A stretch of DNA of 35,270 bases. It comes from Bacteriovoracaceae bacterium (GTDB lineage: Bacteria; Bdellovibrionota; Bacteriovoracia; Bacteriovoracales; Bacteriovoracaceae). How positions within the stretch are numbered: the first letter of the stretch is position 1; the number at the start of each line of letters is the position of its first letter. The notes under the pieces are model-generated. The model was not told where the DNA came from, did no database searches, and was given only the letters and a program-made list of their open reading frames with translations. Of the stretch, positions 1 to 35,270 are shown piece after piece. The position numbers were made by a program, and so were the translations under genes. Location: positions 1 through 35,270 of the forward strand of contig DATGND010000277.1 in assembly GCA_035306925.1 (NCBI GenBank). Direction: 5' to 3'.

Positions 1-32
1 ATAAAGCGTGAAACCAAACAGGAGGAATAATC

Positions 33-200
33 ATGCGTGCAGTTATTGAAATTATTCTTGCGATAATTTTTACGGCCGTCACTGGAACGACAGTTTTAAA
101 CTTCTCTAGTAAGGCCATCAAAAAGGAAGCTCTCACAAAAATACAAAGGGGTCTGCCAAGCTTAAAAGATTTTACTTTAAAAATGATTCAGAGAAATTAA
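33..200 (+). CDS. Small 55-aa protein with an N-terminal hydrophobic helix (not in the ORF track)
   Basis: GGAGG at 21-25, ATG at 33, TAA at 198-200. Translates to MRAVIEIILAIIFTAVTGTTVLNFSSKAIKKEALTKIQRGLPSLKDFTLKMIQRN. Confidence 0.65.
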   Translation: MRAVIEIILAIIFTAVTGTTVLNFSSKAIKKEALTKIQRGLPSLKDFTLKMIQRN

Positions 201-249
201 GCCCCTTTTGGCCATAGCTCTATTAGTACCAAAATTCAAAAAGGCTTAA
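197..249. terminator. Imperfect inverted repeat between convergent genes; possible terminator
   Basis: TTAAGCCCCTTTTG (197-210) and CAAAAAGGCTTAA (237-249) with a long loop. Confidence 0.3.
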
Positions 250-256
250 TGACTAG

Positions 257-1102
257 TTAATCACATTTATTAGAACAACATGTCTCTTTTACTGGCTCTA
301 CTTTCTTGATTTTTGATAACCTAATTATGCTAATACCGCCACTAATTACTATAATAGAGACAATTCCACCAATAATTAAATCTGGTATATTACTATTAAG
401 AAAATAAACTAACGCACCAGAAACAATTACTCCTGTATTAACAATTACGTCATTAGCAGAAAAAATCCAACTGGCCTTCATATGAACTTCGCCGTCTTTA
501 TGCTTGTGAATCAAAACAAGACACCAAAGGTTCGCGATAAGAGCGATCATTGAAACGACAATCATATAATTAGAAAGTGGCTCACTCCCAAAGTAGAACT
601 TTCTACCGACCTCGACTAGGCAAAGCAAGCCAAGAGAGATTTGCATTACTCCACTAAAGTATGCTGCTTTGTGCTTCATTGAGATCGACTTTCCGACAGC
701 GTAAAGACTTAGGCCATAGACAAATGAATCAGCTAGCATATCAAGTCCATCAGCGAGAAGCCCTGTAGACTCAGCATAAAACCCTAACATGATCTCAATA
801 ACAAACATCGTAAAGTTTATGCCTAGTAAGTATTTTAACGTTTTCGCTTCTACACTAGGAGCAATATCTGGAACTTCATCAATTCCTATTTCTTCTGTAC
901 TAATTAACTCACCAGGAAGGGATATGGTATTCAAAGATTCTATTATTTGGTGCTTATCCACACTATGATAAAAATGCACAATCCTAGACTCTAAATCAAA
1001 CTCCATCTTTGCACTTGGATCTAAGTTTTCCATCAATCCTTCGATCATTTTTATTTCCGAAGGACAATCCATTTTTTTTATATTTACAGATGTTTTTTGC
1101 AC
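257..1102 (-). CDS. Cation diffusion facilitator (Co/Zn/Cd efflux) with an N-terminal HMA-like domain
   Basis: N-terminal MDCPSE. CDF motifs STGLLADGLDMLAD and ASWIFSAND. About 6 TM helices and a Cys-rich tail. GTG start. Confidence 0.85.
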   Translation of the reverse strand: MQKTSVNIKKMDCPSEIKMIEGLMENLDPSAKMEFDLESRIVHFYHSVDKHQIIESLNTISLPGELISTEEIGIDEVPDIAPSVEAKTLKYLLGINFTMFVIEIMLGFYAESTGLLADGLDMLADSFVYGLSLYAVGKSISMKHKAAYFSGVMQISLGLLCLVEVGRKFYFGSEPLSNYMIVVSMIALIANLWCLVLIHKHKDGEVHMKASWIFSANDVIVNTGVIVSGALVYFLNSNIPDLIIGGIVSIIVISGGISIIRLSKIKKVEPVKETCCSNKCD

Positions 1103-1768
1103 CTATGCCATACCTTTTTCCAATTTTAATCTGGAAGCGATGAAAAAAGAGAGGACTAAAAGAACCATAATCATTTGTGCGATTAGAACTTCTAGCGTCG
1201 AATTAAAGCCTATTGATGGTAGAGAAAAAATATCTAGCGAAGTTTGTGGAAATACACCAGTCTTTTGAAGAGCACCAATTCCTTTTCCTAAAAAAATTGT
1301 CGATAAACTCAAAATTAATATAGTTGATGCCTTAAATAGATACTTTAAGTTAAGCTTGATTGAGAATTTAATCGCAACCAAAATGACAAAAAAGGTTAAT
1401 AGCACTGCTGATATAGCTCCAATTCCAACAAAGTACTGCTGATAACCGTCAAGAATTAATACTTTAAGAAAAAGTATTGTTTCAAATATTTCTCTAAAAG
1501 ATGCAGTAAATGCAATAAAAAATAAAGTCAAACCTCTCCCACTTCCGAGAGTAGTGTCTACTGCTGAGGTAAATTTATCTTTTAGTTTTTGAATATCAGT
1601 ATTTTTATGCATCCAGTATCCGACATAAAACAATAATAAGGATGCGATTAACGCAGTATATCCCTCAAGAGATTCAGCAACTTCCCCTGTTATACTAATA
1701 TATCTACTCAGCAAGATATATGCACCAACTCCGATTGCTATTGATGAAAAATATCGCAGACGAACCAA
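1103..1768 (-). pseudogene. 5'-truncated FTR1/EfeU/PbrT-family iron/lead permease
   Basis: Has ESLEG, YVGYWMH, the second RExxE motif (FREIFET) and GKGIGALQKTG. The first RExxE/TM1 is missing, and an in-frame stop lies about 9 codons upstream of the TTG. Confidence 0.7.
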
Positions 1769-1827
1769 GCTTTTGGGCTTAAAAACAATAATTTCAGTGA
1801 TTTAAAAATAGTGCAAAAAATATCGCA
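1747..1827. repeat. 12-bp direct repeat AAAAATATCGCA (1747-1758 and 1816-1827)
   Basis: Two exact copies read directly, lying between the FTR1 breakpoint and the tRNA 3' end. Confidence 0.75.
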
Positions 1828-1834
1828 CAAAAAA

Positions 1835-1911
1835 TGGTCGGGGTGATTGGATTCGAACCAACGACCACCTGCTCCCAAAGCAGATACGCTACCAGACTGC
1901 GCTACACCCCG
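1835..1911 (-). tRNA. tRNA-Pro(TGG)
   Basis: Reverse complement CGGGGTGTAGCGCAGTCTGGTAGCG...TT-TGG-GA...GGTTCGAATCCAATCACCCCGACCA. 77 nt with encoded CCA. Confidence 0.97.
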
Positions 1912-1935
1912 ATGGTTTTGAATAGGAATAAATAT

Positions 1936-2532
1936 TTAAGTCTTTTTTTGCGATTTGTCCACGTTTTCTTTAAAGAAAGATAAAGCATTTTTAACAGCTC
2001 TTGCGCGATGCGAAAACTCATTCTTCCACACAGGTAAATTAGCTACTGTTTCGCTCTTTCCCTCTGGAATAAAAACCGGATCATAACCAAACCCATGCTC
2101 TCCAGAAATCTGAGTTCCAATCTCGCCTTTCATTCTTCCCTCAAAGAAATAAACCTCTTCCTCTGAAAAGTAAAAACACAGCACACAGACAAAATGTGCT
2201 CCACGCTCCACACCTTCTTTTTGAGCATAAATATCCAAAAGCTTTTGGCATTTATCAGTATAAGAAGAAAGCTCCGGAGCAAAACGGGCACTTTGCACTC
2301 CTAAAAGCTCTGGAAAGGCATCCAAAACTAAGCCTGAATCATCGGCCAGAGTAGGAACTTTGAATTTTTGATAATAGCTTTTAGCCTTTAAAAAAGCATT
2401 TTCTTGAAAGGTAGCCCCTGTCTCATCTACCTCAATAGCGTGAGGAGCAGGAGCGACTTCTATTTGATTCTCAAATAATAAAGAAAACTCTTCCGCTTTA
2501 TGAGAGTTACTCGAAGCTAAAATAAATTTCAT
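1936..2532 (-). CDS. rdgB: Non-canonical purine NTP pyrophosphatase (RdgB/HAM1)
   Basis: [31 protein letters not shown] and SHR motifs. Follows rph. Confidence 0.95.
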
Positions 2533-3239
2533 TCAATACCTTTAAGGACTTCTTGTTGAGCTTCCGTGACTTTAATCATTGCCCTTTGAGCACATTGAAT
2601 GAGGTCTTGAAGCTGTTCAAAAGAAAATGGCTCACCTTCAGCTGTTCCCTGGATTTCCACAAATTTCCCAGATGTAGTCATAACCACATTCATATCTGTT
2701 TCGCAGCTTGAATCTTCTTCGTAGTTTAAATCTGCGATAATTTCATTATCTTTGTTGATTCCAATAGAGATAGCAGCTAATCCATCTTTTATAGGAGAAG
2801 CGGCCAGAAGACCTTCTTTAATAAGCCTTCTAACAGCAATTTCCAGAGCTACATAGGCCCCTGAAATGGAAGTAGTGCGAGTACCACCATCTGCAATTAA
2901 CACATCACAATCGATTAAAATTGATCTCTCCCCTAAGGCCTTAAGATCAACAATCGAACGAAGAGAACGGCCAATCAAGCGCTGAATCTCCTGAGTTCTA
3001 CCAGAAGGTCCCTTTCTTTCACGATCATTTCGTGAGTGAGTTGACCCTGGAAGCATAGAATATTCAGCCGTCACCCAGCCTTGCCCCTTTCCTTTTAAAA
3101 AATTTGGTACTGATTCTTGAACAGAAGCGGTAATATGGACTTTGGTATTTCCAAATTCTGCAATTACTGAACCGTAGGTGTAAGGATTGATATTTGGGGT
3201 AAACTTAATAACACGGGGTGTATCTCTTTTAATTGGCAT
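2529..3239 (-). CDS. rph: Ribonuclease PH
   Basis: [34 protein letters not shown] and VEIQGTAEG. Confidence 0.97.
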
Positions 3240-3250
3240 TGGTATCCTTT

Positions 3251-3934
3251 ATGATTAGACAGATTCATTTAGAACAATGTGATTCTACACAAGATGTACT
3301 TAAAGAACAATTAAGCCGTTATCCTGGCGAAAATATTCTCATCAGTTGTGATTTACAAACCAGCGGAAGAGGCAGAGGCAATCATCAATGGAGTCCCATG
3401 CCCGGAAGCTTGTACATGTCATTCAGCGTCGCTCCCTCTGTTATCCCTAGCTTTACGGCCATCGAACTTTCTGTACTTGTTGCAGAATTTTTTGAAGGAT
3501 CAAAACTCACACTTAAATGGCCTAATGATATTTATAATCATGATTTAAAGAAATGCGCGGGTATTCTCATTCAGCAATCTAATAATCAAATGATGGCAGG
3601 AATAGGAGTTAACCTTTATTCAAACAATGAAGCTTACGGCGGAGTTTTTAATCAAAACTTTGAATGCGATAAGAAGTCATGGTGCCTTGAACTAGTAAAA
3701 TTTATCAATGAAAATAGATTCACCTGTATTACTGAATTAAAAAAGAAATGGATGGAAAAATGTCATCACCTTAATGACATGGTCGTCATCATTGATGGGA
3801 ATGAAAAAATTTCAGGGGCTTTTCGCGGTCTAGGCGAGTATGGTGAAGCCCTCATTGAAAATAGTGAGGGCATTCACAGAGTGTATAATGGAAGTCTTCG
3901 CTATTTTAATCCTGATCTTCAAGAACTTTATTAG
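3251..3934 (+). CDS. birA: Biotin--[acetyl-CoA carboxylase] ligase without an HTH domain
   Basis: DSTQ, QTSGRGR, KWPND, KCAGIL and GIGVN. ATG at 3251 preferred over TTG at 3233. Confidence 0.92.
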   Translation: MIRQIHLEQCDSTQDVLKEQLSRYPGENILISCDLQTSGRGRGNHQWSPMPGSLYMSFSVAPSVIPSFTAIELSVLVAEFFEGSKLTLKWPNDIYNHDLKKCAGILIQQSNNQMMAGIGVNLYSNNEAYGGVFNQNFECDKKSWCLELVKFINENRFTCITELKKKWMEKCHHLNDMVVIIDGNEKISGAFRGLGEYGEALIENSEGIHRVYNGSLRYFNPDLQELY

Positions 3935-5156
3935 AGATCTTCTTCAGTTCTGAGCGAATGAGATTTTCTGCCAGGTCAGGAATCATCTCCCAGGCAATCT
4001 TTTCAATTTTTGAAGAAAATAGCTCATCAAGATACTGTTTCACGTATTTTTGTACCATTTCTTCAACTTCTTCTCGAGAGACAGCAGAGATAGGCGCTGG
4101 AGTAGACTTTAATTCAGGAACGACATCATTTTCATCCAGGCGAGGGAAAATATCTTCATCAGATTCAAAAACTTTTTCAGTCTGCTCAAGATCTTTCACT
4201 CCCTGCTCGACTTCAGTTTTAAAGTCTTCAAACTCATCAACCTTCCACAAGTCCGCTTCTACTTCATCCTTGATCATCTCTTCTAGTTGATCAATATCAG
4301 AAGTTTCTTCAGTAGGGTATGTTTCTTCAAACTCGATCTCTGAAGGATAGTCAGTGTAGCTTTCCAAAGAAATAAGTTTTGATTCTTTTTCCTTAGCTTC
4401 TACCTTCGGTTTTATTTCAGGATACTCAAGGTCAGCAGCACTTGGAGTCATTGCTGTTGGATACTCTAAATCAGCTTCACTCGGAAGGTTCACATCAGTT
4501 TTTTCTTCTTTTTTAGTTTCTGCTGCTACTTCTGCTTCTGCTGATTCAGGAAGATCTATCACTGGAGGAAGATCAACCATTGGTCCTGTTGGAGATTGAT
4601 TAATAACTCCAGGGATACTCATTCCCCAATCGTTCATCTCTTTATCAAGCGCATTCATATCTCCACCTGAAGACGCTGGAGCCGCATCTTCAATCTTAGG
4701 TGGAACTTTCTCAACAGTATCATTTACACTCCATTGAGATTCCAGATTATCGAAGGATGAGGTTTCGTGAGGAGGATTGGCAATTCCTGGTTCCTGATGA
4801 GTTAATCTTTTACACAGAGAAATAAATTTGTTGGAATCAAACGGCTTTACGATTTTGTCTGAAGCTCCACATTTTTCCATGGTAGCATCATCAATCGTGT
4901 CGAATGTCCCCATTAAGAATAGAATCTGAGTGGTAGGGGATTTTACTTTAATTTTTTCTGCAAGTTCAGGACCAGAATATTTATCTGATAGATTAAAGTC
5001 TAAACAGACAAGATCAATTTTATTCTTTTCAAGTTCAGTGAAAAGAGCATCTTCTGATAAACACTCAATAAGATTGTAAGGTTGCTTGGCCAGAGTGATA
5101 TTAATAACTTTCTGAATGGTCTGGCTGTCATCAGCAACTATAACTTTGTAACTCAT
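3906..5156 (-). CDS. romR: RomR-like polarity response regulator (receiver domain, acidic/Pro-rich linker, RomR-C helix)
   Basis: Receiver VADDSQTIQKVI...GTFD...KPFDS. The C-terminal IEKIAWEMIPDLAENLIRSEL matches the RomR-C signature as I recall it from Myxococcus RomR (IEKIAWEVVPQLAETIIREEL). Confidence 0.88.
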   Translation of the reverse strand: MSYKVIVADDSQTIQKVINITLAKQPYNLIECLSEDALFTELEKNKIDLVCLDFNLSDKYSGPELAEKIKVKSPTTQILFLMGTFDTIDDATMEKCGASDKIVKPFDSNKFISLCKRLTHQEPGIANPPHETSSFDNLESQWSVNDTVEKVPPKIEDAAPASSGGDMNALDKEMNDWGMSIPGVINQSPTGPMVDLPPVIDLPESAEAEVAAETKKEEKTDVNLPSEADLEYPTAMTPSAADLEYPEIKPKVEAKEKESKLISLESYTDYPSEIEFEETYPTEETSDIDQLEEMIKDEVEADLWKVDEFEDFKTEVEQGVKDLEQTEKVFESDEDIFPRLDENDVVPELKSTPAPISAVSREEVEEMVQKYVKQYLDELFSSKIEKIAWEMIPDLAENLIRSELKKISNKVLEDQD

Positions 5157-5199
5157 CCCTGAATTCTCCTGTAGTCTAAAATTATAGGGTTCAGGGATG
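5154..5199. repeat. Perfect 10-bp inverted repeat overlapping the romR start codon
   Basis: CATCCCTGAA (5154-5163) and TTCAGGGATG (5190-5199), with a 26-nt spacer. Confidence 0.8.
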
Positions 5200-5210
5200 C
5201 ACTATGTGAA
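5181..5210 (-). promoter_or_regulatory. Putative sigma70 promoter for romR
   Basis: Minus strand TTCACA-N18-TATAAT, followed by an AGGAG RBS and the ATG. Confidence 0.55.
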
Positions 5211-5218
5211 TGAAAAAG

Positions 5219-5956
5219 TTAATACTCGAGCAGCATTGCGACTTGATTATCCACATTACCTTTAGTGTTGGATAGTTTTAGTAAACTATTAAGTCTTTCC
5301 CCTGAATCCAAAGCTGGTCGAGAGAGGTGATAAAGAATTTCTTCATCATTTACAGTTCCAAAAACACCATCGGAAAGCAAGAGTAGCTTATCCCCTTCAA
5401 CTAGTCTTACCTCTTTAAGATTATAAGTTAGTTCGGGGTACATTCCCACTGCACTCATGGGAGTAGAACGAAACCGTCCTTCAATCTGACCTTTAGAATG
5501 AAACTTCATATCATCTTCATGAATAATCTTAACTAAATTCCCCTCTCTGAAGTGATAAGCACAGCAGTTACCAATGCCTAACAACACCATTAAGCTTTCC
5601 GACTTTGCCGCTACAATCGTACTTATTCCCGCTCGCTGGTTAATCGTCTTAAGGTTATTTACGCTAAGTAAGGACTGGTGAGCGTTCAACAAGGCATTTA
5701 CTAGAGCATTGCCCACTAACACATTCTTAGGGTTATAGTATAAAGGCATAGTGGCATTAGGATCATCCGCTAGCTTTGTATAAAAATTTTTTACATGTTG
5801 CTTGAAGTTTTCAGCTGCAACATCTCCAATTCCTGAACCACCAAAAGCATCTATAATCAGATAGAGTTCATTCTCGAAATCAAAATCATACGCATCTTCA
5901 TTCACTTGAAGATATGGTCCTTGATGAGTTTTAGCTGCATAAGATTTCAATCTCAT
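5219..5956 (-). CDS. PP2C/PPM-family Ser/Thr phosphatase-like protein with degenerate motifs
   Basis: NED, IDAFGG, GNCCAY (canonical GDSRAY), LLSDG and DN motifs in PP2C order. Confidence 0.85.
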   Translation of the reverse strand: MRLKSYAAKTHQGPYLQVNEDAYDFDFENELYLIIDAFGGSGIGDVAAENFKQHVKNFYTKLADDPNATMPLYYNPKNVLVGNALVNALLNAHQSLLSVNNLKTINQRAGISTIVAAKSESLMVLLGIGNCCAYHFREGNLVKIIHEDDMKFHSKGQIEGRFRSTPMSAVGMYPELTYNLKEVRLVEGDKLLLLSDGVFGTVNDEEILYHLSRPALDSGERLNSLLKLSNTKGNVDNQVAMLLEY

Positions 5957-5958
5957 AG

Positions 5959-8199
5959 TTATTCCAGATACGTTTTAAGCTTGTCGCTTGCTTTTCTATA
6001 ATACTCACTGTCAGTCGGTGATATTTGTTGAACCTCTTGAAGCTTTTCTTTGGCATCATTAAATAATGAAAGAGATTCAGAAATAATAGCTTCTCTATAA
6101 AGTCTCTTAGATCTTGTGTCGATTTGATTACGAATATTATCTATTTCGTTTAACGCCTCAGCATTAGTCGGCTCTACCTTTAAAATATTTAAATAAGCTT
6201 CATAAGCGTTTTTAAGATCCTGACCTTCTTTCAGAGAGCGTGCACGACCTAATAAGGGACCCAACTCTTGAGCAAGCTCCGACTTAGCATCAGCAAGCAT
6301 ATCACTTGCTTCTTTAATTAAGTCTTCATCATTTCCCTTACGATTTAAAAACTCTTCCAATTTAAGGATGGCCTTGTACCAGTCTTTTTTCAGATAAAAG
6401 GTTTTACCTGGCGCCATAGCATCAACCATCGTCTTTCTAGCTGCTTCTTTAGCTGCTTGCTCTAGCCTTTTCTTTTCTTCTTCTTTTTGCCAAATCTCCA
6501 ATTCAAGTTTTAGCTGTTGGATTTCCATGTTCTCTGGATCTTTCTCAACAATTTGAGCAAAGTAATTTTCTGCCAGCTGGACCTGTCTATTCTTTACAGC
6601 TTCTCTGGCCTTAACCAGTAATTCATCGATAACTTTTTTCAGAGCAATTCTTTCTTCATCAGCTCTTTTCTTGGCTTCCAGTTCTTCGAGTTGCTTTAAC
6701 CCTAGTTTGGTTTGTTCAAAATAAGTTTGAACATTTTTATATTCAGGATCAATTGATACAACCGTTTCAAATTCTTTAAGCGCTTCAAAATATTTATTTT
6801 GTTCAAAAAAGCTTACTCCCAGTTCATAGGCAACATTTCTTCTGTTTTCTAACTCTGGGCTCAGTTGAATCCTTGGTTTTTCTTCAACTACTTTTTGCTC
6901 GGGAGCTTTTTGAGGAGTCGGAGGAGCTGCTTCCTCCCCTTCATAAAGAAGGGCCCATACTAAAATCAAACCAGCACCAATATATATGGCCTTCTTTCTT
7001 TGCTGAGGATTTTTAAGTATTCGCTTAATTATGCTTTTTTCTTCAGGTTCAGCTGGACCATCAAAAGAAATCTCACCTTCATCGAGATCGACTTCTTCTT
7101 CCTCGTATTCTTCAGTCTCAATAACCTGACCTGATTCAACCGGCATTAGTCGATCAGATTCAGCTTCCAAAAGGTCGGACTTAATATCTAAAGTAAAAGT
7201 TGTCGACCCAATCAAGAATTCATCCCCTGTCAGGATATGGGCCTTATTAATTCTTTCTCCATGTAACAAGGTTCCATTTGAAGAGTTCATATCTTCAAGA
7301 GTAATCTCATTACCGTTCTTTCTGATAACAGCGTGAACCGAGGATACCTCTGGGTCATTTAAAACAATCTGACATTTATTAGGATCTCGACCGATAAAAA
7401 CTTCATCCGTATCAAGCTGGTAGCGGTCGTAAGGAGCATATTCCCCAAAGATGACGAGTTGATAATTAATAAATGCTTTTAGAAAACGAGTCCCTTCATC
7501 CTGATCACCAAAACCATCCTCAGAACCCGAGAAGCCTTCTAGATCGCCTCCTCCAAAACCATCACTATATTCATCACCACCAAAGTCGGTGGATTCTTCT
7601 TCGCTATCATCTTCACTGGCAACTAAATCCATACTTTGATCATCATAGCCGGAATCTAAATCGGAGTAACTATCCTCTTGATTTGAATAATCACTCTCCC
7701 CAAAGCTATCATTATTTTCGTCACTGGCTTCTTCTTCAACTTCAGAAGAAGATCCTTCAGTAAGTATTTCTGTTTCTTCTTCAATTTCTTCCACCGGTTC
7801 AGGTATGTCTGAATCAGGAATATCTTCAACCGTTAAAGCTTCTGGGGCTTTCTCACTTTCGTCTGGAGTCTCTTCTACTTTTTCTTCAATCTTTTTAGGG
7901 AGTTCTACAGGGATGAGTGTATAAGGACCAAATTTAATCTCTTCTCCGCCAACAATTTCAGCTTGAGTGATGAGACTACCATTAATCAGAAGCACTCCTA
8001 ACTCTGAGAGCTTCTCGCAGTACCATTTATCATTTTGATTCTTAATAACCAGATGGTGTCTTGAGATTAAAGGATCATCGATGATGACATGACAATCATC
8101 GGCCCTTCCAATAAAAATCTCATAACTTCCGTACGAGTCAACAAAGTCTAGGACGACTTCATTAAGGGGTACGTTGTTTTTTAAGACAATGAGTTTCAC
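5959..8199 (-). CDS. FHA-FHA-TM-TPR membrane protein
   Basis: Two FHA domains (IGRADD..SRHH; IGRDP..SSVH..SSNG), an acidic linker, TM AIYIGAGLILVWALL and C-terminal TPR/coiled-coil repeats. GTG start with GGAG. Confidence 0.85.
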   Translation of the reverse strand: MKLIVLKNNVPLNEVVLDFVDSYGSYEIFIGRADDCHVIIDDPLISRHHLVIKNQNDKWYCEKLSELGVLLINGSLITQAEIVGGEEIKFGPYTLIPVELPKKIEEKVEETPDESEKAPEALTVEDIPDSDIPEPVEEIEEETEILTEGSSSEVEEEASDENNDSFGESDYSNQEDSYSDLDSGYDDQSMDLVASEDDSEEESTDFGGDEYSDGFGGGDLEGFSGSEDGFGDQDEGTRFLKAFINYQLVIFGEYAPYDRYQLDTDEVFIGRDPNKCQIVLNDPEVSSVHAVIRKNGNEITLEDMNSSNGTLLHGERINKAHILTGDEFLIGSTTFTLDIKSDLLEAESDRLMPVESGQVIETEEYEEEEVDLDEGEISFDGPAEPEEKSIIKRILKNPQQRKKAIYIGAGLILVWALLYEGEEAAPPTPQKAPEQKVVEEKPRIQLSPELENRRNVAYELGVSFFEQNKYFEALKEFETVVSIDPEYKNVQTYFEQTKLGLKQLEELEAKKRADEERIALKKVIDELLVKAREAVKNRQVQLAENYFAQIVEKDPENMEIQQLKLELEIWQKEEEKKRLEQAAKEAARKTMVDAMAPGKTFYLKKDWYKAILKLEEFLNRKGNDEDLIKEASDMLADAKSELAQELGPLLGRARSLKEGQDLKNAYEAYLNILKVEPTNAEALNEIDNIRNQIDTRSKRLYREAIISESLSLFNDAKEKLQEVQQISPTDSEYYRKASDKLKTYLE

Positions 8200-9127
8200 C
8201 CGGCTCCAATCCTAACTTTAATTCGAGGTCTTTAATTTGTTTTTCTGCATTCTTATATCTTACATCGTCAGGCACAGTATAAAGAAGCCTAATTATCGAA
8301 CAATAGGAAACTATTGCACTCTGATACTTAAGTGACTCTTCATCACGTTGAGCCTTCACAATATAGTCTTCAATAGATTGATCAAGATGTTCTTTGGTTT
8401 TTCTTAAATAGTATTCGGCTTGAGCGTCCCCTGGAGCAATAATCAGGGCCAGATTGAATTCATGAATGGCACGAAAGTAATTTCTTTCTCTAAACTCTCT
8501 TAAGCCTCGCTGATAGATAGTATTCAATCTTTCTTTAACTTGTTTATCTTCATTGGCCTGGCGCTTTTGAAGTGCCTGAACATATTCGTTAGTAGCATCC
8601 TGATAAGCAGGTACTTTTTTGGGAGGCTCATTCTGAGGAGTCTCATCATCCAAAAGGAACATCGCCATAAAAACGACAGCTAAGATTAAAACAGGAACCA
8701 TCGTTTTCTTACTAGCAGATGTACTTTGTTCCTCATCCTCCTCTACTTTGCCACCCTTAACCAACTTCGGCTTAGCTGCTACATCTTCTTTGGCAAACTT
8801 TAAAACTGTTTGACCGATAATAATTCGGTCACCTATTTTAATTTTATGTTGAACAGCTTTTTTATCATTAACGACCACACCGTTCTGCGATCCTAGATCT
8901 GTTACAATCCAGTCTTGTCCAACTTTAGTAAACTCCGCATGCTCTCGGCTGGTCTTATTATCGTTAATCCTGATATCAGCTTTTTCAGAACGTCCCACAA
9001 CTAAACGATTACCTATAAGATAATAGGTTTCGCCTTTGTTGGGCCCAGTCAGACAAATTAGCTTGAAGTAAACTCCTGCTTCTTTGGGCTGATCAAAATT
9101 TCTCAGAACTAATACATTCTTTGCCAT
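8162..9127 (-). CDS. FHA-TM-TPR membrane protein
   Basis: FHA VGRSE..SREH..SQNG, TM VPVLILAVVFMAMFLL and TPR YQRGLREFRERNYFRAIHEF. Confidence 0.85.
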   Translation of the reverse strand: MAKNVLVLRNFDQPKEAGVYFKLICLTGPNKGETYYLIGNRLVVGRSEKADIRINDNKTSREHAEFTKVGQDWIVTDLGSQNGVVVNDKKAVQHKIKIGDRIIIGQTVLKFAKEDVAAKPKLVKGGKVEEDEEQSTSASKKTMVPVLILAVVFMAMFLLDDETPQNEPPKKVPAYQDATNEYVQALQKRQANEDKQVKERLNTIYQRGLREFRERNYFRAIHEFNLALIIAPGDAQAEYYLRKTKEHLDQSIEDYIVKAQRDEESLKYQSAIVSYCSIIRLLYTVPDDVRYKNAEKQIKDLELKLGLEPGETHCLKKQRTP

Positions 9128-10698
9128 TAATCATTATTTACGAAAGTAATATAAAAAGCTTTCGCAAACCTATCCCTTCCAATTAAAGCTGCTACATTGA
9201 TACTCATATCCTTACCGCCAATTTCATAATGTTCACTTTGGTTACTTCCATCATTGTTGGCAGATTGATCACATAAATCGATTACAGTTGCTGCAAAACC
9301 CTGGTCTTTAGCAGTATCCAATAAGCTTTGCCCTGATGCTGAACTCTCTCTTAAACCAATCAAGTCTTCACATTCAGGATTAATATGTTGGATAACTTTT
9401 TGCGAATCCAGAATCATCACCGGGCCTTGTGCCCCTGCCATAAATTCTTGTAAGCTCCGCACGTAAGGGCCATCCTCTTCCAAGGTGTCCATTTCTCCAG
9501 AATCAGTGTTCTGCAATTCTTTTAATCGACTTAAAATACTATTAATTGTATTTCTTAGTGGATTTAGCTCTCTAAACAAGGACTTAGACTCCAACTCCTT
9601 CTGTCTTCCCCGTAAAACCCTCTCAATCTGAAAGCGCATATCCTCCAGAGGCTTAGTCGTCATGTAATAAAGCATTCCAAAGAAGATAATCGCCACCATT
9701 GCAGAGGTCATTAATGACTCCAGATAAGCCTTGGAGTTATTAGAAGCTTCTTGAGCTAGAGAACTTGGTGAGAACTCCAGGGTAACAATGGCCACAACCA
9801 CATCCCGACCGAGGTTTCTATCGTGGGCCTTAATGGCCCGTGCAATCCCAATCTTATTGCCACCTAAGTCTTTAATGATTTCTTTATCCTGGTTACTTTC
9901 TACGCGATAAAGACGAAGGGCCTCAACGGAGAAAGAATCATTAACAATAGTGTTAAGCTCTGAGACAGGACGATAAACTCGTCCTTCAATATCAAAAAGT
10001 TTATAGCGTCTAACCCCTTCGGCATCATCCCCTTCCAGGAAGCCGGTATAAACTTGATCCAAGTTCTTATCACGTAAGAAAACGTTATTAAGTCTATCTA
10101 CTTCCGCCACGTACTGCTTACCTCGTAAGGCAATCTCTTTAATGAGAAGCATTTTGGAATCACGAAGGACAGGAAGAATTGTCAGAGTAATATTACAGGC
10201 AATGAAAATAAAAAGCAGAATTCCTACTAAAGCAGACCATTCATACTGTTCATTGAAACTATAAATAATCGGCATCACCTTATACTTAAAAAACCATATA
10301 GGCTTTCCAAGTAAAGATTGCGGCATCGGCTCGATCTTTTGCTCATCATAATCATCAGCATCATCATCGGAGGACTTTAAAACCTTCTTCTTAATAATCA
10401 CTTTTTTCTCGATGACATAAACGAACTGGAAAATGACATTAGGAAGAGCAATCTTATCGCCATCTTTGAGCGTTATTTTCTTAATGATCTTACCGTTAAC
10501 TATTGTTCCGTTTGCCGAACCTAAATCTTCGACAAATGCAGTATCACCATTAACGGTGATCTGAAGATGTTTCTTTGAAACTCCATCAGCAGAAATAGTG
10601 ATATCGCATTCCGAAGAACGACCAAGAGTATTCTCTCCATCATTTAGAATGAACTCTTTACCTCGGAGTTTTCCACCTACCGCAACTATCTTAAACAA
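9127..10698 (-). CDS. FHA-TM-periplasmic domain-TM-HAMP-PAS protein with no catalytic output domain
   Basis: FHA LGRSS..SKKH..SANG. Two TMs flank about 150 aa. HAMP-like TKPLEDM...ELNPLRNTIN and PAS-like GPVMILDSQKVIQHINPECEDLIG. TTG start with GGAGG. Confidence 0.8.
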   Translation of the reverse strand: MFKIVAVGGKLRGKEFILNDGENTLGRSSECDITISADGVSKKHLQITVNGDTAFVEDLGSANGTIVNGKIIKKITLKDGDKIALPNVIFQFVYVIEKKVIIKKKVLKSSDDDADDYDEQKIEPMPQSLLGKPIWFFKYKVMPIIYSFNEQYEWSALVGILLFIFIACNITLTILPVLRDSKMLLIKEIALRGKQYVAEVDRLNNVFLRDKNLDQVYTGFLEGDDAEGVRRYKLFDIEGRVYRPVSELNTIVNDSFSVEALRLYRVESNQDKEIIKDLGGNKIGIARAIKAHDRNLGRDVVVAIVTLEFSPSSLAQEASNNSKAYLESLMTSAMVAIIFFGMLYYMTTKPLEDMRFQIERVLRGRQKELESKSLFRELNPLRNTINSILSRLKELQNTDSGEMDTLEEDGPYVRSLQEFMAGAQGPVMILDSQKVIQHINPECEDLIGLRESSASGQSLLDTAKDQGFAATVIDLCDQSANNDGSNQSEHYEIGGKDMSINVAALIGRDRFAKAFYITFVNND

Positions 10699-11035
10699 CT
10701 TCTACCTCCAGAATGTCTCCTTCTTTGAGTTCCATAGGAAGTTTACCGGCCGGCATTTCAAGAGTTTTGGATGCCTTAAAATAAATCCAGGTCATTCTCC
10801 ACGGCTTGAGATTTCTGATTATCTTTATGACTTTATTTTGAGAGTTTAAAAAAGCGACGTCGATTGGATATCTCATAAAGCAAGTGTGAATTGAATTACA
10901 AGGATCCAGTAGAAGACCTTCTGCCTCTTGAGGAGGACTGGCCCTGAACATCAGACCAATGATTCGAGAGAGCATATTATCTGCTACCAATATCTTCTCT
11001 GAAATACATTTATCATTCACTGATATTCTTAACAT
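10691..11035 (-). CDS. DUF192 family protein
   Basis: VADNMLSRIIGLMFR, CNSIHTCFMRYPIDVAFL, LKPWR and LEMPAG. Confidence 0.9.
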   Translation of the reverse strand: MLRISVNDKCISEKILVADNMLSRIIGLMFRASPPQEAEGLLLDPCNSIHTCFMRYPIDVAFLNSQNKVIKIIRNLKPWRMTWIYFKASKTLEMPAGKLPMELKEGDILEVEVV

Positions 11036-12417
11036 TAAAGCTTCCCTGTCATCATTTTCAGAACCATCGGTGCAAAAATGGCGACTAACACCGCTGGTAG
11101 AATAAAAAAGATCATTGGTATCAAAATCTTAGTCGCAGCGGTTGCTCCTAATTGTTCTGCACGGGATGACCTTTTTACTCTTAGTTCATTTGATAATTGT
11201 TTGAGGATCGGCCCGATTGAAGCACCCACAGAATCCGCCGCAATTAAAGTTGCACAGAATGAGTTAATTTCAATCATGTTCACACGCCAGCTTAGTTGTC
11301 TTAAACCTTCTGCACGAGAAGAACCGATTTTGGTTTCACGAATCAGAGTTTCAAACTCTTCTACCAATGGACTTGGTGGAGCTTTCTCAATCACCCGTTG
11401 AATAGCGGCCATAAAGTCAAGACCGGCCTCTACCGAAAGGGCCAGCATATCTACAATGAAAGGCATCGCTCTTAGCGTTTCTTGATTACGTCTTTGAATT
11501 TTTCCATTGAGCCAAATATTAGGGTAGAAAAAACCTACGACCCCCATGATCGGAGTTAGCGATAAAGGCCAGTCCTCTTCTAAAAAGGCTCTTACTGCTA
11601 AGAAGACAAAAGGCCCCCCCAGAATCATGAAAAGTTTTAATGAAACAAACTCTTCAGGGGTGAGATCTTTAGTAAGTCCTGCATTTGCCAATTTCTGACG
11701 ATACTTCGCTCTTATTTTGGCCTTACTTTTTGAACCTTGAACCATCGGTAGAAAGTATCTTTTATAAAAAGGCTTCGTTACTTTTACCAGGAAGTCCACT
11801 TTCTTGTTTTTATCAACTTCAACTTCTTCCAGGGCTTCACTTGCCTTAAACTTGTCCTGATCTTCCATGAAGGTTCGAACAATAATAAAGATGGCGATAA
11901 AGACCAAAGCAAGAGGTGAATAAAAAAGAAGATTATGAGCAGCACGTGCTTTTTCTACTTCTTTAGTAAAGTAGGCCAGCGATGCATCTTTAGTTAAACT
12001 TAAAACACATTTATTATCTTTTCTAACGAGTTCCAGAGCAGATAAGCCTTCTCGATCTAAAAAGATTCTGTTCTTTAACCATTGGTTACGATCTACAGCA
12101 ATGGTGAGTGAAGAGTTAGGAACAAAATTTCGAGAATCAAAAGTTACAGCTTCTAAAAAGAGAGTACACTCTCGATTATTAACAATCGTACCAATAACTT
12201 TTAACTTTCCAACGCTACCGCCTGGAGTTTGATAAAAGTAGATATTGCCTTTTAAATCATTTGAGAGAATGAGAGGCTTCTCAGAATAATTCATCCGAGA
12301 TTGTTGAATACAACTTGAATTGATATGCGAAAAGTCTTTAGGACAAACGTTTCCTTGGGCCTGAGCTTCAGACATCAGCAGCAATTGAAGAATGGCGTAG
12401 AAAATTAATTTCATCAT
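11035..12417 (-). CDS. tadC: TadC-like type II secretion system F-domain protein with an N-terminal signal peptide and extra exported domain
   Basis: KLANAG, MPFIVDMLALSVEAGLDFMAAI, LIAADSVGASIGPILKQLSNELR and TKILIPMIFFILPAVL. About 160 extra N-terminal residues. Confidence 0.88.
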   Translation of the reverse strand: MMKLIFYAILQLLLMSEAQAQGNVCPKDFSHINSSCIQQSRMNYSEKPLILSNDLKGNIYFYQTPGGSVGKLKVIGTIVNNRECTLFLEAVTFDSRNFVPNSSLTIAVDRNQWLKNRIFLDREGLSALELVRKDNKCVLSLTKDASLAYFTKEVEKARAAHNLLFYSPLALVFIAIFIIVRTFMEDQDKFKASEALEEVEVDKNKKVDFLVKVTKPFYKRYFLPMVQGSKSKAKIRAKYRQKLANAGLTKDLTPEEFVSLKLFMILGGPFVFLAVRAFLEEDWPLSLTPIMGVVGFFYPNIWLNGKIQRRNQETLRAMPFIVDMLALSVEAGLDFMAAIQRVIEKAPPSPLVEEFETLIRETKIGSSRAEGLRQLSWRVNMIEINSFCATLIAADSVGASIGPILKQLSNELRVKRSSRAEQLGATAATKILIPMIFFILPAVLVAIFAPMVLKMMTGKL

Positions 12418-12512
12418 CCTGCTTTAATTAAACTCCCAAAGTTAGACATATCTGATACTTCTAGAGTAACAAATTTCGTCTAACCGTTGGGAATTTCAAG
12501 AAACAGGAAAAA

Positions 12513-13592
12513 TTAACCTATATTAAGCTGTGATAGTTGATCATTTAGCTGTGCGATTAGAGTTTTGCTCTCTTGTTTTTTGAAAACTTTGGCAACGTCT
12601 GGGATATATATCGGCTTGTATTCAGATAGGTATTCTTTCTTGCACTTCTCAATACGGTGAAGCTTGGCCTCAATATCATCTTTATGAAGGACACGTTTTT
12701 TAATGGCCTCGTTGATGGCATTGTAGGCCCTCTGAGCATCTTCCATGAATCGATAAAGAACGATATCAGCTCCCGCCTTAACGGCCATAACGGCTGCTTC
12801 TTCAATACTGTATCGGTCTGCTACAGCTTTCATTTCCATATCATCAGTGATGATAATTTTTGAAAACTTGGTTTCCTCTCTTAAAAATTTATAGGCCTTT
12901 TCAGAAAGACTGGTTGGGAGCTGATCATCGATAGCATCCACCATTAAGTGGGCCATCATCATAAACTCCACTCTGGATTTAGAAGCTTTAATAAAAGGAA
13001 TCAGTTCGCGACTTCTTAACTCTTCCAAGGAAGTTTTGACATAAGGTAAATCAAAGTGTGAATCCTTAAAAGTATTACCATGTCCAGGGAAATGTTTTGC
13101 ACAGGCCATGATTCCATTAGTCTGCAAACCACGAATAGCTGCTGAAATATGTTTTTCCACAGTTTCAGCATCTTCTCCAAAGGCCCTATCACCAATAACT
13201 TTATTTTCAGGGTTAGTAAGAATATCGCAACATGGAGAATAACAAACGTTTACTCCGCAAGCGGCTAATTCTTTTGCTAGCAGTTGATGTACCTCAAAAG
13301 TGATTTTGGGTGAATCCAACTTAGAGAGATGAAGCATTGGAGGGAGTTGTGAGAAATGAGTTTTAAATCGAGCAACTCTACCCCCTTCCTGATCAACTGA
13401 GATGAATAAAGGATACTCATCTCTTTCTTTTTGAATGGCATTAACTAGTTCGGCCAGTTGTGCCGGATCCTGATAATTATGAGCAAATAGAATAATCCCA
13501 CCCAATTTGGAATTTCTGATAAACTCAGCTTCCTCTGGGAGAAGGGTTAGCCCCTTAATACCAGAAATGATCAATTGTCCTACATTATCCAT
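12513..13592 (-). CDS. nagZ: Beta-N-acetylhexosaminidase (GH3)
   Basis: GGIILF, VDQEGGRV, KHFPGHG..DSH and ITDDMEM. No signal peptide. Confidence 0.95.
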   Translation of the reverse strand: MDNVGQLIISGIKGLTLLPEEAEFIRNSKLGGIILFAHNYQDPAQLAELVNAIQKERDEYPLFISVDQEGGRVARFKTHFSQLPPMLHLSKLDSPKITFEVHQLLAKELAACGVNVCYSPCCDILTNPENKVIGDRAFGEDAETVEKHISAAIRGLQTNGIMACAKHFPGHGNTFKDSHFDLPYVKTSLEELRSRELIPFIKASKSRVEFMMMAHLMVDAIDDQLPTSLSEKAYKFLREETKFSKIIITDDMEMKAVADRYSIEEAAVMAVKAGADIVLYRFMEDAQRAYNAINEAIKKRVLHKDDIEAKLHRIEKCKKEYLSEYKPIYIPDVAKVFKKQESKTLIAQLNDQLSQLNIG

Positions 13593-13594
13593 AT

Positions 13595-14350
13595 CTACTC
13601 CATTTCTTTAGAAATACTTTGACCAATTGGTAACAACGTAATTCCTTGGGCAACCCATGCCATTTTAACTAATTCATGACTTTCTGAGAAGTGATAGAGA
13701 ATGAGCTGACCACCAACATCTATGGCCACCCGATGACCATCCCTATCCTTTCCTTCATATCGTGCTTGCGCTCCTACAAAGAGATCTCTTTTCATCGACG
13801 ATAGCATCTCCGCTTGGTAAGGCCACGAATCCCAGACTACAAAAAACTCTCTACCTCTCTTAGCATCAATAACTGAAGCTAAAATACCGTTATAAGCTAG
13901 ACATTCAGGAATCTGATTAAAAAAGCAAAACTGCTCATGACGTGGGAAAGGAATATTTTCGACTCTTCTTTTTTTACCTGGTTCGATAATAATGGCCTTC
14001 ATTGATTTATTTTTAACATCAATTCTTAATGATGACTTATGAAGTTTACCATCCAACCACACTTCATAATCCGAAGCCATAGGTCTAAAGGTCGTTGTGC
14101 GACCATTTCTGGTCTTAATTGTTCCAGGTTGAGAAACAGTTATACTTTTTTCAAATATCTTAAGACCATCGCGGGCACTGATAATGGAACGATTAACAAC
14201 TTTCTTATTGATAGTTTTCTTTTCTCGAGAAATTTTAAAATCACCAGATACATCATGATAATTAAAATGACGTACACTATCCTGAGGAATCCTATTACTC
14301 CCAGTTGATGAACAAGAGACAATAAAAAGGAGAATAAAAAAAATTTTCAC
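13595..14350 (-). CDS. Hypothetical lipoprotein
   Basis: MKIFFILLFIVSC lipobox-like start. The GTG overlaps the upstream stop (TAGTG). Confidence 0.75.
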   Translation of the reverse strand: MKIFFILLFIVSCSSTGSNRIPQDSVRHFNYHDVSGDFKISREKKTINKKVVNRSIISARDGLKIFEKSITVSQPGTIKTRNGRTTTFRPMASDYEVWLDGKLHKSSLRIDVKNKSMKAIIIEPGKKRRVENIPFPRHEQFCFFNQIPECLAYNGILASVIDAKRGREFFVVWDSWPYQAEMLSSMKRDLFVGAQARYEGKDRDGHRVAIDVGGQLILYHFSESHELVKMAWVAQGITLLPIGQSISKEME

Positions 14351-15150
14351 TAGATGAAATTCTCAAAATCTTTATTGGAATCAATTTGTCTTAGTAATTC
14401 GTTAATTTTCCGGCCTAAATGATTATCAATTTTAGAACTTAAATTTGGAAAATTAACCCCCACTTTAAATTTCTTCCCTTTATCTGAAATATAAGGAACG
14501 ACATAAACAACTTTTGCTTCAGGAATAACAATCACTTCATCAGGGAAATGAATTTCGAGGTTTTTATAAACCTGATCTTTGACGATAAACTTTTCTTCAA
14601 GTTCTGAAATATGAAGGGCCAGCCCAGTTGCCGAAAGATCCTGGACACGAACTTTGACATACTGATTTTCAGAGTCCCCTTTATCTACTAACTTTAAATA
14701 ACTCTTAAAAAGATTTTTACGACTTACACCCGTGTTTAAATTAATAACACTACTATCCTCAACCAGATGATCGATATGAAAAAGAGCATAGATCTCATAG
14801 ATGGGATAAGTGAGAAGTCGATAGCTTGATCTTCGTTCTGATTTATAAAGAATGTCTGCAAGCTTAAAGAGAGTATAACCTTGAGAGCTTTTCACAACGG
14901 TAAGCTCACAAAAGAAATTCATTCCTCTTAATTCGAAAGTTCCTAATAATTTAGCCTGAGTTTCAAAGATAATGTCGCCATTATCTACCACTAACTCATT
15001 TAGCTTTTTATCAAAATGAGTTGCTTGGAACTTATAGCGTTGTGCTGATCCTTTTTTCCAAACAACGATCGTTTCTTTGAGAGTAGCAAGCTGATTAAAT
15101 CTGCTTGCTCTCTCATCAGGAGTTTGTTTACTAAAAAAGGTTTGAGACAT
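14350..15150 (-). CDS. PilZ-domain protein (YcgR-like c-di-GMP receptor)
   Basis: RxxxR (RSSYR) and DxSxxG (DLSATG), preceded by an N-terminal beta-rich domain. Confidence 0.8.
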   Translation of the reverse strand: MSQTFFSKQTPDERASRFNQLATLKETIVVWKKGSAQRYKFQATHFDKKLNELVVDNGDIIFETQAKLLGTFELRGMNFFCELTVVKSSQGYTLFKLADILYKSERRSSYRLLTYPIYEIYALFHIDHLVEDSSVINLNTGVSRKNLFKSYLKLVDKGDSENQYVKVRVQDLSATGLALHISELEEKFIVKDQVYKNLEIHFPDEVIVIPEAKVVYVVPYISDKGKKFKVGVNFPNLSSKIDNHLGRKINELLRQIDSNKDFENFI

Positions 15151-15151
15151 A

Positions 15152-16300
<1,149 letters not shown>

Positions 16301-16358
16301 TCATTAGCTTGGTGAAATTAACGGTCTCGCTTAAAATAACATTTTTAAGGGGTCAAAT

Positions 16359-16922
16359 ATGGATGAAAAGAATAAGTTTCCAAGCCACTTTCTTACAACT
16401 CAATTTGTAAAATACATTGATGCTTCACAAATTAAGGCAACCGTTGAAACACTTGCCCACACCATTTCGGAAAAGTATCAAGGGCAAGAACTTGTTCTGA
16501 TTGCTGTGTTAAAAGGTAGCAATACTTTTATGGCCGATCTCATCCGTAACCTTAAAGGTGTCAAAGTCTACGTGGATTTCGTTAAAATCAAAGCATTAGG
16601 TCGAGGCCAGGAATCTCAAGGCACAATGACCATGGTCAAGGATATATCTACTAATCTGCTAGATAAGAATGTGCTGATTGTTGAAGAAATCGTCGATACC
16701 GGAAGAGCTTTAAACTTTCTCATTCAGAGGCTTCACCTCAGCTCTCCACGCAGTATCAGCGTGGTTACCCTCTATGACAAACCCTACAAGCGAGTTATCA
16801 ATATCAGACCAGAATTTATTGGAAAAAAAATTGAAGACCAATTTGTAGTAGGCTACGGCCTTGATCTTGAAGACTACGGCCGTAACTTTGAAGATCTTTA
16901 TTATTTAAAATACCCTAATTAA
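16359..16922 (+). CDS. hpt: Hypoxanthine phosphoribosyltransferase-like protein (divergent)
   Basis: LKGS..FMADL, VLIVEEIVDTG, DKP and FVVGYGLD. Confidence 0.8.
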   Translation: MDEKNKFPSHFLTTQFVKYIDASQIKATVETLAHTISEKYQGQELVLIAVLKGSNTFMADLIRNLKGVKVYVDFVKIKALGRGQESQGTMTMVKDISTNLLDKNVLIVEEIVDTGRALNFLIQRLHLSSPRSISVVTLYDKPYKRVINIRPEFIGKKIEDQFVVGYGLDLEDYGRNFEDLYYLKYPN

Positions 16923-18849
16923 AAAGTCTCTTGACCTGACCTCTGGTAATGATCATTGAATTCATTTTCTTGATCCAAATACCATCACTGAAGGTCCAGT
17001 AGGTAGAAAGCCCATTAAGCTTGGACTGATTCTTTAAATTCTTATCGAGCTCATCACGATCCGAGGCGTTTCGTGCGTTTTTCAGAATATCATGCCCCAG
17101 AATCATAGCATCCAATGCCAAGACTTCGGTGATACTCGGTGTTCTACCATAGAGCTCTTTATAATTATCAAGCATAGATTGATTGGCCTCTTCCGGATCA
17201 TCTCCCACAAAGTACAACGTTCCTAAACTTCTTTGTTCCTTAACCATAGTGTTATAGACCCAAGAAGGACCACCAACGATCTTTAAATTTTTAGCATCGA
17301 AATAAGATAAAGTCGGAATAAGCTGTGTGGCCTGATGAGGGTAGCTTGCTAAGAAAACCCAATCAAAGTCGATAACCGGCGGTAGAGTTTGAACTCGACG
17401 AATAGAAGACCTTTCAACAGAGTAAACATCCTGAAGAAGCTCTAACTCTTCTGATCTCTCACGGGGATAAGCAAGTCCTAAGAAAAGCTTAGCAGCATCT
17501 CGATAATCGTGAGTATTTTTAGGGAAAGAAGAAATACTAGAAATCTTTAAACCTTTCTCAGCACCCTTTCTCCAAATCTCATCGATATAGGCCTTTCCGC
17601 CTTCATCATCAGGGAAGATAACCCCCACACGTTTACCAAACTTATTAATCATCTGATCCGAAATCAGTGCTTCCACCTGTGACTCAATAGAACCCTGAAT
17701 TTCAATCAGGTGATGATTTTTTTCTTCCTTAGGAAGATTAATTTGAGACAGAGAAATATAGAGAACACCATATTTTCTGGCTTCCAGGTATTCAGACTTT
17801 GCTGTCTCAGGGAAGAGGCCACCGATAATAAAAGAGACTTTGTTTTCTCTAATAAGATCAAGAATTGCCTGAGCTCCTTGTGCCGGTGAGTTCATAGAGT
17901 CTTTAGTGAAAATAGTGACTTTCTCACCATTTTCTAATTTCTTTAAACCGGTATCAATTCCCGATAAAGCTTTTTGACCAAAAGAAGCATATCTCCCACT
18001 TAGAGGAAGAACTAAACCCACATGAGTTCCAACCATTCTTGAAGAACTTTCAAGTCGAAATTCAAAGTCTTTAACAAAACGTTTTACTTCTTCATTAGAA
18101 GAATACTCAGAGGAGAGCCACTTAATAACATCTTTTACTCCTCTCTTATCACCATTGATGTAACGGTTTTCTGCTTCATTTTGGGCCAGGATCGCTAAGG
18201 CCACATTTTCTGAGCCGGAGAACTGATCCAAAATTCTAATTTTATCCTTCTCACTCAATTGATTCCAGGCTTCCGACATATTAGAAAAGAGTTTAGATGA
18301 ACGGACTTCATCCATCGTTTCAACATTTTCTAATAAAATAATAGCAGCGGTTGCTACAAGTCTTGGGCTTTCCGTTTTAGATCCGAAGGCCAGAATCAAC
18401 TGCCCATATTTTTTTCTCTCTTCCACCGAAAGAGAACCAAGATCAATTTTTTGTAATGATTTATCCAGACTCTGAAACTCTCCCAGACGGAAATGAATAC
18501 TGGCAAGGTTGAGCTGAATCTGAGAATAAAGGTGAGTTTTTTTAGGTGCGTTTTTTTCAGCGATTTCAAAATTAAGTAAAGCAGCCTCTACTTCATTAAG
18601 ATTAAAAAGAATCACCCCTTTCAAGTTATATTTAAGGGCCATTTCTACCGGAGTAAGATTTTGATCCTCCAGTCGTGCCAATTCTTCAAGGGCCAGTTGA
18701 TGCTCGTGATTCTTAGTATGTTCTCTAGCAGAATCGAGAGCCGCTCTAGAAGCCGGTGAGATTTGACTTTCATCAATCGTTTTACGTGGGCTAATCTGAG
18801 CACAGTTGGTGACCACTAAGAGTAAGCATAGGATGAGAATGCGCATCAA
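16915..18849 (-). CDS. LpoA/LppC-like penicillin-binding protein activator lipoprotein
   Basis: Lipobox VVTNC and N-terminal TPR-like helices. C-terminal periplasmic-binding-protein fold (GLVLPLSGRYASFGQ, IIGGL, PPVIDFD). Confidence 0.8.
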   Translation of the reverse strand: MMRILILCLLLVVTNCAQISPRKTIDESQISPASRAALDSAREHTKNHEHQLALEELARLEDQNLTPVEMALKYNLKGVILFNLNEVEAALLNFEIAEKNAPKKTHLYSQIQLNLASIHFRLGEFQSLDKSLQKIDLGSLSVEERKKYGQLILAFGSKTESPRLVATAAIILLENVETMDEVRSSKLFSNMSEAWNQLSEKDKIRILDQFSGSENVALAILAQNEAENRYINGDKRGVKDVIKWLSSEYSSNEEVKRFVKDFEFRLESSSRMVGTHVGLVLPLSGRYASFGQKALSGIDTGLKKLENGEKVTIFTKDSMNSPAQGAQAILDLIRENKVSFIIGGLFPETAKSEYLEARKYGVLYISLSQINLPKEEKNHHLIEIQGSIESQVEALISDQMINKFGKRVGVIFPDDEGGKAYIDEIWRKGAEKGLKISSISSFPKNTHDYRDAAKLFLGLAYPRERSEELELLQDVYSVERSSIRRVQTLPPVIDFDWVFLASYPHQATQLIPTLSYFDAKNLKIVGGPSWVYNTMVKEQRSLGTLYFVGDDPEEANQSMLDNYKELYGRTPSITEVLALDAMILGHDILKNARNASDRDELDKNLKNQSKLNGLSTYWTFSDGIWIKKMNSMIITRGQVKRLFN

Positions 18850-18902
18850 TTTTCCTTTGAGAAACTAAAGAAAGTTAGATTGATTTTAGCGCCTAAAAAA
18901 GT

Positions 18903-18924
18903 AAGGGGCCAGTACTGGCCCCTT
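18903..18924 (-). terminator. Rho-independent terminator after dnaJ
   Basis: Perfect palindrome AAGGGGCCAGTACTGGCCCCTT with T-tracts on both strands. Confidence 0.8.
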
Positions 18925-18940
18925 TTTCTTGTGATAAAAA

Positions 18941-20083
18941 TTATTGGAATAATTCACGAACTCGATCGAAGAAACCTTTACTCATTGGGTTAGAGTTTTG
19001 ATCCAATTCAGCAAGGCGAGCAAAAAGCTCTTTCTGCTCTCGAGATAACTTCGTCGGAGTTTCCACATGAATGGTGATGATTTGATCACCAAAACCATAT
19101 CCTCCTAACTTAGTTATACCCTTATTTCGAAGTTTCATTTTCTGACCACTTTGCGTTCCTTCTGGAACTTTCATGGCCACTCTTCCACCAAGGGTAGGAA
19201 CTTCAATTTCAGCCCCCAGTGCCGCTTGTGAGAAACTAATCGGCACTTCACAGTGAACATCAAATTCATCTCGACGGAAGAATTCATGCTCTTTAATACG
19301 GATCACTACATAAAGGTCACCACTTGGACCACCATAAAGACCCGCTTCACCTTGACCACTTAGTTTTAGACGTTGACCTTCATCAATACCGGCCGGAACT
19401 TTTACAGAAAGCTTCTCTTGTTTCTTTGTTCTACCAGCTCCATGACAAGTTCCACATGGATCTTTAATCATCTGACCTGAACCATGACATTTAGGACATG
19501 GCTGAGCGATGGTGAAAAAGCCTTGTTGACGTCTAACTTCCCCATGACCGTGACACATATCACAGGTCGTAGGACCTGAACCAGGTTTAGCACCAGAACC
19601 ATTACATGTTTTACAAGTTGTTGAGCGGTATATAGAGATTTCTTTTTCACATCCAAAAGCTGCTTCTTCAAAACTTATTTCTAATTCAGTTTGAAGATCA
19701 TCTCCCATTTGTGCGCGAGTTCTTCCACCGCGGGCCCCACGTCTGCGGCCACCACCTAGAATATCTCCAAAGATATCTCCGAAAATATCTCCAAGGTCTC
19801 CAAAGTCTCCAGCACCAAAGCCGCCGCCGAATCCACCACCAGGACCTCCACCCATTTGCGGGCCATCGTGTCCGAATTGATCATACATCCTTCTTTTTTC
19901 ATCATTCAGTAGAATGTCTGCAGCATGGCTAGCTTCCTTAAAAATCGCTTCGGATTCTTTATTTCCCGGATTTTTATCTGGGTGGTGTTGCATAGCTATT
20001 TTTCGGTAGGCTTTTTTGATTTCATCTTTGGAAGCCGTACGGGCAACACCCAAAACTTCATATAAATCGCGCTTAGTACTCAT
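18941..20083 (-). CDS. dnaJ: Chaperone DnaJ
   Basis: J-domain HPD, a G/F-rich region and four CxxCxGxG motifs. Confidence 0.98.
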   Translation of the reverse strand: MSTKRDLYEVLGVARTASKDEIKKAYRKIAMQHHPDKNPGNKESEAIFKEASHAADILLNDEKRRMYDQFGHDGPQMGGGPGGGFGGGFGAGDFGDLGDIFGDIFGDILGGGRRRGARGGRTRAQMGDDLQTELEISFEEAAFGCEKEISIYRSTTCKTCNGSGAKPGSGPTTCDMCHGHGEVRRQQGFFTIAQPCPKCHGSGQMIKDPCGTCHGAGRTKKQEKLSVKVPAGIDEGQRLKLSGQGEAGLYGGPSGDLYVVIRIKEHEFFRRDEFDVHCEVPISFSQAALGAEIEVPTLGGRVAMKVPEGTQSGQKMKLRNKGITKLGGYGFGDQIITIHVETPTKLSREQKELFARLAELDQNSNPMSKGFFDRVRELFQ

Positions 20084-20104
20084 AAGATATCCGCATTTTT
20101 TGTT

Positions 20105-20128
20105 AAAAAAGCCCTTCTAACGAAGGGC
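20105..20128 (-). terminator. Terminator hairpin between dnaK and dnaJ
   Basis: Minus strand GCCCTTC-GTTA-GAAGGGC-TTTTTT. Confidence 0.75.
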
Positions 20129-20162
20129 CTTAACTTTTTAAAAAGTAAAACTAAATGAAAGA

Positions 20163-22070
20163 TTACACTTCCTTGTAGTCAGCATCAACTACATCATCTC
20201 CATCTTTCTTCTTTTCGTCTGCTGATTCGGTTTGTCCACCGGCACTCGCACCGGCATCAGCTCCGGTTCCCTGATACATGTACTGGGCCAGGCTGTGAGC
20301 GACGTTTTGAAGTCTTTCAGTCGCTGCTTTAATTTCGTCAAGAGACTCTGAAGTGAGTTTTGTTTTTGCTTCATTAATTGCTCCTTCAAGCTCAGTCTTC
20401 TTATCAGCAGGCATTTTATCTCCCGCATCTTTCATTGCTTTTTCAGAAGCAAACACTAAGCTATCTAAGTTATTTCTAGCATCAACAATTTCTTTTCTTT
20501 TGTGGTCTGCTTCACGGTTCATCTCAGCATCTTTCACCATTCTCTGGATTTCTTCTTCAGTTAGACCAGAGCTTGAAGTGATCACGATATTTTGAGACTT
20601 ACCAGTCGCTTTATCTAGAGCAGAAACGTGTACGATACCGTTAGCGTCAATATCAAATGTCACTTCGATTTGAGGAACACCACGCGGAGCTGGTGTAATA
20701 CCCGTTAGATCAAAGCGACCTAGAGTTTTGTTATCGTTTGCAAACTCACGCTCACCTTGAAGAACGTGGATCGAAACAGCTGGCTGGTTATCTACTGCTG
20801 TAGAGAACACTTGAGATTTCTTAGTAGGGATAGTTGTGTTCTTTTCAATAATTTTAGTGAACACACCACCAAGAGTCTCAATACCAAGTGAAAGCGGAGT
20901 TACGTCTAGTAGAAGAACGTCTTTAACATCTCCACCTAGTACACCACCTTGAATTGCAGCACCGGCAGCAACCACTTCGTCAGGGTTAACACCTTTAGAA
21001 GGCTCTTTACCAAAGATCTCTTTAACTTTAGCTTGAACGATTGGAGTACGAGTTGCTCCCCCTACTAGAATCACATCAGAGATCTCATCTAGAGAAAGTC
21101 CGGAATCCTTAATCGCTACACGGCAAGGCTCAGCTAGACGATCAATAAGATCACTAATCAGAGACTCAAATTTTGCACGAGTAAGGTTTAGGTTTAAGTG
21201 CTTAGGTCCAGTCGCATCCATTGTAATAAATGGAAGGTTAATATCAGTTTGAGTCACTGAAGAAAGCTCATGCTTTGCTTTCTCTGCAGCTTCTTTCAGA
21301 CGCTGAAGTGCCATTGTATCTTGTTTAAGATCAATACCAGTGTCTTTTTTGAATTCGTCTGCAATCCAGTTAATGATTCTGTAGTCGAAGTCCTCACCAC
21401 CAAGGAAAGTATCCCCATGAGTTGACTTCACTTCGAATACACCGTCACTAGTGATTTCAAGAATTGAAACGTCGAAAGTACCACCACCAAGGTCGAATAC
21501 AGCTACGTTTCTATCTTTCTTAGAATCAAGTCCGTAAGCAAGTGCTGCTGCTGTAGGCTCGTTGATAATACGCTTAACGTCAAGACCAGCAATACGACCA
21601 GCATCTTTAGTTGCTTGTCTTTGAGCATCGTTGAAGTAAGCAGGTACAGTAATAACTGCTTCAGTTACTGGCTGACCAAGATAGTCCTCAGCTGCTTTCT
21701 TCATTTTTTCAAGAATCTTAGCCGAGATTTCTTGCGGAGAATATTCCTTCCCTTCAGCTTTTACCCAAGCATCTCCGTTTTTGTTAGCGAAGATTTCAAA
21801 TGGTGCCACTTCCTTAAAGTGTGAAACTTCACCGTCAGTCGCTTTACGACCAATCAGACGTTTAATACCAAAAAGTGTTTTAGTTGGGTTAGTGACCGCT
21901 TGTCTTTTAGCCACTTGTCCAACAAGCGTTTCTCCGTTATTGGCGAAACCAACAACTGATGGAGTTGTATTGTGTCCCTCTGCATTTGGAACAATTTTAT
22001 AATTCCCGTTCTCCATTACAGAGACACAAGAGTTGGTAGTACCTAAGTCGATTCCGATGATTTTTCCCAT
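20163..22070 (-). CDS. dnaK: Chaperone DnaK (Hsp70)
   Basis: [27 protein letters not shown] and [11 protein letters not shown]. Confidence 0.99.
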
Positions 22071-22090
22071 ATATTTCTCCTTAACTTAAA

Positions 22091-22627
22091 TTATTGTTTA
22101 TCGCTAGCAACGACGACTTTAGCCGCTCTGAGAAGTCTTCCATTCAGGACATAGCCCTTTTGATATTCTTTCACTACTTCATTTGGCTTCTTGCCCTCAA
22201 CATACTCTTGGGCCATAGCTTCATGAAAATTAGGATCAAAATCTTTTCCTAGAGATTCAACTTGAGTAAGTCCGTGCCTATCCAACTTATCTAGAAAAAG
22301 CTTATTAACCATGTCCAAACCAACCACTAAGTTTTTAACTTTTTGATCTTCATCAGGACGGAGCATATCAATGGTTCTTTCTAAGGTATCAATCACCTCT
22401 AAAAGATCTGATAACACTTTCTCGTTACCAAATTTAATTATACTTTCTTTCTCTCTTTCCATGCGCTTTCTATAATTGTCGTGTTCAGCGGCAAGGTAGA
22501 AATACTTCTCTTTATAATCGACTTCATCTTTCTTCGCTTCAGTTTCCGCATTCTCAGCCTCTACTTGGGCCGTTTCATTTTTTTGCTCTTCAGCTTGAGT
22601 TTTTTCTTTGTTTTCTTGGTTTTCCAT
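22091..22627 (-). CDS. grpE: Nucleotide exchange factor GrpE
   Basis: AEHDNYRKR, FDPNFHEAM and QKGYVLNGRLLRAAKV. Confidence 0.97.
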   Translation of the reverse strand: MENQENKEKTQAEEQKNETAQVEAENAETEAKKDEVDYKEKYFYLAAEHDNYRKRMEREKESIIKFGNEKVLSDLLEVIDTLERTIDMLRPDEDQKVKNLVVGLDMVNKLFLDKLDRHGLTQVESLGKDFDPNFHEAMAQEYVEGKKPNEVVKEYQKGYVLNGRLLRAAKVVVASDKQ

Positions 22628-22664
22628 TTCAATCCCTAGGGTTCACATTTCGTTTACAACACCA

Positions 22665-22691
22665 AGATGGGCTCACTTTGTTTAATGTCAA
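22665..22691 (-). promoter_or_regulatory. Sigma32 (RpoH)-type heat-shock promoter for grpE-dnaK-dnaJ
   Basis: Minus strand TTGACA-N13-GCCCATCT, against the consensus TTGAAA-N13/14-CCCCATNT. Confidence 0.65.
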
Positions 22692-22749
22692 TGTTTGGGG
22701 ATAATAAAAAATTATGAATCTTTGTAACTGGCGAAAATATAAGTGTTTT

Positions 22750-23856
22750 CTATATGCCTGAGAGAAAGAGTTCATCCATCAAGGAGTCAAGAATCACGAA
22801 GCCCTGAGAGTTAAGAATTACTCTTGGCGTCATAGACCTCACTAGACCGCGCTCTTCCCACGAGTGAAGAGTTTCTTCTAGTTTTTTAGAAAGCTGCTGC
22901 TCATTTGGCTTCCATCCCGAGCTTGTTCTCAGCTCCAAGTAAATCCGTTCTAACTCAAGTTCCTCTTCCCCTAAATTTTCGACCTCAAAGCGAGCACTCC
23001 CTGGCTTCCACTTGTATCTAATGGCCTTGTGAGAGTTAAACTTGATTAGCCCCGTTCCGGTTGGGCCTAGGGCCGCTACATTTTCGGAATTCCAGTATTT
23101 CTTGTTATGAAGAGATTCATACCCTGCGCGAGCAAAGTTAGATACTTCGTACTGATGAAGCCCCTTCTCTTCTAGAAAAGCACAAACATCCAGGTACTCC
23201 TGGCGAATATATTCATCATCGGGCATATAATCAGACTGTGGGTACTTACTCCTCGCATTCAGAATATATAAAGAAACGTGATGAGGATTAAAACTAAGAA
23301 AAGACTCCAGCTCTTTAATGACGTTTCTTTGATGAGTCTTTGAATGAGGAACACCTAAAAGAAAATCAAAGGAAAAATTGATTCCGCTTTCACAGGCCTT
23401 CTCAAGAAGTAAGTATGATTCATTCAGAGAATGGGCCCGATCTAAAATTCTTAAAAATTTTTCATCTAAACTTTGAGTTCCTATGGAAAGACGATTGACA
23501 CCGACTTCCTGCCAGGAAGAAATCATGCCTTCATTCCAAGTTCCCGGATCAACTTCTAAGGTAAACTCTCTCACTTTTGGAGCAGGAAGAAGACTCGCCA
23601 TAAAAGCAGCTCCCCTCTCTCCCCAAAGACTAGGGGTCCCTCCTCCCAAGTACACACTGTCCCAAACACTTGCCCAGGAAATATTCTCAGTGCGCATCCA
23701 TTCTTCATGCACTTTCCACGACTCAAGAAGATAATTTTCGAATTCTTGAAATTGAGTATCAGAGTCCTCTAATTTCTTTTTGAAGAAATCACAGTAGTTG
23801 CAAAGGTGCTTACAGAAAGGCACATGCAGGTAAAGACTCGAGACTAAATTTGTCAT
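22750..23856 (-). CDS. hemW: Radical SAM heme chaperone HemW-like protein
   Basis: YLHVPFCKHLCNYCDF, GGGTPS, YEVSNFA and HNKKYW. The likely start is MTNLV at 23856. Confidence 0.88.
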   Translation of the reverse strand: MTNLVSSLYLHVPFCKHLCNYCDFFKKKLEDSDTQFQEFENYLLESWKVHEEWMRTENISWASVWDSVYLGGGTPSLWGERGAAFMASLLPAPKVREFTLEVDPGTWNEGMISSWQEVGVNRLSIGTQSLDEKFLRILDRAHSLNESYLLLEKACESGINFSFDFLLGVPHSKTHQRNVIKELESFLSFNPHHVSLYILNARSKYPQSDYMPDDEYIRQEYLDVCAFLEEKGLHQYEVSNFARAGYESLHNKKYWNSENVAALGPTGTGLIKFNSHKAIRYKWKPGSARFEVENLGEEELELERIYLELRTSSGWKPNEQQLSKKLEETLHSWEERGLVRSMTPRVILNSQGFVILDSLMDELFLSGI

Positions 23857-23948
23857 TTCAAGAAAATCCTTCAAAAACAAGTATCCTATGAGATAATAGT
23901 GGTTAAGCCGCCATCTGGCACGCTCCAAGATTTCTAACAAGGAAAAAA

Positions 23949-26504
23949 ATGAAAATTGAACAAGTTCAAATGAAGAACGAATTAAATACGTTATTTATTC
24001 ACTCACCAGGTTCCACAGCAGCCACGGTGCAAATGTGGTTTCGTGCAGGAAGTGCACTGGAAGAATCAAGCAACGAAGGAATCGCTCACTTTCTTGAGCA
24101 TATGTTCTTTAAGGGAACTCCCACAAGACCAGGACCCAAGCTGGCGCATGATATTGAATCATACGGGGGAGAAGTTAATGCTTTTACTTCCTTTGATTAC
24201 ACTTGTTACTACATTAACACTCCTAATCCTTTTTTAAATAAGTCAGTGGATATCTTACTGGATATGGTGGCCAACCCTCTCTTCAGTCTTGATGAAATTC
24301 CACCTGAAAGACAAGTAGTGCACGAAGAATATCGTCGAGCGATGGATAATCCTTCGCAGTTTAACTTTCTTCAATTGCAGAAAAATACATTTAAACATGG
24401 TTACGCTCATCCCATTCTTGGACGCGAAGAAACTATTTTAAATTTTTCTCAGGAGCAACTTAAAGAGTTTCGCCAAAAGTACTACAACCTTGAGAATGCT
24501 TTACTGGTAGTAGCTGGTGATCTTTCTAACCGCGAAGAAATCGAGGAGAAAATTAATTCCTTTAATCTACCTCATGGAGACAAGTCTCACTTCCCCGCTT
24601 TTGAACTACAAGAAAAGCCAAGCATCAACATCCACGACAAAGACATTCGTCAGGCAACACTAACCATCAGTTTCCAAGCTCCCAATTATGAAGGCGAAGA
24701 AACTGCGGCTCAAGACCTTGCCATTAATTGTCTCGCTCACGGTGAAACCTCTCGTTTTTACCAGGCCCTAGTAGCGAAGACTTCTCTCTGTAACGGTATT
24801 GCAGGCTCCACCATGTATTTTGCCAATGGTGGTGTGCATATGATTCGCATGAGTTTTCCTCTGGAAAACCTTCCAAAAGTTGAAAAGCTATTCATCCAAA
24901 CTTTAAAAGAAGCAGTGACCAAGGGGCTCACTGAAGATGAACTGACTAAAATTAAAAATCAGTACATCTCTTCTAAGGTTTATGAACGAGAATCCATTGA
25001 GTCCTTTGCTTTCAGCTTAGGCCATGGATTTGCTCAGTCTGGAAACATTTACTGTGAGGATGCTTTTATCGAGCGCATTCACAGCACTACTCAAGAAGAT
25101 GTCTGGCAGGGGCTCCTTAAGATTCTTAAGGAAAGCTCTCACTTTAATCTGCAAGTTCCTAAAGGTCAGATCAAACCTGCTATCAATAAGACGCTATCAA
25201 GCTGGCAAAAAAACATCAGTGCTCTTGCTAAGACTAAGATTAAAGCTTCTAAGTCTACACTTATAACTTCAAAGTATGATCCGGCGGTGAAGGTCACTCA
25301 AATTAAGCCAGGGATTAAATTTATCTATCGCCAAAATAAACTGACTCCAACTTTTGTTCTCCATGCTTATCTAAAAGGTGGACAATCCGCTGAGACAGCG
25401 CGAACTGCAGGAACTCATCATCTGATGAGCCGTCTACTTAGTTACGGTTACCAAGGCTGTAAATATGAGAAACTAAAAAGCGAGTTAGAGTTTGTCTCAT
25501 CTTACCTAACGGGTTTCTCAGGAAAGAATGCCTATGGGGTTACTCTCCACGGACAGACAAAAGATTTTTCAATGCTAACCAATCACTTTTTTGGCACTCT
25601 TAAAAAACCAGAGTTCCCTAAAAAGTTTTTTGAACATGAAAGAAAGATTATTTTAAGGGCCATTGATAATCAGAAAGAAGATCCACTCAAGCAGGCCTTC
25701 AAAAAATATTATTCTCTGGTTTTTAAAGATCATCCTTACTCTTTAGATCTTGCAGGTACTCCGCAGACTCTTAAGTCTTTTACTCCTACTGGTTTTAGTC
25801 GTCTTCATTCTCAAAATTTAAAAAGATCAGAAATGGTCTTAACTTATTGTGGAGATCTGGACTACTCCACAGTTCTCAAAATGATTCAGGAAATGACGGC
25901 GGATCTTCCTGCCAGAACTCTTATTAAAAAAGAAAAGAAAAAACCTAGTCCAATCATCGGGCAAAATGAACATCTCTTCTTTGATCGTGAGCAAACCCAG
26001 ATCATTATCGGAAAGCCTGCTTTCCCGCTTGGAAAGATTGAAGACCTTTACCTAAAAATGATTACCGCTCACCTTTCTGGACAAAGCTCTGACCTTTTTG
26101 TTGAGGTTCGTGATCGCCAAGGTCTCTGCTACTCAGTTTCCCCTGTTCATGTATCAGCTCTAGAAGCCGGATGCTGGGGAATCTATATTGGTTCAGGAAA
26201 CGATAAAACTGAAAATGCCATCAAGGCCATTCAAAATATTCTCAAAGGGCTTGCAGATAACGGAATCACCAAAGAGGAATTCAATCGGATTAAAACGATG
26301 ATTGATGGACAGACTCTTCTAGGGATTCAAACCAATGAAGATTATGCTCAAGTCTACTCTATTCCGGTTCTTCATGGGCTTAGCCTTGATCACGCTCATC
26401 GAAATAACGAGCTGATCAGAAATACTAAATATGAGGACTTTCAAAAGTTCTTGAAAAAATTCATGAAAGGCAAATGGAATATCGTTCGCGCAGGTAAAAA
26501 CTAA
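23949..26504 (+). CDS. M16-family zinc peptidase, double length
   Basis: HxxEH (HFLEH), NAFTS and LFVEVRDRQGLCYSV. The second half lacks the metal motif. No signal peptide. Confidence 0.93.
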   Translation: MKIEQVQMKNELNTLFIHSPGSTAATVQMWFRAGSALEESSNEGIAHFLEHMFFKGTPTRPGPKLAHDIESYGGEVNAFTSFDYTCYYINTPNPFLNKSVDILLDMVANPLFSLDEIPPERQVVHEEYRRAMDNPSQFNFLQLQKNTFKHGYAHPILGREETILNFSQEQLKEFRQKYYNLENALLVVAGDLSNREEIEEKINSFNLPHGDKSHFPAFELQEKPSINIHDKDIRQATLTISFQAPNYEGEETAAQDLAINCLAHGETSRFYQALVAKTSLCNGIAGSTMYFANGGVHMIRMSFPLENLPKVEKLFIQTLKEAVTKGLTEDELTKIKNQYISSKVYERESIESFAFSLGHGFAQSGNIYCEDAFIERIHSTTQEDVWQGLLKILKESSHFNLQVPKGQIKPAINKTLSSWQKNISALAKTKIKASKSTLITSKYDPAVKVTQIKPGIKFIYRQNKLTPTFVLHAYLKGGQSAETARTAGTHHLMSRLLSYGYQGCKYEKLKSELEFVSSYLTGFSGKNAYGVTLHGQTKDFSMLTNHFFGTLKKPEFPKKFFEHERKIILRAIDNQKEDPLKQAFKKYYSLVFKDHPYSLDLAGTPQTLKSFTPTGFSRLHSQNLKRSEMVLTYCGDLDYSTVLKMIQEMTADLPARTLIKKEKKKPSPIIGQNEHLFFDREQTQIIIGKPAFPLGKIEDLYLKMITAHLSGQSSDLFVEVRDRQGLCYSVSPVHVSALEAGCWGIYIGSGNDKTENAIKAIQNILKGLADNGITKEEFNRIKTMIDGQTLLGIQTNEDYAQVYSIPVLHGLSLDHAHRNNELIRNTKYEDFQKFLKKFMKGKWNIVRAGKN

Positions 26505-26507
26505 GTC

Positions 26508-26530
26508 AGGGGGTCTTAACAGGACCTCCT
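26508..26530. terminator. Hairpin between convergent genes
   Basis: AGGGGGTC-TTAACAG-GACCTCCT. Confidence 0.5.
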
Positions 26531-27060
26531 TAACTTACCTTTCTTCCCAGATACAAAACATCCTCAAAAGAAGACTTGTTTTGCGACTTAAAAGTTTCAA
26601 TTGAAAACTTTTTTAAAAGTAGACCTACTCGATCAAAACTGGTCGCCAGCATATGATAAAAACACGGGATATCCAAATATTGGGGCGAAAGATTATTCAA
26701 TCTCTCATAAGCATTCTTACCAACGTGCACATAATAACTTTCATCAACAAACTTTTTTTTAATGGAATCACTAAAATAGCTTGAAACCAAAAGAGAAGTA
26801 TCGGCTACATCACGAAGAACTTTTACTTGTTCCGTCACGGGCAACTCTGAAGATTCCAGAAGTTTTAAGCCTAGAATTTTTTCCTTCACCTTCCCCTCTT
26901 GCACCTCGAAGTAATTCTTGGAAAGACTCAATCGTTCGAGAAGATCGGAAGAATAGTAAATGAGGGATTGAGGGATGGGGCAGGGAGATTCATTGTTGAT
27001 AGTACTGAGAGATTCGAAAAAATAGGCCTTAAGACTGGGGCTAAGAATGATTTGGGTCAT
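26530..27060 (-). CDS. Conserved hypothetical protein
   Basis: GGAGG RBS. The motif LRDVADTSLLVSSYFSDS...YYVHVGKNAY resembles a widespread uncharacterised family. Confidence 0.8.
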   Translation of the reverse strand: MTQIILSPSLKAYFFESLSTINNESPCPIPQSLIYYSSDLLERLSLSKNYFEVQEGKVKEKILGLKLLESSELPVTEQVKVLRDVADTSLLVSSYFSDSIKKKFVDESYYVHVGKNAYERLNNLSPQYLDIPCFYHMLATSFDRVGLLLKKFSIETFKSQNKSSFEDVLYLGRKVS

Positions 27061-27080
27061 GAAGCTCCTCCTCTTAAGTC

Positions 27081-27089
27081 ATTATAACA
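27081..27089 (-). promoter_or_regulatory. Extended -10 promoter for the 176-aa hypothetical
   Basis: Minus strand TGtTATAAT just upstream of GGAGG and the ATG. Confidence 0.55.
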
Positions 27090-27175
27090 TACAAAATCAC
27101 TTTTTTAGGCAGGGCACAATTTTCCACCAACATAGTTATCAACGAAAAATTAAGAATTTATCTTAAAATGTTGAT

Positions 27176-27898
27176 ATGAAACGTTTGAAATTGCTCTTCG
27201 CCTTAGCGCTGCTGATGCTCACTCTTCCTACTTGGCGCTTTATTGATATGGTGGCGTGGATTGATATTAATAAAACTTATCTAGTTGTTCTCCTATTTGC
27301 TTGGAGTACTTTATTTTTAATCGTTCCCATTTCTCTGGTTTATAAAAGGTTTTTTATTCCTGGCACCGTTTTAAACTTGTGCTTTACGATCCTCGCACAA
27401 TTTTTTCTGCCTGAATTTTCTTCCCACACTCAAGACCAACCAGAAGCACGTCACTGTTCGCTTCTTCACTACTCAGGCTTTTTTTACCCTATTAAATCCA
27501 TTCTACCTGCTGCCCACGAAGATGATCTGATGATCAGAAACCAAATCTGCTGGATGAGAAAATTAGAAAAATCAGTTCCAGATCAACTCTCTAAACATGA
27601 AATTAATGTCTATAGAAACCTCATTGAAGAAAAACTTTTTTTACCGGAAGTAAAGTGGAAGACTAGCTTACCTTTTCTTATTCCCATTTATCTTCACTTC
27701 TCTGATTCCGGACTTGAGTATCTCGAAGCTCAAAAATTTTGGAACAACCATTACACTGCGGAAGTGCAAAATCGAGACTATAATTTTTTGAGTTATCCAC
27801 ATTCGAGTTACATTAAATGGGAATATGGATTAGTAGAAAAATATTGGGCGGGTTTTTTAGACGAAGTCGAAATTGTCGAAGAAGAAAAGGGGCCATAG
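27176..27898 (+). CDS. Hypothetical membrane protein with about 3 N-terminal TM helices
   Basis: 240-aa ORF with a hydrophobic N-terminal third, ending at a bidirectional terminator. Confidence 0.75.
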   Translation: MKRLKLLFALALLMLTLPTWRFIDMVAWIDINKTYLVVLLFAWSTLFLIVPISLVYKRFFIPGTVLNLCFTILAQFFLPEFSSHTQDQPEARHCSLLHYSGFFYPIKSILPAAHEDDLMIRNQICWMRKLEKSVPDQLSKHEINVYRNLIEEKLFLPEVKWKTSLPFLIPIYLHFSDSGLEYLEAQKFWNNHYTAEVQNRDYNFLSYPHSSYIKWEYGLVEKYWAGFLDEVEIVEEEKGP

Positions 27899-27905
27899 CC
27901 CCTTT
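27886..27905. terminator. Bidirectional terminator
   Basis: AAAGGGGC-CATA-GCCCCTTT between convergent genes. Confidence 0.75.
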
Positions 27906-27906
27906 A

Positions 27907-28386
27907 TTATTCTTCAATTTCAATCATTAAGAATCCAGCTTCCAGGGCCTGACCTTCAGAAATATTAACTGATTTAATCACCCCATCTGCACCAGATTTA
28001 ATTTCATTTTCCATCTTCATGGCTTCAAGAATAAGAACGGTTTCTCCTTTGGCGACAGTATCACCAACCTGCTTAAAGATCTTAACTACTTTACCAGGCA
28101 TTTGCGTAATAAGAGCTCCTGCCCCTCCTTTGTTAAGACCAGAAGGTTTAAATCCCCGATAGACTTTAAAGGTCTGCGAACTAGAGATGAGTGTTTCATT
28201 AACACCTAAACTCGCAAGCTTCTTCCAGGAAATACCATCGAAAGAATAGAAATTCTTACCAGCTAATGTTTTCGTAAAAAGTTGCTGTTTCTCACCATTA
28301 TGAGAGAACTCAAAAACACCATTTTTTTGGAGTTCAACATCAATGCTAAATTCTTCCATGTCTTGGTTTAGAAAATAGTATCTCAT
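27907..28386 (-). CDS. Biotin carboxyl carrier subunit of an acyl-CoA carboxylase
   Basis: MPGKVVK and the EAMKMENE biotinylation motif. Confidence 0.95.
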   Translation of the reverse strand: MRYYFLNQDMEEFSIDVELQKNGVFEFSHNGEKQQLFTKTLAGKNFYSFDGISWKKLASLGVNETLISSSQTFKVYRGFKPSGLNKGGAGALITQMPGKVVKIFKQVGDTVAKGETVLILEAMKMENEIKSGADGVIKSVNISEGQALEAGFLMIEIEE

Positions 28387-29819
28387 TTGTTTCCTCCTAA
28401 TTGGTTCATCTCAATGGCCGCAATCTTTACCATAAAAGCTTCAATATCTTCCTGAGGAGCAACCTTTTCTTGAGGTTTGATTGTTCCAATATAGTTAGTT
28501 GAATAATTTCCTTTCACAAAATTTTCTTCCTCTAGAATAACTTTATGGAGAGGAATATTAGTTTTAAGACCATCAATCACTAACCCATCTAAAGCAGCTT
28601 TTACTTTTCTTAAGGCCACTTCACGGTTTAACCCTTTAGAGATGAGTTTACCAATCATCGGGTCAAAGTCTGGTGTGATCGTGAACTTTGGATAGATACA
28701 GTGATCAAAGCGAATACCTGTAGGGAAAGTTGTCTCAAAGCCAGCAACCATACCTGGGGCCGGAAGCATAGAGATAGGGTCTTCTGCACAAATACGAAGC
28801 TCAATCGAGTGACCTTGAATTTTGATTTCATCCTGTGATTTAAAATCTAATGGTTCCCCAAAAGCTGCTTTTATCATATTAGCAACAAGGTCTACCCCCG
28901 TGATCTCTTCAGTAATAGGATGCTCTACCTGAATACGAGTATTCATTTCCAGGAAGTAAAACTTCTTATCTTCACCCATGATAAATTCAACAGTTCCTGC
29001 TGAATCATAATTCACGGCTTTTGCTAGCTTGACCGCTGTTTCACAGATGTCCTTACGAAGAGCTTCATCTCTTCCAATAAAAGGAGATGGTGCTTCTTCA
29101 ATTATTTTTTGGTGACGTCTTTGAACCGAGCATTCACGCTCAAAAACGTGGAAGACATTCCCTTTCTTATCAGCAAGAATCTGCACTTCAATGTGATGAG
29201 GATTCAGAATGTATTTTTCAACCAGAAGACCTGGGTATCCAAAAGAACTCTGAGCTTCTCTACGTACAGCTTCGAAGTTTGCTTTAACATCGTCTTCTGA
29301 GTAGCAAGGTCTCATCCCTTTACCACCACCACCAGCGACTGCCTTGAGAAGAACCGGATAACCAATTTCATTTCCGATCTTAACTGCCTCTTCTACCGTA
29401 TCAACTTCTCCGGTTGAACCAGGAACTACTGGCACTCCAGCTTCTTTAGCAATTTGCTTGGAGATATCCTTCGCTCCCATCTTGTAAACCGCATCCGGAT
29501 TAGGCCCGATAAAAATAATGCCTTTATCGGCAAGAGCTTGTGAAAACTCACGGTTCTCAGAAAGGAACCCATATCCTGGATGAACACCATCGATTTTATA
29601 TTCGTCGATGATCTTCATAATCTGGGGAATATTTAAATAGGTATCCTGATTGGTAGAACCTTTTAAATGCACCCACTCCTGGCAGTATTCCAGATGAGGA
29701 GGTTGTGTTTCGTTATCTGTCCAAACTCCGACGGACACCAGACCTAGTTCGTTAAGCGCTTTGGCCACACGAATAGCGATCTCTCCGCGGTTAATAATGA
29801 GTACGCGTTTATTCTTCAT
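28383..29819 (-). CDS. Biotin carboxylase subunit (acetyl/propionyl-CoA carboxylase)
   Basis: [24 protein letters not shown] and [14 protein letters not shown]. Confidence 0.96.
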
Positions 29820-31375
29820 AGTGGAATATTCCCGTGTTTACGAACAGGACGATTGACCGACTTGTTCTCAAGAGCTTTAAGGTATTGGTAAAGTCTTTGA
29901 CGAGTTACTTCTGGATAGATGATCTCATCCAGGAAACCTTGTTCAGCAGCTCTATATGGATTAGCAAAGTTATTCTCATAGTTCTCAACCAGTTCTGCTT
30001 TTTTCTTATCAAAAGCCTCTCCAGTTAGCCCTTTGAGCTCATTACGGAAAACAATATTCACAGCACCATCTGCACCCATAACAGCAATCTCTGCAGTTGG
30101 GTAAGCGAGGTTAATATCAGCTCTTATATGTTTAGATGCCATTACATCATAAGCACCGCCGTAAGCTTTACGAGTGATCAGAGTGATCAGAGGAACAGTG
30201 GCTTCCGAGTAAGCATACAGAAGCTTAGCTCCGTGACGAATAATTCCACCGTACTCTTGAACTGTTCCTGGAAGGAATCCTGGAACATCTACGAAAGTAA
30301 TGATGGGTATATTGAAAGCATCACAAAAACGAACAAAACGAGCAGCTTTAACCGATGAATCAATATCAAGACAACCTGCTAAGAAATTAGGCTGGTTGGC
30401 CACAATACCAACTTTGATTCCACCAATAGAAGCAAACCCTGTAATGATATTTTTAGCAAACCCTGCATGAACTTCCAGGAAGTGTTGATCATCAATCACT
30501 TCAAGAATGAGTTCATGCATATCGTATGGTTTTTTAGAGTTATCAGGAACAAAATCTTTAAGCTTGTTATTGGCACGTTTAACCGGATCAGTCGTTAACT
30601 TCTCAGAGTGCTTAATCATGTTGTTTGCAGGGATAAATGCAAAAAGCTCTCTCACGCGCTCAAAGCAATCATCTTCGTCTGCACAATTAAAGTGAGCAAC
30701 CCCAGACTTTTCGTTGTGAGTGTTTGCACCACCAAGAGCATCTTTAGTTACTTCTTCATGAGTCACAGTCTTAATAACATCTGGTCCAGTCACAAACATG
30801 TAAGATGTTTTATCAACCATGAAAATAAAGTCAGTCATGGCCGGCGAGTAAACTGCTCCTCCTGCACATGGGCCCATGATAAGTGAGATTTGTGGAATCA
30901 CTCCCGAAGCCTGGACGTTACGGTAGAAAATCTCAGCATAACCAGCAAGAGCATCTACCCCTTCTTGAATACGAGCACCACCGGAATCATTAATCCCAAT
31001 GACTGGAATCTTATTTTCCAGAGCAAAATCCATGATCTTACAAATCTTGTTAGCAAAGGCTGCACCTAAGGCTCCTCCCCAACAAGTAAAATCTTGTGAA
31101 AACAGGGCCACTTGCTGACCATTGATTTTCGCAATACCTGTAACAACACCATCACCAAGGTATTTGGTTTTTTCCATACCAAAGGAATTACAACGGTGAG
31201 TAACAAACTTATCAAATTCAATAAATGAATCTGGATCTACTAATTTATTAATTCTTTCGCGAGCAGTGTATTTTCCCTGTTCGTGCTGTTTATTAATTCT
31301 ATCCTGGCCGCCACCTAGCTCTGCTTCGGTGCTTAGGCGCGCCAATTGCTCGCGTCTTTGGTCGTTAGATAACAT
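29816..31375 (-). CDS. pccB: Acyl-CoA carboxylase carboxyltransferase beta subunit (PccB-like)
   Basis: [37 protein letters not shown] and RKHGNIPL. Confidence 0.93.
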
Positions 31376-31401
31376 CAGACCCTCCCTAAATTTTTTTTAA
31401 C

Positions 31402-31431
31402 AATATACTCAACACAAGAAGGTATTGGCAA
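31402..31431 (-). promoter_or_regulatory. Putative sigma70 promoter for the carboxylase operon
   Basis: Minus strand TTGCCA-N18-TATATT, upstream of GGAGG. Confidence 0.5.
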
Positions 31432-31448
31432 AATTTTATGAAGGAGGA

Positions 31449-31475
31449 AAGATAGGCCAAGACTCGGCCTATCTT
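31449..31475 (-). terminator. Hairpin, probable terminator
   Basis: AAGATAGGCC-AAGACTC-GGCCTATCTT. Confidence 0.65.
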
Positions 31476-31584
31476 CAAAAAAATAGGATTCATTTACAGG
31501 GAAGTTCTTGATTAAATGAGATTGAAGCTCCTCGCCATAATCATACTCAATCAAATATTAATATGACCTTAACTCTCCCAAGGA

Positions 31585-32586
31585 CTACTGCTTTCTAGCC
31601 CCACTGCTTGGAGTAGGTTCATACTTCTTCTTGATAGGGACTTCTTTTCCTTGTTCACGCATTTTATTAAAGATCTGAACAGCATCCCCTCTTCTCTGGC
31701 CCACTAAACAGTTCCTCAACTCAACATAAGGCTGACACTGTTGAGAAATGAAGGCATTATATCTTTTCTCAGATGGAGTTCGTCCCTCATAAGCATCAAC
31801 TGAAGTGTTTTCCAGATAACGACTAAAAACATTGTTCTTAGATAATTCTTCCAGCTCACTTTTGAAAGCCGACTCAACAAATTTCTGGCAGCTCACACCT
31901 TGAGGCCCCATACCATTAAAATACTTCTTTAAATTCTGCTCAAAATACCACTGGCTGGATTGATATTCGAGCTGATCTCTTAATTTGTAGGCAAAGTCCT
32001 TAACTTCTTCACTATTGGCATTCTTCTCACAGGCACGGGCCTTTTTCTTGATTTCTCCCATGACTTTTTCGAAGTTATGCTTGAACTGCTCCACTTTGCA
32101 TTTATCTAACCAGCACGAAAAATCTTCAAAGTTATCTTTAATGCCAACCACTGTTTTGAAAACTAACTCTTCAAAATCTCTACGGGCAAAAGCACTGGGA
32201 ACAATAAAATCAATGAGGGTTTGAATCTGAGATCTCTCTTTCAGAAGACGCTCAATGCTCTCTTGAGTGATTTGTTTAACTTCTAATTTCTTATCATTTA
32301 GAAAGACCACTCCTTGCAATAAACTATCAGCAGACAATCGCAAATAAACTTCACTTGCAAAATCTACTCTTGCTTCACCTTTTTGATTCAGTGTCATCCT
32401 AGGAAGTTCTTTTCTATTCTTGTTGTAGCGCTCGACTCCTTGTAAAAAGGCATCACTATAATTTTTTGCGACTTCTTTGATCAATATTTCATGAGCCGCT
32501 GTTTCAGAAGCTATGCCTTCGTCAGCACTTAAAGTAGGTATATAGATAAATGTAAATAAGAAGTATAAAAATATCATCGGTATCAT
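31585..32586 (-). CDS. Hypothetical secreted protein
   Basis: Signal peptide ending PTLSA. Six Cys in the C-terminal part. Confidence 0.75.
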   Translation of the reverse strand: MIPMIFLYFLFTFIYIPTLSADEGIASETAAHEILIKEVAKNYSDAFLQGVERYNKNRKELPRMTLNQKGEARVDFASEVYLRLSADSLLQGVVFLNDKKLEVKQITQESIERLLKERSQIQTLIDFIVPSAFARRDFEELVFKTVVGIKDNFEDFSCWLDKCKVEQFKHNFEKVMGEIKKKARACEKNANSEEVKDFAYKLRDQLEYQSSQWYFEQNLKKYFNGMGPQGVSCQKFVESAFKSELEELSKNNVFSRYLENTSVDAYEGRTPSEKRYNAFISQQCQPYVELRNCLVGQRRGDAVQIFNKMREQGKEVPIKKKYEPTPSSGARKQ

Positions 32587-32596
32587 CCCTGAATAG

Positions 32597-32617
32597 AAAA
32601 AGCCCCTTTAGAGGGGC
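32597..32617 (-). terminator. Terminator after the sigma54 activator
   Basis: Minus strand GCCCCT-CTAA-AGGGGC-TTTTT. Confidence 0.7.
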
Positions 32618-32625
32618 CTTCTAAA

Positions 32626-34221
32626 TTATTCTCCAGCTGCTTTCTTTTGTTGTGCTCTTTTATCGAGTCCATACTTATCAACTTTCATAATAAGACTCGC
32701 TCTGGAAATCCCCAGTTCTTTGGCAAGTCGGCTCTTATTAAAGCCAGTTCGTTTAAGGCCTTCACGAATCATGAAAATCTCCAACTCCTCCATGGCCTCT
32801 TTAAGAGAACCTTGAGTATTAACTCCACGTAATCCTCCAATCGAAGAACCTGATGCTGGACGAGCTTCTCCAGATTCAAGGATTCTTGCTGAAAGCATAT
32901 CAGGAGTAATCATTTTCTCTTCACCTGCTAGCACAACCAGTCTTTCCACTTCGTTTTGTAGCTCTCGAACGTTACCTGGCCATGTGTGATCAAGCATTTT
33001 TTCTAAGCACTTTTTAGAGAAGGTTTTCATCGGAAGACCAGCTTCTTCACAACGCTTTTGTAGGAAGTATTCCATCAACACAGGAATATCTTCTTGTCTT
33101 TCACGAAGTGGTGGAAGAGCAACGTTAATAACGTTTAGTCTGTAATATAAGTCTTCTCTGAACTCTCCACGAGCGATCATTTCTTTAAGATTTTTATTGG
33201 TAGCTGCAATCACTCGCACGTTAACTTTTTTAGGAACAGTTGCACCCACTGGCATGAATGTTCCTTCTTGAAGAACACGAAGTAACTTTACTTGCATAGA
33301 GGGAGATGTGTCCCCAATCTCATCAAGGAAAAGTGTTCCACCATTAGCGGCTTCAAAAACACCTTTCTTATCTTTAATTGCTCCAGTGAAGGCTCCCTTC
33401 ACGTGACCAAAAAGTTCCGAATCAAGTAGGTTGTCGTTAAAAGCTGAACAGTTCACTGCCATGAAAAGAGCATCTTTTCTTGGTGAATTATAGTGAATGG
33501 CCTTAGCAACCATCTCCTTACCAGTCCCGTTCTCCCCTTGAATCATGATGGTTGATTCAGAGTTAGAAACTTTAGAAAGAAGGTGATAGACCTGTTGCAT
33601 TTTTTTCGATTTACCAATGAGATTGTGATAACGGTATTTATTACTAATCTCAGAGTTTAGATCCATAATGCGATCTTCTCTTTTTGAAATCTCGTTATGG
33701 AAAGTCACTACCTCATCAGCTACCAGTCCCACTAACTCTTTCATCTCTGAGTAGAAACGACCGGAAAACCGCTTCATTTTTTGAACGGCAAGTCTGGCGT
33801 CTTCTTGAGAGATTCCGCACTCACACATCTTAGAAATAACGTGCTCAATTTCATCGGAAGTCGAGGTATCTTTCAGATAAGGATAAGCAATAACAGAACC
33901 GCTAAATTCACCATCGACCATAATCTTATGGGCAAAACCATAGGTACCAGGGAAAAAAGCATTGAACTCATAACTAGCTTCAGAGGAAGATGCAAAATGT
34001 TCATACACTTTTTCAATATCGCTCTCTAGCCAATCATGCCCAAAAGAATGAGTAATTTGTAACTTTAAAAAAGGAGATTTAAAGGAGTATTCAGGATCTT
34101 GAATGAACTGTACTCGCCCTTGGGAATCTACATACAGAACATCAAGCCCATACCAGTTTCCAATAATTTTTTCTAAGTTCTTCGTTGTATGTAAATCTTT
34201 AATGGCCTTCCAATCAATCAT
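32626..34221 (-). CDS. Sigma54-dependent enhancer-binding protein with a PocR-like N-terminal sensor, AAA+ domain and Fis-type HTH
   Basis: GENGTGKE, GAFTGA, FLDEIG, WPGNVREL and NKSRLAKELGISR. The N-terminus resembles the PocR fold. Confidence 0.92.
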   Translation of the reverse strand: MIDWKAIKDLHTTKNLEKIIGNWYGLDVLYVDSQGRVQFIQDPEYSFKSPFLKLQITHSFGHDWLESDIEKVYEHFASSSEASYEFNAFFPGTYGFAHKIMVDGEFSGSVIAYPYLKDTSTSDEIEHVISKMCECGISQEDARLAVQKMKRFSGRFYSEMKELVGLVADEVVTFHNEISKREDRIMDLNSEISNKYRYHNLIGKSKKMQQVYHLLSKVSNSESTIMIQGENGTGKEMVAKAIHYNSPRKDALFMAVNCSAFNDNLLDSELFGHVKGAFTGAIKDKKGVFEAANGGTLFLDEIGDTSPSMQVKLLRVLQEGTFMPVGATVPKKVNVRVIAATNKNLKEMIARGEFREDLYYRLNVINVALPPLRERQEDIPVLMEYFLQKRCEEAGLPMKTFSKKCLEKMLDHTWPGNVRELQNEVERLVVLAGEEKMITPDMLSARILESGEARPASGSSIGGLRGVNTQGSLKEAMEELEIFMIREGLKRTGFNKSRLAKELGISRASLIMKVDKYGLDKRAQQKKAAGE

Positions 34222-34239
34222 AGACGCTCCTCATGAGTG

Positions 34240-34261
34240 CAGGGCCTTAAGATCGGCCCTG
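34240..34261. repeat. Hairpin in the leader of the sigma54 activator
   Basis: CAGGGCC-TTAAGATC-GGCCCTG, about 10 nt upstream of the GGAG RBS. Confidence 0.6.
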
Positions 34262-34279
34262 TATATCTAGTCGTCTAAC

Positions 34280-34306
34280 TTATCGGCTGATTGTCGGATT
34301 TCTTGA
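34280..34306 (-). promoter_or_regulatory. Sigma28 (FliA)-type promoter
   Basis: Minus strand TCAAG-N14-GCCGATAA. Confidence 0.75.
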
Positions 34307-34335
34307 CAGGTGATGAAGTAAAAAGAACAAACTTT

Positions 34336-34908
34336 TTACAACTTAGAATCTGAGATCTGTAAAAACTCTTCAAATGCCCGAAAAAACATAGGTTTATTCC
34401 ACTCTTGTGGCCCTAAATATTTCTTCAAAGTCTTTAAATCTTTACCAAAAACAAAGGTCTCAGGCACACGAGTAGTACCAAAAAGATCCCTGTGAACATT
34501 ATCATTGTCTATTAACCAGACAATATCGGCCTTAGGAAGTGCCACTGACTTAATATGCTTTTGCACCTTAGGAAGTTCGTCATTAACGGCCACTAAAAGA
34601 AATTTTACCGGCTTGTTTTCAAACCCCTTCATGAAGTTTACAAGTGCAGGTAACTCTGCCTCACAAGGAGCGCACCAGGTACCCCAAAAGTGAACCACAA
34701 GCAAAGACTTAGACCCATCCCTAAAAACATCGTGTAGGCCAAATTTGTCGTTATCAAGCGTATAAAAATGTGAATTAGGTAAAGATGCTAGGATTGCTTC
34801 TTTCTTTTCAGCTCCACTCAACTGTCGCTCTAAAGAATTTTTCTGATAAACACCATAGCCAACGGTGGCCACGATAATTACCAAGATAATGAGAATTCGA
34901 TTAATCAT
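34336..34908 (-). CDS. TlpA/ResA-like membrane-anchored thiol-disulfide oxidoreductase
   Basis: N-terminal TM, FWGTWCAPCEAELP and the cis-Pro motif VPETF. Confidence 0.92.
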   Translation of the reverse strand: MINRILIILVIIVATVGYGVYQKNSLERQLSGAEKKEAILASLPNSHFYTLDNDKFGLHDVFRDGSKSLLVVHFWGTWCAPCEAELPALVNFMKGFENKPVKFLLVAVNDELPKVQKHIKSVALPKADIVWLIDNDNVHRDLFGTTRVPETFVFGKDLKTLKKYLGPQEWNKPMFFRAFEEFLQISDSKL

Positions 34909-34921
34909 ATCACCTCAAACT

Positions 34922-34963
34922 AAAAAACCTTCTCAAAGTTATTCGCCTTGAGAAGGTTTTTTT
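34922..34963 (-). terminator. Strong terminator after rplQ
   Basis: AAAAAACCTTCTCAA-N11-TTGAGAAGGTTTTTT. Confidence 0.85.
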
Positions 34964-34984
34964 ATAATTAAAGCTTGAATTTAA

Positions 34985-35270
34985 TTATTCAACGAAAGCG
35001 ATGATAGCTTCTTTAGCACCATCACCAAGTCTTCTATCAGATAGCTTAAGAAGACGAGTGTAGCCGCCTGGACGTTGCTTGAACTTAGGAGCAACGTTAG
35101 CAAATAAATTACTCACAGCTTCTTTATTGTTAAGCTTTGTGAAAGCTAAACGACGGTTAGCAATTGTGTCGTTTTTAGCAAGAGTTACAAGCTTCTCAAT
35201 ATAAGGCTTAAGGGCCTTAGCTTTAGTTTCAGTTGTTTTAATTTTTCCGTGAGTGATAAGCTCGATAGAA
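34985..35270 (-). CDS. rplQ: 50S ribosomal protein L17, partial (5' end outside the window)
   Basis: Translates to ...[29 protein letters not shown]...[20 protein letters not shown]...FVE*. Confidence 0.96.

Follow-up and report, generated by a model that had tools for sequence, protein, structure and literature searches.

The presence of a gene for a Tad inner-membrane platform subunit among genes for FHA-domain proteins, a phosphatase-like protein and the polarity protein RomR raises the question of what such a gene block does and which of its members act together. The block lies in positions 1 to 35,270 of a Bacteriovoracaceae contig (DATGND010000277.1, assembly GCA_035306925.1), and this whole stretch of 35,270 nt is referred to here as the window. 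On balance, the comparisons described below favor the reading that the block is a separately encoded platform-and-signaling part of a predator Tad pilus, probably a phosphothreonine-gated inner-membrane complex.

The gene block and its place in the Tad system

Seven ORFs, all on the minus strand, span positions 3906..12417 of the window. The first, tadC (11035..12417), encodes the Tad inner-membrane platform subunit (460 aa; PF00482), an orthologue of Bd0470/KilH (BLAST E 4e-56), and is followed by a gene for a DUF192 protein orthologous to Bd0471 (10691..11035; PF02643; BLAST E 6e-18), for which a PDB sequence search gave no match. Three FHA proteins come next: an FHA-TM-periplasmic sensor-TM-HAMP-PAS protein that lacks an output domain and is the Bd0472 orthologue by domains and BLAST (9127..10698); an FHA-TM-helical repeat protein, the Bd0473 orthologue by position and profile (8162..9127; BLAST E 6e-7 over the FHA part only); and a 746-aa FHA1-acidic linker-FHA2-TM-TPR protein, the Bd0474 orthologue (5959..8199; BLAST E 3e-21), whose hydrophobic segment is weak in the window (KD 1.79) yet reaches at least 1.8 in 112 of 117 orthologues. 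A divergent PP2C-fold protein homologous to Bd0475 (5219..5956) and romR (3906..5156) complete the series. The tadC/DUF192 and FHA-PAS/FHA-TPR junctions are TAATG overlaps, DUF192/FHA-PAS overlap by 8 nt and FHA-TPR/FHA-FHA-TPR by 38 nt, a 2-nt gap leads to the PP2C gene and 62 nt separate this from romR; the overlaps fit translational coupling. The span and every junction agree exactly with the earlier note, and profile searches also recovered its domains (T2SSF, DUF192, four FHA, PAS, TPR, a weak PP2C and a receiver domain). Its statement that the window lacks tadA, tadB, secretin and kinase genes holds for the 31 ORFs scanned, which are those of ~110 aa and longer; a pilin could be shorter. 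Two RNA runs contained 6-7% of the sequence words and yielded scattered contigs only.

By sequence and order, the six genes from tadC to the PP2C gene correspond to the Bdellovibrio tadC operon, Bd0470-Bd0475, of which they are the orthologues in Bacteriovoracaceae. BLAST in one direction, with Bdellovibrio-type L074 proteins against the ORFs of the source genome, made five of them best matches, and Bd0475 was matched by profile only; the L074 protein agrees with 17 of 18 published Bd0474 residues, and Bd0470 is listed as the KilH orthologue (Seef supplement, PMC8460266). In Bdellovibrio all six are attack-phase induced and are Tn-seq predation genes (fitness 0.0006-0.064); insertions in Bd0470-0473 may be polar on downstream genes, and complementation covers Bd0470 and Bd0474. 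These genetics all come from Bdellovibrio, whose proteins are 22-37% identical to those of the window. Thus a predation link that the earlier note could only recall is confirmed for the orthologues, and its remark that no mechanistic description was known is weakened, the locus having been described already (Duncan 2019, PMC6561027; PMC12034629; bioRxiv 10.64898/2026.07.08.737194). A term search of PMC11025332 and two of its supplements gave no Bd047x entries in those parts.

The earlier note placed the block in a split, Kil-like Tad system and named a synteny survey and a search for the remaining tad genes as checks, both of which uphold that placement. Across Bdellovibrionota, 116 of 120 loci preserve the order of the five-gene core, and three lineage groups have rcpC and the main tad genes after the core (26 of 30 loci); the block is therefore part of the Tad system, and what looks like a separate tadC operon forms, in other lineages, the start of one continuous tad locus. 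In the source genome the rest of the system lies on two other contigs, C22 and C271, whose ends truncate tadZA and tadB; Flp pilin, TadE/F-like, RcpC, RcpA, TadA, TadB and TadC are all encoded, the Flp families scoring under their cut-offs. In a search reaching beyond the phylum, the matches of representatives include one that NCBI labels Deltaproteobacteria and one that it labels Bradymonadales.

The genetics could also be read to mean that the FHA/TPR proteins serve another machine that acts after attachment, perhaps one that includes Bd0075, their place in the tadC operon reflecting no more than attack-phase co-expression. Microscopy and flow tests show a tadC mutant that fails to attach to prey and a Bd0474 mutant that attaches, although the latter neither rounds nor kills its prey; Bd0474 binds Bd0075 in BACTH, a Bd0075-like gene is present in the source genome, and in one genome (G184) the FHA trio is on a different contig from tadC. 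Nevertheless, the conserved order behind tadC and its junction with full tad loci, together with the FHA and FHA/TPR genes that also lie beside the tadC orthologue kilH in Myxococcus, make this improbable, and membership of the FHA proteins in the Tad system is preferred.

The window's TadC carries an N-terminal extension (11935..12417, minus strand) of ~160 aa, in which residues 1-21 resemble a signal peptide and residues 22-161 make up a beta-rich domain with three invariant Cys (model pLDDT 86) that is predicted from hydropathy to be exported and periplasmic. The extension occurs in 25 of 40 Bacteriovoracales loci versus none of 80 others, and its domain recurs in 42 proteins, each of which also has PF00482, and in a single fragment of 149 aa from a contig of 1,150 nt, with no copy elsewhere in the source genome. 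Fold searches gave no clear match (best Foldseek E 0.013; best VIA Z 5.9, rmsd 7.0, 117 aligned), and the ESM Atlas gave no usable one. A second extension type was called 'Sel1-like' by eye; Pfam gave a weak TPR_8 match in one of four. Both the TadC extension and a promoter-like site in the 62-nt gap had been left out of the earlier note.

FHA domains, a linker threonine and a kinase

The phosphothreonine-binding motifs (Gly-Arg, Ser-x-x-His, Asn-Gly) are complete in three of the four FHA domains in the window. Their phosphate-binding Arg, Ser and Asn are retained together despite ~20-25% overall identity, most often in the FHA-PAS protein (112 of 117), then in the FHA-TPR protein (108) and in the third domain (104). 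FHA1 of the 746-aa protein lacks Asn-Gly, and its motif set is complete in only 11 of 111. Bd0474-type proteins also carry a Thr 33-37 residues before the Gly-Arg of FHA2 in 112 of 118 cases versus a 24% background, and Ser, as a control, in 34 of 118, within a residue range picked after viewing the data and among related genomes; the Thr is nearly invariant in a global alignment as well. In the window this is Thr237 (codon 7489..7491, minus strand; Thr133 in the HD100-type protein), a phospho-acceptor predicted from conservation, lying in an otherwise variable acidic linker with a six-residue link to FHA2. The scanned linkers of the other two FHA proteins hold no Thr conserved to this degree (best 61 of 119). 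In the HD100-type protein Thr133 stands in the sequence E-K-T-M-I, similar to E12-K13-T14-S15-I16 of DgcB, whose T14 phosphopeptide has been solved bound to the DgcB FHA domain (Meek 2019, PMC6733907). However, the +3 residue, crucial in DgcB, is not constant among the 118 proteins (Gly in 30, Phe in 18, Ile in 14), and the Thr could be structural. Among the other proteins of the source genome is a DgcB-like FHA-GGDEF protein that has a Thr in its tail.

A Hanks kinase is encoded on another contig of the source genome (C83), and a membrane kinase match is present in 79 of 80 genomes, including a 0.9-Mb genome that keeps the cassette; in Bdellovibrio the kinase Bd3148 is also a Tn-seq match for predation (fitness 0.003 and 0.059). 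Foldseek matched the model predicted for the FHA-PAS protein to the TM-periplasmic-TM-HAMP-PAS region of WalK (E 7.6e-14). Complex prediction with the FHA domain of the 523-aa protein and residues 216-247 of the 746-aa protein, as an unphosphorylated peptide, scored 0.02.

The same domains might instead be phosphorylation-independent structural modules like those of SctD/YscD, the three proteins forming a constitutive scaffold for a pre-assembled polar Tad. Yop-YscD_cpl scores are similar to the FHA scores, FHA1 lacks its Asn, Tad in Bdellovibrio already occupies the pole ahead of prey contact, and the PP2C homologue there is needed though its Asp motifs are lost. Such a scaffold is nonetheless unlikely in view of the Arg, Ser and Asn kept in three divergent domains, the Thr kept in a variable linker, and the conserved kinase with its Bd3148 Tn-seq match. 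The sequence features that phosphothreonine signaling would need, as the earlier note proposed it, are thus present in FHA residues, linker Thr and a kinase encoded elsewhere, and T237/T133 is likely a phosphorylation switch of the prey-attack pilus.

The PP2C-fold protein and romR

The window PP2C retains all four metal-binding Asp, those of PP2C motifs 1, 2, 8 and 11, and relatives retain them in 37, 37, 34 and 34 of 37 (one contig-cut). The motif-1 Arg, however, is replaced by Leu in all 37, and the protein scores 66 bits against an NF033484 cut-off of 230; PppA (6JKV) is its top PDB sequence match by a small margin. It matches the Bd0475 group in profile-profile comparison (98%, E 1e-13), and that Bdellovibrio group has lost the Asp motifs and with them the metal ligands. 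Bd0475, the last gene of a co-directional run in L074, is still a Tn-seq predation gene; an essential predation protein is thus a phosphatase homologue without its metal ligands. A canonical Stp1 PP2C is encoded elsewhere in five of five genomes, and the cassette PP2C as the genome's only phosphatase was rejected. The idea of a gating phosphatase is weakened: although the Asp residues are kept here, the protein is divergent, its ligands are lost in the Bdellovibrio group and a canonical enzyme exists elsewhere.

The encoded RomR, a polarity hub, has a receiver domain, acidic linker and RomR-type C-terminal helix with homology to Bd2761; its acid pocket is intact, with the residues kept in 36-37 of 37, and its best HD100-type match carries the published RomR landmarks. 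The RomR profile at 1e-12 found 44 of 80 genomes, a figure that reflects the threshold and not absence. All 35 Bacteriovoracales loci compared have romR directly after the cassette, versus 0 of 79 others, but housekeeping neighbors are kept about as well (nagZ 39/40, birA 34/35, rph 33/35). Outside Bacteriovoracales romR lies beside nadC or birA in 25 of 30 loci, and by this sequence comparison it derives from an older romR-nadC-birA block. In the 62-nt gap, a sigma70-like site, TTCACA-18-TATAAT (5181..5210, minus strand), matches at 11 of 12 positions, the best within 10 kb; the same junction has a site of at least 10/12 in 7 of 36 relatives versus 0 of 107 control junctions. The promoter scan overall was at chance (22 found, 24.3 expected), and only this site stands out; romR probably has its own promoter.

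These data bear on a strict reading of the block as seven genes that work as one unit, its own PP2C serving as the gating phosphatase and RomR being co-expressed with the FHA proteins as their partner. It draws on the adjacency of romR, which persists in the rearranged 0.9-Mb genome that has lost the PP2C gene, on the retained Asp motifs and on the intact RomR acid pocket. Yet the equally kept neighbors, the nadC or birA association outside, the promoter-like site, the Leu at motif 1 and the growth-phase induction of Bdellovibrio romR, as against attack-phase induction of the cassette, leave it the least probable account considered here; romR linkage as proof of one functional cassette was rejected. 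As for a link to the RomR pole, Bdellovibrio TadC does co-localize with RomR at the invasive pole, and a polar, RomR-dependent Tad has been reported (bioRxiv 10.64898/2026.07.08.737194). The published link, however, runs via TadZA, which RomR binds in placing Tad at the pole, and not via the proteins of this block, and romR is joined to the block only in Bacteriovoracales.

Proposed mechanism and comparison with known systems

In the phosphothreonine-gated complex favored here, prey contact would lead a kinase to phosphorylate T237. The six-residue link to FHA2 seems too short to allow binding in cis; the phosphothreonine would therefore be bound in trans, with the FHA domain of the WalK-like sensor protein or a neighboring copy as the most likely partner. 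Binding would clamp the three membrane proteins around TadC and license a step after attachment; the PP2C-fold protein would serve mainly as an adaptor, perhaps with residual activity here, the canonical PP2C elsewhere would reset the switch, and romR would be a neighbor with its own promoter, functionally linked via TadZA. A wider, more speculative version would apply across the phylum: one Bd3148-type kinase may license prey invasion by phosphorylating both DgcB (c-di-GMP) and the Bd0474-type protein at an acidic-x-Thr-x-hydrophobic motif that the two share. The three FHA membrane proteins, among them the WalK-like sensor that lacks a kinase, would then be locked onto TadC by the phosphothreonine, and Tad would switch from attachment to invasion; in Bacteriovoracales TadC may have gained exchangeable periplasmic domains, one with no clear solved-fold match, that tune the contact sensor.

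The 2026 preprint (10.64898/2026.07.08.737194) names the link between Tad and the signaling genes beside tadC as an open question, and Meek 2019 (PMC6733907) left the prey-sensing kinase pathway open. With one near-invariant residue (Bd0474 T133), a specific candidate for the kinase and domains that may act as readers, the question can be reduced to a point-mutant experiment in Bdellovibrio, a tractable, non-pathogenic predator studied as a living antibiotic. A literature search found no paper on the conserved linker Thr of Bd0474-type proteins, the Asp loss in the Bdellovibrio-group PP2C homologue or the fused TadC domain in Bacteriovoracales, and no report of T237 or T133 phosphorylation.

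In Pseudomonas, a kinase, a PP2C and FHA proteins (PpkA-PppA-Fha1) gate an envelope machine, the T6SS, on contact. Here, by contrast, the machine is Tad, the kinase is unlinked and the linked PP2C is divergent. The same pathway is mentioned as an analogy in the description of Myxococcus xanthus Kil (Seef 2021, PMC8460266), a split Tad-like system that likewise has FHA and FHA/TPR genes beside kilH. The Kil ATPase (KilF), however, bears an N-terminal FHA domain, whereas the ATPase here is a TadZ-TadA fusion with a ParA/MinD-like N-terminus and no FHA match in a profile search; moreover, the Kil table names no DUF192, PP2C or FHA-HAMP-PAS protein and gives no Bdellovibrio locus for KilD. With DgcB T14 (PMC6733907), GarA and OdhI the predicted switch shares an acidic(-2)-x-Thr-x-hydrophobic(+2) motif that precedes an FHA domain of matching fold, but it lies in a membrane-anchored protein lacking an enzyme output, 13 residues nearer the FHA Arg and with a varying +3 residue. 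Closest is the Bdellovibrio tadC locus, with the same six genes, order and domain layouts, a main tad locus that does not include tadC, and a TadZA fusion and a hit-like locus at other places in the genome. The window differs from it in the predicted exported domain fused to TadC, the retained PP2C metal ligands and the directly adjoining romR, and the main tad locus here includes an A24 prepilin peptidase, reported as absent from the HD100 tad loci (10.64898/2026.07.08.737194).

The cassette and the Bdellovibrio tadC operon

The seven ORFs on the minus strand at 3906..12417, from tadC to romR, and all of their junctions match the description in the earlier note exactly, and Pfam and NCBIfam assign to them T2SSF, DUF192, four FHA, PAS, TPR, weak PP2C and receiver domains. 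The whole block is intact in 6 of 6 of the closest named loci, all from Bacteriovoracaceae. Comparison with an HD100-type locus (L074) is revealing of its identity. One protein of this locus agrees with the residues printed for Bd0474 (PMC12034629) at 17 of 18 positions (4 of 18 at the next best offset). Because five of its six proteins have window genes as their best hits among the source-genome ORFs (22-37% identity), and because Bd0475, which has no BLAST hit among those ORFs, matches the window PP2C family by profile alignment (98%, E 1e-13), the window block is, on sequence grounds, the Bd0470-Bd0475 operon.

The earlier note was right to link the cassette to predation, by virtue of orthology to Bd0470-Bd0475, all of which are Tn-seq hits. 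More specifically, all six genes are reported as attack-phase induced, and with planktonic V. cholerae as prey their mini-Tn-seq fitness values are 0.0006-0.064 (Duncan 2019, PMC6561027). According to the same study, attachment fails in the tadC mutant, and the Bd0474 mutant attaches in individual tests, despite a low pooled Tn-FACSeq value, without rounding or killing. Bd0474 binds Bd0075 in BACTH (PMC12034629). A 2026 preprint (bioRxiv 10.64898/2026.07.08.737194) places TadC and RomR at the invasive pole, reports that RomR binds TadZA, and defers the signalling genes beside tadC to future work. The locus and the system are already in print and are not new. Within the accessible literature, which excludes subscription papers, nothing beyond this preprint combines Bacteriovorax, tadC, FHA and romR; review and genome papers name the Kil FHA proteins as candidate regulators and, in the passages covered, hold nothing further on this locus (PMC13689555, PMC13147790, PMC12428579, PMC12075869).

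Gene order, Tad and romR

All 301 Bdellovibrionota genomes compared contain a TadC core match. In a non-random sample of 120 of 300 tadC loci, picked by contiguity and family spread, the five-gene core (tadC, DUF192 and three FHA genes) is present in 116. Two of the four exceptions are contig-cut, one lacks DUF192 and one carries the FHA trio on a different contig. In two genomes of family f6 (L107, L110), a further FHA gene, coding for about 400 aa, separates the FHA-PAS gene from the FHA-TPR gene, and two related genomes (G278:C16, G263:C27) show a single TGA, probably a natural stop, inside the aligned stretch at the end of the tadC match.

Where at least 8.5 kb of downstream sequence is available (114 loci), the same locus continues into rcpC and other main tad genes in 17/20, 5/6 and 4/4 loci of three lineage groups and in 0/84 of the remaining three, the groups being our own pooling of families whose members are not independent. 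Thus, the cassette is tied to Tad by gene order. Loci of family f11 (L115, L119, L120, L129, L132) also carry very large ORFs (900-1,100 aa) among the tad genes. In the source genome (77% complete), the remaining tad genes, missing from the window, were located on two other contigs: C22 bears flp, an A24 peptidase (L134:1968-2450; PF01478 above cut-off), TadE/F-like genes, rcpC, rcpA and a TadZ-TadA fusion, and C271 bears tadB and an RHS/YD gene. In this stretch of C271 (L135:3508-5752), tadB precedes the RHS/YD gene, which shows 33% identity to its positional counterpart behind tadB in L181, and two small secreted-looking ORFs complete a layout resembling the Bdellovibrio hit region. Just upstream of tadC, a co-directional run of mreB, a PilZ protein, a family-less lipoprotein-like ORF of 251 aa and nagZ (window:12513-16267) is kept in most Bacteriovoracaceae loci.

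The romR gene directly follows the cassette in 35/35 Bacteriovoracales loci versus 0/79 others. Because housekeeping neighbours are kept about equally (nagZ 39/40, birA 34/35, rph 33/35), and because, among the 30 top-scoring loci outside Bacteriovoracales, 25 have romR at most 1.5 kb from nadC or birA, two older blocks seem to have been brought together at this junction. Within the 62-nt gap before romR lies the highest-scoring sigma70-like site of the region (11/12); a site of at least 10/12 occurs there in 7/36 relatives versus 0/107 control junctions, and Bdellovibrio romR is reported as growth-phase induced. In favour of a kept link, a short romR-like gene still follows the cassette in the rearranged 0.9 Mb genome G230.

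Signalling components and the TadC extension

The binding-cleft Arg, Ser and Asn are all present in FHA-PAS (112/117), FHA-TPR (108/117) and FHA2 (104/117); FHA1 has the full set in only 11/111 and keeps Arg and Ser-Arg. The predicted structure of the FHA-PAS protein comprises an FHA domain and a WalK-like sensor without a kinase. The linker of the Bd0474-type protein is acidic (38% Asp+Glu), and 112/118 sequences, including the window, have a Thr in it at a distance of 33-37 residues from the FHA2 Gly-Arg that follows, against a background of 24% in same-size linker windows (Ser in this range, 34/118); the position range was fixed only after inspection of the data. A fuller motif is found in 90/118 (background 5%), and T237, the window residue, is also nearly invariant in an independent global alignment; the +3 position is not conserved. 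No account of this Thr was found in the Bdellovibrio and Bacteriovorax literature within reach, subscription papers and bioRxiv supplements aside. The f11 loci encode a Bd0474-type protein without detectable FHA1 that keeps the linker Thr and FHA2.

One Hanks kinase scores above the Pfam cut-off in the source genome, on contig C83. Its domain is matched in 79/80 genomes at 1e-40 and once in the HD100-type genome, at 3.06 Mb; by gene-number interpolation this would be Bd3148, reported as attack-phase induced and a Tn-seq hit.

The four Asp motifs of PP2C are present in 37, 37, 34 and 34 of 37 Bacteriovoracaceae proteins, in 13, 16, 9 and 5 of 18 of a second group and in 4, 0, 0 and 1 of 35 of the Bdellovibrio group; another two groups, with 18 loci, gave no PP2C match. 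The motif-1 Arg is replaced by Leu in 37/37. All 5 genomes tested carry a canonical Stp1-type gene outside the cassette (above cut-off in 4), scoring 247 bits in the source genome versus 66 for the cassette PP2C. The cassette PP2C of the window may be catalytically active; since degenerate Bd0475 ends its operon yet is still a Tn-seq hit, the simplest function for these homologues to share would be non-catalytic. G230 (L045, L182, L183; 96% complete, same order) is missing the cassette PP2C and keeps tadC with a beta-type extension, DUF192, the three FHA genes, the romR-like gene, the kinase and the Stp1-type phosphatase.

A TadC N-terminal extension of at least 80 residues is found in 25/40 Bacteriovoracales versus 0/80 others, with a hydrophobic stretch at its start in 22/25. 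Sorted by eye, 13 are beta-rich, the window's type (confident model, pLDDT 86), and 12 are Cys-rich helical repeats at the same position on another family branch (L024, L026-L028, L031, L033-L038, L051). A supported branch of the TadC tree (98/92) separates the two types, and extension-less members occur on both sides of it. Fold searches with the window's extension brought up no clear structural match.

Additions and comparison with known systems

Added here are a specific, testable residue proposed as the switch (the linker Thr) with a candidate kinase, the finding that cassette and tad genes are contiguous in other lineages, the stepwise decay of the cassette phosphatase across groups and the fused TadC domains. 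The HD100-type counterpart of T237 is T133, whose context E-K-T-M-I resembles E12-K13-T14-S15-I16 of DgcB, for which Bd3148 is the reported candidate kinase (Meek 2019, PMC6733907); a DgcB-like FHA-GGDEF protein of the source genome (C227:1933-2841) has the N-terminal tail D-N-S-T-I-V. An intact acid pocket is kept by the RomR receiver in 36-37 of 37 proteins, whereas the HD100 receiver is reported as truncated (Lowry 2019), and by our own count the best HD100-type RomR hit bears the landmarks of that report. The A24 prepilin peptidase in the main tad locus of the source genome contrasts with HD100, whose tad loci lack a canonical TadV according to the 2026 preprint. As in the Myxococcus Kil system, where FHA and FHA/TPR genes adjoin kilH, the reported orthologue of Bd0470 (Seef 2021, PMC8460266), FHA and FHA/TPR genes here accompany tadC.
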